DNA of 60,380 nucleotides, the filler included. It is 3 parts of 3 records of this genome, joined end to end, with 100 filler letters (N's around TTAATTAATTAA, not from the genome) between each part and the next. Parts side by side here need not be neighbours in the genome. Positions count along the whole stretch, not along the records: positions 30,063 to 43,202 come from SRR20825019_2024; 2 more parts are not named here. One strand, given 5' to 3'. The translations under genes and the position numbers were made by a program. Shown piece after piece: positions 1-60,380 of the stretch. The notes beneath the pieces were generated by a model. The model made no database searches and was not told the DNA's origin. It worked only from the letters and a program-made list of their open reading frames with translations. Position 1 is the stretch's first letter; the number at the start of each line of letters is the position of its first letter.

Positions 1-240
1 CCCCCCCCGCCCCCCCCCCCCGCCCCCCCGGCTGGCCGGCCGGGGCGGCCGGCGGCGCCGCACCGCCGACCCGGCTGAGGACGGGAGCCCGAGCCGAGCT
101 GAGCCGCCGCGCGGGCCGGCCGGCCGGCTCCGGCGACCGCGGGGGCCGAGGCGCCGAGACTGACAGTGACGCCGAGGCTCGCTGGAGCCTGAGGCCCGCC
201 GGGCGGACCGGAGCGGCGCACCGCCTATTTGGGGGCCCCA
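1..240. promoter_or_regulatory. GC-rich island upstream of HDAC gene (probable promoter; contig starts inside it)
   Basis: Near-pure G/C runs with many CpG, unlike the balanced composition of the coding DNA; same signature as at the four internal divergent junctions. Confidence 0.5.
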
Positions 241-405
241 GGCCTGACTTGACCGGAGTAACACCTGAGAGCCGCTAGGCTCGTTACCACTCCAGCCGTT
301 CCGAAATAGCGTGCTGGGGGATCGCTGGAAATCGCAAGTGCGTGAATGCACGTATAAGTGCGGGATACTCAGTTCCCAGTGCTCACGACAAGCACAGGAC
401 TTGCA

Positions 406-3328
406 ATGGAAAACGATGAAGCTGCCGAACAGGCCACTAAACGGCCACTGGAAGATGAACCTGAAGGTTTGCAGTATAGGGCAGTGGTGAAAGTAGTGGC
501 TAACATCCACGCAGACGTTGAAGGTGGTAAACGTAGGAAAACAGAGGGTAGCGATGACCCGGAGAGTGGCCAAGCTGAAGTTGCGGATGAGCAAGAGGCC
601 CGTGAGGAGGACAACGGTGAGGAAAGTGAGGATGAGGATTTCGTTGATGATGGGACTCCCTTGTCCGAAGAGGACGACGAAGAGGACGACGAGGGTAGCG
701 ACAGCGACAGTCGAGACAATATTTTTTCGGATTTGATAGAACGAAATGGGGGTAAAGGCATTGGAGAACAGGCTCCTCCCCCAGGGCTACCTCCTACCTG
801 TATGTTACCGGCCTTGGCTTATTGTCTGCTAATTGCTGCGCAGCTCTTCTTGGTGCTATTAAGTTCTTCCATCACTACGGAATGGAGGCAGTGCAGAATA
901 CGCTGCAAAAGACGCTGGAGAAGGGTAGGACCATTGACAAACCGGATTATGGAAAGGACTACAGTCCCTTGCATTTTGCGGTCCGTCTTGAGGACGAACC
1001 CTCGGCGCTGATGCTGACATCTTTCCTGGTATCAAAGGGAGCCAAGGTACTGGTAACGTCTGCAATGGGTTCCATATTCTTACATGCGGGCCAGGTTGAT
1101 GTCAGTGATAGGGAAGGTGTTTCCCCTCTTGCACACGCAGCATCGCTGAATCGCCTGGACTTCTTGCATCTCCTCATGACCATGGGTGCTTCAGTCAATT
1201 ATTCCGACTGCGAGAAGTCGAAGCTTGGGTATGATGTAATGGCTTCAACATGTAGTGCTGCTGATAGCTCTCTAGTGATACACCTCTGCACTTTGCTTCA
1301 AGATGTGGATGCATACAGGCTGTCAAGCGTCTTGTCGAGTCTGGAGCAAACATATCACAACGAAATGGTCGGGGACAGCTTCCTTTCGATGTTGTGGGAA
1401 ATACGTGGGGTAGCCTTGCTTTGAAAAATCTTGTAATACCTAAAGAAGATATTGCGGAAGTGCGGCAGTACCTTCTTGCAAGAGGTTAGGGTTAGTTGTG
1501 TAATGCCTACCTATGCTAATGATGCACGTTCAGACCAATCGAGGCGAATAGCATTGTATTATCATACAGATTTTTTGCTCCACAGGAACATCCCGGAACA
1601 CCAGGAAGGAGTTGACCGTGTTACAAGTGTTATGAACATGCTACAGAAGCAGTTTTCTCCTGCAAACGAAAAGATGCGCCACGACATGCAGTTTACTCAA
1701 CAGTTTGATCTCTACACCGATTTCGAGCTTGGTAGGAATGAAGACATCCGTCTAGTGCACACCGAGGTGGGTTCGCTGGATCGGGTTTTCTGGATCGTGG
1801 CAACGACCGTGTATTAAGAGCTGTGCAGGATTATGTCAACTTTGTTGAAGATCTTACCGAAAAAATCAATGACGATGAGAAGGAACGCCTGGAGCTCGAT
1901 GACGCCACGCACAGTCCATTAGTATACAAATTCACGCCTGAACTTTTGGCCTGGCGGAAGTCCAATCGTGTTAAATTCAGTTCGGACACTGGATTCTCGA
2001 GTGGCACACTCCAGGCAGCGAGGCGGGCGGTGGGAGCATGTGTAGCTGTGAGTACGCGTGGTTGAGGCATATCAGTACTGACTTTCGACCGACGTAAAGG
2101 CTGTGGACGATGTTTGCTCCGGAAAGAACTCGGGGGCTTTCGCTGTAGTTCGTCCACCGGGTCATCACGCTGGGCCTGCAGGTTTGGTAGAGGTACTGCA
2201 CACTTGTAAACGTCAAGATTATATTCTCATTTTTTCTGAAGGAGGACTCCAGTTGCGGCTTCTGCATTTTCAACAATGTTGCTGTTGCTGCTGCATATGC
2301 CCTGAAGAAGTATCCGAGTCTTATCAAACGTGTCGCTATTCTTGATTTCGATGTACATCATGGAAACGGCACGGAAGCAATCATGGATGACGTGTTCCAG
2401 CCCCAAGATAAGCAGAATATATTCTTCGTATCGTTTCATTTGTATTCAGAAAAACATCACTTCTATCCCCAGTCAGGTGAGTGCGGGCTATGCAGAATAG
2501 TGATCAGAAATGTGCTAAGTAGACCACAGGAAAGTCGCAAAATCTGTCTAACAATGTATTAAACATCCCGTTGGCTCCGGTAGTTGAGTCAAGTGGAGTA
2601 GGTATTTCAATATTAGTACATTGGTGTGCGCTAATTCTGCTTTCTAGTCGGAAAAGTCTGATGACACTGACGATAACATGCCGGTTGGTCGTGAGGGATT
2701 TATTAGCGAAACAGAGTCACGCATGCTTCCTGCTCTTCGTGCTTTCCACCCTGATCTGATATTTATATCTGCCGGCTTCGATGCAGCAGAAAATGACTTT
2801 GGAAATGGCGGCTTGATGGATTTTGCCACTGACGACTACGCCTGGTTTACTGAGCAAGTGAAGGATATCGCGGATTTGACGTGCCATGGACGCGTCATTT
2901 CAGTTCTTGAGGGAGGGTATGGGGGCGATGGTCAAAGTCCTTCAGAACTGTATGATCGCAGTGTCTTGGCAAGAAATACATGCTCGCATGTGATGGCACT
3001 TGCAGGTTTGCAGCCTTTCTTCAACCCATTCAAACCTGCCACTCCATCTCCGTCGCCCTCGCGAGACGATGAGAATGAGGATCTTGATAATGGAGGTGCT
3101 AATGGTGAAGAGATCGACCGTGAACATGACGATGGTGCCCATGCGGACGATGATGGCCAGGGTGATGGCCAGGGTGATGGGCAAGATGATGGGCAAGGTG
3201 CCGGTAATGGCGACGGACATGATGAAGGCGTTGCTGGAATAGAGCACATGATTACTGTAGATAATATTAAGACAGAAACTCATACGGAGCTGGATCCAGA
3301 CAGCACAGTCCCTAAGCAAGATGAATAA
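406..3328 (+). CDS. Ankyrin-repeat-containing class II histone deacetylase (multi-exon)
   Basis: Acidic N-terminus; ankyrin motifs (YSPLHFAV, GVSPLAHAA, DTPLHFAS after splicing); HDAC motifs RPPGHHA, GFCIFNNVAVAA, ILDFDVHHGNGT, ISAGFDA, LEGGY. Short GT-AG introns, e.g. 467-514, 800-843, 1047-1094. Confidence 0.9.
3148..3200 (+). repeat. 12-nt imperfect tandem repeat encoding (DGQG/D)x4 in the HDAC acidic tail
   Basis: gatggccagggt gatggccagggt gatgggcaagat gatgggcaaggt. Confidence 0.7.
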
Positions 3329-3364
3329 AGCCATTTCCCCATAGTTTGTGATTGCACGATTGTT

Positions 3365-6171
3365 TTAGTCGTCATACTGTTCGACAGAACAGAGGTTTGA
3401 GCTTACAGCAGCATTCCTTAGTCCCGTCGCATGCGCAGATTTACCCCGCTTTAACTTAGCAAGACATACGAAGTGGCGCCAGCCTGCAGCAATTTTGTAC
3501 ACCTGCTTGTCTTCCAAACCTTCAAGGACTGAGAATGTCAGGTTTGTATTGGCCTTGAAAATGCCTTGGTAGGTTGAGCCGGACTCGGTGATGGCCAAAA
3601 CACAGTTATCTCCACAAGCAACTTCGCGGATTCTATGCCCCTCTATTGAAATGAACCGAGGGTAGAGCGATTCCACAGGTGGCTTCCTGTGCTGATGGAT
3701 AGTTCCCTGAGTTGTCATCAGGTATACATGTCCGTTATCTGAAATTGTACATCAGTAACATGGCAGCTTCATTGGTCATCCACACGCACCTGTCAGCCCC
3801 AGCGTGTGGAAGCTCCCACAAGCAACCGACTTGACTCCCTTGCGTTGCAATTCTACAACCATCCTAGGAGTCCGCTGATCATACTGGTCACCGTGCCCAA
3901 GTTGACCGTGCATTCCCCATCCCCAAGTATATAGCTCTCCATCAGCTGGACAACAGCTTGTCAAAATGGACACAATATACAGTCCCCAAATACTTACTTG
4001 AAATGGCCACGCTGTGATGCCCAGCGGCACACACTGAGCTGAAGCATCTCTGAAACTCTTGCACATGCGTTGGCTCGTGCCTGTCCTTCACATCATCGTG
4101 ACCAAGTTGCCCCTCTTCTCCGCGGCCACAAGAGTATATATCACCGATATCGGAGACCAACAGTGTGTGCGCCTCGCCACAGGCCACCCCCACCACATTG
4201 ATGTCTAGGAGCTCAGTAAGAACGTAAGGGAAGTTCCGGTCCTTTGTATCTCCTAGGCCAAGCTGGCCGTGATCATTCTTTCCCCAAGCAACAACCTCAC
4301 CACCATCTGTGCATATGACGCAGTGGCTTTCTCCACAAGCGATTTCGGTGATGTCTTGCTTGTCCACACGATCAATAAGTGTAGGCGTCTCCTGCCCATG
4401 CTCCCCTTCCTCATCCGCCAAAGTGCGGTGACCTAGCTGGCCATGCTTGTTGCTACCCCATGAATACAATTCACCATCTTCAGTAAGCACCAGCGTATGT
4501 GCACCACCACAGGCTATCTTCTTGACGCGGTTCTGTAAGAACGCGGTCACAACTGTTGGAAATGCAACACTGTTGCGGATTTCAAGTCCCAGTTGTCCTT
4601 CTAACCCCCTGAGCGGGACGTCAGCGACGGATCGAAACATGAGCACAAGAAACTACCTTCCCCATGAGTACATAGTCAGATTCTTGATGGAACTCAAAAG
4701 GTTTCCCCAAGCATCCCCGCCCAGTGCATCCGGCTTGATTTCGTCTGCAATTTGCTAATCAATAAAACATATCAACCCCTATAAATAGCAACATACTCGT
4801 AGAGGATGTACGGCGGAAGGCGTTCATCATAGTCGCGGCAATGGTCTTGCGACGTTCGGCCTTGCTCTTCTCCTCCTTCTTGCGGGGGTCGCCTTCGACT
4901 TCAAACTTGGGGAGCTGCGAAGGAATACTGTCGTTGTTCTCCTGCTCGCGAGCCTCAACCATTACTTCAATAGATAGGGGCATAGACATGCGCCGATCCT
5001 TGCTTCTGTTCTGTGGGGGCGTATTCTCGTTGGTAGGGCTGTCCTTAAAGCCTTCGATGACGGCATTCTTTCCGGTGCGGGGTCTCGAGAGCTTCATTTT
5101 CTCCAACTTTTTCTTGTTTTCTTCCATTTCCGTCACTGCCTTCCTCTGTTATATAACTTCAGCACAATCGCAGACAAATACAAATGAAGGCTGGCCTACC
5201 CTTTGGGCTTTTCGTTCTGCCTCATTGGCAAGAGGATCAAGGTGGGTCGCGCTAGATGGACGAGACGACAAAGACATGATGGGCTGTATATCGAGCATAT
5301 GGTACCCCAGCTTCTTCTTGTTGGCAGGTGGGGTCGTGTCTGAGTGCCTGTAGTTGTACTCGTTCAGGAAGGAATCCGTCGCGTTCACTTGGACCCTGAA
5401 GTTCCTGTCAACCTGAACACGTGTGTCAGATCCAGATAAAGGCTACAGAAATCAACATACAATCTTGGCGTTGTCGCGCTGCCATCTAGGCACGCCAAAC
5501 TCGTCTTCTGCAAGAAGGCTGCTGGAATCCTCATGATAAACCGAGCCTCGCCTACGTCCGTCGGTGTCGTTAAGACGTGGTTTAGGCTTTGCCTTTTCCT
5601 CCTCAGCCTGAAATTTGTAAGGAATAGCTCATCTCAACAAAATATGGGATACCTTTGGTTGCTGCCAGGTGACCTTCCTCTGCTCAACGTTGTCTTGATA
5701 CACAGAAGGCCAAGCGAGCTCTTCAGAAGTGTTGGACATGAAGGAGTTCACATTGTGTATCTGCCCTGTCCTATCCGCAAAAGGCGATCCTCCATATGCT
5801 GGGCGGCTTTGTGGAACAGCGGTCGATGCCCTTCTGCCATAAAGCTTTTCTCCAGGTGAAGGAGTGTTCGCGATATTCTCCTTAGACGCCTGCTGCTCTA
5901 GGAATTGCTGCCTCTTCGATGGCTTCAGAAAAGGCATATTATGGTTTCCCGCATTGGGAATATGCACGCCAGAACTCACAGACTCCAACGAGTCATTCTT
6001 CTCCCTTAGGCGGGAGGAGAATGGTCTCGCCCTGGAGTTCAGTGGCCTGGCGCTTGAAGGGCGCACCTCTGCTAGCGACATGAGTGCTACAGAATCTCAC
6101 GGTCGAAGTCTCGACTATATATCCACCCTCAGCATCATACGGCCGTGAACGCTAAACACTGACATGTCCAT
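3365..6171 (-). CDS. RCC1-repeat (beta-propeller) protein with long low-complexity N-terminus (multi-exon)
   Basis: Repeated IACGxxHTL / YSWGxNxHGQLG motifs in ORFs 3942-4646, 3776-4066 and 3365-3718, joined to upstream Ser/Pro/Arg-rich exons by GT-AG introns. Start is 6171 or 6081. Confidence 0.85.
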
Positions 6172-6539
6172 ACCCAGTCACCGGCGGTGTGCCAAGTGTA
6201 CTCTCGGCATGCAATGGATCTGTGGCCTATGCCAGCGCGATGGCTGTGTGTGGGCCCCATCGGTATGGACTACTTACTATGCATTGGCATAGAAGCCCCA
6301 CGCACTGCGCTCTCATGCTGAGTTCAAGCCGGCGAGGAACGACAACCGGGCTGCGGGGAGACGTGTCCAATAGCAGAGCGAAATCCGCCCAGACCCGCGA
6401 TTCACGGCCCGACCACGTCACCGTCAGGTTCCGCATTGGTCTTTGAATGTGAGTAACCGTTTCTTTTCGGCCCACCCTCGAATTTGAGTCAACTGATTTC
6501 CAAGAATCCGCCTCGAAACACTGTGCAATCCGCCGTCAG

Positions 6540-6965
6540 GAGTGCGGCGAGCGGCCGCCCAGGGGCGCTCAATGCCTTGCGCCACTCCTCAGGCCGCGTG
6601 CGGGCGCGGGCGCCGAGGCGATGCGACCATTGATGGGGGCAGGGGAACTCGGCCGGGCCGGCGGGGGCGGAGGCCGGCCCGGCTTGTCAAAGGGGGGGCC
6701 GCCGGGCGGTCCGCGTCAGCGGTTGGCTGCGGCCAGGTCCCCCAAAGACCGGGGCCGGTCGGAGTCGCGCTCCCGATGCCCGCTCACCCGGGCCCGGCGG
6801 GAGGCCGCGTTGGGCGAGGGAGTCCTGAGTGGGATGACCGCCGGTTTTTGCGAGGTTTAGCTAAGACAAAGCTCCGCAAGGACTGCCGGCCTGCGCTTGC
6901 GCGAAGCGGCCCGACGCCCAGCACTGCAGGACTCCCGGCCGAGCTGGCCGGGTCTTGGCGGCGGT
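6540..6965. promoter_or_regulatory. GC-rich island between divergent RCC1 and coiled-coil genes (putative bidirectional promoter)
   Basis: Abrupt rise in GC/CpG confined to the head-to-head intergenic region. Confidence 0.55.
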
Positions 6966-7215
6966 TGTAAATTGAGCGGTGTAGCAACTCTCCGTCATGC
7001 CCTTAGGCAACCGCGGTCATGAATCGCCACGTGCAAACCTGAAAAGGTTCTCGGGCTGCCCAAGGCGCGATGGCCGCGGGCTGGCGGGTCTACTAGCTAG
7101 AGCTTGTGGGCCACTGTAGTCTAACATATATTGGTGTAAGGTTGGGTTTGTGGAGAATATTAGAGCCGTGCTCAAAGAGAACCAGGGAGAGCTCTCGCTG
7201 CTAAGCGGAATTGGC

Positions 7216-9197
7216 ATGGACGTTCCGGCTGGGCAGTCTCCCAGTCTACCGCAGAGGAGCGCCCCTCGTTCTAGTACTCCAGCGGGCAAGCCACCCAAGT
7301 CCTCCCCTCTACGAGAAAAGTCCGACAGTTCGTCTACTATCTCGAAGATATCACCCCGGTCAACACCCCATCACCGCCCGACAAGTAATACCTTTTACGC
7401 ATCTATTTATGACCTCTCTCGAGGAAGCGCCAAGGACCGAGAAGATGAAGCAGGCACCAACGGGTCAACATACTCAGAAGGCAGTACCCCTGATACACAG
7501 TATCGAATTAAGTCTGCAAGAGGGAGGCTTCTCAAGGCCAAAACCACTTTATCTGCAAGCATGAGCAATCTTCAAAAGAAAATCCCTCTTACAAGAAAGG
7601 TCTGTGGTTTGGGTGGACAGCTTGCAACAGTTCTGATATTCCTGTAGTGGTCTCATCAAAGGAACAGATCGGCTTCGGATCCAGTGAGTTCAGCTCCTCA
7701 GTCATCAACAGGTGTAGGCGTGCAGTCAACGCAATTAGATCAGAGTAAGGGGACATCTTCAAGTCGCAAGTTCGATTCCGAACCTCTTCCCGAACCTCGA
7801 CGGATTGCAGAACCAACACCAGTGGGGTCAAATATTTATGAAACTGAAGTAGATACGATGACCCGATTGTACTCGCCTAACCTAGAATCTCATAAGGAGG
7901 AGGACCCTCAAAACTTACCTCGCCCAGTCAAGCAAAAAACAACATCCAGCCAGGAAATTCGCCGAAATATGTTGGTCCCGAAACGAGTCAAGTCAAAATC
8001 TGACTCTGAAGGTTCTCCTCCTAGTGCCCTGAACAGAAACGTTGTGAGAGAGAGAAGCAAGTACATCTCTCCGGGCGCCTCTCCATCCTCCTCCCGAGGA
8101 GTGTCGCCTGCACCAAGACCCCAGGCCTCAACTGTGCTGCAGTCGATCACAAGCAAGAAGTCACCTGAACCAGTTTCACCAATGCAAAGGATGGCGAGGG
8201 AAGGGATGACGATATCACCTCTAAGGAGAGGCTCCAGTGTACCCACTGAAATATCCTCCCCAACCAAAAAAGTCAATGCAGCGCCTTTGGTCAAGGAATC
8301 ATCTGAGCGCCTTTTGAAGGGACATCAGAAGAGGCGCTCGTCATCGCCTGCAGATTTGAGTGGTTCTGGCAGGCCTAGTGGTGCGCGCCAAGACACGAGC
8401 AATTCCAATATGGGTGGTCGGATCACTCCTCCGGAGCTGATGCGCCATACACCGTCGCCAACAAAACAAGCGGCAGGTCGGGGGAAGCCCTCCCCAAATT
8501 TAGAAAAAGCTGGTTCTTTCGTTTTAGGGACAGAGAGTGAACGCATTGTCATGCCCCCTAGCTTTCATCAGGTAGAAACCCGAGAAACAAGGCGGATGCT
8601 TGTATTCCCCGAAAACGATGACATGGACTTATCTCAATATGATGGCATTCAGGACGAGAACTTCTGGAAAACGCGCGCAAAGGAACTTTTTGGTGAAATC
8701 CGAGAAGAGAGGAATCGGCAGAGAGATATGGTGGAGTTGATAAACTCCTATGAAAGATTAAGAGAATCTTCAGAAATGGACGTTCTCGGCGCATTTCGTG
8801 CAGCAGAAAGCACGATGCAACGCAAGGAGAAGCAAATTCATCAACTTGAAGACGAGGTATCGTATCTTCAATGTATTTGAGTTCTAGCATGTAACTGTGT
8901 GGGCAGAATTTGCGTTTGAAAAGAACGCTTGAAGAATCTGAAAGTGCTCGCATGAAAGCAATGGAGGACTTGTCGCTCTTGAGCATAAAGTATCGAGACT
9001 ACTTCCAGCGCATGCAGTCAGACATGACGGTGGGTATAACAGATGAAACATAGTTTTGTGCCTTACGTTTTGATGGCCCCCAGGCTGCACTCAAGGAGAA
9101 GGATCGTGAGATTGCCGAGCTCAAAACCCAAAATGAAGAAGTGAAAGAACAAGGTGAAGCATTGATAGTAGCCGTGATGAAGCAATTTGCAGACTGA
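7216..9197 (+). CDS. Ser/Pro-rich protein with C-terminal coiled coil, weakly TACC-like (multi-exon)
   Basis: Exons from ORFs 7150-7647 and 7684-8880 plus two further exons ending AALKEKDREIAELKTQNEEVKEQGEALIVAVMKQFAD*. QRDMVELINSYERL and RMKAMEDLSLLSIKYRDYFQR loosely recall the TACC domain; family uncertain. Confidence 0.65.
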
Positions 9198-9318
9198 GGA
9201 GTTGCACACGCCAATATCGTCCATCATATCGCAAATGACTGATAGCGCCACCAATCTTGGGCGGGATGCCTGTGGCATGGCTGACAATGTAGGCATCATC
9301 CTTCACAACTAAAAGAGT

Positions 9319-12300
9319 TTATTCTTCCTTCTGCTTGCAATTCTTTTTCTTTCCCTTCTTCTGGCAATATTTGGCAATAGCATTCCCAATGTCAGGAACA
9401 TCAGGCGCAGTCACGGACACCCTAGTACCTTGGGCGGACTCCGTTGCAATATCCACTAGTTCCTTCATACCTAAATGATTGTTTTTCTGCAAAATTCCAA
9501 GCATACGCGAAAGCCTATCCATCAAGCCTTTGAGTTGTTCCAGAGACCCATGCATTATGGGAATTTTTCCTTGATTAATATCCATGTCAAGCTTCCCGAC
9601 TGCACCTACACCATTTTGTACTCCATTAGTGATCTTGGTGACCTGAGACGCCAAACCTTCAACGTTGACCTCCATATTGTTCAACACCCAATCGTAGTGT
9701 TTCTCTATCTTGTGGATATAATCAATAATGTGACTTTTCATCATATTGTCCTGAGACAGCGAGACTTCATGCAAGACACTCTCCTTAGAAGAGGAAACCA
9801 GATCCATATATTCAGTACTCAGAGTAGAAAGAGCCTTGGACACTTCCTCATGCTTCATACCAACGGTGGATTCAAACTTTTCAATGTCAGCTATATTTCC
9901 ATTAACTTCCGCTTCAAAGCGAGAGACATCGCTGCGTCCACTATTCTCGACATCCTCCTCCTCTTTCTTCATACGCTTGATTTCTTTGTCAATGCGTGTG
10001 AAAAACTCTGCCACTGAGTTCACTCTCTCTTCCACCTTAGTAACGGTCAGGCTGTCCGCGTTTTCTCTTCCGGTAATATATTTCTTGATATTACGTTTGG
10101 TTTTCGTCATCGCCAAATTCAAGCGTTCTCCGGTCAACTTAAGAGTTGTATCCATCCCCCTCTGAAGAGCCTCTCCGGCCGCTGCTAGAAGCTCATCATG
10201 TGCATTGTCGTAAAGTTCCTTGACAGTATTCGTCTCGGCCTCCCAGTGATGTTGAAGCTCTGTCATGCTCGTAATGAATGAATTGAGACCATCTTCTGCG
10301 AAATTCGTCGCATTCATCATTTTGTCCCAAAGATACCGATTTGTGTCACGTAGTTGATCAATCTTTTCCAATACTCGACCCTGTGCATCACCAAAATCTT
10401 TGCGGTTCTTCACCATGAAGTTGTGTTGGTCATGTTTCATTTCGAGAACAAATGCAGCTAAACCCTTCTTGTATATCCACTCCTTAACTTCCCCAAACAA
10501 GACAAGCCATTGACTGAATTCATCGGCCAACTTCGCCACATGTGTCTGGGTCTCCTGGTGCTCAGTATTCATGCCTTCTTCTTGATGATAGGCTTCTTCA
10601 AGCTCATTTTCATCTCCTGCACTCATCTTCTTGACAACTAGTCCCTTTTTTGACATGGCATTTCCTTCAGTCACGATATGCTTGGTCATCTGGCTGATCC
10701 TCTCTGCTTGAAGTATTAAGGGAGAAATACCCTTCAAGATTTCTTCTTGTTGATGCTCAGTTTTTTCGTGAAGCTCATTCCAGGGAAGAGACGATGGTGG
10801 CACTTCGAAGAAATTGCTGCATTTCTCAACTTTGGCTTCCGACAAAGTAGGGTCCAGTTTCATATTCACGATAAACTTGAGGCTGGCTTCCCTGCTTTTC
10901 ATCGCATTAAAGCACTCGTCCAACGTGTGTCCGGAAGATTCTGAAATCTCTTTGAGCACTTTGACAGAATCTTTCATGGTTGCCGTTGTAAGACAAAGCG
11001 GTTGGTACGCTTCTCCAGGGAAAGTCTCCTTGAACGTTGTAGTTCTGTAAGAATCCATCCAATCTTTAAGTGCCGAGTAACCAGGAAAGGGCTTGCTCCA
11101 GTGCCAAGCACATTCAAGCGCTTGTTTCGTCACGCCCATTTCCTTCGCTATCCGGGTCACAGCTGCAGCTGTATCTTCCTTCATCTGATCGCAAATGTCC
11201 TCTTTCTGAATTCGATCCTTGTTGTGCTGCTCATTGGCCTGTGACTCCTTATCATGGCCATCTTCACGTGCATCGCCATGCTGATTGTTCCCATGAGTAT
11301 CACCATCACTCTTTCCTTGATCCTTTCCCTGAGTGGTGTTGCCAGCCTTTGTGTCACTATCAGACTTGTCGCTGGCCTTGTCGCTGGCGTCATCACTTCC
11401 CTCATCTCTTTTCTTTGCGAGTTTCGCGCATTCCTCTACTTTCGCTTGCTTTGTGGTATAAGTGGCGTCGACTTCTTCAGCAGAAAGAGCTGCAGGATAG
11501 ATATCAAGTGAGCAGATTACGCCTTTCCACTTCTTGGAAGTTCCCGACGGATCAGCTGCACCAACTTCCATAGAACCATGATTCGTGAATTCTAGTGCAC
11601 GAATAGGCCACTTGACTTTGCATTTCTCCTCGAAATCCTTTTTGGTCCCTTCTTCCGAATTTCTGAAATCGTGCTTGCACTTGGGAAGCTTAGAATCTTC
11701 ACAGCACTGTGATTTATCTTCCGCAGGTGTTCCCACACAATACCCCATGTTGTTTCGAGGGTCTGCATCTGACTCGCATTTTTGTAAACACGTGCCTGAG
11801 GCCGAGCAGTGATTTCCTGCGTCTCCAAATACATTATGAGTATCGTGACAGCAAAAGGACCCCTCCGCACACCCCTTGGAGCCCTCGAGGTTACATCCTG
11901 TCTCAAGGGGTTGCAACTTGGAGTCCATACAGTAGCCATCTGATGATTCTAACCAGCCATCTGGGCATACCTTCGTGTAGTCTCTCTCACCAACAGCAGA
12001 CGACTTCACTTCTCCGTTAACATAAAGCTTGGCGTCACCGCTCTCCCCATCATATGCTACCATAACCTGTGCTGTCTTCAAGTCACCCAAATCGGCATCA
12101 AAGGTGATGGATTTTGCAGACTTGCACTTCTCGGACAGAATAAAGTTGCCCTTCTGAAGACTCAACTCAGGACCTCCACAAGGGTTATTCTCGTTGCTAC
12201 GGTTCAACAAAACTTGTGCATCGTCCGATTCTGCGTCCTTAAATGAGACAACTGCAGAAACAGTGAACTTTCCATGCCACATGTTTGCAGGAACGTCGTG

Positions 12301-13308
12301 AAGAGTTACTCTGCTCCCCTTATTCTCCTTGGTGGGTCCATTGAATTTGACCTTGGCCTCAGGCATCATCGCCTTTTCACCTGACTGTGATTCAGACATG
12401 TCGATATCTCCCTCCACCCTTGTCGACTTGCCCTGAGTCATTGTCCTGTGGTTTCTTGGTTCATCTCCCCCACAATTTTGTGCCCATATTCTGACGCCCC
12501 GGTAGTACTTTGTCACTTGCGCAGGCTCCAGTGCCTTTCGGAAAACCGAAACTCCACATATTAGGAGGTTCCCCTCGCTCTTCCCTTGGTTTTGCTGATG
12601 GTTTGACGCACCAATAGTAACGTCATTAGCACGATTTGCAAACTCGAGCGCAGGCCACAATACGTTGCAAGAGCGCGCCCACTTCTCCCTTTGTGCAACT
12701 GTCATTCCCCGGAAATCTGCCTTGCACGCCGGCAAGGCATTGGTCTTGCAGCACTGTTTGGAATAAGTGGAAGGTGCATTGCATAGACCATCCTCACCAA
12801 GGACCCATCCCTCTGGACACGGGACCCTATAGTTCATCACATCTACTTTTTCCTTAAACGAGCCGTCCATAAATAGAGATGCTTCCCGACCTCGCACCGA
12901 CACTGCCACCCATAGTGGTTTTCCCAAGATAACTTTGTGCTTAGAAAAGCGAACACCGCCCACACACTCGCTTCCGAACTCTATTGCGGCGCCCCGCACA
13001 CCAAGATACAAGCCCCCACATCGATTCGACTCAGACTGACGAGAGAATATAGTCTTCAACGCGTTTCCAGGACCGTGCTCAAGCACCTTAAACGTGGACG
13101 ATATAGTGAAGTTCGTTCCCCACAGTTGCGCGTCCATATTTGCCGCAAGCACCATTGAAGTTGGAGTGGATAAAGTTTCCCCCAGAGGCGAGGACAACTT
13201 CCACACCAACTCGTTGGAGTTAAAGCCATGACTTGCTTGTGCACTTCTCCATACAAAGAGTAGTAAAAGGGTCACAAGGAGTAACCCAGTTCTATGTAGC
13301 TGTACCAT
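9319..13308 (-). CDS. Secreted protein: signal peptide, two LamG/concanavalin-like domains each with an inserted CPW-WPC module, long helical C-terminus
   Basis: Uninterrupted ORF. MVQLHRTGLLLVTLLLLFVWRSAQA looks like a signal peptide (ATG 13308). LamG-type strands FTISSTFK / WVAVSV / LFMDG / VTIGA; modules CPEGW...KWARSCNVLWPA and RDYTKVCPDGW...FEEKCKVKWPI. Confidence 0.8.
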   Translation of the reverse strand: MVQLHRTGLLLVTLLLLFVWRSAQASHGFNSNELVWKLSSPLGETLSTPTSMVLAANMDAQLWGTNFTISSTFKVLEHGPGNALKTIFSRQSESNRCGGLYLGVRGAAIEFGSECVGGVRFSKHKVILGKPLWVAVSVRGREASLFMDGSFKEKVDVMNYRVPCPEGWVLGEDGLCNAPSTYSKQCCKTNALPACKADFRGMTVAQREKWARSCNVLWPALEFANRANDVTIGASNHQQNQGKSEGNLLICGVSVFRKALEPAQVTKYYRGVRIWAQNCGGDEPRNHRTMTQGKSTRVEGDIDMSESQSGEKAMMPEAKVKFNGPTKENKGSRVTLHDVPANMWHGKFTVSAVVSFKDAESDDAQVLLNRSNENNPCGGPELSLQKGNFILSEKCKSAKSITFDADLGDLKTAQVMVAYDGESGDAKLYVNGEVKSSAVGERDYTKVCPDGWLESSDGYCMDSKLQPLETGCNLEGSKGCAEGSFCCHDTHNVFGDAGNHCSASGTCLQKCESDADPRNNMGYCVGTPAEDKSQCCEDSKLPKCKHDFRNSEEGTKKDFEEKCKVKWPIRALEFTNHGSMEVGAADPSGTSKKWKGVICSLDIYPAALSAEEVDATYTTKQAKVEECAKLAKKRDEGSDDASDKASDKSDSDTKAGNTTQGKDQGKSDGDTHGNNQHGDAREDGHDKESQANEQHNKDRIQKEDICDQMKEDTAAAVTRIAKEMGVTKQALECAWHWSKPFPGYSALKDWMDSYRTTTFKETFPGEAYQPLCLTTATMKDSVKVLKEISESSGHTLDECFNAMKSREASLKFIVNMKLDPTLSEAKVEKCSNFFEVPPSSLPWNELHEKTEHQQEEILKGISPLILQAERISQMTKHIVTEGNAMSKKGLVVKKMSAGDENELEEAYHQEEGMNTEHQETQTHVAKLADEFSQWLVLFGEVKEWIYKKGLAAFVLEMKHDQHNFMVKNRKDFGDAQGRVLEKIDQLRDTNRYLWDKMMNATNFAEDGLNSFITSMTELQHHWEAETNTVKELYDNAHDELLAAAGEALQRGMDTTLKLTGERLNLAMTKTKRNIKKYITGRENADSLTVTKVEERVNSVAEFFTRIDKEIKRMKKEEEDVENSGRSDVSRFEAEVNGNIADIEKFESTVGMKHEEVSKALSTLSTEYMDLVSSSKESVLHEVSLSQDNMMKSHIIDYIHKIEKHYDWVLNNMEVNVEGLASQVTKITNGVQNGVGAVGKLDMDINQGKIPIMHGSLEQLKGLMDRLSRMLGILQKNNHLGMKELVDIATESAQGTRVSVTAPDVPDIGNAIAKYCQKKGKKKNCKQKEE

Positions 13309-13604
13309 TGCCTCCCCTATACCAAAAGCATGATGATCGAAACACTGATCTCCCCAACGTTCTCTTGAACCGACTTGCTTATTAGTGTTTATATTTGCAT
13401 TCAGTGGTTTTATGAGTGCGTTTTCACGGCCAGTAGGGGCGCACACCCCATGAGGACGCCGTTATTGAGCGACGGCCGAGAATCCTACTTCATTGGCACG
13501 ATACTGCAGCAGCAAACGGCACGACAGCGGATACGGTGCGTAAGACGTGGTCGTGGTGCACCCAAGTTCGACGCGACCCTGATCAACAAGTTCAGCCACG
13601 CTCC

Positions 13605-13960
13605 TGTGGGCGGCAGACCGGCCGGGCCCCTTCCGGGTGGGGGGGGGTTGACCCCGGCGCGCCGCCAGGCGAGGGTCTTTTGTTCTTGCGTAAATCAAAA
13701 TACTACGGTTTATCCTGACATAGCGAATGCTTGAGCATTTAGAGTCGATTTTTGGAATCACTATTTTGGTGTCAAGGCGGGCGAGAGCACATTCGGAGCC
13801 ACCACACGGGTCCCAGCACGCCGGACCGCACCCGGCGACCCGGGCCCGAGGGCCGGGGCCGGGCCCCGGCCGGTACCGGGGTCCCGCACCGTACTGAGCC
13901 CGGCACGTGAGGCCGACCCGCGCCCCTGCGCCGGTCCCCCCTTAGGAGCGATGGCGCCCT
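13605..13960. promoter_or_regulatory. GC-rich island(s) between divergent LamG and Tim17-like genes
   Basis: Two very GC-rich blocks (about 13605-13675 and 13795-13960) in the divergent intergenic region. Confidence 0.5.
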
Positions 13961-14100
13961 CCGAAATGAGTGGCAATATCCGCTTTGGATGCAGTTTACG
14001 CCGGCGAGAAGTGGTCGCTTGGTGTGAGTCCACAAGTTCGTATGATAAGATTCATAACACCAACTCAGCTACTAGATTTATAATATGCATCGTCTTTGCT

Positions 14101-14922
14101 ATGAGTGATGACAGTGGTAAGGTTGAGGTGAAACCCACTCAGTTCAGTGACTACTTCAGGAAATTGGAGCCTCATGAGAAAGCACCACCGGTCCCTCCAG
14201 TTGTTGCGACCGTTTTCGGCACTGCAGCATGGGTGTGGTTCCTAGTTGTGACGGTCAGTGCATGGGCTGATATTTTCGTAGGGAACTTTGATTGGCATGA
14301 GCATGGGTGGTGTACGCAAGTTTGCTCAGGTATCGAGTGCGGGTTGCTTTTCACTGAAGCCTTCTTAACAATTTTTCCCTCAAAGGTGAAGCAGGAGACC
14401 TCTTCATCCCCTCCACCAGTAGCGTTCCGCATGAGAATGATTGGTTTTATTCAAGGGAGCGTAGGCTATGGATTCCGTTTTGGAAGCACAGCGTTTGTCT
14501 ACGCCTTGACCGAAGCATTGACTAGGGAATATCTTCCTGAACACAGGGAACCCGCTAGCATGGGTGCTGGAGGTACTGCAAGCGGGGCGGTCCTTGCGCT
14601 GACAGGTAAGCCAGCCAAGCAGGAGATCAACAATGTCGCTTAACTAGGTCCTTCTGAAGGTGGGGGGGGCGCTCGAGGAGCACTTGTAGGCAGTGTACTT
14701 GGGGGAATAATTGGGGGCGTGTGTGGTGTAGGGGTCAGCAAACTTCAAGCATCACTGCCTCCGCAACGGACGCCGGCTCCCCTATCTGAGGAGTCAGAGC
14801 CAGAGCTTGTCATCACAAGCTCTCACTCCGCTAAACATGTTATCGATCTCCTCGATGGGTCATTGGCACAACACGACAAAGCAATAGCCCAGGTGCAGCA
14901 AAATAGCGAGCGGGGCAGTTGA
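14101..14922 (+). CDS. Tim17/Tim22/Tim23-family-like membrane protein (multi-exon)
   Basis: Gly/Ala-rich TM segments GYGFRFGSTAFVYALTEAL, MGAGGTASGAVLAL, GALVGSVLGGIIGGVCGVG; intron starting gtaagcc near 14607. Confidence 0.6.
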
Positions 14923-15022
14923 GTATGACCATGGACACCCTGACATCGTGGACAGTAATAACACCAATATCCTTGTTGTTGACAATATAAACGCAGTCGT
15001 GTGTGTCATCCATTGTATTCTG

Positions 15023-15714
15023 TCAAACTTGCCCTAACTTTGCAGATTGAATGTCATTTGGAAGCTTTCGTCGCCCATAATCGGCCACCCCAAATCTTTC
15101 AAGACTCGATCCCCATCCATATTGATGTGTAGTTGTCTGTGGTAATGCATGATACTATCAGATGGGAACTCACAGTGACCACTGATAAATAGTCTTACTT
15201 GTGGATATGTATACTTTTCTAGTGGTGTTCGTCGCGTCGTTTGAAGAGTTTTCTACATAGTGGCTTAGCCAGTTATTCGAAAGGACAACTACCACTGTTA
15301 TTACCACAAAACTCTTCTCAAAGTCTTCTTCTGGAGTAGGAGGAGGGAGTGGAGTGGGGCGTGCAGGAATAGAGATGTCGAGCTGCTTTTCATCCCACTT
15401 CTTCTTCTTCTTCTTCTTCTTCTGCAAAGCAGGTAAAAACGAGCAATCCGGAAATAACAGTAGTGTACCTTTTCCATCTGCATTTTCATGAAACCCCAAG
15501 TATCCTCGTAGTCAGATGCACACTTCGTTTCACTTTTCACACGCTCCCTCCAGTTCACCTACTCCATAGTTAGACCAGGCACTGCTTATCGCACAAGAGA
15601 GTGCACTCACATCATCATGTACAAAATTGGCTGTGATGGAAAACACAGAGTAAGAATTTGCAGCAACATTATAAGAGACAACAAAACCATACCACCATCT
15701 TTGGCTGCGGCCAT
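15023..15714 (-). CDS. CIMIP1/C20orf85 (LLC1)-like ciliary microtubule inner protein with FAM183-like motif, 6 exons, 138 aa
   Basis: Manual splice, exons 15714-15693, 15630-15611, 15558-15469, 15421-15305, 15252-15199, 15136-15023, all GT-AG. Product: MAAAKDGANFVHDDVNWRERVKSETKCASDYEDTWGFMKMQMEK...TPLEKYTYPQTTTHQYGWGSSLERFG...GQV*. Confidence 0.7.
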
Positions 15715-15919
15715 GTTAACAGTGGAACCTTACGCAAAAAAGTGGCACAAACCAAGCCTTAGAGACATTTGCTAACATTTAAACACAAGAGCTGAAATGC
15801 TTAGTCAGACAGCCTGTCACTCAGGCTGGTCACTTTGCCGGCCAGGGCGAACCATCACATGCCATCCAAAGAAGAGAGCCCCAAACGCGCTGTGCACGCA
15901 CAGTTGGGTGGGTACAGTA

Positions 15920-16520
15920 CTGGGTGGCCGGCCTGTGCGTGGCGTCCGCGGCCGCCCGCCCCCCCCCGCCGGGCCCGCGCCCCAGGCGGCCGCCCGAGAT
16001 GTTGTAGTGCCTTGACGCTGATGCCTTCCAGACATCCAGGTAGAGTGAGCTAGCTGTTCGCAATTCGCCCAATCAATGTCCCACTGAATTCTGCCGGTCC
16101 GCCTGCCTGCCGGACCCGCTGATCAGGCCCCGGGGGCCGACTGAGGCGGTCGGCACCGGCACCCGGCGCCGGGTGACCGAACCGTTGGCCAAGGCGGAGC
16201 CGCTGGTGGCCGATGACGGATCCCCTTGCTGTGGCTCAGCGGCCGCTGCCCTGAGAACGTCAGCCCTGAAGCCAAGGAACCTTGTCTCCAATTTGACACA
16301 TGTCAACACTGAGGGGCCAGCCGACGATGACGACGACTCCGGTTCGTGGGCCCCGGCACCGGCCCGGGGCCGACAGGTGCCCCGGAATCCTTCGCTTCTC
16401 ATCAGTCAGTTTCCGCGGCTTCCTTGGGCGGCCACAGGTCCGTGCATGGTGTCGGCAGGCACGTCAGCCACGGTCCTCAGTGGCAGCAGCACCCGTGACA
16501 GTGCCCGCCCCATGCCAAGC
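15920..16520. promoter_or_regulatory. GC-rich island between divergent ciliary-protein and deaminase genes
   Basis: High GC/CpG block in the head-to-head intergenic region. Confidence 0.5.
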
Positions 16521-16669
16521 ACCTTGAACCCCCCTGTGGGACTCAGAGTCCCTCTTGAGACTTCACTACCGGTGGCAATCAAGCGGCTGAAAATGTGGTT
16601 GTTCGTCCTAAAATACGATCTCTTGTTTATCTAAGAGACTTCAGTCAAGAAAACAGTCTTGTTTACCCC

Positions 16670-18456
16670 ATGTCTTTCGAAAGCTCTCCTCCAAGAAGTC
16701 CCGTGCTTGATCTAAACGTTTCTATAGGAAGCGTTCGGGGTAGCCCATCCCGTCACGTGAGAGGGTTCAGCCTGATATCCTTGGGCGCCAGATCTACTGA
16801 CAAAAAACTAGGTATTATCAGCACAGTATTTGGATAGTTCTTTAAGCAACTTACCTTGCTTTGCACAGATAAGAGTTTCGAGTGCAAATACGGATACGAC
16901 ATTCTTCTTCACATTGTATCTCATTCAGATATACTTCTAAAAATAGAAACCAAAACCAGTGCCCATATCGCAAAGCCGAAACCCGAGGTCTTCCAGTCGG
17001 TCTGTGAGAAGATTGTGGAAAGCCTTCTGCAGAACTTGACGAAGGGTCAACTTTTGCAGCCGCTCAGCGATGCCTCAGGTGAACTCGTTACTGGTTTTGA
17101 ACTCGGCAAGGCGTCGTTTACAGATGATTCTTGGAACAAGTACGAGTTGAGGTCGGAAGATGCGGTTGACCGTAGTGAACTTCCACGTATATGCGGAGTT
17201 CATTTTCCCAAACTTGCTCCGTATTTGCTGCCAAAGTGGCTTGATGCTTTGAGCTCATCAAAGGCTGAAAAGATATTTTATTGCGTCTGTGCTACCACTG
17301 CTGTTGGGGAGTCCAGTACATCTACTGTTGCTGCGGGAAATTTGGTTAAAGTGCTTGTTGAGCACATCTTCCGATACGCAAGTGTGTCGGTAAAAGTCCT
17401 CGCATCCGACGAGTCTTGTGATTTGATGAGATATGATGACAATGTCAAGTTTGTTATGCATTCCGTGTTGCCACGTTTGGAAAGCCATCGTCGAGCCCTC
17501 GCAGAGTATAGCTTCCGCAACAAGGAGTCAAACTGGCAGGACAAATTGACGCTGGTCCTTTCCCTTGCAGATGCTGTTCCGGCAAGGTTGGTTTTTAATT
17601 TTCATGAGGCATTTGTACATCTCTAACATGAGTATTGATGCAGAGTGTCCGCTGTCACAGCTGCTCTTCGCGAGTATAGACCCAGTACTCTTCATATTTT
17701 CAATGTATCTAACGTCCGGGGCAAAAATCAGATTAGGAGAAAGGAGGTCCAGCTACACAAGTTTTCGAAGATGGAAATGCTGCCGTCTCAGCCAATTTCG
17801 GAACTTGACAATGGTACTAGGAAAATTGTCGAGAACATGCAAAGTTACATTCGTCGTTTTGAAGTTGCGGTACATCAAGACAACTCGGACTTGCCTTCTT
17901 TTTGGTTGCGAAAGTCGAAAAAAGCTGTGCTCTCTGTACTTGCAGTTGACGTTCCTCAAATTTCAGAGGGGTGCACAACTCCAAAACGAGGTGCCAATGA
18001 CGAAATAGTAACTGAAACGGAGTATTTCTATGGAGTCAACATGGAGGTATCAATGCCAACTGGCTCATTATGTGCGGAGAGGAATGCCATCGGTGTGTAT
18101 ATTTAGTTGTTGGAGGCCTCCGACTGGTTGCTGATTTTGGTGCAGGTACGGCGCTTGCCACCCATCCCGGACTTCATCGTAGATACATGAAGGCAATAGC
18201 TGTCTACAGTGCTGACATGAATCACTCCCTTGGAAACAATCCCATCTATCCCTGCGGTGCATGTACCGAATGGTTGAAGAAGATTGCTGAGGTGAACCCA
18301 GACTTCAAACTCCTGACATTTGTATCGAAGGACTGTGAGGATGTTATTGTCCAATCCATTTTTACTCTTACCAGTACCCCTGAAGCTGGTGATACTGCTG
18401 AACCAGAGAGAAGGCATTCACACAGCCAGTCATCACCATCTGAAGCTTGGAGATGA
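16670..18456 (+). CDS. Cytidine deaminase-domain protein with long N-terminal extension (multi-exon)
   Basis: C-terminal CDA Zn motifs GVNMEVSMPTGSLCAERNAIG ... PCGAC; exons match ORFs 16595-16837, 16856-17626, 17645-18106 and 18070-18456. Confidence 0.8.
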
Positions 18457-18470
18457 ACTGAATATGGTAA

Positions 18471-20572
18471 CTATCGTGGCCCTTCGATTCTCTTGGTATT
18501 TTTTCCTCTTTTTTCGATTGTTTTCTTGAGATGCATTGGTGGATACGATGATACAGAACGTCCTTTGGAAGGCTGGCTGCCGTATCCTTCCATTCCCTCG
18601 GAGATTTTTGTTTCGTTAAACCCCTTGTCGCTGTTAAACCCCTTATCCTTAGTCAATAATTGGCTTGACTTGATTTTTCCCTGTGATTGACTCGCAGGTT
18701 CATACTCGCAGTCAGATTCTCCGATTGGAAGAGGGCTTCCTGTACAAGAATGGCTTGGTTTTTTGGGAGTTCTCTGCTTTTCTTGGAACCCTTCTAATTC
18801 CATGGGTTCAGGAGCATTGTCACCAGGGAGGTCGATTACGTATGAATTGGCTTCTGAGGGACACTGTGATAGTTCACCCATATGCTGATCGCAATCAGGC
18901 TGTGTTTCGCTCGAAGGTTCAATGTGTTTCACACGATGGCCTGTGCACAGCTTAAACGTCAGTGCTCATCCGTTAGTTTTCATTGTATCTGCTTTGCCTT
19001 TCGAGACTATTGGTTTGCTATCTAAAAGTCCTACTTTCACCAAAGCCAACAAGACGTCTCTAAAACAACGTCAATGCTTCTATTTTTGGAAACCAGCAGC
19101 TATGAATGAAACTTTTTCTACTCACCTGGCACGTTTCTTCACAATGCTAAACTTTTTTTGGATCTTTGCTGCGCTAATGTGCTGTCCCATATCTTTTAGA
19201 GCCGCAGCGACACTCTCCTCGCTTCCGAGCTCCTGGAAGTTTTCGAGAACCTAGTAGAATTTAGTCGCAGGTACACAATCATGACAGTCGGTTCAACACA
19301 CCGTCTTTGCTGCAGACAGGTACGGAGCCAGCGCATTTTCGATGGACCTAGGGACTGAATTGAAATTACAGCTTTTGGGAGGACTTTCTTCGACATCTAT
19401 TTGGTCTTGGGATTCCTGTTCAGGTAGGCCACATGTCTGGGTTGGGGGATCTGCATGACACAGATAAAACGCGAAGAGAATCAGATCTAGTCTATTCCCC
19501 AAGCATAGCAAAGAAATTCTTGCCTTGCTTAAACTTACCTTCGTCTCCATCTTGGGCACTTCCTGTATCCAATCTAGTTTCCGTCATGACACGAAATTTG
19601 ACGTGATGAAACTCTGTCGCAATAAATCCATACTTAATTTTAAGAGCCTTTTTTGTGGACAAGGCATCTTGTTCTGCTTGGATATCTCGAAAGGTAAAAT
19701 AGGGAGATATTCCCACTTCGAAATCCTATAAATATCTTGTTATTTCACTTAATATTCAAGGCATTTCAACAAGAGCAGATCTTTGCTTGAAATCCTGCGA
19801 ATAGACCACACTTGCCTCCGGAATATCTTGGTTGAAATTAAGCTCCATCCGGACGTATCTATCACCTGGGAGAGGTTCCAATGTCTGGCATATAGCGACA
19901 AGGGATCTGATCATCTGACAAAAACCAAAATGAGTGCGCTGGCTTTCATCCAATATGGCGCTTCTGGGATCGGAACTCACAGTAACTGCGGCATTGTTCA
20001 CCTGTTCTTGCGTTTGGATCCTTTTGGGGTCGAAAAGAAACTTGGCGTCGTTCATCTTCAGGGAAACCCCGTCACTTCCATAAGCGAACTGAAAGCTGTA
20101 CTTTTCCACTCTGGTACATTCCTCCCATGATTTCTCGTCCTCTGTTGACGGTGAACGAATAACAAAAACCAGTTCACTTAGCTGGTGCAAAACGGGGGTT
20201 AGTTCAGCTGGCCCTTGCATCTTCTTACCTGCTTTGGAGGCGTACCAACTTCTTCTCAAGAGCCTTAAACGCGCTTACTTCGAGCCACTTAATTATCTTT
20301 TGGATTTCTTCTCTTGCATTTTCTCCTTTTTGTGAAGTCAAGGCATGAATAGTCGTATCTACACTCACTATTGTTACATCTGAGAGTCCTTCAAGCGTTG
20401 AGGTCGAATACGAACCAGCAAACTTCATAGGATTGTAGCTATCCTCTGGGAATAAGTTTCGCAAATATGTAATTTCGCTGATGGCAAGTCTACAAACATT
20501 CCTGACCATCACGAGGGAAGCCACCTCTGAGGCAGTCGCATTTTTTTCTTTAGTAACTGTTTGGCAGACCAT
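18471..20572 (-). CDS. hop1: Meiotic HORMA-domain protein (Hop1/HORMAD/ASY1-like, multi-exon)
   Basis: SLVMVRNVCRLAISEITYLRNLFPEDSY, IIKWLEVSAFKALEKK, EKYSFQFAY, MIRSLVAICQTLEPLPGDRYVRMEL; long disordered C-terminus, unlike the short Mad2/Rev7. Confidence 0.8.
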
Positions 20573-20889
20573 TCTCTTTCTGCCTTTGAGAACCAGGTTC
20601 GAATTTTCCTTGAATTTTCCTTGTAGCCAGGAAGTGATCGTATTTATTTTAGGCCTTAGCTGGGCCGGGTTTGTTCAGTGTGTCGGATATGAGTGCAGGC
20701 TTAATTGCTCTTCTTACCTGGGTTGCGGTCAACATCCCTTTCGGCAACGTAGTGTGTCGTGCCGAAAAAATGATTCGAGAAGAGTGGCAAGTATTGCATC
20801 GAAGATTAACATTTGCGGGGCTGCTGGTGGGTCCGACTCATTGTAAATTCTCGATGGTTTCGAGATCGATTGATTTCCAACTGGTGAAC

Positions 20890-21060
20890 GGCCCGTCACC
20901 CGCGGGGGGGGGCAGCAGGGCCGGCACGGCGTGGTCTGACCATCTGATCATCACTCATCAGGTCCGCTGGCGCGCCTGCCCCCGGCCGGCCCCGGGCCGA
21001 CTCGTGACTTCCCACTTTGGAAGCCGTTTTCTTTCAACGGGCAGGCCCGCCGGGCTCCCT
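20890..21060. promoter_or_regulatory. GC-rich island between divergent HORMA and Ig-repeat genes
   Basis: Short very GC-rich block in the head-to-head intergenic region. Confidence 0.5.
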
Positions 21061-21179
21061 CTCAATAAGACGGGCCCAGGCTTTCGCTTTAGAACTCTGT
21101 GGGCTAGTTGTGGCAATATATATGCAGAAAGTGACTCAACTGCGCCTCTGAAGTGTCGAACTGACGGTTTGAGAGCGAT

Positions 21180-23017
21180 ATGTCGTCGTCGAACCTAAAT
21201 TTAGGAACACCCCGAAACTTGTCTAACCGCCCTTCTACCGCGCGACCAAACCTTCGAGCCGCGGCGGATGTGGGTTTGTCAGTAGAAAACAGGTACACGA
21301 CAATTGTCATTGTTGCACACTATGCTAACCTCCTCTTAGACACACAGCAGAAATATTTGATGAAATGTGCAGGCTAGCGGAAAAGAAGAGCCAAAAGGCG
21401 CCCCCTAAAACTCCGCACTTTGACGAGTTTGGAATCGAGCTGATTTCACATCCAGCTCATACAATATACACTGACAACGGTAGAGCTTTGATTAGCTTCT
21501 CATCACACAGTGCCATTCATGTAATGGGGGCCGTGTACAAGAAAGGTGTTGAGCCAAAAGTATGATCTGAAGTGAAGCTGGAGTTGCGATCATCATGACT
21601 AACTCTTTCAGGAACGCATTGGTGGGGCTGACCATGGTTGGCGAGGACAGGATGGCTTGTATTATGTCGATGTCATATTCCAAGAGGCTGGAGAATATGA
21701 AGTGGTGATTTTTGCAAAGCTTGTGAGCCAGGAGGGTCCTAATATGGTCAGTGTGACCAACTATCATGTGAAGTCGTCCACTGGAACCGGCAAGTTGTTT
21801 CCATCATACTTTCCGCTCTATGATGAGGTATGTGTTGTCAAATATGAGGAGTATGTGAATTGACACGACTGTAAAGGCTGGTTTTCTCACTATCAGTCAT
21901 CCTTATGACGGCATTGAAAGCACGGACGGGTCTCCAGTCGAGGTTACATTCTCCGGTCCCAAAGGAGCGCACTACATGGGTAAGCTCACCAACAATAACA
22001 ACGAAAAGGTCGATGGCGCTACAATGATTAGGCCTGTTCCTGGTGGTGCTGACGATGACAAGTACGAAATGGTTTCGGTAAGGATAGCACTCTACGTGCG
22101 AAGGTGCTTGTTTACGAATCTCATGTCCTCATGCGTAGTGTGTGGTGGTGTTCAAGGATCCAGGAGAGTACCAGCTATCAATTCTGGCATCTCTTCCCGG
22201 GGCTGCTGATCCTGGGTTGCTGAATGGAGTTGTTAAGTATCACATTACCAGCAAAGTTGGTAAGGGGTTGGAAGCTTGCTTTCCCACATTTTATGCTGCT
22301 TGGGAAGATTCAGGTGTAATATTGCGTAGCCACACCCATGGTTATATCATGGCCGAGAAGCCACTTCGAATGACATTTGGAACCCGGGGAAAAGCAACTC
22401 TAATGGGAGAACTCATGGTTCAGGATTCCAACCAAAAATTGGATCTTTGCGTTGATTTCAAGAGAGAGGGCGAGGATGCCGTCCTTTATGTACTGTTTCC
22501 TAAGTCTGATACTTACACCTTGAATGTATTCGTCAGGCAAGAAGGTGTGGAGGGAAACCAGTTCAATGGCATTGTTAAATATACCATCAAAAGTGGTGTC
22601 GGCACAGGTGGAGGCAAGGGATTCCCACAGTTTCATGACGGTTTCGATAAGGGCTGCCTAATTCTTGGCTCACATCCTATGGGCGTAATCGACACCACGG
22701 TGGGAGACTTGAAAATAAGCGTCGGGGTGCCTTGTGGTTTAGAGTTCGAAAGCAAACTGACGGATGGAAGGGAAGGGGCTGCAATTGAGGGAGGCTCATC
22801 TTGTGAACTCTCATCAGAGATTGATGCCAATTTCCCGGAAGGATATCGGGTTCTCTTTATCACTGCAAAACTTCCAGCCGCCGGATCTTTTGGAGTCCGT
22901 TTGAGTGTGAAAGGGACACCCAAGCTACCAGGAGTGCCGGCCGGCGAACCAGTCAGTGGTACAAAGGAGCCGGATAGGTTTGTCGATGCTATCAAATGGA
23001 ATATCAATGCTTCCTAG
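21180..23017 (+). CDS. Protein of tandem KY/hillarin-type Ig-like repeats (multi-exon)
   Basis: About four ~100-aa beta-rich repeats with a recurring (G)FP...G.IL.SH...I...G start and VxFxxxGEYxLxIF...VxYxI end; no transglutaminase domain seen. Confidence 0.55.
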
Positions 23018-23059
23018 TCCCCCAGTACACAAACTTAAAATGCAAGTGCAACCCTAACT

Positions 23060-26000
23060 TTATTTCTTAACGGTGGCAGAATTTTTGGGAGCAGGTTTAG
23101 GTTTGGAGGCAGCCTTACCGCTCAATAGGCTTACGATGTTATCTAATTCTCCATCCTTAAGGGTGTTTTGATCTTTGCCCTTTGTCAGCCCAGCGAGCGC
23201 GGTCGTCACAGCTTCAGCCATTTGGCTCTTCATTCTCTTGTCGAAGTTGTCAAACTTCTCGTTAATATTCTTGCGCACTTCATCAATCTGCGCGCCAATT
23301 TCGACCATCAGGGCTTCTTTCAATTCATCGCCTTCGTTGTGCGTGATGGCTTCCGTCCGGCCAATAGGGAATATATCAATGTCTCGGCTTAGCAACATTT
23401 CAAGCACATATCGTTCTTGAGTGGTCATCTCATGCACCGCTTTTCTCTCCAAGTACATGAAAGCATGGTAATAGGCCACTACAGGATGCTCTCTCTGAAT
23501 GTGAGATTCCAAACCATTCCCATGTCTGTCAAGGAAATGCCGGTCCAAACCACAGATATAGCAAGTGTTATCCATACTGTCCAGGACCTTTTGAGCATTA
23601 TCTCGGAGTTCACCGAATCCATCAATAATAATACCAGAAATGATGGCGAGAACCACAAGAACCAGCACGAAAGCAAATAGCGTTGACAACGTCGCGGTTG
23701 ACATTTCATACCATTGATCAACACCGACATAGGGATCGTTCGGGAACTCGAAGTCAGTTCCCCATCTAGAGAGAATGTTACTTTGAGCTGCCGTGCTCCA
23801 CAAGTAGTAGTAGAAGAGATACCACAGAGATGACGCCCCCTCCTTGTCCCTATATGCAATGAAACCCACACACGAAAAGAGATAAATGATCAAAATGCTT
23901 GTGACCAAAGTCCTCCACAGTTTGTTGGCATTGTCTGTGACAGACCGCAGAACAATACGCGTGATAGGGTCACGGAAAAGATCAAGAAGATGGTAGATGA
24001 ATGCAAAAGGATGCAGTTGTCCCAGGAGGCTGAAGAGTGGATACAGCAACATGTACAGGACCTGGAATCTCCACTGACCATTTACGCGGAGCTTCATTAA
24101 ATGGTAAATTCTCACAAGCCAACTTGTACGCAGAGGCCACTTGAAAATCAGAGGGCGACTGTCGCTGATATCAGTAAACGGAGACGACGAGAATGATTCA
24201 ACATCATTCATGCGGTGGAATGCTTCGGGCGAACCTCTCGTGATCAGGTAGAATATCAACATTATGCATGATGCAATGAAGTGTATTGCTCCAAGGATAT
24301 GAACCAGGAAAGTGCCGACGGTGGCACTTTTGAGTTCGAAATCAGGGAGAGACGATGAGCCTCCAACAGAACTAGTGTCCATGGTAGTAACAATTACAAA
24401 ATTGATCAGCAGAGCTAGGTAGAATGGGGCTTCACGAACATATTTGTACGTTTTCACAACCACCCTGCCTATGACATTCCTGTTCAAATACGTTGAGTGG
24501 TTCTTCTCATAAACGTAGGCAAAGAAGTCATGCATAAAATCTTGAAGTCTCACAGCTGGATTTTCGTCATAGTATTCTTCAAGCCGTGTCCGCAGAGATC
24601 CAGACTGTGCATTCACTCCAACAAAGGTCTGCAGCTGTGTTTGAATCGGAACTGTTGAGAAAAACATTGATTCTACACGACCTTCGCGAATGATTTCCAC
24701 ACTGCTTGAGTATGAATGGTATATATGCATACCTTTCCTGCAACCTTCAAAGCAATGAGTGAGGCACAAAGACCGAATGCGTGCATTACGAGAGCACTCG
24801 TTCCCGTCAGTTGTATTCGTGCAGCGATCGAAATGAACCGTTCCTGACTTCGACGCTTTCGCCTTGTCGAACCGAGACACCATATGCACAATGAATCGGT
24901 ACATGTTCACCTCTTCAACGAACTTCTGCTGTCTACTGTTGACGAAACCCGTCTTTGGAATCATTGCTAAAACAGCATCTGCGCGCTTTTCGTACATTTG
25001 ATAGTACTTTTCCCAGTCGGTTGAGCCAAGGATTCGCAGGCACACATACTCCTCGTGGGCTTCTAGTAGGGACAGAAGGAGTACGTTCACTTGGTGCATT
25101 ATGCTATTGATATCATCATTGTGAACATGATGATCAAAATCCACAAGTCGATCGACTACCCTATTAAAAAGCTCGAAAAATTGACCAGCAAGAAGCATCT
25201 GCATGGTTTCAGTATTTGGACCTTGAACAATTGAGTGAAGAGTTGTGAAAACTTGCTTAAACAGCATCACAACGCGGGACTCTCCATCTTCGATGGAATC
25301 TAATTCTGATTGCAGCGCCAACCCGTAGTTGACGATTTCAGTCATTAGGTCATATGAAGCTTCACAGTGACGCTGAAATATCATCAGGGATTGATTCTGC
25401 ACGTGTCTTTGAGCACACAACAGCTCCAGGATAGTCAATATCTGATAGACGTAGCCTGTTTCTTCATTCATCGGATCGTTTGATGCAACCGAGGTTTCCC
25501 TCGGGATGACCTTGTTTCTCTTCAAGTGAAGCTTTCTCAAAAGCTTCGAGCGCTTGCTCTCAGCTTGTGCAAGTTCTGATTCATCGAATTCTTCCTTGGT
25601 GTCATTCTTCGGTACCTTCTTCGTTAAAACTGATAAAACGCCACTTGACTGCTTTTTCATCCTCTCAATGTCAGCGTTCGCTCGTTTGAAACAGCGAAAG
25701 CATCCTTCGAAAAACTTGGTACGCGTAGAAATGGCAGCGCTGAAAGTATCCTGAATATCTTTGAAATGATTCTGTAAGAGAACACACATTAAGCGAATGG
25801 CAGCTAGCCTAACATCATCATCATCTGATGCCACCAATTCCATTACAAGGCCGTGACCTCCAAAACCGAGAAGGGTTACCTGGAGATCATGAAGACTCTC
25901 GGGACTTCGCTGTGTAGGATCTGAAGCAACAAAGTCCATCCAATCCCTTTCACGAAGGGCTTTGGTATGTATGTTGCGAACATAAATAACACCTCTAATC

Positions 26001-29000
26001 AATCGTAGTCCGGTTATCAAGTTGGCTTGTTTGAGAGTAGTGTGATTGTCGTTCAGGAATTTCACAATGCGCTGTGCGTCGAGCGGTCGATCGGCAATCA
26101 ACTCGGACAGGTTCCTGAGACCCTTTCCAATCATGCGTTTGAGATCTTTCACTCCGATTGTAACAGCGAATCGACGAACAACATCCTTCCACGCCTTGCC
26201 GTAAACGAGATCCGGATCACCACCCCATTTCCTGTAATCAGACGATGTCGTCTTGACTTTCTGTTGGTATCCCCAGTCTTGGAATGGATCACTGCCAGTA
26301 AACATTGCGAGCACCCGGCCGCAACTGACCGCGTTTTCATACTGCTGCTGTGTCATGTACCGCCAATGATCTTCAGCCAGAACCAAGTCTTGGAGGGAAT
26401 CGTAAAGGGACTTCGCTACTTCCTGTGCGTTTATGTGCCCTTCTTCTTCACCTTGGAAGCTGTTTCCATGAATCCAAAGCAAATCGCGAACAAACGGAGC
26501 ACAGGTATCAAATATGTACTCCGAATGGTATATCAGCCCAGTTTCATCATTTTCAACATGCCCTTTCTTTGTTCTGGCTAGAAGCTCCCGGCATGATCTC
26601 GCAATTTCAACCATCAGAGGTTCTTTGTCCGGATAGGTAGTTACAGAATGGCGGAAGAGACCATTATACAACCGAGATACCATGTCACGAGCCCCCGGGT
26701 GATTGGTTTCCACCCAGGAACGATGAATGAGGCGCACGTAACCATTACGCACGAAGCGAATATCATCTTCACAAACGCCCTTGGTTGGTTCCAATTCATA
26801 CAGAAGCTGCTTCATCAGTTCTTCAAAGGGAAACAAGGCCCGAACTTTGGCCTCATTTGCTCGCAGCTTTCCATAACAAGTCGCTGCAAGTGTCTCTAAA
26901 TATAAACGGTGATATACAACACGACTACCAATCGGAAGCCGATTCTCTTTCAAGCGCAACAATACAAGACGAGGAACACCCTTTAAACCCATCTTTGTGC
27001 GGACAATGCTCATCATGTTCTCCTTGAAAACATCTAACGCTTTCGGAAGAACCTGACCGACAAATGCAGTTCGGCCACGATCCACCAGCTCGTCTGAGGA
27101 TACTTGGCCCGCGATATCTGCATCTAATTCGCATAACCTGGGGCAACCAGACAGATCAGATATACCCTTATGTTCCAGGAGCAATGACAGCATTTCCCGT
27201 TGGCGGTCATTATGCGGTACCCTATCACACACCATCAAAGCATTAAAAATTCGAAGCCATCGTGGGTTCTTTCCGTAGCGAATGATCAGTTGGAAGAACT
27301 TACGAAGAATATCTTCACCTATTCTATCGCCTGTTTCCCTGTTATCCTGAACAATAGCAACGATGGTATTGGCACAATTTAGCTTGTCGACACCCATATG
27401 TGAACCCAAGAGCTCAATATCTTTGCTTAGCTCTTGTTGGACATCCTTGTTTCCTGTGCACATGGCAGTGAGAAGATGGTATGCTTCTTGCATCAGATCC
27501 CTCCGCTCCGGATGCTTCGGGACCATGCCCTTTTCGAGCGGCATCGGTAGCCGAAGAATTCGATACAACACTTCATGGGCATATGCATTTTTCATCAAGG
27601 TCTGATTCTTCATAACTTCATTTGCACTGTGTTGTTCCAAGGAAACCAGGCCTCTAAGGAATCGGATCTCCTCGGTGACAACCTTGTAAGGGTCTTTGGC
27701 GAAACCCTCAGAATTCATCAACCACTTAATGGTATATGACATCTCCTGCAAAGACCTTCTGATTTTGTCCATGGTCGATTTGCAGTTGTACGAATGAAGA
27801 GGCTGCACTCCAACAGCACCACGAACAAAGGCTACTCGTTGCTGCAAGTGGCGTAGCAAGGACTCAAAGGCATGTTCCTGTAGTTCGGGATTTTCGTAGC
27901 GCAATAGATCAAGATATATGTCGATGGCAGGACTATGGTCAGGAAGATCAGTTATGGCATGAACCATAGGCCTATCGAATAAAGTCCGCTCCAGCTTATT
28001 GAGATCGCTTTCACTAAAGACTTTCCAGGCAGATTGGGTGCTCTCGGTGCTCTTATAATCGTCGTTCGTCGATGTCCTTTGCTCAATAGCATACGACGGC
28101 GGAGGGGCCTTTGACTTCGGGATTAAAAGAGATGCTAGAGACGCCATACGTTTCTTGAAAGGAATCTTCTCAGGTTGGTTCGCATCTTCTACAGCAGTTG
28201 TAGGCTCTCCACCTTCATCATCAGCTTGGGCGTCTTCTCCATCAAAGTTGTGTAACAGTCCGGGATCCATGTCATCACTCTTTCCTTTTGTATTGTCATC
28301 CTCATTTTCTTCATTACTATCCGCCAATGCAGTCAAATCCTCGGCATTGAACTTAACGATCGATTGCCTACGACGGCCATGCGATTTTTTCACAGATGGA
28401 AGCTTAGGTGCCGACGGCAAGCTACCTTTACCGATTCCTGAAGGTCTCTTGAACTTTTTGTCAAATCGCTTGAACATTTGGCCCAGGCGAACGTTCAACC
28501 TCATGTCAAATATGTAGTCAAATGACTTCATGAGCTGAAGCTTAATCTTCATGATGATTGAATTCTTGTGGGTAAACGCATACCGTGCTTCCCCAGAAGG
28601 TAAATCATCGCGGCCATCAAGCATATGCATTAATAGCGGCAACAACCACTTCAAATCGTGGGTATCAATTTGTTTCGCGTTTGGACCACCAGTGAACAAC
28701 CCGAACGTGAGCATGGTGTGCACAACCTCGATGATCTGCAGACACAACAAATTCTTGCCATATAACTCCTGGTTCAGAGATTTCGCAGTTTCCAAAAACT
28801 TCCTTACAGCCTTCTTAAAATCTTGAAACCCGTCTACGGGCTTAAAGGGGGCATATTTGGCTTGGCTGAATGGACTCAGCCGTTCTAGGTATGCACTATC
28901 ATCGACCTCATCATCCGAGTAATGCTCCTCTTCTGAGGACTCGTCACTCTCATGATCGAATTTGACCACCTTGGTTACATTACTTGTGGCGGCCAGTGTG

Positions 29001-29962
29001 CTTTCACTAAACTCACTGTGGCTGCCGTCTCGACTCGTCCGCTTGGAGCCGATATCAGCTGGAACATCAAGACCCGTCGATGATTTTGACAGAGAGGGCC
29101 TGTCCGAAAGACTTCGCTTGCTAGAGAGTGATGGGCCTTTTCGCGGCTTCTTGGGAGGGTTCGACAGCTTCTTCGAAATCTTACTGTACATAATTGGATT
29201 CTTGGGCAAACAAGGATCACGTTCGATGTACAGATGCAATAGAACTTGGCAAAGGTTTCTCCGAATAATATATGGTATTCTTTCATGGAACACAACATCA
29301 ACTAGTTCTTGATAACGTAATCCCAAATCTGCAATTCGGACCAGCTTGTCAAATGCCAATCTATTTCGGCTTACCAACAGGCAACCAATCAAGTGAATCT
29401 GCGATACGAAATACTGCATGATTCGATCTTCATAACATGTAGCACGAGTCTGCTTAACAACATTGTCCCCTAATCCCATGTATGCATTGCAATATATCCA
29501 TTCCTCGTGCCCCCTCTCCCGCACAGCCAAAACAATATCCCTGCTCCCTTTGCTAGGTAATTTGATCTTTGGCGGATAATCAAACATCTTTTTCGCTTTT
29601 CCCACAGTAGTGTATATCACCTTCACTTCTAAGAATAGGGCACTGTTTGGTGCAAATATTGTGAAAGGTGTTTCATTTTCTTGAGGATCCAGCAGAGGAT
29701 CATGGTCATAGTCTTCATCATCACTGATAGCTTCATCCAAGTCTATTTCCTCTAATTTCTTCTTCATTTCCTCAATGGTCTTCTCCATAGCCGCTAGATC
29801 TACTTCAGGGGCCCTGGGCTTTACAGGGACACGAGGTTGAGGTGGATTTACGCCAGACTCCACAGTCTCCAGTGTACTGGGTGAGTCATCATCATCTTTT
29901 GGTGCTGCATCAGCTGCCTTCGCTGCCTCTGCAGCCGCCGCCGCCGCCGCCGCCGCCGCCGC
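23060..29962 (-). CDS. IP3 receptor/ryanodine receptor-like Ca2+ channel, 5'-truncated
   Basis: RIH-like (NQTLMKNAYAHEVLYRIL...CTGNKDVQ) and RIH-associated (LELLCAQRHVQNQSLM, IVQGPN) segments; 6TM region ending LAIISGIIIDGFGELRD; CYICG...HIQREH Zn finger. Frame stays open through poly-Ala to the contig end. Confidence 0.85.
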   Translation of the reverse strand, partial: AAAAAAAAAAAEAAKAADAAPKDDDDSPSTLETVESGVNPPQPRVPVKPRAPEVDLAAMEKTIEEMKKKLEEIDLDEAISDDEDYDHDPLLDPQENETPFTIFAPNSALFLEVKVIYTTVGKAKKMFDYPPKIKLPSKGSRDIVLAVRERGHEEWIYCNAYMGLGDNVVKQTRATCYEDRIMQYFVSQIHLIGCLLVSRNRLAFDKLVRIADLGLRYQELVDVVFHERIPYIIRRNLCQVLLHLYIERDPCLPKNPIMYSKISKKLSNPPKKPRKGPSLSSKRSLSDRPSLSKSSTGLDVPADIGSKRTSRDGSHSEFSESTLAATSNVTKVVKFDHESDESSEEEHYSDDEVDDSAYLERLSPFSQAKYAPFKPVDGFQDFKKAVRKFLETAKSLNQELYGKNLLCLQIIEVVHTMLTFGLFTGGPNAKQIDTHDLKWLLPLLMHMLDGRDDLPSGEARYAFTHKNSIIMKIKLQLMKSFDYIFDMRLNVRLGQMFKRFDKKFKRPSGIGKGSLPSAPKLPSVKKSHGRRRQSIVKFNAEDLTALADSNEENEDDNTKGKSDDMDPGLLHNFDGEDAQADDEGGEPTTAVEDANQPEKIPFKKRMASLASLLIPKSKAPPPSYAIEQRTSTNDDYKSTESTQSAWKVFSESDLNKLERTLFDRPMVHAITDLPDHSPAIDIYLDLLRYENPELQEHAFESLLRHLQQRVAFVRGAVGVQPLHSYNCKSTMDKIRRSLQEMSYTIKWLMNSEGFAKDPYKVVTEEIRFLRGLVSLEQHSANEVMKNQTLMKNAYAHEVLYRILRLPMPLEKGMVPKHPERRDLMQEAYHLLTAMCTGNKDVQQELSKDIELLGSHMGVDKLNCANTIVAIVQDNRETGDRIGEDILRKFFQLIIRYGKNPRWLRIFNALMVCDRVPHNDRQREMLSLLLEHKGISDLSGCPRLCELDADIAGQVSSDELVDRGRTAFVGQVLPKALDVFKENMMSIVRTKMGLKGVPRLVLLRLKENRLPIGSRVVYHRLYLETLAATCYGKLRANEAKVRALFPFEELMKQLLYELEPTKGVCEDDIRFVRNGYVRLIHRSWVETNHPGARDMVSRLYNGLFRHSVTTYPDKEPLMVEIARSCRELLARTKKGHVENDETGLIYHSEYIFDTCAPFVRDLLWIHGNSFQGEEEGHINAQEVAKSLYDSLQDLVLAEDHWRYMTQQQYENAVSCGRVLAMFTGSDPFQDWGYQQKVKTTSSDYRKWGGDPDLVYGKAWKDVVRRFAVTIGVKDLKRMIGKGLRNLSELIADRPLDAQRIVKFLNDNHTTLKQANLITGLRLIRGVIYVRNIHTKALRERDWMDFVASDPTQRSPESLHDLQVTLLGFGGHGLVMELVASDDDDVRLAAIRLMCVLLQNHFKDIQDTFSAAISTRTKFFEGCFRCFKRANADIERMKKQSSGVLSVLTKKVPKNDTKEEFDESELAQAESKRSKLLRKLHLKRNKVIPRETSVASNDPMNEETGYVYQILTILELLCAQRHVQNQSLMIFQRHCEASYDLMTEIVNYGLALQSELDSIEDGESRVVMLFKQVFTTLHSIVQGPNTETMQMLLAGQFFELFNRVVDRLVDFDHHVHNDDINSIMHQVNVLLLSLLEAHEEYVCLRILGSTDWEKYYQMYEKRADAVLAMIPKTGFVNSRQQKFVEEVNMYRFIVHMVSRFDKAKASKSGTVHFDRCTNTTDGNECSRNARIRSLCLTHCFEGCRKGMHIYHSYSSSVEIIREGRVESMFFSTVPIQTQLQTFVGVNAQSGSLRTRLEEYYDENPAVRLQDFMHDFFAYVYEKNHSTYLNRNVIGRVVVKTYKYVREAPFYLALLINFVIVTTMDTSSVGGSSSLPDFELKSATVGTFLVHILGAIHFIASCIMLIFYLITRGSPEAFHRMNDVESFSSSPFTDISDSRPLIFKWPLRTSWLVRIYHLMKLRVNGQWRFQVLYMLLYPLFSLLGQLHPFAFIYHLLDLFRDPITRIVLRSVTDNANKLWRTLVTSILIIYLFSCVGFIAYRDKEGASSLWYLFYYYLWSTAAQSNILSRWGTDFEFPNDPYVGVDQWYEMSTATLSTLFAFVLVLVVLAIISGIIIDGFGELRDNAQKVLDSMDNTCYICGLDRHFLDRHGNGLESHIQREHPVVAYYHAFMYLERKAVHEMTTQERYVLEMLLSRDIDIFPIGRTEAITHNEGDELKEALMVEIGAQIDEVRKNINEKFDNFDKRMKSQMAEAVTTALAGLTKGKDQNTLKDGELDNIVSLLSGKAASKPKPAPKNSATVKK
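29934..29962. repeat. (GCC)n microsatellite, poly-Ala in the channel ORF, at the contig break
   Basis: gccgccgcc... run up to the Ns. Confidence 0.8.
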
Positions 29963-30061
29963 NNNNNNNNNNNNNNNNNNNNNNNNNNNNNNNNNNNNNN
30001 NNNNNNTTAATTAATTAANNNNNNNNNNNNNNNNNNNNNNNNNNNNNNNNNNNNNNNNNNN
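29963..30061. other. Artificial contig joint (N spacer with TTAATTAATTAA stop linker)
   Basis: N runs flank TTAATTAATTAA at 30007-30018; composition switches from eukaryotic to AT-rich bacterial. Confidence 0.97.
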
Positions 30062-33000
30062 NTTTTTCAATCAATAACAAATTTATTATTGGATTGTTCA
30101 CACTTTCCTTAATTATAGGAGGAATTTGGAGCATGACCCAAGTCCCAATAGATGCGGTTCCAGACATCACTAACAATCAAGTTCAAGTAATCACGCAGTC
30201 ACCAAATTTGGGTACTGAAGATATTGAACAATTTGTAACCTACCCTATTGAAGTTGCACTTAGCAACCTTCCAGATGTCCAAGAAATTCGATCTGTTTCA
30301 CGCTTTGGTCTTTCGGTAGTGACCATCGTTTTTGATGATAAAATAGGGACTTACCTACCACGACAGCTCGTTTCAGAAAAACTTCCAGAAATACGCGAAC
30401 AAATTCCACAAGGTTTTGGGGAGCCAGCAATAGGACCAATTTCTACTGGTTTAGGCGAAATCTATCAATACACATTGGAAGTAGAAGATGCGTTCCGTGA
30501 AAAATATTCATTAACTGAATTGCGAACCATTCAAGATTGGATTGTTCGTAGGCAAATGGCTATGGTTCCAGGTGTGGTTGAGGTTAACGCTTTCGGTGGA
30601 AATAAAAAACAATACGAAGTTATTTTAGATCCAAATGAACTTTCAGCAATTGATATCACAATTACTGAAATTTATAATTCCCTTGAAAACAACAATCAAA
30701 ACACTGGTGGAGCATACATTGAAAAAAACCACCAAGCTAATTTTATTCGCGGAGAAGGACTTGCTAGAACGGTTTCAGATATTGAAAACATCGTTGTTAA
30801 GAATAGTAATGGTATTCCCATAAAAATAAAAGATGTTGGTGAAGTGACTATTGGTAGTGCTGTTCGCTACGGCGCACTAACAAAAGATGGAAAAGGCGAA
30901 GCTGTGGGCGGAATGATATTAATGCTAAAAGGAGCCAACTCGAATAATGTAATTGAAAACGTTCGAGAACGGATGGTACAAATTCAAAAATCATTACCCG
31001 AAGGAATAACAATTGAACCTTTTTTAGATAGAAGTGAACTCATTGCAGAAACTACTGGAACAGTAAAAAAGAACCTTTTGGAAGGTGGTTTGATTGTAAT
31101 TTTTGTATTGATTTTACTGCTTGGAAATTGGCGTGGAGGTTTAATTGTGGCATCAACAATTCCGTTATCACTTCTCTTTGCTTTTATTTTAATGAATGTG
31201 TTTGGCGTTTGGGCAAACCTAATGAGTTTGGGCGCAATCGATTTCGGAATAATCGTAGATGGCGCAGTAATAATAGTAGAAGGCACTGTATTTACAATAT
31301 ATAGTTATGTTCTAAAAAAGAAAACTGTAAACAAAGAAACACGCAATAAAATAGCCGCCAAAGCATCCAAAAAAATGATGAACACAGCCTTTTTTGGTCA
31401 GCTTATTATTTTAATTGTGTTTCTTCCTATACTCGCTTTGGAAGGTGTAGAAGGTAAAATGTTTCAACCCATGGCGCTAACCTTTATTTTTGCTATGGTT
31501 GGTGCTATGTTTCTATGTTTAACGTATGTGCCAATGGTTTCGGCACTTTTTCTTCGAGCTCCAAAAAATGAAAATTCTGAAAATAAAGGTTTTGGAAATC
31601 GTTTTGTACGTTGGACAGAGCGTAAATATGAAACAATTTTATTAAAATCATTAAAAAAAAGAAAAGTAATAATTGGTTCGGCAATTGCACTTTTTGCATT
31701 AGCAATACTTGTTTTTATTAGGATGGGTGGCGAGTTTATTCCTCAATTAGATGAAGGTGATATTGCTTTTCACGCCTTGTTAAAACCAGGAAGTTCGTTG
31801 ACAGAAACAATAGAAACAACTACAAAAATTGAACGAATTATTAAGGCAAAATTTCCTGAAGCAGAACATATAATCAGTAGAATTGGAGTTGCAGATGTTC
31901 CGACAGACCCAATGCCAATGGACATTGCAGATGTTTTTGTTATTCTAAAACCTACAAATGAATGGATTTCAGCTACTTCAAAAGACGAACTTCTTAAAAA
32001 GATAAAAGATGCCATAAGCATTATCCCTGGAGTAAATTTTGAATTTACACAACCTATTGAAATGCGTTTCAATGAATTACTTACAGGTGTTCGCGAGGAT
32101 GTAGCCATCAAACTTTTTGGAGATGATTTAGAAATTCTTGCCAGTAAAGCTGAAGAAATGGGGCGGATTATTGCAACCGTTCCTGGCGTAGCAGATATGA
32201 AAGTTGAAGCCACGGAAGGACTACCACAAATAACCATCAATTATAACCGAAACAAACTAGCGCAATATGGTTTAGAAATAAATAATCTAAATGAAATTGT
32301 ACAAGCAGCCTTCGCTGGTGGTATTGCTGGGGTAATTTTTGAAGGTGAAAAACGCTTTAATCTTGTTGTTCGTTTAAAGGCAGAAAACAGATCGAGCATT
32401 GAAGATCTTCAAAATTTATTTATAAATCTTCCTTCAGGTGCGCAGATTCCTTTACGTGAAATTGCAACTATAAGTTATGAACCTGGGCCAATGCAAATAA
32501 GTCGCGATAACACATACCGAAGAACCTATGTTGGTATCAACATTCGCGATAGAGATGTAAAATCTGTGGTTGAAGACATTCAGAAAAAACTGGATGATGA
32601 ATTAAAACTACCCAGCGGCTATTATATTCGTTATGGCGGTGCTTTTGAAAATTTGGAACGCGCAAGCAATCGACTAAAAAGTGTTGTCCCTATTGCATTA
32701 TTATTAATTTTCGTTCTTATCTATTTCGCTTTAAAATCCTTCCCGCAAACACTCATAATTTATTTGGCAATTCCAATGGCGACCATCGGGGGTATTTTTG
32801 CCCTTTGGTTAAGAGATATGCCTTTTAGTATTTCTGCAGGAGTTGGATTTATCGTTCTTTTTGGAGTAGCGGTACTTAATGGTTTGGTTATGATAAGTGG
32901 TTTAAACGAATTAAAAAATGAAGGCGTAACTAGTTTAAAAGAAAGAATTATTCAAGGTACAAAAAGAAGAATTAGGCCTATTATGCTTACCGCTTTTACC

Positions 33001-34389
33001 GACGTTTTGGGGTTTCTTCCCATGGCAATTTCAAGTTCGGCGGGAGCTGAGGTACAACGTCCTTTAGCTACTGTGGTTATTGGAGGTTTGCTCACTTCTA
33101 CCCTACTTACACTTTTTATTTTACCAATTTTTTATCAATGGGTTGAAAATCGTTCGTTTAATTTTAGGTTCAACAAAAAAGGGATTGTAGCAACTACTGT
33201 TTTAGTTTTTTTCTTTTTTATTCCTTCACAAAGTTTTTCGCAAGAAAAGCAAGTGGTAATCCCTGAACTTTCGTTAGAAGAAGCTGTGAAAATTTCAAAG
33301 GAAAATTACCCGCTTTTAAAAACTTCACAACTGGAAATACAAAAACAACAAGCCTTAAAAACTGGAGCTTACAATTTTGGAACCACAACTATTTTTACTG
33401 GTGGCGAAGAAATAAATGAAGACAGAGGAATCTACACTCTCATAGGTGTTGGACAATCTAATATTGACATTTTTGGAATTAGCGCTAAAAAAAACCTGCA
33501 GGAAAAGCGTATTACACTTGCTGAAACAACTTTTAATCTAACTGAAAATCAGGTAGAAAAAGAAGTGAAGAAAGCTTGGGCAAATGCATTTCAGAATAAA
33601 AAAAGGCTTCAATTATTTATAGAATTAGATTCTATTTACAATACATTCAATAAAGCAGTTGACCTTAATTATGAAGTAGAAGCAATCTCAAAGTTGGAGT
33701 ATTCTGCTGCTAAAAATCAAGCACTTCAAATAAAAATTAAAAAGCAACAAGCTGTTAATGAGTATCAAATTGCCTTGCAACAATTAAATTTATGGCTTAA
33801 TTCAGAAAAATCTTACACGGTCCCCGATGAACTTCCAGACTTTTCTATTGCTGCTTTGAACACCGATTTTGATTTAAAAAACCATCCAGAAACGCTGCTT
33901 TCTCAACAGCAAATTGCGGCTGCAGAAGCAGAATATAAAACTGCAAGAGCAGAATTATATCCAAAGTTTAATATTCAAGGTGGTTTACAGCAAGTAAATG
34001 GCGGTAGTGGTTTTTATAGTTATCAAGCTGGATTGTCTATTCCGCTTTTTTCGGGAATTACGGGCAGTAGTATAAAAGCTGCAAGATTAGAAACGGAAAT
34101 AGTACAAACAAACGCTAGTTTCAAAGAAAAACAGCTTGCTTCAGAATACCAACAAATACTTCAGAAGTATCAAAAATGGCAACAATCTTGGTCTTTTTAT
34201 TCTAATGAAGCCTTGATATTAGCCAAAGAACAACGCAAAGGAGCACTACTCGCTTACAAAGAAGGCGCAATAGATTATGCCGCTTTTACACAGTTAATCC
34301 ACGACGCTATTAAAACTGAAATGGACGCCTTAACGTCACTCAAAAATTATCTTGACGCTTTATTTGAACTTCACTATTTTAAAAACTAA
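30062..34389 (+). CDS. cusA: CusA/CzcA-family heavy-metal RND permease fused to C-terminal TolC-like outer-membrane factor (first few codons missing)
   Basis: IDAVPDITNNQVQ, ANLMSLGAIDFGIIVDGAV, RIRPIMLTA motifs; about 400 extra aa resembling an OMF; frame open from contig start (FSINNKFIIGL...). Confidence 0.92.
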
Positions 34390-34394
34390 CTACA

Positions 34395-35579
34395 ATGAAA
34401 AATTATTTTATATATACATTCTTCGCCTTAATGCTAACTTTTGGAACCGTTTCCTGTGGCGAAAAAAAACATACTGACGACCATTCTGAAGAATCAAAAG
34501 AAGTAGAAACACATTCTGAAAATGAAGTTATGCTCACAGCACAACAATTTGATGCGCTTCAAATGAAGATAGATACCCTAACAACTCGCCCAATGAGCGG
34601 TTATGTAGAAGCAAATGGAGAGCTGGAAGTTCCGCCACAAAATGAAGCTTTAATCACTGCAATTATTGGAGCGAATGTAGCCTCCATTGAGGTTATAGAA
34701 GGTGATAAAGTAAAAAAAGGGCAAATAGTTGCTTATTTATCACATCCAAATATTGTGGAAAAACAAACCCAGTATTTAAATGCTCACAGCAATAGTGTAT
34801 TTTTGAAAAAGGAGTACGAACGTCAACAAAAATTGTATAAAGCAGGTGTTGGCTCAGGGATGAATTTTCAAAAAGCAGAAGCAGCTTATCAAGCTTCGGT
34901 AAGCCTTGCACACGGCTTAGAAGCACAATTACAGCAGTTGAATGTTAATACTTCTGGTGTTCGTAATGGCACAATTTATCAAAAAGTTGGCTTAAGAAGC
35001 CCAATTGATGGTTCTGTTGAATCTGTTTTAATAAAAAATGGGCAATATGTAGAACCTCAAACTAATATGTTTGAGATTATAGATACCCACCACGTTCATG
35101 CAGATTTGATGGTTTTTGAGAAAGACGTTACTAAAATTAAAGTAGGACAAAATGTTCGTTTTAACATTCAATCCCTTCCTGGGAAAGAGCTAAGTGCGAC
35201 TATTTATTCAATTAGTAAAAGTTTTGAAAAGGGCCCAAAAGCGTTGCATGTACATGCCGAAATTGAAAATAAAGAGGGTAACCTTATTCCCGGAATGTAC
35301 ATTCAGGGGAGAATTGATATAGAAAACACAATTTCTGTTACTGCAATTCCTGAAGGAGCTATAGGAAAAGACGGTGATCGATTTTATGTTTTTACCGCAA
35401 AGAAAGAAAATGAAGATTGGAGTTTTGAACCCGTAGAAGTTATAGTAGGCACTAAAGATAGTGATTGGGTTGAAGTTAATTTTTTGAAAACTCTTGAACC
35501 AAACACTAAATTTGCATATAATAATGCGTATTATTTACTAGCAGAAATGAAAAAAGGAACTGCTGAACACAGTCACTAA
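34395..35579 (+). CDS. RND efflux periplasmic adaptor (CzcB/CusB-like), lipoprotein
   Basis: Lipobox TVSC, His-containing N-terminus, GDKVKKGQ and LIPGMY MFP motifs; directly after the RND gene. Confidence 0.9.
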   Translation: MKNYFIYTFFALMLTFGTVSCGEKKHTDDHSEESKEVETHSENEVMLTAQQFDALQMKIDTLTTRPMSGYVEANGELEVPPQNEALITAIIGANVASIEVIEGDKVKKGQIVAYLSHPNIVEKQTQYLNAHSNSVFLKKEYERQQKLYKAGVGSGMNFQKAEAAYQASVSLAHGLEAQLQQLNVNTSGVRNGTIYQKVGLRSPIDGSVESVLIKNGQYVEPQTNMFEIIDTHHVHADLMVFEKDVTKIKVGQNVRFNIQSLPGKELSATIYSISKSFEKGPKALHVHAEIENKEGNLIPGMYIQGRIDIENTISVTAIPEGAIGKDGDRFYVFTAKKENEDWSFEPVEVIVGTKDSDWVEVNFLKTLEPNTKFAYNNAYYLLAEMKKGTAEHSH

Positions 35580-35583
35580 AACT

Positions 35584-35997
35584 ATGGTTGATATAGAAAA
35601 TATTTTAGAGAAAAATGCTGTAAGACCAACAGCCATGAGACTTCTTGTCTATAGGTTTCTTTTTGAAAAACAAACCGCCGCTGCTCTTACCGATATTGAA
35701 AACCATTTTGTAAAGTCTGATAGAACAACTCTTTACAGAACTATTAAAACCTTTGAGGAAAACGGAATTGTTCATCAAATTGATGATGGTACGGGCATAT
35801 CAAAATACGCACTTTGTGAAGAAGGCTGCAATTGTGAAATAGAAACTGATCTTCACTTACATTTCCATTGTAATTCCTGTGATGAAACCATTTGTTTAAC
35901 TGAACATAAAATACCACAAATCAATCTTCCTGAAGGATTTACAGCAGAAAATGCAAACCTTGTAATTAAAGGAGTTTGCGATAAATGTGTTCGTTAA
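35584..35997 (+). CDS. Fur-family metal-responsive transcriptional regulator
   Basis: VRPTAMR, DRTTLYRT, HLHFHCNSC and CDKC motifs. Confidence 0.9.
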   Translation: MVDIENILEKNAVRPTAMRLLVYRFLFEKQTAAALTDIENHFVKSDRTTLYRTIKTFEENGIVHQIDDGTGISKYALCEEGCNCEIETDLHLHFHCNSCDETICLTEHKIPQINLPEGFTAENANLVIKGVCDKCVR

Positions 35998-36014
35998 TGC
36001 ACTTCCATTGCATT
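35996..36014. promoter_or_regulatory. Palindrome AATGCA-N7-TGCATT, candidate operator upstream of the P1B ATPase
   Basis: aatgca cttccat tgcatt directly after the Fur-family gene. Confidence 0.45.
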
Positions 36015-36044
36015 GCCTATTTAAATACCTTGCACTTTAAATTC

Positions 36045-36099
36045 TAGTAGTTATCTATTCGAAACTTATAAAATAAATTTCGAATAGATATTTCTACTA
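36045..36099. repeat. Long inverted repeat/hairpin in the ATPase leader
   Basis: tatctattcgaaacttat-aaa-ataaatttcgaatagata (one mismatch), with outer tagtag/ctacta pairing. Confidence 0.75.
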
Positions 36100-36120
36100 A
36101 TTCGAAAAATGTAACGTGTA

Positions 36121-38076
36121 ATGAAAAAACAGAATATAAAACTTAGTAATCTAAATAATGACGATGGGTGCTGTGGCTGTAGCCCAACTCATACTGCTCC
36201 GAATTCTGAAAACAAATCGAGGATAAAGGCTTACATTCCAGCAATTATAAGTTTCGTAATGCTTGTAACTGGTATAGCTTTAGATTATTTTGAAGTAAGT
36301 TTTTTTCAAGATTGGTTAAGATTAGCGTGGTATAGCATCGCATACATTCCAGTTGGTTTCCCTGTAATAAAGGAAGGCTGGAATAATATTAAAAGAGGTG
36401 ATTTTTTCACTGAATTCTTTTTAATGACAATTGCAACCGTCGGTGCTTTTGCCATTGGTCATTATGAAGAAGGAGTTGCCGTAATGCTATTTTATACTGT
36501 TGGTGAGTTATTTCAGAATTCAGCAGTACAAAAAGCACGCGGAAATATTAAAGCATTATTAGATGTTCGGCCTAATGAAGCACTGGTTTATAGAGACGAA
36601 AAATATATTTCGGTAAATCCTGAAGAAGTAGCTATCGGTAAAAAAATTCAAGTTCGCGTAGGTGAAAAAATTCCTTTAGACGGCACGCTACTTTCCTACA
36701 AAGCTTCCGTAAATACCGCAGCGATTACTGGCGAGAGTAAACCTAGTTCACTTCAACAAGGAGATGAAGTTTATGCTGGAAGTATAAATCTTGATGGTGT
36801 TATTGAAATTGAAACAACCAAAGCGTTTAATGACAGCTCAATAGCTAAAATTTTACATTTAGTTCAAAATGCTACTTCACGTAAATCTAAAACTGAGCTT
36901 TTCATTAGAAAATTTGCTCGTGTTTATACCCCAATAGTGGTGTTTTTAGCAATCAGCGTAACTCTTTTGCCCTACTTTTTTGTAGATAATTATGTGTTCC
37001 AAGATTGGTTATACCGTGCATTAATATTTTTGGTTATTTCATGCCCTTGCGCCTTGGTAGTTTCTATTCCGTTAGGTTATTTTGGTGGACTTGGGGCAGC
37101 ATCCAGAAACGGAATTCTTTTTAAAGGTGCTTCTTTTTTAGATGCAATAACAAAAATAAATACCGTAGTAATGGATAAAACTGGAACTATAACAAAAGGT
37201 GTTTTTCAAATAAAGGAAATTAAAAGTTACAATGGTTCTGAATCTGAAATGATGCAATATCTTTTGGCTATGGAAAGGCAATCTACTCATCCTATTGCCA
37301 AAGCCATCTTAGAATATAAAACCGAAAGTAAAAATTTTGAAGCTACAGATGTTAAAGAAATTGCTGGAAAAGGCCTTAAAGGAATCGTGAATAACAAAAC
37401 GGTTTTAGTTGGAAATATAGCATTAATGAACACATATAATATTGATGTTACAGCTGAAACTGAAACTATTGTAGAAACTATTGTAATGATTACTATAGAC
37501 GGAAAGTTTTCAGGCTATGTAACTATTTCAGATGAATTAAAGGAAGATGCGCATCAAGCAATAAAACAAATTCGTGATGTAGGAATTTCGAATATTATAA
37601 TGCTTTCGGGTGATAAACCGTCAATAACCGAAAAAATTGGACGTGAATTAAAGTTACAAAAAGCAATTGGAGGCTTACTTCCCGAAGATAAACTGAATGA
37701 AGTAGAAGCTTTAAAAAGAATTCCAGGCACAAAAGTGGCTTTTATTGGGGATGGCATAAACGATGCGCCCGTAATTGCTGCAAGTTATGTTGGTATTGCA
37801 ATGGGTGGCTTAGGGAGTGATGTAGCAATTGAAACTGCAGATGTTATAATACAGACAGATCAACCTTCAAAAATTGCACGTGCAATTAAAATTGGTCGTT
37901 CAACCCGAAAAATTGTTTGGCAAAATATTGCATTAGCATTTGGTATAAAATTAATTGTGTTAATTCTTGGTGCTGGTGGAATTGCCACCATGTGGGAAGC
38001 TGTCTTTGCTGATGTTGGCGTTACATTTTTAGCAATATTGAATGCCATTCGACTTCAAAGAATGCAATGGACTTAA
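36121..38076 (+). CDS. cadA: Heavy-metal-translocating P1B-type ATPase (Zn/Cd/Pb, CadA/ZntA-like)
   Basis: TGES, SCPCAL, DKTGT, HP and GDGINDAP motifs; N-terminal CCGC. Confidence 0.9.
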   Translation: MKKQNIKLSNLNNDDGCCGCSPTHTAPNSENKSRIKAYIPAIISFVMLVTGIALDYFEVSFFQDWLRLAWYSIAYIPVGFPVIKEGWNNIKRGDFFTEFFLMTIATVGAFAIGHYEEGVAVMLFYTVGELFQNSAVQKARGNIKALLDVRPNEALVYRDEKYISVNPEEVAIGKKIQVRVGEKIPLDGTLLSYKASVNTAAITGESKPSSLQQGDEVYAGSINLDGVIEIETTKAFNDSSIAKILHLVQNATSRKSKTELFIRKFARVYTPIVVFLAISVTLLPYFFVDNYVFQDWLYRALIFLVISCPCALVVSIPLGYFGGLGAASRNGILFKGASFLDAITKINTVVMDKTGTITKGVFQIKEIKSYNGSESEMMQYLLAMERQSTHPIAKAILEYKTESKNFEATDVKEIAGKGLKGIVNNKTVLVGNIALMNTYNIDVTAETETIVETIVMITIDGKFSGYVTISDELKEDAHQAIKQIRDVGISNIIMLSGDKPSITEKIGRELKLQKAIGGLLPEDKLNEVEALKRIPGTKVAFIGDGINDAPVIAASYVGIAMGGLGSDVAIETADVIIQTDQPSKIARAIKIGRSTRKIVWQNIALAFGIKLIVLILGAGGIATMWEAVFADVGVTFLAILNAIRLQRMQWT

Positions 38077-38206
38077 AACAATTCATTCTTATGTAGTCTT
38101 ATATTCTTATTACATTTCGATCATAAAAAAACCATCAATTAGATTACTTTTATATCAAAATGGACAGTAATTTCACGAAAAGTTGCAAAAATTTAAATGA
38201 ATTAAA

Positions 38207-38776
38207 ATGGCAAAAGGAACTGAAAAACATATAGACACAGCGCAAAAAGAAGCTCTTTTAAAAATTTTAGAAACTCGTTTTGAAAAAAATAAAGAACGTC
38301 ATTCCAATATTGAATGGAAAAATGTCCTTGCAAAACTTGAATATAAATCAGAAAAACTTTGGTCTTTAAATGAAATGGAAAAAACTGGAGGCGAACCAGA
38401 TGTTTTTGGTTATGACGATAAAACAAAAGAATATATTTTTTATGATTTTGTCGCAGAAAGCCCCAAGGGTCGCAGAAGTTTATGCTATGACCATGAAGCT
38501 TTAGAGTCAAGAAAAGAGCATAAACCAAAAAATAGCGCACTAGCTATGGCTACAGAAATAGGCATTGCAATTTTAACAGAAGAAGAATATAATCAACTAC
38601 AAAAACTCGGAAATTTCGACACTAAAACTTCAAGTTGGCTAAAAACCCCTTCAAAAATTAGAAAATTGGGGGGCGCAATATTTGGGGATTACCGTTTTGA
38701 AACTGTTTTTGTATATCACAATGGAGCAGAATCATATTATGCTAGCAGAGGATTTCGAGGGTCGATTCGGGTTTAA
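38207..38776 (+). CDS. DUF4256-family protein
   Basis: RFEKN..RH, EMEKTGGEPDV, ESPKGRRSLCYD, YHNGAESYY..RGFRG motifs. Confidence 0.8.
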   Translation: MAKGTEKHIDTAQKEALLKILETRFEKNKERHSNIEWKNVLAKLEYKSEKLWSLNEMEKTGGEPDVFGYDDKTKEYIFYDFVAESPKGRRSLCYDHEALESRKEHKPKNSALAMATEIGIAILTEEEYNQLQKLGNFDTKTSSWLKTPSKIRKLGGAIFGDYRFETVFVYHNGAESYYASRGFRGSIRV

Positions 38777-38797
38777 TAAACTCTGGTTTCCTTAACA

Positions 38798-40060
38798 CTA
38801 TTCCCGTTCATGTTCCTCCATATCCTTCCGTAAATCTAATTTTCTTAATTTAGGAAAAAATGCACCCGTACCCACTACGGTAAGGATTGTCATTGTCCCT
38901 CCAAAAACTACGGCACTTACAGTTCCCATTAATTTTGCGGTTAATCCACTTTCAAAAGCGCCTAATTCATTTGAAGACCCCACAAACATAGAGTTAACAG
39001 ATGCTACGCGACCTCTCATATGGTCTGGAGTGCGAAGTTGAAGAATTGTCTGCCTAATAATTACTGAAATACCATCTGTAATTCCGCTTAGAAAAAGTGC
39101 GATAACCGAAATCCAGAACCAGCTAGAAAGTCCGAAGACAATAATACAAACCCCAAAGCCAAAGATTGCAAAAAGCAGTTTATAACCTGCATTTTTATTT
39201 AGTGGAAAATATGCAGAAGTAAACATTATTATCAATGCACCAACAGCAGGAGCTGCTCGCAAAATACCGAACCCCTCCGGCCCTACTTTAAGAATATCTT
39301 GAGCATAGATAGGTAGTAAGGCTACGGCACCGCCAAAAAGTACGGCAAACATATCTAATGTAATGGCGCCCAAAATAACTTTTGTACCTAGCACAAATTT
39401 CACTCCTTCTTTAAGGCTTTTCATAACAGGTTCCCCAATATTTGGGTTCAATATAGGTTTTCTAGGTATTTGAATTAAAAGCAATAAAGCAAATAGTGAA
39501 AATGCGAAAATAAAACACATAGACCAGTGCACTCCAATCCAATGTATAAAAAATCCGCCAGCTGCTGGGCCTAAAACTGCACCCATTTGCCAAACAGAAC
39601 TACTCCAAGTAGCTGCATTTGGATAAATCTTTTTTGGAACCAATAAAGAAAACAGTGAGAAAATAGTTGGTCCTAAAAAAGCACGAACAATTCCGCCGAG
39701 AAATACTAAAAAATATACCAAATATAGAATCGTATCTGTTGATAAATCCCCTACTACTAGTGGCCACGTAAGAAGAAACAATCCTAAGCTTACTACTGAA
39801 AAACCAAAAATGCATTTAAACAAAAGCCCTCGTTTTTCACGCTGATCTACAATATGCCCAGCAAATAATGCCATGGATACGGCTGGAATTACTTCCATTA
39901 AACCAATTATTCCTAAAGAAAGTGGATTTTTAGTAATACTATAAACTTCCCATTCAATTACAACAAATTGCATGCTCCATGCAAAAACCATGGCAAAACG
40001 GACTAAAAGAAATATATTAAACTCCCGAAATCGTAATGCTGCGTAGGGGTCTTTCTTCAT
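38798..40060 (-). CDS. MFS transporter (EntS/MFS_3-like)
   Basis: About 12 hydrophobic segments; AGHIVDQREKR, LDMFAVLFGG, TPDHMRGRV. Confidence 0.9.
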   Translation of the reverse strand: MKKDPYAALRFREFNIFLLVRFAMVFAWSMQFVVIEWEVYSITKNPLSLGIIGLMEVIPAVSMALFAGHIVDQREKRGLLFKCIFGFSVVSLGLFLLTWPLVVGDLSTDTILYLVYFLVFLGGIVRAFLGPTIFSLFSLLVPKKIYPNAATWSSSVWQMGAVLGPAAGGFFIHWIGVHWSMCFIFAFSLFALLLLIQIPRKPILNPNIGEPVMKSLKEGVKFVLGTKVILGAITLDMFAVLFGGAVALLPIYAQDILKVGPEGFGILRAAPAVGALIIMFTSAYFPLNKNAGYKLLFAIFGFGVCIIVFGLSSWFWISVIALFLSGITDGISVIIRQTILQLRTPDHMRGRVASVNSMFVGSSNELGAFESGLTAKLMGTVSAVVFGGTMTILTVVGTGAFFPKLRKLDLRKDMEEHERE

Positions 40061-40133
40061 TAAAAATAAATTACTTTTTTAAAGTGAAAAAGGTAGTATT
40101 CGAGAAGAAAAAAACTTCTGTACTACAAAAGTA

Positions 40134-40748
40134 CTACACCAAACTGAATATGGCAATGGCATACAAATAAAAACGTACAAAACGAAGTAAGCCAAATAAC
40201 AGGTAGTTTCTAAATTTATAGTTTATCATTCCAGCCGCCATACTCGTCATTGAATAAGGAATAGGTAATAATGCTCCTACAATAATTAAAAAACCTCCCC
40301 ATTTTCTAATATGCTTTAGATGTTTTTTCATCTTCCCTTCCATATACGCATACACTTGTGGTATGTTAAAAATCCATTTTCCAATAAAATAAGAAATGAT
40401 TCCCCCTAAGTAAGATAAAGTAGCTAAAAGTGTTAAATACACTAATGGTTCAGGCGTTTTATCACTCCAAGCTATGAAGATTTCTGGTGGAACAAGACCT
40501 AATAATGATTCAGAAGCTAGAAATACTAGTAGAACTGTTATTGGAGCAAATGTTTCAGTTATATAGGTAAATAGATTGCTAAAATCTACCACATAAAGAT
40601 CTACAACAATTAATGCTGCAATTAAAAGAACGATTGGGATAATCGCTTTTTTAAGACTTTGACCCACAAATGAATAAAAACCCGTGTATTTATAATACAA
40701 ATGGGTTCGTTTCAATTTGCTTGTTTCAGTTTTCTTCAATGTGCTCAT
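40134..40748 (-). CDS. YqaA/DedA (VTT/SNARE-associated) membrane protein
   Basis: SESLLGLVPPEIF, GALLPIPYS, RFVRF motifs. Confidence 0.8.
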   Translation of the reverse strand: MSTLKKTETSKLKRTHLYYKYTGFYSFVGQSLKKAIIPIVLLIAALIVVDLYVVDFSNLFTYITETFAPITVLLVFLASESLLGLVPPEIFIAWSDKTPEPLVYLTLLATLSYLGGIISYFIGKWIFNIPQVYAYMEGKMKKHLKHIRKWGGFLIIVGALLPIPYSMTSMAAGMINYKFRNYLLFGLLRFVRFYLYAIAIFSLV

Positions 40749-40778
40749 TTATAAAGGACTACTAAAAGTTTTATTTTG

Positions 40779-40786
40779 CAAAGATA
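40779..40786 (-). promoter_or_regulatory. Bacteroidetes housekeeping -7 promoter element TATCTTTG for the yqaA-like gene
   Basis: Matches TAnnTTTG 30 nt upstream of the start codon. Confidence 0.6.
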
Positions 40787-40829
40787 TATCTATACGCCTT
40801 ATTCCACAAGACTTTAAAATACATTTACG

Positions 40830-40904
40830 GTTAATTGTATGTTAAACCAATTTTATTTCAAATAAATTTCCAAAAACAGCACTCAAATGTTAATAATTAG
40901 TTAA
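40830..40904. promoter_or_regulatory. Two GTTAA-N6-GTTAA direct-repeat pairs (response-regulator-like boxes)
   Basis: GTTAA at 40830/40841 and 40889/40900, both with an 11-bp period. Confidence 0.45.
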
Positions 40905-40929
40905 ATCATTACTTTGTAATACATAGTAC

Positions 40930-40955
40930 TGTAACATAACTATCAATTGTGCGTC
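40930..40955 (+). promoter_or_regulatory. ECF sigma-type promoter TGTAAC-N16-CGTC
   Basis: tgtaac ataactatcaattgtg cgtc, ending 31 nt before the ATG at 40987; fits the AAC/CGT ECF consensus. Confidence 0.65.
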
Positions 40956-40986
40956 TTTTAAGTATAACCCAATAAATATAAATATT

Positions 40987-41073
40987 ATGAGAACTTTAGA
41001 CAGCAACCTATTAACAGACAAAATGAAAACTTCAAAATCGTATTCTTGGAATATGAAAAGAAGATTTCGCTAA
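40987..41073 (+). CDS. 28-aa microprotein A: MRTLDSNLLTDKMKTSKSYSWNMKRRFR
   Basis: A-rich leader with A at -3; 14/28 identical to the next ORF, with synonymous codon differences. Confidence 0.75.
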   Translation: MRTLDSNLLTDKMKTSKSYSWNMKRRFR

Positions 41074-41106
41074 AAAAATTAATCCTAAACTTTAAAAAAT
41101 AAAATT

Positions 41107-41193
41107 ATGAGAACATTAAACAACAATGCACAGCAACACAGACCTAATAATTCCAAAGCATATATGTGGAATTTGAAAAGACGTTTTAAATAA
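41107..41193 (+). CDS. 28-aa microprotein B: MRTLNNNAQQHRPNNSKAYMWNLKRRFK
   Basis: Starts exactly 120 nt after A, same length, shares SKxYxWNxKRRF. Confidence 0.75.
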   Translation: MRTLNNNAQQHRPNNSKAYMWNLKRRFK

Positions 41194-41225
41194 CGAAGAC
41201 TATTAAAACCAAAAATTAATTAGCC

Positions 41226-41354
41226 ATGAAAACACTAAGAAACACTATAAAAAGAATAAAATGCGGGTCTCAAAAACAGCATACATTAAACTTTGTAAAC
41301 CAACACTTATTTGATGACCCTACAATTAAAAAAACATGCAGACACGTGTATTAA
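41226..41354 (+). CDS. 42-aa microprotein C: MKTLRNTIKRIKCGSQKQHTLNFVNQHLFDDPTIKKTCRHVY
   Basis: Third ORF 119 nt after B, similar M[KR]TL start, A-rich leader, followed by a terminator. Confidence 0.55.
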   Translation: MKTLRNTIKRIKCGSQKQHTLNFVNQHLFDDPTIKKTCRHVY

Positions 41355-41378
41355 AAAATATAGCAACCAAAACTGACT

Positions 41379-41415
41379 AAAGCTGGATTGAAACAAATTT
41401 CATTTCAGCTTTTTT
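41379..41415. terminator. Probable bidirectional intrinsic terminator
   Basis: aaagctg-gattgaaa-caaa-tttca-tttcagcttt-tttt between the convergent microprotein cluster and the DUF1456 gene. Confidence 0.65.
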
Positions 41416-41710
41416 ATTTTCTAGGGTTTGGATTGTATTTACGAACTGGTTTTGCTTTAGGCTTAGGTTTTATTTCTTTTTTTTCGGGCATTGGGCCACG
41501 TAAATGAATAACCAAACCATTTAAAAAATTACGAAGGAACTGATCGCCACACTCCACATATTTTTCATGGTTTTCATTTCTAAAAATGGCTCCCAACTCA
41601 CTTTTTGTAACTGCAAAATCTACCAAAGCACAAATTTTCACAATATCCTCATCACGTAGTTTGTGAGCTACGCGAAGTTTTTTCATTATATCGTTATTAG
41701 TTAAAGCCAT
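41414..41710 (-). CDS. DUF1456 (YehS-like) family protein
   Basis: MALTNNDIMKKLRVA...ECGDQFLRNFLNGLVIHLRG. Confidence 0.85.
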   Translation of the reverse strand: MALTNNDIMKKLRVAHKLRDEDIVKICALVDFAVTKSELGAIFRNENHEKYVECGDQFLRNFLNGLVIHLRGPMPEKKEIKPKPKAKPVRKYNPNPRK

Positions 41711-41834
41711 AATTATATTTTTTTGTGAAGTGGTTCTTATGCGAAGGTATTAATTTAAAAAAAGAAAGTATATGCCGTTGCTATTTTATTCAAATTGAAT
41801 TAAATAAAATTGGCTTATTTTTTCTAAATATATA

Positions 41835-42485
41835 TTATTGTTTCACTAAAATAGCGGTAGCTTTATTGCCAGTAAGAAGGTTCCATTCATAAGAGGCTAA
41901 AATATTTCCAGACTCATCATAAATATTAAGTTGCGCAGTATTCGGCCCTGAAGAACCTTGGTTTAATGCTTCAAAATCTATTTTGTTGAAACCATCCAGC
42001 AATGGAAGATCAAACCCTCGAAAACTTCCTTCCAATCTTGCAACTGGTATTAAAATATCACCATTTACATAAACTCTAATCATATCGCCATCCACAAACT
42101 CGTGGTCGCGATACATAATGGTTGCTTTTTTGGTAGTAGTTTTAAAATCACCTAAATATTGATCTTTCCCATATTCTGGTTTTTCCTCTTTATCTTTTGT
42201 AAAGTATTTTGGAGTTTTATTTGTTGTATACTCCATCAAGCCGTCTCCATTCTGAATGTCTAATTGCTTCTCTTCTTCTTTTCCTAAATTAGAATTATTT
42301 GGCGTGTTGGGGTTTCTATTATTAGTTAAAGTTGGTGCTTTTATTGCTGGTATTTCAAAACCTGTAGTGCTTTGTGTATTTGATGTAGATGAATCAAACT
42401 GAACAGAGTTATTAGGCAATTCTATTTGAGAAAACATGGTATATGAAAATAAAACACAACCAAAAACTACAATTTTTTGAAACAT
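41835..42485 (-). CDS. Secreted hypothetical protein
   Basis: Signal peptide from MFQKIVV; conserved-looking C-terminus RDHEFVDGD...ALNQGSSGPNTA. Confidence 0.7.
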   Translation of the reverse strand: MFQKIVVFGCVLFSYTMFSQIELPNNSVQFDSSTSNTQSTTGFEIPAIKAPTLTNNRNPNTPNNSNLGKEEEKQLDIQNGDGLMEYTTNKTPKYFTKDKEEKPEYGKDQYLGDFKTTTKKATIMYRDHEFVDGDMIRVYVNGDILIPVARLEGSFRGFDLPLLDGFNKIDFEALNQGSSGPNTAQLNIYDESGNILASYEWNLLTGNKATAILVKQ

Positions 42486-42571
42486 AACCAAAATTTTAAA
42501 AATAGAATAACAACAATTGCTCCAAAAATAATATTTGAAGCATAACAAATTGCCATTAAAATCTTAAAAAA

Positions 42572-42778
42572 TTATTTTTTCCGTTTTTTTCTCCAAATAA
42601 AATAAAAAACAACTGCACAAATTGGTAACACGATATAAATAATAATATCTGCAGGATTAGAAAGATCGATAGGTTTTTCAGTTGGTTTAGGCACATCTGT
42701 TGGTTTCTGTGCATAAAGCGTTGAAACTACTATAGAAATTAATGCCAAAAGGATACATTTTTTAGTCTTCATATTCAT
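42572..42778 (-). CDS. Small membrane protein (signal peptide, short Pro-rich linker, C-terminal TM with basic tail)
   Basis: 68 aa; PIDLSNPADIIIYIVLP...WRKKRKK. Confidence 0.7.
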   Translation of the reverse strand: MNMKTKKCILLALISIVVSTLYAQKPTDVPKPTEKPIDLSNPADIIIYIVLPICAVVFYFIWRKKRKK

Positions 42779-42899
42779 TTTTTATTCAAAGTAAGCAAAA
42801 AATAATTAGCATCAAATTTTAACAACTTCTGTTAACTATTTGGAAATGTAGATAAAATGTGTTACTATGCCGTGTTATTATAAAAAACAGAGAGAATAT

Positions 42900-43202
42900 A
42901 TGAGACAACTTAAAATCACGAAGCAGGTAACCAACCGAGAAACCAAATCTTTAAACAGTTATTTACAAGATGTTAGCAAGATAGACTTAATAACAGCAGA
43001 AGAAGAAGTGGAGTTGGCACAACGCATTCGTGAAGGAGATCAAGCTGCACTAAATAAATTGAGCAGAGCAAATTTACGATTTGTGATTTCTGTAGCAAAA
43101 CAATATCAAAACCAAGGTCTTAGTCTTCCCGATCTTATCAACGAAGGAAACGTTGGTTTGGTAAAAGCTGCAAAAAGATTTGATGAAACCCGTGGTTTTA
43201 AA
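42900..43202 (+). CDS. RpoD/SigA-family sigma factor, Bacteroidetes type, 3'-truncated
   Basis: [14 protein letters not shown]...[18 protein letters not shown]...[21 protein letters not shown] (regions 1.2 to 2.3). Confidence 0.9.
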
Positions 43203-43302
43203 NNNNNNNNNNNNNNNNNNNNNNNNNNNNNNNNNNNNNNNNNNNNTTAATTAATTAANNNNNNNNNNNNNNNNNNNNNNNNNNNNNNNNNNNNNNNNNN
43301 NN
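43203..43302. other. Artificial contig joint (N spacer with TTAATTAATTAA linker)
   Basis: Linker at 43247-43258. Confidence 0.97.
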
Positions 43303-43451
43303 CGCATAGCAGAGTTTGGTTTCTTAGGTGTAGTAGTATATACACGCGTACAAACACCACGACGTTGTGGGCACGAATCCAAAGCAACCGATTTACTCTT
43401 CTTGGTTATTTTGGTTCTTCCTTTACGTACTAATTGTGAAATTGTTGGCAT
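43303..43451 (-). CDS. rpsL: 30S ribosomal protein S12, 3'-truncated
   Basis: [12 protein letters not shown]...[24 protein letters not shown]. Confidence 0.97.
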
Positions 43452-43506
43452 ATAAAATATGTATTATTACTGTTTAAAAATAAAACACCCCTATTTTTAG
43501 GGGATG

Positions 43507-43537
43507 CAAATGTAGAATATTTTTTTCACTAATCAAA
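43507..43537 (-). promoter_or_regulatory. Bacteroidetes housekeeping promoter of the rpsL operon (-33 TTTG, N19, -7 TACATTTG)
   Basis: Exact consensus and spacing on the minus strand. Confidence 0.8.
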
Positions 43538-43638
43538 CCTTAGTGAATTAATTTTCAGCATACTTTCATTATTTTTTTAATTTGAATATGAAATCGCAAC
43601 TTGAAACGTTAGTTTTACAGAGTTAATATTCGCAGTTT

Positions 43639-45336
43639 TTGAAACAAATTTTATACTTTTTCTTCTACCTTAATATATATACCTGTTTTTTCTTCGGAAT
43701 AAAAGCACAGGAACTTACCCTTTCCATAAAAAGTGAAAAACAAATTACCGAAGCAACACTAGATTCCCTAAGAATGCAGACAAACTTCAGCGACTTTGCA
43801 TCTCTAAAAAAAGAAACAGATACCGTTCATTTAAAAATACAACGAATGGGCTATATTGAAAGTGAGCTTCTTGAAATACAAAAAGAAAACGATAGTAGCT
43901 ACACCGCAAATTTTTTCTTTGGTAAAAAATACAATGAATTAAAAATATTTTACTCGGAAGAAGATTTCAATAAAAAAGAATTACAATGTGTTACCTCCGA
44001 AATAACAGACACTTATTTCATCCTTCCTTTTGAAACAATCCCGAGTTCATTAAAAAAACTTACCGCACTGCGCAATCAAAAAGGAAACGCCTTTGCCCGA
44101 TTACGACTTACCGATTTTACAAAAGATGAAAACAACAAACTTTCCGCAACCTTAGCTGTTGCCAATGGAAACATTAGAACCGTAGATTCAATTGCAATTA
44201 AAGGCTATGAAAAATTTCCGCGATCATTTATAAAATATTACGCTGGAGTAAAAAAAGGAGCTATTTTTAATCAACAAAAATTAATCACACAAAATGAAAA
44301 TTTAAACAGCCTCGGATTCGTTTCTACCATAAAACCCCCTGAAGCACTTTTCAGAAAAGACACTACAGTTGTGTATTTTTATTTAGAAAAACAAAACAAC
44401 AATCTTTTTGACGGTATTCTCGGATTTGCTACAAATGAAGACACTCAAAAACTGGAATTTAATGGCTATTTAAACTTAGAGCTAAATAATAACCTAAATT
44501 ACGGAGAGCAATTACTAATAAATTACAAATCTGACGGAAAGGAACAGGTTAATTTTAGAACAAAATTAACGCTTCCTTATTTATTTAAAACTCCATTTGG
44601 AGTTAGCGGAGAGTTAAAAATTTTTAAAAGAGACAGCACTTTTATTACGACAGAACAGCAACTAAAAGCAACTTATCAGATTAATCCAACTTCAACCACC
44701 TATATTGGTTATAGAGGATATGATTCTAGTAATTTATTAGACATTGCAGTTGCAGGAAACCCCGTAGAGAATTTTAAATCTAAATTCCTGATTGCTGGAG
44801 CAACTTATTTAAAACCACAAAACAAAATACTTTTCCCAATAAAAACTGCTATTTCTATTGATACGGGTATAGGAACACGCGATACAGAAGGCAACACCGA
44901 AGATCAACTGCGTGTAGAAGCAACAATCAACAACATATTCAATCTAAATTTTAAAAATTCGATTTTCGTACAGAATATAACTGCTGTTCTCTTTAGCGAT
45001 ACGTATTTGGTTAATGAGCTTTTTCGTTTTGGAGGTATAAACAGCATTCGAGGTTTTAATGAAAACAGCATAGACGCATCTCTTTTTTCCATTTTGAATA
45101 CAGAATACAGATACCAATTTAATGATGGTATTTATCTACATAGCATTATAGATTTTGGCTATTTTGAAAACGAAACGCAATCGTTAAAACAAAACCTTTA
45201 CAGTTTTGGGGTTGGCCTCGGACTTAACACAAAAGCTGGTTTATTCAAATTTAATATTGCAAATGGCAATTCAGATAGCCAAGACTTTAACTTTTCGAAC
45301 ACAAAGATACACATCAGTGTTTCATCAAAATTTTAA
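43639..45336 (+). CDS. Omp85/TamA-ShlB-like outer membrane protein with POTRA domain
   Basis: POTRA-like segment (IAIKGYEKF...GAIFNQQKL), FRFGGINSIRGFNE loop-6 motif, terminal Phe. Confidence 0.8.
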   Translation: MKQILYFFFYLNIYTCFFFGIKAQELTLSIKSEKQITEATLDSLRMQTNFSDFASLKKETDTVHLKIQRMGYIESELLEIQKENDSSYTANFFFGKKYNELKIFYSEEDFNKKELQCVTSEITDTYFILPFETIPSSLKKLTALRNQKGNAFARLRLTDFTKDENNKLSATLAVANGNIRTVDSIAIKGYEKFPRSFIKYYAGVKKGAIFNQQKLITQNENLNSLGFVSTIKPPEALFRKDTTVVYFYLEKQNNNLFDGILGFATNEDTQKLEFNGYLNLELNNNLNYGEQLLINYKSDGKEQVNFRTKLTLPYLFKTPFGVSGELKIFKRDSTFITTEQQLKATYQINPTSTTYIGYRGYDSSNLLDIAVAGNPVENFKSKFLIAGATYLKPQNKILFPIKTAISIDTGIGTRDTEGNTEDQLRVEATINNIFNLNFKNSIFVQNITAVLFSDTYLVNELFRFGGINSIRGFNENSIDASLFSILNTEYRYQFNDGIYLHSIIDFGYFENETQSLKQNLYSFGVGLGLNTKAGLFKFNIANGNSDSQDFNFSNTKIHISVSSKF

Positions 45337-45456
45337 GATTTCTATCTTAAAACCGCCTTACTTCACAAATAAAACGCAAAAATTGGGAGCAAATACTTGT
45401 GTAATTAACTTTTTATTATGATTTTTGCCGTTGGCTAATTCAAATAATTTATAAAA

Positions 45457-48400
45457 ATGAGAACAAAGTTTAGTGGAATCTTAACGCTAGTATTAGCGTT
45501 AGTTGTGCAGCTTACCTTCGCACAGCAAAAAACTATTACAGGTACAGTGACGGACGATACAGGTCTGCCATTGCCTGGTGCAAACGTTATAATCAAGGGC
45601 ACGAGCTCTGGAACGCAATCGGATTTTGATGGAAATTACACCATCTCTGCCAATGTGGGACAGACACTTACCTTTAGTTATGTAGGTTTTGACACCAAGG
45701 AAGTAAAAGTAGGAGCTCAAAATAGCATTAACATTACTTTAAATCCAGGGGCTTCTCTGGAAGAGGTTGTTGTTACTGGGTATTCTACAAGAAACCAAAC
45801 AGTGCAAACTTCGGCGGTAGTTTCGATTTCAGCTTCTGAAATTTCTGAACTCGCACCAACAACGAGCATAGACAACCTTTTACAAGGTAAAGCTGCAGGT
45901 GTACAGGTAACTTCTGCTAACGGTAAGCCTGGACAAGGAGCGTTTGTTCGTATTCGAGGAACTGGTTCACTAACAGCTGGAGCATCATCACCACTTTACA
46001 TTGTTGATGGAGCTACAATTAGAGAAGAAGACCTTGGTCAAATTGCAAACGAAGACATTGAAAACATCACCATTCTTAAGGATGCTGCAACGACTGCTAG
46101 ATACGGTTCGCGTGGTGCAAGTGGTGTTGTAGTAATTACTACAAAAAACGGTAAGAGAAACAAAGATGCAACTGTTAGATTCAGTTCAAGATATGGTGTA
46201 ACATCTATGATTGAGCGAAATTTTGACATTATGAACATCGACCAAAAACTTCAGTATGAAGCTGAGCTTTATGCTTTAGGTCTTGGATCTGCTGCACTTC
46301 CGGGTGTTTCAACAGAACCTGGTAGCCCAGAAAGACAAGAATTAATTAATGGTGCTGCAGATTGGCAAAATTTAGGACTTAAAGAAGGTATTATTTCAAG
46401 TAATAGTGCTTCTGTTTCTGGTGGTGCTGATAAAGTAGATTACTTTTTCTCTATCGGTAATGATAGAAATACTGGTATCATTAATAACTTAAATGGTTTC
46501 GAAAGAACAAACACTCGTTTGAATGTTAATTTTGATGCTAAAGAATGGCTTTCAATTGGTGTTAACGCTGGATACTCTCACTCTATTAGTGATGAACCTC
46601 GTGATAGAAACAACTCACAAAACTTATTTAGATTCCTTTACGATGTGAATCCTTATGAGGAACTTTACACATATGATGTTGATGGAAACCAAGTATTTAA
46701 CCAATACGGTGACCCTGTTTACAATCCAACGAACACTACTTTTGCTGGTATTGGATCTATTCTTACGGAACCATCTACTGATTCTTGGAATAGCTTTTTA
46801 GCAAGTGCTAATGCTGATGTAAAACTATCTAAAAACTTTACTTACTCATTTAGATACTCACTTACTTCAAACAACCGTAGAAGAGATAGTTATTCTATGC
46901 CTGGAGGTGTATTACAACTTGCTATTGGTAATGCTGATTTAGATGGAAACAAGTTAGATACAGAAACTTTCCGTACAGATATTACAATCAGTAACAACCT
47001 TAACTATAACTTAAATAAGAACGATCACAACTTGAACGTACTTGGGTTATACGAATACAACGTAAATTCAGCTAGAAACATTATTGCAAGAAATATAGGT
47101 TTCCCAACACCTGTGCTTTCTACACAAGTTAATGCTTCACAAATAAATGCAGCATCAACAAGTGCTACTAGATTAACTTTACTTTCTTATGGTTTATTTG
47201 CTGATTATGACTACAAAGAAAAATACTTAGCATCTGCATCTGCAAGATATGATGCTTCTTCTAACTTTGGTAAAGACAACCAGTGGGGTCTTTTTTACAG
47301 TTTCAGTTTAGGTTGGAACATTGCTAAAGAAAACTTCTTTAACGCTGATTTTGTTGATGATTTAAAACTAAGAGCAGCTTATGGTACTGTAGGTAACAGA
47401 AATGGTATTGACAGATACGCTTCTCAAGGAACAGTAAGCTATGCGCTTTCTTACCCAGGAGGTCCATCTGCTACACCTGCAAATATCGCAAACCCTGAAT
47501 TACAGTGGGAAACTACTATTACTTCAAACATTGGTTTAGAATTCAATATGTTTAACAACAGAGTACGAGGTGTTGCTGATTATTTCATTAGAAATACAGA
47601 AGATCTTTTATTTGAAATTCCAAGAGCTGATGAATCTGGTATTAACACAGTTACTGGTAACTTAGGAGAAATTGAAAACAGTGGTCTTGAATTATCTTTA
47701 TCTGCTGATGTATTTAGAACTCCAGACTTTACTTGGACTTTAGGCGCTAACATCATCTTCCTAGATACTGAAATTATTTCACTTCCTGATGGAAATGACT
47801 TAGCTCCACCACTTGCTTATAACATTTTGTATCGTGAAGGTGCTAAAATTAATGAGCATTACTTAGTACGTTACGCTGGTGTTGATCCTGCAAATGGTAG
47901 ACCTCAGTATTATACTGCAGAAGGCGACATCGTTTATGCTGATCAAATCAATCAAGATACTGACCGTGTATTACAAGGTAAGTCTACTATCGCAGATAAA
48001 GAAGGTGGTTTCTTTACTAACTTAAACTATAAAGGTTTTGGATTAAGAGCTGATTTCGTATTCAAATCTGGAAACTGGATTAACAACTTTGTTAGATCTA
48101 ACTTAAACTCTGATGGAGCTTTAACAGACAACCAAGCTGTTTCTGCTATGAATTACTGGCAACAACCTGGTGATACTAATGTTTTACCAGATCCAAGAAC
48201 AACTCTTACAGGTGAGAATGACATTAATTCTGATAGATTCCTTGAAAAAGGTGATTATATCCGTATGAGAAACGTAACATTGTCTTATAACCTTCCTCGT
48301 AAGTATATGGACAACCTACCTTTCAATTCATTTAGAATCTATGTTCAAGGACAAAATCTATTGACTTTTACAGAATTTTATGGAGATCCTGAAGTAGGTC

Positions 48401-48513
48401 TTTCTTCTGGAGAAACAATTAGCTTTGCAGATGCAGTAGCTCCTGGTGAAGCAACTTTATATAGCTATCCAAACACTAAATCAATTCAAATTGGTTTGGA
48501 CGTAAGTTTCTAA
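45457..48513 (+). CDS. SusC/RagA family TonB-dependent transporter
   Basis: CarboxypepD_reg-like N-domain, LEEVVVTGY, PLYIVDG, ILKDAATTARYGSRGASGVVVITTK, terminal Phe. Confidence 0.95.
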   Translation: MRTKFSGILTLVLALVVQLTFAQQKTITGTVTDDTGLPLPGANVIIKGTSSGTQSDFDGNYTISANVGQTLTFSYVGFDTKEVKVGAQNSINITLNPGASLEEVVVTGYSTRNQTVQTSAVVSISASEISELAPTTSIDNLLQGKAAGVQVTSANGKPGQGAFVRIRGTGSLTAGASSPLYIVDGATIREEDLGQIANEDIENITILKDAATTARYGSRGASGVVVITTKNGKRNKDATVRFSSRYGVTSMIERNFDIMNIDQKLQYEAELYALGLGSAALPGVSTEPGSPERQELINGAADWQNLGLKEGIISSNSASVSGGADKVDYFFSIGNDRNTGIINNLNGFERTNTRLNVNFDAKEWLSIGVNAGYSHSISDEPRDRNNSQNLFRFLYDVNPYEELYTYDVDGNQVFNQYGDPVYNPTNTTFAGIGSILTEPSTDSWNSFLASANADVKLSKNFTYSFRYSLTSNNRRRDSYSMPGGVLQLAIGNADLDGNKLDTETFRTDITISNNLNYNLNKNDHNLNVLGLYEYNVNSARNIIARNIGFPTPVLSTQVNASQINAASTSATRLTLLSYGLFADYDYKEKYLASASARYDASSNFGKDNQWGLFYSFSLGWNIAKENFFNADFVDDLKLRAAYGTVGNRNGIDRYASQGTVSYALSYPGGPSATPANIANPELQWETTITSNIGLEFNMFNNRVRGVADYFIRNTEDLLFEIPRADESGINTVTGNLGEIENSGLELSLSADVFRTPDFTWTLGANIIFLDTEIISLPDGNDLAPPLAYNILYREGAKINEHYLVRYAGVDPANGRPQYYTAEGDIVYADQINQDTDRVLQGKSTIADKEGGFFTNLNYKGFGLRADFVFKSGNWINNFVRSNLNSDGALTDNQAVSAMNYWQQPGDTNVLPDPRTTLTGENDINSDRFLEKGDYIRMRNVTLSYNLPRKYMDNLPFNSFRIYVQGQNLLTFTEFYGDPEVGLSSGETISFADAVAPGEATLYSYPNTKSIQIGLDVSF

Positions 48514-48532
48514 TTTTTAAAAAAAAAGTAAA

Positions 48533-49996
48533 ATGAAAAATATATTTAATAAAATAATAGCAGGTGTCTTTGTTATTGGAGCATTAGCTTCTTGTGAAGA
48601 CAACTTGGATCAAATTCCTTTTGATTCATTATCAATCGATAATGCCTATAGCTCTCCTCAAGATTTTGAGAACGCTATTAGAGGTACCTATGAAGGTTTA
48701 ATCTCTTCAGATGATTTATCTACCACTGTTGGTATGTATGGTTATATAGCTTCTGGCTCTATGCTAAGTGCTCCAGATATTCTTTCAGATAACGTTACCC
48801 TTTCACAAAACGGTCGTTTTACTGCAAGAGATTTGCATGACTGGGATTACAATGGAAATTCAACTATTACCACTGTATACAATAATGCTTATACAATTAT
48901 CTACAGAGCTAATTTAATATTAAGCAACGCAGATAACTTTGAAGATGATTCAAAAGCCAACATCCTTGCAGAAGCTAAAGCGCTTAGAGCAATGGCACAT
49001 TTAAACATAGTTTCTTTCTTCGGAAAGATTCCTACACAATCAGCAGATGCAAATTCTAGCCTAGGTGTTGCTTATGTAACTAGTGTTGATCAATTTCAAA
49101 CACCAGCGAGAAATACAGTGGGTGAAAACTACGCTGCTATCGTTACAGATTTAACTGAAGCTGTTGAAGACATAAATGTTTCAAATGGTGTAGGAAGAAT
49201 GGGTAAAAATGCAGTAAACTTATTGCTATCTCGTGTATATTTATATATGGGTGAATGGGAAAAAGCAGCTGATGCAGCTGGTGAAGTTACAACTGCTATT
49301 GCTCCTATGGATTCTTTCGCAGATATCTGGGATGACACTAGCACTGCTGGACTTATCTTTTCAATTCCAAATACTGAAACTACAACAAACAACGCTATCG
49401 GTGTTAGCTGGTCTCAAGGAACAACAGCTGCAATTACAAATGAGTATGTAGCTTCTTTTGAATTAGTGAACTTGTTCGCTGCAGATGATGTTAGAAAAGA
49501 AGCATATATCTTTACTGGTAAATCTCAAGGTGTTGAATATAATTCAATCAGAAAATTATTTGGTAAGCAAGGAGCTACTACACAATTAAGTAATGGTGTT
49601 GTAGATTACAAAATATTTAGAGCTGCTGAAGCTGCACTTAACCGTGCTGAAGCACTTTACAATATTGGTGGAAGAGAAGCTGAAGCTCGTGCTGCATTAG
49701 ATGAATTAAGGGTTAAAAGGTATACAACTCCTCCAAGTGGAGAAACTGGTACTGCTTTACTTGATGCAATCCGTTTAGAAAGAAGACTTGAATTAGCGTT
49801 TGAATACCAACGTTTCTTCGATATAAAAAGATGGGGACTTCCAGTTCAAAGAGAAAATTTTGGAGATATTAAAGATGGAAGCGGAACTCCTTCTGAAGAT
49901 TTATTGCTACCAGCTGGAAGTAATCTATTTCAATTGCCATTCTCGCAAACGACAATAGATAAAAATCCTAACATAGCTCAAAATCCAGGATATTAA
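48533..49996 (+). CDS. SusD/RagB family nutrient-uptake lipoprotein
   Basis: Lipobox LASC, EAKALRA, ERRLELAFEYQRFFDIKRW, QNPGY end. Confidence 0.95.
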   Translation: MKNIFNKIIAGVFVIGALASCEDNLDQIPFDSLSIDNAYSSPQDFENAIRGTYEGLISSDDLSTTVGMYGYIASGSMLSAPDILSDNVTLSQNGRFTARDLHDWDYNGNSTITTVYNNAYTIIYRANLILSNADNFEDDSKANILAEAKALRAMAHLNIVSFFGKIPTQSADANSSLGVAYVTSVDQFQTPARNTVGENYAAIVTDLTEAVEDINVSNGVGRMGKNAVNLLLSRVYLYMGEWEKAADAAGEVTTAIAPMDSFADIWDDTSTAGLIFSIPNTETTTNNAIGVSWSQGTTAAITNEYVASFELVNLFAADDVRKEAYIFTGKSQGVEYNSIRKLFGKQGATTQLSNGVVDYKIFRAAEAALNRAEALYNIGGREAEARAALDELRVKRYTTPPSGETGTALLDAIRLERRLELAFEYQRFFDIKRWGLPVQRENFGDIKDGSGTPSEDLLLPAGSNLFQLPFSQTTIDKNPNIAQNPGY

Positions 49997-50018
49997 TAAT
50001 CTTTAAAAAATTAAAACA

Positions 50019-50462
50019 ATGAAAAAATTTAGAATATTATATTTATTAGGATTATTAGTTGTCCTAGCTACTGCCTGCGAAACAGATAATAATGAATTCG
50101 ATGCAGACCGTACTACCATTGTTGGTTTTACAGATAAATCTAAGAACATTAATAGTATTCCAGAAGGTGGGTCAAAATCAACTACTGTAAATGTATTTGT
50201 AAATGACGTTTCTTCTGAAGACAGAACATTTAATGTTATTGAAGTACCTATCGAGGACCCAGTTACTAATCCTCCAACAGATGCAGGAAACTACTCATTT
50301 CCATCTACTCTAGTTATTCCAGCTAACTCTAGAGTTGGCGAAATTGAAGTAACTGGAATTGATGTTACAATTACAGATGAACGTAGCTACTTTTCAATTG
50401 CAATTGAAGGTAGTGCTAATGTAGTTTCAGGAACTAAATCAGTAATAGGACTTAGAAATTAA
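50019..50462 (+). CDS. susCD-associated surface lipoprotein
   Basis: Lipobox ATAC, beta-rich, co-oriented before the terminator. Confidence 0.75.
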   Translation: MKKFRILYLLGLLVVLATACETDNNEFDADRTTIVGFTDKSKNINSIPEGGSKSTTVNVFVNDVSSEDRTFNVIEVPIEDPVTNPPTDAGNYSFPSTLVIPANSRVGEIEVTGIDVTITDERSYFSIAIEGSANVVSGTKSVIGLRN

Positions 50463-50488
50463 TTTTTAAAGTTTTATTTAATATACCT

Positions 50489-50521
50489 AAAACACCCCTT
50501 ACTTTTAAGGGGTGTTTTTTT
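50489..50521 (+). terminator. Intrinsic terminator of the susCD operon
   Basis: aaaacaccccttа-cttt-taaggggtgtttt followed by a T run. Confidence 0.85.
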
Positions 50522-50547
50522 ATATGTATAATCCAGTTTATTCTACT

Positions 50548-50555
50548 TACCTTTG
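50548..50555 (+). promoter_or_regulatory. -7 promoter element TACCTTTG upstream of rlmB
   Basis: Matches TAnnTTTG 32 nt before the ATG. Confidence 0.6.
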
Positions 50556-50587
50556 CCCACTAATAAATTAAGTTTTACTTACTATCA

Positions 50588-51325
50588 ATGAGCGACAAAA
50601 CAAACACCATATTCGGTATCTACCCTATTAAAGAAGCATTAGCATCAAAAGTAGTTTTTGACAAAGTTTATGTTCAAAAAGGAATTGAAAGCGATAAAAT
50701 AGAATGGTTGATTAAAGATTTGGAAAAAGAAAACATCCAAGTAAGTCTTGTCCCTTTTGAAAAACTTAATAGACTTACAAGAGGAAACCATCAAGGAATT
50801 GTAGCCTTAACCTCTCCAGTTGCTTTTCATACATTAGAAGATGTCGTAGAAAAAGCTTTAGAGGCTGAAAAGACTCCTCTATTCCTTATTTTAGATCAGA
50901 TTACCGATGTTAGAAATTTTGGAGCTATTTTACGAACTGCAGAATGCACAGGTGTTGACGCTGTAATAATTCAAAAAACTGGTGGTGCACCAGTATCTGG
51001 TGACACTGTAAAAACTTCTGCAGGCGCTATATTTAAAATTCCAATCTGTAAAGTGGAACATATTAAAGACGCTATTTTCTACTTACAAGGTTCAGGAATA
51101 ACAACTCTTGCAGCTACTGAAAAAACACACGATCAAATTTATTCTTTAGATTTAAAAACACCACTAGCCATAATTATGGGATCTGAAGGTAAAGGTGTTT
51201 CCAAATCAGTTCTTAGTTTAGTTGACCAAAAAGCTTCTCTACCTTTGCTTGGAGAAATAAACTCCTTAAATGTATCTGTAGCTTGTGGTGCATTTCTTTA
51301 TGAAGTAATACGCCAAAGAAACTAG
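50588..51325 (+). CDS. rlmB: 23S rRNA G2251 2'-O-methyltransferase
   Basis: NHQGIVA, LDQITDVRNFGAILRTA, MGSEGKG, SLNVSVA SPOUT motifs. Confidence 0.92.
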   Translation: MSDKTNTIFGIYPIKEALASKVVFDKVYVQKGIESDKIEWLIKDLEKENIQVSLVPFEKLNRLTRGNHQGIVALTSPVAFHTLEDVVEKALEAEKTPLFLILDQITDVRNFGAILRTAECTGVDAVIIQKTGGAPVSGDTVKTSAGAIFKIPICKVEHIKDAIFYLQGSGITTLAATEKTHDQIYSLDLKTPLAIIMGSEGKGVSKSVLSLVDQKASLPLLGEINSLNVSVACGAFLYEVIRQRN

Positions 51326-51331
51326 CACTTA

Positions 51332-52099
51332 TTAAGTTTTAGAATCTGTGTTTTTACGGTGGGTATAAACAATTTTAATTCGTCTTACTTTTGCTAAAGT
51401 TGTATCTTCAGTAGTATTTTCTATAGGCACTTCTTTTATAGGCTCTATAAAGTTTCCATTTTCATCAAATTGTCTTAAAAATGGGTCATTATCAGGGTTA
51501 AAATCTTCTTTCTCCCATTCATATTTTTTATTTTGAACTGGATTTCCTTTAAAGAAAAAAGCAAAAACCAAACCTATAAAAAACCCAGAAAGGTGTCCTT
51601 CCCATGAAATATCAGGGTTTACAGGAAATACATACCATAACATTCCTCCGTAAAGAAAAACAACAGCCAGTGATAGCGCAGTAAGTTGAAATTGTTTTGA
51701 AAAAATCCCTTTAAAAAACAAAAAAGCTGCCAATAAATACACTACCCCACTTGCCCCTATATGAAGAGATGGCCTGCCAATTAACCAAGTAGCAATGCCT
51801 GTAAACAATAAACCGAAAATTAAAACTTTCCAACGAATAGACCGATAGAAATAAAATAAGGCTGATGAAAGCACAAACAAGGGAATAGAATTATTAAAAA
51901 GATGTTTTAAACTTCCATGAATAAAAGGGCTAAAAATAACGCCTTGCAAACCTTCAATCTTTCTTGGATACACCCCAAAAGAATTAAAATTTAAACCAAA
52001 ACGTGTTTCCACCCAATACACAATCCAAATTACTATGACGAATAGTAATGGGTATCCAAAAACTTCGGGGCTAAATTTTAAATGATTTTCATTAGACAT
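51332..52099 (-). CDS. Rhomboid family intramembrane serine protease
   Basis: HGSLKHLFNN, HIGASG, SWEGHLSG; likely start MSNENH at 52099. Confidence 0.9.
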   Translation of the reverse strand: MSNENHLKFSPEVFGYPLLFVIVIWIVYWVETRFGLNFNSFGVYPRKIEGLQGVIFSPFIHGSLKHLFNNSIPLFVLSSALFYFYRSIRWKVLIFGLLFTGIATWLIGRPSLHIGASGVVYLLAAFLFFKGIFSKQFQLTALSLAVVFLYGGMLWYVFPVNPDISWEGHLSGFFIGLVFAFFFKGNPVQNKKYEWEKEDFNPDNDPFLRQFDENGNFIEPIKEVPIENTTEDTTLAKVRRIKIVYTHRKNTDSKT

Positions 52100-52263
52100 A
52101 TACAACCTATTACAAAAAACAAACCTCAAATCAATTTAATGATAAATTGTCAGTCAAGAGAATAAAATTGTAATTTTGAAGTGGATTTAACTGAACTGAG
52201 GACTGAAAAAGCTAGTTATTAGTGCTTTTTAACTTCATAATTCAAAAAATATAAAGAATAAAA

Positions 52264-53541
52264 ATGAACGTACCTCTCGCTGAACGTATACGACCACATA
52301 CTCTTGAAGGATATTTAAGTCAGCAGCATCTCGTTGGCCCTAAAGGCTCGCTCACGTCTCAATTAAATACAGGCATGATTCCATCAATTATATTATGGGG
52401 GCCGCCAGGAACTGGAAAAACTACACTTGCAAATATTATTGCTAACGAAAGTGGCAGACCATTTTATACACTAAGTGCAGTAGATAGCGGTGTGGCTGCA
52501 GTAAGAGAAGTGATTGAGAAAGCAAAGAAAAGTGACACATTATTTTCAACTAAAAATCCTATTCTTTTTATTGATGAAATACACCGTTTTAGTAAATCAC
52601 AACAAGATTCACTTTTAGGTGCTGTAGAAAAAGGATGGATTACATTAATAGGGGCAACTACAGAGAATCCGAGTTTCGAAGTAATTCCTGCGCTTTTATC
52701 TAGGTGCCAAGTGTATGTTTTAGAATCTTTCAGTCGGGAGGACATGGAAGCTTTATTAAACAGAGCTTTAAAAGAAGATGAAATATTAGCTAGAAAAAAA
52801 GTAACATTAAAAGAAACAGAAGCGCTTATAAGGCTTTCAGGAGGAGATGCGCGTAAACTTCTGAATATTTTAGAATTAGTAATTCTTTCAGAAAAAAATG
52901 AAAAAGTTGTAATTACCAATGAACTGGTAATGCAAAAAGCGCAAAAAAACACGGTGCTTTATGACAAAACTGGTGAACAGCATTATGATATAATCTCAGC
53001 TTTTATAAAATCTATCCGAGGAAGTGATCCAAATGCAGCAGTATATTGGTTGGCACGAATGATTGAAGGTGGTGAAGACATCAAGTTTATTGCTCGAAGA
53101 ATGGTTATACTTGCATCTGAAGATATTGGCAATGCAAACCCAAATGCGCTATTATTGGCAAATAGTACTTTTCAGGCTGTTAATACAATTGGTTATCCAG
53201 AAGCACGAATTATTTTAAGCCAGTGCGCTATTTATTTAGCAACGTCCCATAAAAGCAATGCTTCTTACAAAGCGATAGGCGAAGCGCAACAATTGGTAAG
53301 GCAAACTGGCGACCTTTCTGTTCCGTTGTCCATTCGAAACGCTCCAACCAAACTTATGAAACAATTGGGTTATGGAAAAGAATACGAATACGCCCACAAT
53401 TATGAAGGCAACTTTGTGCCGCATGAATTTCTCCCAGAAGAAATAAAAGGCACAACCTTTTACAAACCTGGTAATAATCCGAAGGAAAACGCGCTAAAAA
53501 GTTATTTAAAACAACTTTGGAAGGAGAAATATAGTTTTTAG
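52264..53541 (+). CDS. rarA: Replication-associated recombination protein A (RarA/MgsA)
   Basis: PLAERIRP, WGPPGTGKTT, FIDEIHRF, SAFIKSIRGSD; TAATTTTG -7 element at 52171. Confidence 0.95.
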   Translation: MNVPLAERIRPHTLEGYLSQQHLVGPKGSLTSQLNTGMIPSIILWGPPGTGKTTLANIIANESGRPFYTLSAVDSGVAAVREVIEKAKKSDTLFSTKNPILFIDEIHRFSKSQQDSLLGAVEKGWITLIGATTENPSFEVIPALLSRCQVYVLESFSREDMEALLNRALKEDEILARKKVTLKETEALIRLSGGDARKLLNILELVILSEKNEKVVITNELVMQKAQKNTVLYDKTGEQHYDIISAFIKSIRGSDPNAAVYWLARMIEGGEDIKFIARRMVILASEDIGNANPNALLLANSTFQAVNTIGYPEARIILSQCAIYLATSHKSNASYKAIGEAQQLVRQTGDLSVPLSIRNAPTKLMKQLGYGKEYEYAHNYEGNFVPHEFLPEEIKGTTFYKPGNNPKENALKSYLKQLWKEKYSF

Positions 53542-54332
53542 TTTTCCGCTTTGAAAACCTTAAACATAGCATCATTTTTAATGGTTAAATTTCCAGAAGG
53601 ATCAAAAGTAGCATCATAACTATCTCCAGAAGTATCCATATACTTCACTACTTTATCCAACACTATTATTTTGCCCTTTAAAAGTAGCCCATCAGCTGCA
53701 CTTGTAGATTCTTCATATAGGGAATAGCCATCTGCAGTTTTACGAAGCAGAAATGTTTTTCCTGAACTAGAATAGTTTGAAAATTTTGATTCTGGAAGTA
53801 TATTTCCTGAAACATTTGAAATATTTGGTCTAACAACCTTTGAAATAACCTCCGTTTTTATTGTCTCTTCTACTGCAGGAGCATTGGCGGTATCCGCTAA
53901 TAAAACAACATCTTTTTGTTTTACACCCATTCCTTCAATACTTGAGAATGCTTTTCGCAATGCATCTTGGTATGATTTATCAAATTCCTTATACTTACTT
54001 CTCCCCTCAGTACTTCTATAAATTTCAACATCGTTACAATCCTTAATAACGATTTGAAGCTTTGTTCCTAAAATCATTTTTAGTTTTTCAACATTTGCAT
54101 ACAATCCATCACAACGGTTGGCATTAGGAGCCAATTCACTCAAATAAGCATTATAACCATTTTTTTCAAAATAAAATTTTGTCATTGAATTCAATTGAAA
54201 TTGATCTTTTTCATTTAAAAAATCAAACTGATCAGGAACAATGATATAACTATAGTCACTTAAATTTTTATTTTGTGAAAACGTATTTAAAGTAAGTAAT
54301 ATTGAAATAAAAAGTAAAAAAAATCGTGTCAT
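53538..54332 (-). CDS. Secreted hypothetical protein
   Basis: Signal peptide; YIIVPDQFDF...GRSKYKEFDKSYQDALR. Confidence 0.7.
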   Translation of the reverse strand: MTRFFLLFISILLTLNTFSQNKNLSDYSYIIVPDQFDFLNEKDQFQLNSMTKFYFEKNGYNAYLSELAPNANRCDGLYANVEKLKMILGTKLQIVIKDCNDVEIYRSTEGRSKYKEFDKSYQDALRKAFSSIEGMGVKQKDVVLLADTANAPAVEETIKTEVISKVVRPNISNVSGNILPESKFSNYSSSGKTFLLRKTADGYSLYEESTSAADGLLLKGKIIVLDKVVKYMDTSGDSYDATFDPSGNLTIKNDAMFKVFKAEN

Positions 54333-55744
54333 TCTTCGTCTATAATAATGTTAAAACCTAGTTGTAAAGATACACTTTTTGCTTTTGCCAAGTTGCCATA
54401 TTTTAGGAGGTTATCAGCCGCTACATAAAAATTTAAATTTCCAATTGTAGTAACTACTCCTAGCCCTACGTTAGAAACTGAATAAGAATCTAGAGTATAG
54501 GTAGCTTTGGTGGACAAAAACTCAGACAATCTTCTATGATAATAGAATGTACCTGCCATTTGAGCGCCTTTTGGTCTAAAAACAGAATAGAATTGAAAAC
54601 CTATATTGTGTTTATATAAATTTCCGTTGTCCATATTAAGGCAATCACAGGCACCTGAGGAATTGAAAAACCCAAACCCATAATTAATTCCTGCATTAAG
54701 TTTAACAGGTCGCATTTGAGTATATCCACTATAAATCGTATCAATTGGAAATTCTCGCTCTAGTTCGTCTTCTAGGTCTTCATAATATGGAAACGTAGTT
54801 TCTCCTTGATTTAAAGGCGGAAAAAGTAAGTTTATTCCATCTAAGGTGTAGTTTCCGTGTGCAGCATATGTTTCTACATCATTTGAATGAAATATAGCAC
54901 CAAGATCTAAAGCACTAGCAGAAACGCTTAAAGCGCTTGTTATATCATAATTAAAACCTAAATCTACTCCTACTCCAATATTACCTCCAAAAAGAGTCCT
55001 TCCCAATATTTCACTAACTATCTGGGATGAATTATCCATTTCACTTAAAGATGCAATACCAGAGGTTTGTACACTTATATTTGCATTTTTCACAGTATGT
55101 TCATATATGTTTTCAGAATTTTCATCACCTAAAGTAGTAACAAAAGTTCCGTAATTATTTACACTTCGAAAACTAGCCATACTTGAATATAGCTTAAAAC
55201 GAATACCAAGATTCAATTTATTAGTAATCTGTTTGTTGAGTCCGAAATGATAAACAGTTAAAAAATCGCCTGTAGTGCTAATCTCTCCAAAATTAAATTC
55301 ATAATCTAAATAGTCTCGATTTCCTTGCCAAGTAAGAATTGCTAAATCTCTTGGGAAGTAAAAAATAAAATCAAATTCCTGATAAATTCCTCCAGAAAAG
55401 TAAATTTCATTCTGAGCTCTCCAACCGAAATTTATAAGTTCTAATTGTTGTGTAGCAGTAAAAAAATCAGTGTTTTTCATTTCGAATATTTTTTCGGTTA
55501 TCCGATCATTTATATCATCAGTACCTTCTTTAAATATATCATACACTGAAACACCTGAAGAGCCACCATTAAAATGCAGCTGTGAAAAAAAAGGAATGCC
55601 ATAATGTTTTTTCTGAGACACTTTAGTACCAGGATTAAGCATAAGCGATTGTGGCACATCATCAAATCCATATAGTATTTGCTTATTTTGAGAAACAGCA
55701 AACCCTCCTATTAGGCAAAAAATATAAACAAGGATATAACGCAT
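54329..55744 (-). CDS. DUF5723-family outer-membrane beta-barrel-like protein
   Basis: Signal peptide, PQSLMLNP, alternating aromatic beta strands, SLQLGFNII end. Confidence 0.75.
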   Translation of the reverse strand: MRYILVYIFCLIGGFAVSQNKQILYGFDDVPQSLMLNPGTKVSQKKHYGIPFFSQLHFNGGSSGVSVYDIFKEGTDDINDRITEKIFEMKNTDFFTATQQLELINFGWRAQNEIYFSGGIYQEFDFIFYFPRDLAILTWQGNRDYLDYEFNFGEISTTGDFLTVYHFGLNKQITNKLNLGIRFKLYSSMASFRSVNNYGTFVTTLGDENSENIYEHTVKNANISVQTSGIASLSEMDNSSQIVSEILGRTLFGGNIGVGVDLGFNYDITSALSVSASALDLGAIFHSNDVETYAAHGNYTLDGINLLFPPLNQGETTFPYYEDLEDELEREFPIDTIYSGYTQMRPVKLNAGINYGFGFFNSSGACDCLNMDNGNLYKHNIGFQFYSVFRPKGAQMAGTFYYHRRLSEFLSTKATYTLDSYSVSNVGLGVVTTIGNLNFYVAADNLLKYGNLAKAKSVSLQLGFNIIIDEE

Positions 55745-55745
55745 T

Positions 55746-56294
55746 CTAGTTTTTTTCGAAAAAATATGTTGTTTTGGATTTCAGGTTTAAAGTTCCATCA
55801 AGATTTTCTTCAGAAGAAGGAATGGTTACCGAAACCACAACTTTATTTGCTTTTGTAAGCTCTAAAATGTCTTCGCCCGCAACGTTATGAAAAAATTCTG
55901 TAATAACTGGTTTAGCTAGTGTACCTGTATTTACGGATGTCGCTGTAACATATGTAGTATCATTAAATTCACTTAAAAACTGAAAGTCTACATGAAAACT
56001 TCGTGGAATACTATTAGTGAATTTAAAATAAAATTCCGCCCGAATTAAGTTATCTTGAATTGAGCTATCATCCAAAAATTTAATTTCAGTAGTGTCACGA
56101 ACAGTAAGAATTGGCGTTGCATTTATTGAATCATAAAAATTAGCAGCTGGAAGATTAAAATAAATTAAATCCAATTCAACTATTGGAGCTAAAGTAACAT
56201 CATCTGCTTGTTCAAAATCTGTATCTTGAATACAAGCAGTGAAAAAAAAACATGCGCAAACCAAAAAAACTGAAAATTTAATGATTTTATCCAT
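55746..56294 (-). CDS. Hypothetical lipoprotein
   Basis: Lipobox FTAC; tightly coupled to the DUF5723 gene. Confidence 0.7.
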   Translation of the reverse strand: MDKIIKFSVFLVCACFFFTACIQDTDFEQADDVTLAPIVELDLIYFNLPAANFYDSINATPILTVRDTTEIKFLDDSSIQDNLIRAEFYFKFTNSIPRSFHVDFQFLSEFNDTTYVTATSVNTGTLAKPVITEFFHNVAGEDILELTKANKVVVSVTIPSSEENLDGTLNLKSKTTYFFEKN

Positions 56295-56342
56295 AAATAG
56301 GTAGTTTACTTGATGTTAACGCAATTTTACATTAGATTATTA

Positions 56343-57032
56343 CTATAAATAATTTTTAATTTCGTAAAGTTCATTAATAGCAATGTAGGGTGTTTCTATG
56401 ACTTCATTTCTATAATTAAAAAACAAAGTGTGCATTCCTGCTTTATTTGCACCCATAATATCTGCTTCAAGACTGTCGCCAATCATTATACTCTTTTCAG
56501 CCATGGCGGAAGCTTTTTTTAAAGCTGTTTGAAACACGAGTGGGTGTGGTTTTTTTAAACCTATCTCTTCAGAAGTTGTAACGGTTGAAAAATATTTTTT
56601 AATACCGCTATTTTGTAATTTTAAATGCTGCACGGTTTCAAAACCATTTGTTATAATATGAAGCTTGTATTTGCTTGAAAGGTAATTTAGAATATCAATG
56701 GTGTCTACAAAAAGATGATTGTCCACAGGAAGTTCTTCAATATAACTATCTGCAAGCGCATCGATGGTTTCCATTGGGTATTGTACTTTAAAAATATCAA
56801 AAGTTTCGGTTAACCGTCCTCTTCTAAGTTCTTCTTTTGTAACACGTTCTTCTCTAAATTTTTTCCAATACACTAGATTTATTGGTTCATATTCTTTTAA
56901 AAAATCAGTTAACGACAGATCAATATTGTGCTTTCTAAAAACACGTTCAAACGCCAAACTAGAATTTCGATCAAAGTCCCATAAGGTATGGTCTAAATCA
57001 AAAAAAACATCTGTTATTTCAGTTTTAAGCAT
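56343..57032 (-). CDS. yjjG: YjjG-family HAD noncanonical pyrimidine nucleotidase
   Basis: FFDLDHTLWDF, IITNGF, KKPHP, MIGDSLEADIMGA. Confidence 0.9.
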   Translation of the reverse strand: MLKTEITDVFFDLDHTLWDFDRNSSLAFERVFRKHNIDLSLTDFLKEYEPINLVYWKKFREERVTKEELRRGRLTETFDIFKVQYPMETIDALADSYIEELPVDNHLFVDTIDILNYLSSKYKLHIITNGFETVQHLKLQNSGIKKYFSTVTTSEEIGLKKPHPLVFQTALKKASAMAEKSIMIGDSLEADIMGANKAGMHTLFFNYRNEVIETPYIAINELYEIKNYL

Positions 57033-58317
57033 ATTCTTGTAATTTTTCTGAAAAAATATTTCGCCACACTTTATTATTTTCTGTAGCTGAAAGGTCTTTA
57101 TTTGAAAAAATCATTGTGAAAGTTCCATTTACTTCTTCCACAGATTTTATAAGTCTGTACACCGTTTTTTCTATATCGGATGCATATTTTTTCTGAAATG
57201 CAAGTGTGGTCATGGCAGCAGGATGGACAATTAAAGGGGTTTTAATTTCATAGTCCAAATCATAAAAAAGAAAAGGTGTACAAGTTCCCGCTCGAAAACC
57301 TACAGTGTCACGAAAAACCATTGTAAAATCACGTTTTACCTCTAGCTCAACCAAATGACGATATATATCAGGTAGGTTTACTAAATATTCAGAATTCATA
57401 GAATTGGAGAGCTTACGGTTGGTAATTTCTTCAATTCTGCGTTTTTCGCTTTTTAGCATTTCATAATCACAGAGTGAATTAAACGAAAAAATAAGTCCAA
57501 CTTCTTTATAATCTGAAACGTATTTAATAAGTAATTTAAATTTTTGACGGTGGGTATTCATACTTTCATTAAAGGACAATGAATTACCTAAAAGAAAGAA
57601 AATTGTAAAATTGAAATCACTCCTTGTAGCTTTGTTCACGATCCATTTAAAAGTATCTAATGGATCACGTTTTAAGCCTAAAATAACTTGTGTTCTAGTA
57701 AAAATGCTTCGTAATTTACCTTTAAATAAGCTATTTACATACCCCACTATGGAACGGAACAATCCTTTCTGTTTATATGCATATGGTTGGGCTGCTTCAA
57801 TTACAGGGTGGATTTCAATCTTTTTTTCGGGAAACTTCATCTCAGGAAAAGCTTCCAAAAGTTTAGACTTAAACAAATATGCCCAAATATCTACAATGGG
57901 TTGTTGAAGAAAACCTTCTTTTAACGCCAGACTTTCAGAAGCCATAAAACGTCCTAATTCATCTTTTACGTGCGGCAAATACTCTTCGTAACGCGTTATC
58001 ATATAAAAGCTAGACGAAAAAATATCAAAAGGAAGGCCACTCGTATTTGAAACGGCAAAAAAACCATAGGTTTCACCCCATTTTTTTACAGTAACTTCAA
58101 AAGATTCAAGACCTTGTTGCTCTAATAACCCATGACTTTGAAAAAAAAGCTCATTTCCTAAGGGCTTTTTTCCATAGGAAATTTTAGGGCCATTATGCGC
58201 GATAAACTCTTCAATTACCGAAGTAAAAATAACATCGACACCTAAAATTCGCAGACAAATGTGCTTAAAAATATAAGATATTCTAGGAGTAATTTTTTGG
58301 GTGTAGATTAATAACAT
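57025..58317 (-). CDS. Polysaccharide deacetylase-like (DUF7033) protein
   Basis: MLLIYT..ITPRISY, FDIFSSSFYMITRYEEY, GFRAGTCTPFLFYDL. Confidence 0.7.
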   Translation of the reverse strand: MLLIYTQKITPRISYIFKHICLRILGVDVIFTSVIEEFIAHNGPKISYGKKPLGNELFFQSHGLLEQQGLESFEVTVKKWGETYGFFAVSNTSGLPFDIFSSSFYMITRYEEYLPHVKDELGRFMASESLALKEGFLQQPIVDIWAYLFKSKLLEAFPEMKFPEKKIEIHPVIEAAQPYAYKQKGLFRSIVGYVNSLFKGKLRSIFTRTQVILGLKRDPLDTFKWIVNKATRSDFNFTIFFLLGNSLSFNESMNTHRQKFKLLIKYVSDYKEVGLIFSFNSLCDYEMLKSEKRRIEEITNRKLSNSMNSEYLVNLPDIYRHLVELEVKRDFTMVFRDTVGFRAGTCTPFLFYDLDYEIKTPLIVHPAAMTTLAFQKKYASDIEKTVYRLIKSVEEVNGTFTMIFSNKDLSATENNKVWRNIFSEKLQEYA

Positions 58318-58323
58318 AAAAGG

Positions 58324-59046
58324 TTACAGCATATTTTCATCAGCAAAGCTAAAATACGCTTTTTCAGTAATAATAAGGTGATCCAACACTTTTATGTCTA
58401 AACTTTCACCAGCAGTTTTTAACTTTTTTGTAAGTTGAATGTCTGATTGACTAGGTTTCAAAGTACCTGAAGGATGGTTATGAGCCAAAATAATACCGAC
58501 GGCACCAAGCTGCAAAGCCTCTTTAAAAGTTAAACGAACATCGACAATAGTTCCGGTAATTCCTCCTTTACTTAATTGAGCGCTTTTTATAATTTTGTTT
58601 GAGTTATTCAGATAAAGGATCCAAAACTCTTCATGTGGAAGTTCCCCAATTATAGGCTGAATATATTCAAATACGGAATTGCTAGAGGTGATTTTTTTTC
58701 GCTCTAAAGCTTCACCTGCTCGTCGTCTACGGCCTAATTCCATCGCAGCTATAATACTAATTGCTTTTGCTTCACCTATACCTTTAAATTTCAATAAATC
58801 GGAAATAGAAAGCCTTCCTAATTCACTTAAATTATTACCAACAGTGGCTAAAATACGCTGGCTTAAAGAAACTGCACTTTCGTTACGACTTCCTGAACTA
58901 ATAAGAATAGCAATAAGTTCTGCATCGCTAAGCGCCGCGTGGCCTTTTAGCAATAATTTTTCGCGAGGGCGATCGTCTTCGTTCCAATTTTTAATGGAAA
59001 AGAAATTATTTTCTTCCACGATAATGTATTTTCTTAAAGATAACAA
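58324..59046 (-). CDS. radC: RadC family JAB-domain protein
   Basis: DRPREKL, LSDAELIAIL, GIGEAKA, AHNHPSG..PS..D, LDHLII. Confidence 0.93.
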   Translation of the reverse strand: MLSLRKYIIVEENNFFSIKNWNEDDRPREKLLLKGHAALSDAELIAILISSGSRNESAVSLSQRILATVGNNLSELGRLSISDLLKFKGIGEAKAISIIAAMELGRRRRAGEALERKKITSSNSVFEYIQPIIGELPHEEFWILYLNNSNKIIKSAQLSKGGITGTIVDVRLTFKEALQLGAVGIILAHNHPSGTLKPSQSDIQLTKKLKTAGESLDIKVLDHLIITEKAYFSFADENML

Positions 59047-59150
59047 TCAAATAACGAAACAATATATGTTTTTACTAAAAGCAACCTTAAATTGCTTAAA
59101 GTTAAGCAATAATAAATACCTTTACTTTAAATACTCTAAATTATTAAACA

Positions 59151-59591
59151 ATGAAATCACTTTTTGAAACTGAATCCTTTAACGAAATAACAGAAAGATT
59201 AAATACGCTTTCAACAGCAAGTGAACGCAAATGGGGAAAGATGGATGTTGCTCAGATGCTTTATCATTGCCAGCAACCATTAAATGTTTCTTTAGGGAAA
59301 GAAAACTTAAAAAAGCAATTTTTCCCTTTAGCATTTTTATTTAAAAAATCACTCTACAACGATAAACCTTGGAAGCAAAACTTACCTACCGCAAAATCGT
59401 TTGTTATTAAAGAAAGTAAGGAATTTGAAACTGAAAAAAATGAACTCGAAAAATTAGTAACACAATTTCATGCAAAGAAAAACGAAACTGAATGGACGCC
59501 ACACCCACTTTTTGGGAAATTTACGCCACAACAATGGGGACAAATGCAGTACAAACATTTAGACCATCACTTAAAACAGTTTGGAGCGTAA
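59151..59591 (+). CDS. DUF1569/DinB-superfamily protein
   Basis: WGKMDVAQMLYHC, HPLFG, KHLDHHLKQFG. Confidence 0.85.
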   Translation: MKSLFETESFNEITERLNTLSTASERKWGKMDVAQMLYHCQQPLNVSLGKENLKKQFFPLAFLFKKSLYNDKPWKQNLPTAKSFVIKESKEFETEKNELEKLVTQFHAKKNETEWTPHPLFGKFTPQQWGQMQYKHLDHHLKQFGA

Positions 59592-59621
59592 CGGAATACA
59601 TTTTGAAGTTTCTTATAAAAC

Positions 59622-59673
59622 AAAATGCTTCACTTACAAATACAAGCTAACTTGATTTGATGTGAAGCATTTT
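59622..59673. terminator. Long hairpin, probable bidirectional terminator
   Basis: aaaatgcttcac...caaat-acaag-ctaa-cttg-atttg...gtgaagcatttt. Confidence 0.7.
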
Positions 59674-59675
59674 TT

Positions 59676-59699
59676 TGTGACCGCGAAGGGATTCAAACC
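59676..59699 (-). mobile_element. tRNA-Arg 3' fragment (T-loop and acceptor strand), probable att site of an integrated element extending rightwards
   Basis: Minus strand GGTTTGAATCCCTTCGCGGTCACA. The adjacent sequence does not continue as a tRNA, and AT-rich ORF-poor DNA follows to the window end. Confidence 0.65.
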
Positions 59700-60380
59700 T
59701 TTCCTCCATAGCATTAGGTTTTATTAGGTTTCAAGATAATAATTGGGTTAGGTAACCGAATTACTACCTTTAAAATTGAAAGAAATTGTCATCTATTGAC
59801 TTTCATTCTGATTGTAAAGATACAACTCACACAGTTTTAAAACAAAAACAAACGCTTTAAACATATATAAATTCAAAGAACTATTTTTTATAAGTGTACC
59901 TTAAAATAAGAGATATATTCATCTTCATGAAAAATTAATTTTATATTTAAAACAAATAAAATTAATGCGACAAACCCAATATCTTCCACTCACCTTTTAC
60001 GAAGTAACTTTTCTATATTTTTTTAATTGAAAATCATTTTTACTAAAAAATCCGTGAAAAATTTGCCTATTAATAGACTGTTTGCAGTTTTTTCACGAAA
60101 ATTTACTAAAAAGTAAATTTGCAAACAATTATAAAAGACTAAAAACAAATGATTTAAAAAATATAACATCGCGCAGCGTGTTATCCTCTTGCTTTACAAA
60201 TTTTTTCCGCTACGCTCCAAAAAAGTAAACAAAATACAAACTAAAACAAACATAAATTTATAGCTAAACATTTTAGTTTTTAATATCGAATACCTTCTAA
60301 ATTTAAAGGAGAATAAAAAAAGGAAGATTATTTTTAGCTCAAAACAAAACGATTTACTTATTATATCCAGAGCGTTTTCC

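Follow-up and report, generated by a model that had tools for sequence, protein, structure and literature searches.

The window, i.e., the whole stretch of 60,380 bases that was analysed, carries on its plus strand a compact group of three short genes between a promoter motif and a hairpin. The sequence at 40930..40955 conforms to an ECF-type promoter, with TGTAAC as -35 element (40930-40935), a 16-nt spacer and CGTC as -10 element (40952-40955). It is followed by ORF A (40987..41073; family profile E = 6e-18) and ORF B (41107..41193; E = 1e-16), which encode basic microproteins of 28 aa each, belong to the A-type and the B-type paralogues, respectively, and start 120 nt apart. Both share 14 of 28 residues (50% identity), and the B-type copy bears HRP in its middle. 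Downstream, ORF C (41226..41354) encodes a basic, predicted helical microprotein of 42 aa, whose relatives have 43-45 aa. The intrinsic terminator (41379..41420) consists of a hairpin (41379-41412) and a U-rich tail and directly adjoins the stop codon of the convergent gene for DUF1456 (minus strand, 41414-41710); on the other side lies a gene for a VTT/DedA-type membrane protein (minus strand, 40134-40748). A conserved block directly upstream of the -35 element (40889..40929) may be a regulator site or a second promoter. ORF A, ORF B and ORF C thus form one unit between promoter and hairpin terminator. Promoter, ORFs and hairpin had all been named in a preliminary description of the locus and were found in place, and the codon differences between A and B given there (ACT/ACA, AAC/AAT, TCA/TCC, AGA/CGT) can be read directly in the sequence.

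Using the A/B profile, full-length stop-free 28-codon matches were obtained in 139 of 401 sampled Flavobacteriaceae genomes (E <= 0.001; nearly all matches listed span positions 1-28 without internal stop). In a phylum-wide sample, 4 of 401 genomes gave matches to the A/B family, three of them already-known Flavobacteriaceae and the fourth a weak partial match. All genera named among the A/B matches are marine. The layout is conserved: a promoter is followed by one to four tandem 28-aa genes, one 43-45-aa gene and a terminator, while the flanking genes vary from genus to genus in the 30 loci examined. In most genera, the copies of an array often have their closest relative inside the same array; in Aequorivita-type genomes, A and B are older paralogues. 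One array copy with an internal stop (L092) was left out of the alignment. The arrays of one to four copies and the nearest relatives within arrays bear out the proposal that A and B belong to a single paralogous family grown by tandem duplication. As judged by sequence comparison, the pattern is far beyond chance, with the ORFs, their lengths and the promoter recurring in dozens of other genomes.

In databases, copies of the microproteins are named "hypothetical protein" at best. A library of 1.84 billion proteins contained 70 relatives, every one of at most 84 aa, and there is therefore no fusion to a larger domain. Profile matches to curated families (Pfam, NCBIfam, PADLOC, PHROGs, PDB chains) were absent for A and B, and for ORF C a chance-level match alone was obtained (E = 0.09). 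PDB sequence profiles, ribosomal proteins included, gave none for A/B, and the matches of ORF C began at E = 0.78. A protein search with a 43-aa database form (P0079) returned its own cluster only. In the ESM Atlas, there was no usable match for a 31-aa family member, and ORF C scored below 0.9 against unnamed clusters. A literature search on the promoter, small ORFs of Flavobacteriaceae and the peptides found no paper on the operon.

The comparative analysis proposed in the preliminary description, covering length, motif, copy number and dN/dS across relatives, bore out all four testable claims made there. Among the loci, all but two significant A/B matches have Met at profile position 1. In 69 of 74 distinct nucleotide versions, a stop directly follows codon 28 (57 TAA, 12 TAG); the remaining five run on by short overruns, longer tails occurring only in variants outside this set. 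The third codon position is the most variable in the 74 versions (entropy 0.78, 0.67 and 1.13 for positions 1, 2 and 3), the +1 frame is closed in all of them and the +2 frame in 57. Ser16 is encoded by both TCN and AGY, Arg25 and Arg26 by both AGR and CGN, and Asn22 by AAT in 39 and AAC in 35 versions. The median dN/dS of the A/B family is 0.26 (1445 pairs), with 0.23 for A and 0.27 for B in the Aequorivita-type set. For ORF C, a dN/dS of 0.06 was calculated among ten 44-aa orthologues, and strong purifying selection acts along its whole length. Fixed starts and stops, the use of both Ser and both Arg codon families and these dN/dS values uphold the earlier argument for selection on the peptide. 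As the comparison shows, ORFs A, B and C are separately initiated small ORFs under purifying selection as proteins.

The preliminary description had undervalued ORF C, which by its conservation is a part of the operon on a par with A and B. An ORF of 43-45 aa starting with ATG follows the array in 35 of 37 loci, compared to 100 of 3700 shuffles (2.7%). An AlphaFold2 model of ORF C has predicted helices at residues 4-28 and 32-38 with a mean pLDDT of 73.9. When ORF C and a 32-aa variant of the A type, both from the L008 genome, were submitted to complex prediction, in which alignments were not used, the score was 0.00 against a mark of 0.34.

The A/B peptides are strongly basic, with a median net charge of +6 and a pooled composition of 16% R, 11% S, 11% T, 11% N and 9% K. 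Only one Cys is present in all copies pooled, and Gly and Pro are scarce. In the composition of all copies, there is no hydrophobic run or transmembrane segment as would be expected of a type I toxin or a membrane microprotein. Conservation is highest at the C-terminus, with W21, N22, K24, R25 and R26, and the middle of the peptide is variable. For the 32-aa A/B variant from L008, AlphaFold2 predicted a helix at residues 17-26 (pLDDT about 79 there) and an unstructured N-terminal half. A Lys-Trp crosslink motif K17-x3-W21 was also considered and dropped because K17 is replaced in several genera.

Some of these properties would also suit cis-acting arrest or leader peptides, whose nascent chain would act within the ribosome tunnel on mRNA fate or on how the next ORF is translated, with no role for the free peptide. 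The capacity of the ribosome exit tunnel is roughly 28 codons. The constant length of 28 codons, the invariant residues near the C-terminus and the predicted unstructured N-terminal half speak for such an arrest function. However, there is no larger gene downstream, since the terminator ends the operon and the next gene is convergent or genus-variable. Up to four tandem copies, purifying selection over the full length of ORF C and a coding RNA that, terminator aside, has no excess structure over shuffles (z = -0.21) and no alternative structure also argue against it, so that we assign this explanation a low probability.

With respect to transcription, TGTAAC-N16/17-CGTC matches once in the 60,380 bases, compared to 0.05 matches expected from shuffles. 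Of 42 related loci, 37 retain the motif; among these 37, the spacer has 16 nt in 36 and 17 nt in one, the -10 element is CGTC in 35 and CTTC in two, and the distance from CGTC to ATG is 29-36 nt in 31. TGTAAC, the 16-nt spacing and CGTC are constant across genera and the spacer sequence is free to vary, as is expected of a sigma recognition site. An AAC-containing -35 element, a spacer of about 16-17 nt and CGT(C) at -10, which characterize ECF-type promoters, are all present at 40930-40955, and from their position we infer a transcription start near 40961-40964.

In five of seven genomes (G005, G332, G401, G264, G209), an ECF sigma gene has the same motif 8-9 nt ahead of its ATG; in the other two (G173, G395), the exact motif had no match before the sigma operon. 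In all seven, it precedes the microprotein array. The ECF sigma gene, which lies outside the window, encodes a protein with Sigma70_r2 and r4_2 domains, and the next gene encodes a transmembrane anti-sigma-like protein (129-134 aa in G005 and G332). A stricter pattern, CTGTAAC-N16/17-CGTCT, gave six sites in G005 and two in G332 and none with the reversed control, and one of these sites per genome is located just before the ECF sigma gene. With the shorter pattern, enrichment over the control was modest (9 vs 1, 10 vs 5, 5 vs 4, 13 vs 3 and 11 vs 4 sites). An anti-sigma-like gene was detected in 88 of the 139 microprotein carriers and in 79 of 262 non-carriers (odds ratio 4), a positive but loose association that is based on one single-protein query and a statistic ignoring phylogeny. 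The assignment of an ECF-type promoter made in the preliminary description thus stands on the 37 of 42 loci and on the sigma/anti-sigma-like operon in five of seven genomes. We infer with good support that the operon is transcribed by an ECF sigma factor that regulates its own gene; this assignment draws on the shared motif and on the usual autoregulation of ECF sigmas.

The block upstream of the -35 element could nevertheless act as a second promoter or as the main control element. It contains GTTAA direct repeats at 40889-40893 and 40900-40904, 11 nt apart, as well as TACTTTGT (40910-40917) and CATAGTAC (40922-40929), and shows at least 80% column conservation over 37 loci from several genera. 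The genes, real in this case too, would then be driven by something other than the ECF sigma, with the GTTAA repeats and TACTTTGT as the working promoter or activator site and TGTAAC/CGTC in a secondary role. In favour of this, the 41 nt before the -35 element are conserved as strongly as the ECF elements and are absent from other sites with the ECF-type motif, and TACTTTGT fits the TAnnTTGY 'SM5' box of Flavobacterium psychrophilum, as given in the available part of that report (PMC9723704). However, conservation of TGTAAC, CGTC and their spacing across genera despite the free spacer sequence, and the recurrence of the core motif before the gene of the ECF sigma itself and other intergenic targets, leave only a small chance for the block as the main promoter.

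At the level of the RNA, 74 start regions were compared. They have A at -3 in 68 and A at -12 in 72 versions, contain 3% G, and none has an upstream ATG within 25 nt of the start. The leaders are thus A-rich and lack a Shine-Dalgarno sequence, in agreement with the preliminary description. A at -3 and the missing upstream ATGs fit the A(-3) rule and the AUG depletion in start regions, as presented in the accessible part of the source (PMC6847099). The hairpin at 41379-41412 has a folding energy of -13.9 kcal/mol (z = -4.2), and none of 200 shuffles folds equally well. It escaped a simple terminator scan, as its G-C pairs are too few; a hairpin and a T-run after ORF C were also seen in the related loci inspected. 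In three other genomes, the same ECF-type promoter heads a conserved, structured predicted transcript of about 105 nt without ORF, for which Rfam gave nothing at threshold.

This second transcript raises the question whether that of the operon also acts chiefly as a regulatory RNA, either purely or in a dual role, with the ORFs being secondary. A putative regulatory RNA, Rfp11, is likewise listed among the ECF-type SM6 promoters of F. psychrophilum in the available part of the report (PMC9723704). In addition, A/B are under tighter constraint than ORF C in codons 1-4 and at synonymous sites: in the Aequorivita-type set, synonymous divergence is 0.33-0.36 for A/B and 0.61 for C, which hints at extra constraint on the nucleotide level or at gene conversion. 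A regulatory RNA is nevertheless very improbable, since the variation is of protein type (both Ser and Arg codon families, most variable third position, other frames closed), folding does not exceed that of shuffles, a search of Rfam with the operon region gave nothing near threshold, and a pure RNA would not account for starts and stops being fixed in 69 of 74 versions.

Leaderless multi-peptide bacteriocins such as aureocin A70 are tandem paralogous cationic peptides of about 30 aa with Trp; they are hydrophobic or amphipathic and are encoded beside transporter and immunity genes. The microproteins resemble them as several tandem cationic Trp-containing paralogues of about 30 aa without leaders, but are rich in R, S, T, N and K and have neither a hydrophobic core nor transporter or immunity neighbours. 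The idea of precursors of a modified or exported product (RiPP, leaderless bacteriocin or signalling peptide) with enzymes and transporters encoded elsewhere, of which the preliminary description had named precursors processed by an unlinked enzyme, has this likeness and the variable middle in its favour. It is highly improbable and unsupported by neighbourhood and composition, since no modifying enzyme, peptidase-transporter or immunity gene is a conserved neighbour of the 30 loci examined, Cys is almost absent and Gly/Pro are few, no copy has a Gly-Gly leader motif, the C-terminus rather than a leader is conserved, the polarity of the peptides is far too high for a membrane-active helix bundle, the PADLOC and PHROGs defence and phage libraries gave nothing, and none of 38 pattern matches in viral contigs was confirmed.

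Taken together, the locus is a genuine small-protein operon, self-contained and specific to Flavobacteriaceae, that is probably transcribed by an ECF sigma factor and may encode basic cytoplasmic effectors. An ECF sigma factor most similar to the SigW/RpoE types, encoded elsewhere beside the small membrane anti-sigma-like protein, would start at TGTAAC-N16-CGTC and give an mRNA of about 450 nt with a leader of about 25 nt. Bacteroidota usually initiate without Shine-Dalgarno pairing, and ribosomes would initiate at each ORF on the G-poor, A-rich leaders with A at -3. Having no signal peptide, no hydrophobic segment and a net charge of +4 to +9, the products may be cytoplasmic. It is conceivable, though doubtful at present, that they are cytoplasmic, stoichiometric binders of a conserved polyanionic target, with RNA, the ribosome, and anionic surfaces of membranes or proteins as candidates. 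Contact would be made through the invariant C-terminal helix from S16 to R26, including W21, N22, K24, R25 and R26, and several copies in tandem would increase the amount of product during the ECF response. The response may be triggered by nutrient-poor conditions, by analogy with the SM6 promoters of F. psychrophilum. 'Stress-induced' expression, as proposed in the preliminary description, would be expected from the promoter type and from the analogy to these SM6 promoters. The more specific idea that the 28-aa WNxKRR[FY] peptides and the 44-aa helical partner dock on the ribosome or on RNA and reprogramme translation or RNA turnover is unlikely as it stands; if true, it would reveal a stress effector of the whole family, so far unrecognised, in bacteria that initiate translation without Shine-Dalgarno pairing. 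The microproteins would then be the protein arm of the ECF response beside the conserved ECF-dependent small RNA of the regulon.

Flavobacteriaceae are major degraders of marine organic matter and include fish pathogens; little is known about their stress regulons. In the operon, genes mostly absent from annotation would be driven by an ECF-type promoter that ranks among the most strongly conserved of this family. The A/B genes have 87 nt including the stop codon, which is below the minimum gene length of common gene callers. The operon opens the small-protein arm of an ECF response, the polycistronic translation of short ORFs without Shine-Dalgarno sequence, and the birth and loss of tandem microprotein arrays to testing, and the promoter motif marks an ECF regulon across genera. 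Even if the function were trivial, three real genes are to be annotated in about one third of the sampled Flavobacteriaceae species.

DUF1127 proteins of alpha-proteobacteria, e.g. CcaF1, are small, arginine-rich, controlled by alternative sigma factors and reported to bind RNA. The likeness lies in very small basic proteins under an alternative sigma factor and would be a functional analogy only; the microproteins have no Pfam match to DUF1127 or any other family and differ in length, motif and taxon. Pos19 of Rhodobacter sphaeroides is an RpoE-dependent small RNA carrying a small ORF and, according to the available part of the report, is similar as a short transcript of an ECF regulon that encodes a small protein and is stress-induced (PMC5036791). 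It differs in belonging to another phylum, in having no sequence relation and one ORF, and in its documented RNA role (PMC5036791); unlike Pos19 as described there, the operon has several paralogous ORFs in tandem, followed by another small gene, and shows no RNA structure.

The ECF-type SM6 promoters of F. psychrophilum described by Guerin et al. 2021 (PMC9723704) come from the same family of bacteria and, like the promoter of the operon, are attributed to an ECF sigma factor and have a CGT box at -10. By the descriptions in the available part of that report, Rfp11 in SM6 is a putative regulatory RNA without coding potential, small ORFs not being mentioned there (PMC9723704). The targets of SM6 and of TGTAAC-N16/17-CGTCT are alike in comprising a sigma/anti-sigma pair of the ECF type, the ATPase of an ABC transporter, a rhodanese-type protein and a small transcript without annotation, as far as the SM6 targets are given in that part (PMC9723704).

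The operon lies on the plus strand, and all elements named in the preliminary description were present in the sequence as described: an ECF-type promoter (-35 TGTAAC, 40930-40935; 16-nt spacer; -10 CGTC, 40952-40955), ORF A (40987-41073) and ORF B (41107-41193) of 28 aa each, with starts 120 nt apart and 14/28 identical residues, ORF C (41226-41354; 42 aa), and a hairpin with a U-rich tail (41379-41412; folding z = -4.2 versus shuffles). TGTAAC-N16/17-CGTC had this single match in the whole window, versus a chance expectation of 0.05. The operon is flanked by a VTT/DedA-type membrane protein gene on one side and a convergent DUF1456 gene on the other. ORFs A, B and C gave no matches in Pfam and NCBIfam, and an Rfam scan of the operon region found nothing close to threshold. 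Comparison with related genomes shows three selected and apparently translated small genes in fixed order, a conserved ECF-type promoter common to this operon and an ECF sigma factor's own operon, an intrinsic terminator, and independence from neighbouring genes. The finding is real and its initial reading essentially right; the microprotein operon is new, widespread and uncharacterised, and its general kind, small proteins under alternative-sigma control, is known. As far as sequence can tell, its regulatory logic is clear. At 29963-30062 and 43203-43302 there are four runs of masked N, each 44 bases long, the second pair breaking a primary-sigma-like ORF (42867 onward, +) and an rpsL-like ORF (43251-43451, -).

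DUF1456 loci drawn from the species collection were used for comparison, the nearest coming from Aequorivita genomes and MAGs. The same small ORFs adjoin DUF1456 in 9/10 closest loci and also in Altibacter lentus; in A. sinensis (locus L006, genome G004) they were not found beside DUF1456. A family profile of 20 A/B peptides, used in a six-frame search of 401 Flavobacteriaceae genomes sampled evenly, matched in 139, with one, rarely two, loci per genome. Among the matches listed, nearly all span positions 1-28 without stops, and many are arrayed with a period of 115-170 nt. In a phylum-wide sample 4/401 genomes matched, three being Flavobacteriaceae already seen and one giving a weak partial match. 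One Aequorivita genome encodes, at a second locus (L078; G003:C28:145119-145184, +), a distant 39-aa paralogue in which WNSKRRFH is retained, the N-terminus differs and a tail of 11 residues is present. Directly 5' of the operon and on its strand, eight loci (e.g. L016:4741-5394, -; L083:466-1119, +; L097:1908-2561, -) encode a conserved protein of 218 aa that begins like a signal peptide and belongs to no Pfam family, a position occupied in the window by the VTT/DedA-type gene.

Judged by how their sequences vary, the 28-aa ORFs are genes. In the fetched loci, Met occupies profile position 1 in all significant matches save two degenerate copies. The cross-genome check of ORF length, motif and synonymous bias proposed earlier found open frames kept, with 28 codons and fixed start and stop in 69/74 distinct nucleotide versions (57 TAA, 12 TAG; 5 run on), and the two alternative sense frames closed in 74/74 and 57/74. 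Selection on the peptide rather than the DNA, as previously claimed, is borne out by the third codon position being most variable (entropy 0.78, 0.67 and 1.13 by position), by differing codons at (near-)invariant residues (S16 uses both serine families, R25 and R26 both arginine families), and by a median dN/dS of 0.26 (1445 pairs of versions). The aligner consensus is MRTLDSNQLTxRxxTSKxYxWNxKRRFR, with M1, W21, N22, R25 and R26 invariant in 67 aligned sequences. Against the rival view that the transcript is a regulatory RNA, its folding outside the terminator does not exceed that of shuffles (z = -0.21), which is evidence against a structured RNA.

The A-rich leaders noted before were found throughout: the 25 nt preceding 74 start codons contain 54% A and 3% G, with A at -3 in 68/74 and at -12 in 72/74, and no upstream ATG lies within 25 nt of the start in the 74 versions. 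This composition matches the rule that a ribosome profiling study of F. johnsoniae states for Bacteroidota, in which A at -3 counts as a positive determinant and AUG is depleted around start codons (PMC6847099). In the spacers that follow 28-aa genes, many loci (e.g. L082, L089, L099, L103) show a CATCAATCAA-like motif free of G, 20-40 nt ahead of the following start codon, and leaders of other genes with the ECF-type promoter have it too; a possible function is to enhance translation or to bind a protein.

ORF C is part of the operon. In 35/37 loci, versus 100/3700 shuffled controls, the last 28-aa gene is followed within 200 nt by the ATG of a 43-45-aa ORF, and a hairpin with a T-run is located 3' of this ORF in related loci. 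Its identity between genera is about 15-40%, indicating strong drift; conserved features are the ORF length, an N-terminal run of basic character (consensus MKTLRNIxKRxK), and the dipeptides DP around position 34 and RY close to the C-terminus. In Aequorivita-type genomes it is the most constrained of the three ORFs (dN/dS 0.06). Its start codon in locus L008 is GTG.

Arrays contain one (9 loci), two (21), three (6) or four (1) copies of the 28-aa gene. The suggested expansion by tandem duplication is supported. In Aequorivita-type genomes A and B are old paralogues, the nearest copy lying in another genome for 15/17 copies; in other genera it lies in the same array for 28/47 copies, a sign that local duplication or gene conversion has happened repeatedly. 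Locus L092 additionally carries one copy broken by an internal stop and another, degenerate, that lacks ATG; array copies are thus both born and lost.

TGTAAC with a -10 element was found upstream of the first 28-aa gene in 37/42 distinct loci, the spacer, free in sequence, being 16 nt long in 36 loci and 17 nt in one, and the -10 element CGTC (35) or CTTC (2); the CGTC-to-ATG distance is 29-36 nt in 31 of the 37. Among the five loci lacking the motif are a contig end, one locus with a degenerate first copy, and isolated copies. In L007 (Aequorivita MAG; ~4857-4966, -), a GAAACCT heptamer run instead of the ECF motif lies 5' of a B-type copy, the other copy being divergent. The 41 nt 5' of the -35 element (40889-40929) are kept across genera and absent from other ECF-type motif sites; this block carries GTTAA twice at a distance of 11 nt, together with TACTTTGT and CATAGTAC, and may act either as a second promoter (it fits TAnnTTGY) or as a site bound by a regulator.

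Genome scans with the stricter pattern CTGTAAC-N16/17-CGTCT gave 6 sites in Altibacter (G005) and 2 in an Aequorivita-type genome (G332), versus none for the reversed pattern in either. In each genome, one site lies 9 nt 5' of the ATG for a 195-196-aa protein with Sigma70_r2 and r4_2 domains (top NCBIfam matches SigW and RpoE types, sub-threshold), followed by a gene for a 129-134-aa transmembrane protein without Pfam family. This arrangement is also present in G401, G264 and G209; the exact pattern was not found before the sigma operon in G173 and G395, and the window has no ECF sigma gene. The ECF assignment of the promoter is thus upheld by its conservation and by its sharing with the sigma's own operon in five genomes. 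ECF sigmas commonly transcribe their own operon, and given the motif before its own gene, this sigma, encoded with a transmembrane anti-sigma-like protein, probably drives the microprotein operon. Of the microprotein carriers, 88/139 have the anti-sigma-like gene, versus 79/262 non-carriers (odds ratio 4; 401 genomes), which is weak support because the query was a single protein and the counts ignore phylogeny.

Other motif sites precede genes for a CarboxypepD_reg/Plug outer-membrane protein, an M61 peptidase lipoprotein, a MacB/LolD-like ABC ATPase with an FtsX-like permease, a rhodanese-like protein, an 84-85-aa unknown protein and a 42-aa membrane microprotein, and a conserved ORF-less ~105-nt transcript. 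The 42-aa ORF (L114:1343-1468, -; G005) has an ECF-type promoter, a similar leader, a predicted membrane helix, a hairpin after it and no Pfam family; it begins MNTLEN, resembling MRTL/MKTL at the N-termini encoded by ORFs A to C. The ~105-nt transcript (L119:1372-1500, +; L135:1369-1499, +; L152:1371-1498, -) is nearly identical in G005, G264 and G401 and ends in a G+C-rich hairpin and U-run, with a second promoter copy ~160 nt beyond it driving the CarboxypepD_reg/Plug gene. Its consensus fold has 31 pairs and one compensatory change; it has no Rfam family and no copy within the window. According to PMC9723704, ECF-type SM6 promoters of F. psychrophilum include those of an ECF/anti-sigma pair, an ABC ATPase, the rhodanese YceA and the putative RNA Rfp11, and are strongly induced in low-nutrient conditions. 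The target types of the CTGTAAC-N16/17-CGTCT regulon overlap this set, as compared by description; kinship of the two regulons is an analogy, by which the ~105-nt transcript may be the counterpart of Rfp11.

The 28-aa peptides have a net charge of +4 to +9 (median +6), are rich in R, S, T, N and K with one Cys across pooled copies, and show no hydrophobic stretch in the composition of all copies. AlphaFold2, run on a family alignment headed by the 32-aa L008 variant, predicted a helix at 17-26 (block pLDDT ~79) and an unstructured N-terminal half; by our own reading of the helical wheel, Y19, position 23 and F/Y27 share one face and W21 lies among basic residues. The ORF C model has a long N-terminal helix at 4-28 (pLDDT 83-90, first 20 residues) and a short second helix. 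Induction of the operon would be ECF-dependent, possibly upon nutrient limitation or envelope stress. Only tentatively, and with considerable doubt, we suggest that the products are cytoplasmic binders of a polyanionic target via the invariant C-terminal helix, copy number setting the dose. Arrest peptides, exported or modified peptides and a non-ECF promoter were weighed as further rivals and, like the regulatory RNA, each has at least one result against it.

A full-text literature search for peptide words of the family found no paper. A profile search of 1.84 billion representatives yielded 70 relatives of the 28-aa family, all ≤84 aa and none fused to another domain; some are exactly 28 aa, most are extended N-terminally through mis-called starts, and a few run past the match. 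For ORF C the databases gave 8 relatives (Aureitalea, Yeosuana, Pukyongia), each a hypothetical protein; one of them bears the UniRef label 'Transposase', which nothing else backs. A search of 5.8 billion proteins for the 28-aa family gave 188 matches of 15-86 aa, called 'hypothetical' or 'uncharacterized' where source names were given, the genera named being Aquimarina, Mesoflavibacter, Mangrovimonas, Ulvibacter, Formosa, Gaetbulibacter, Tamlana, Hyunsoonleella and Yeosuana.
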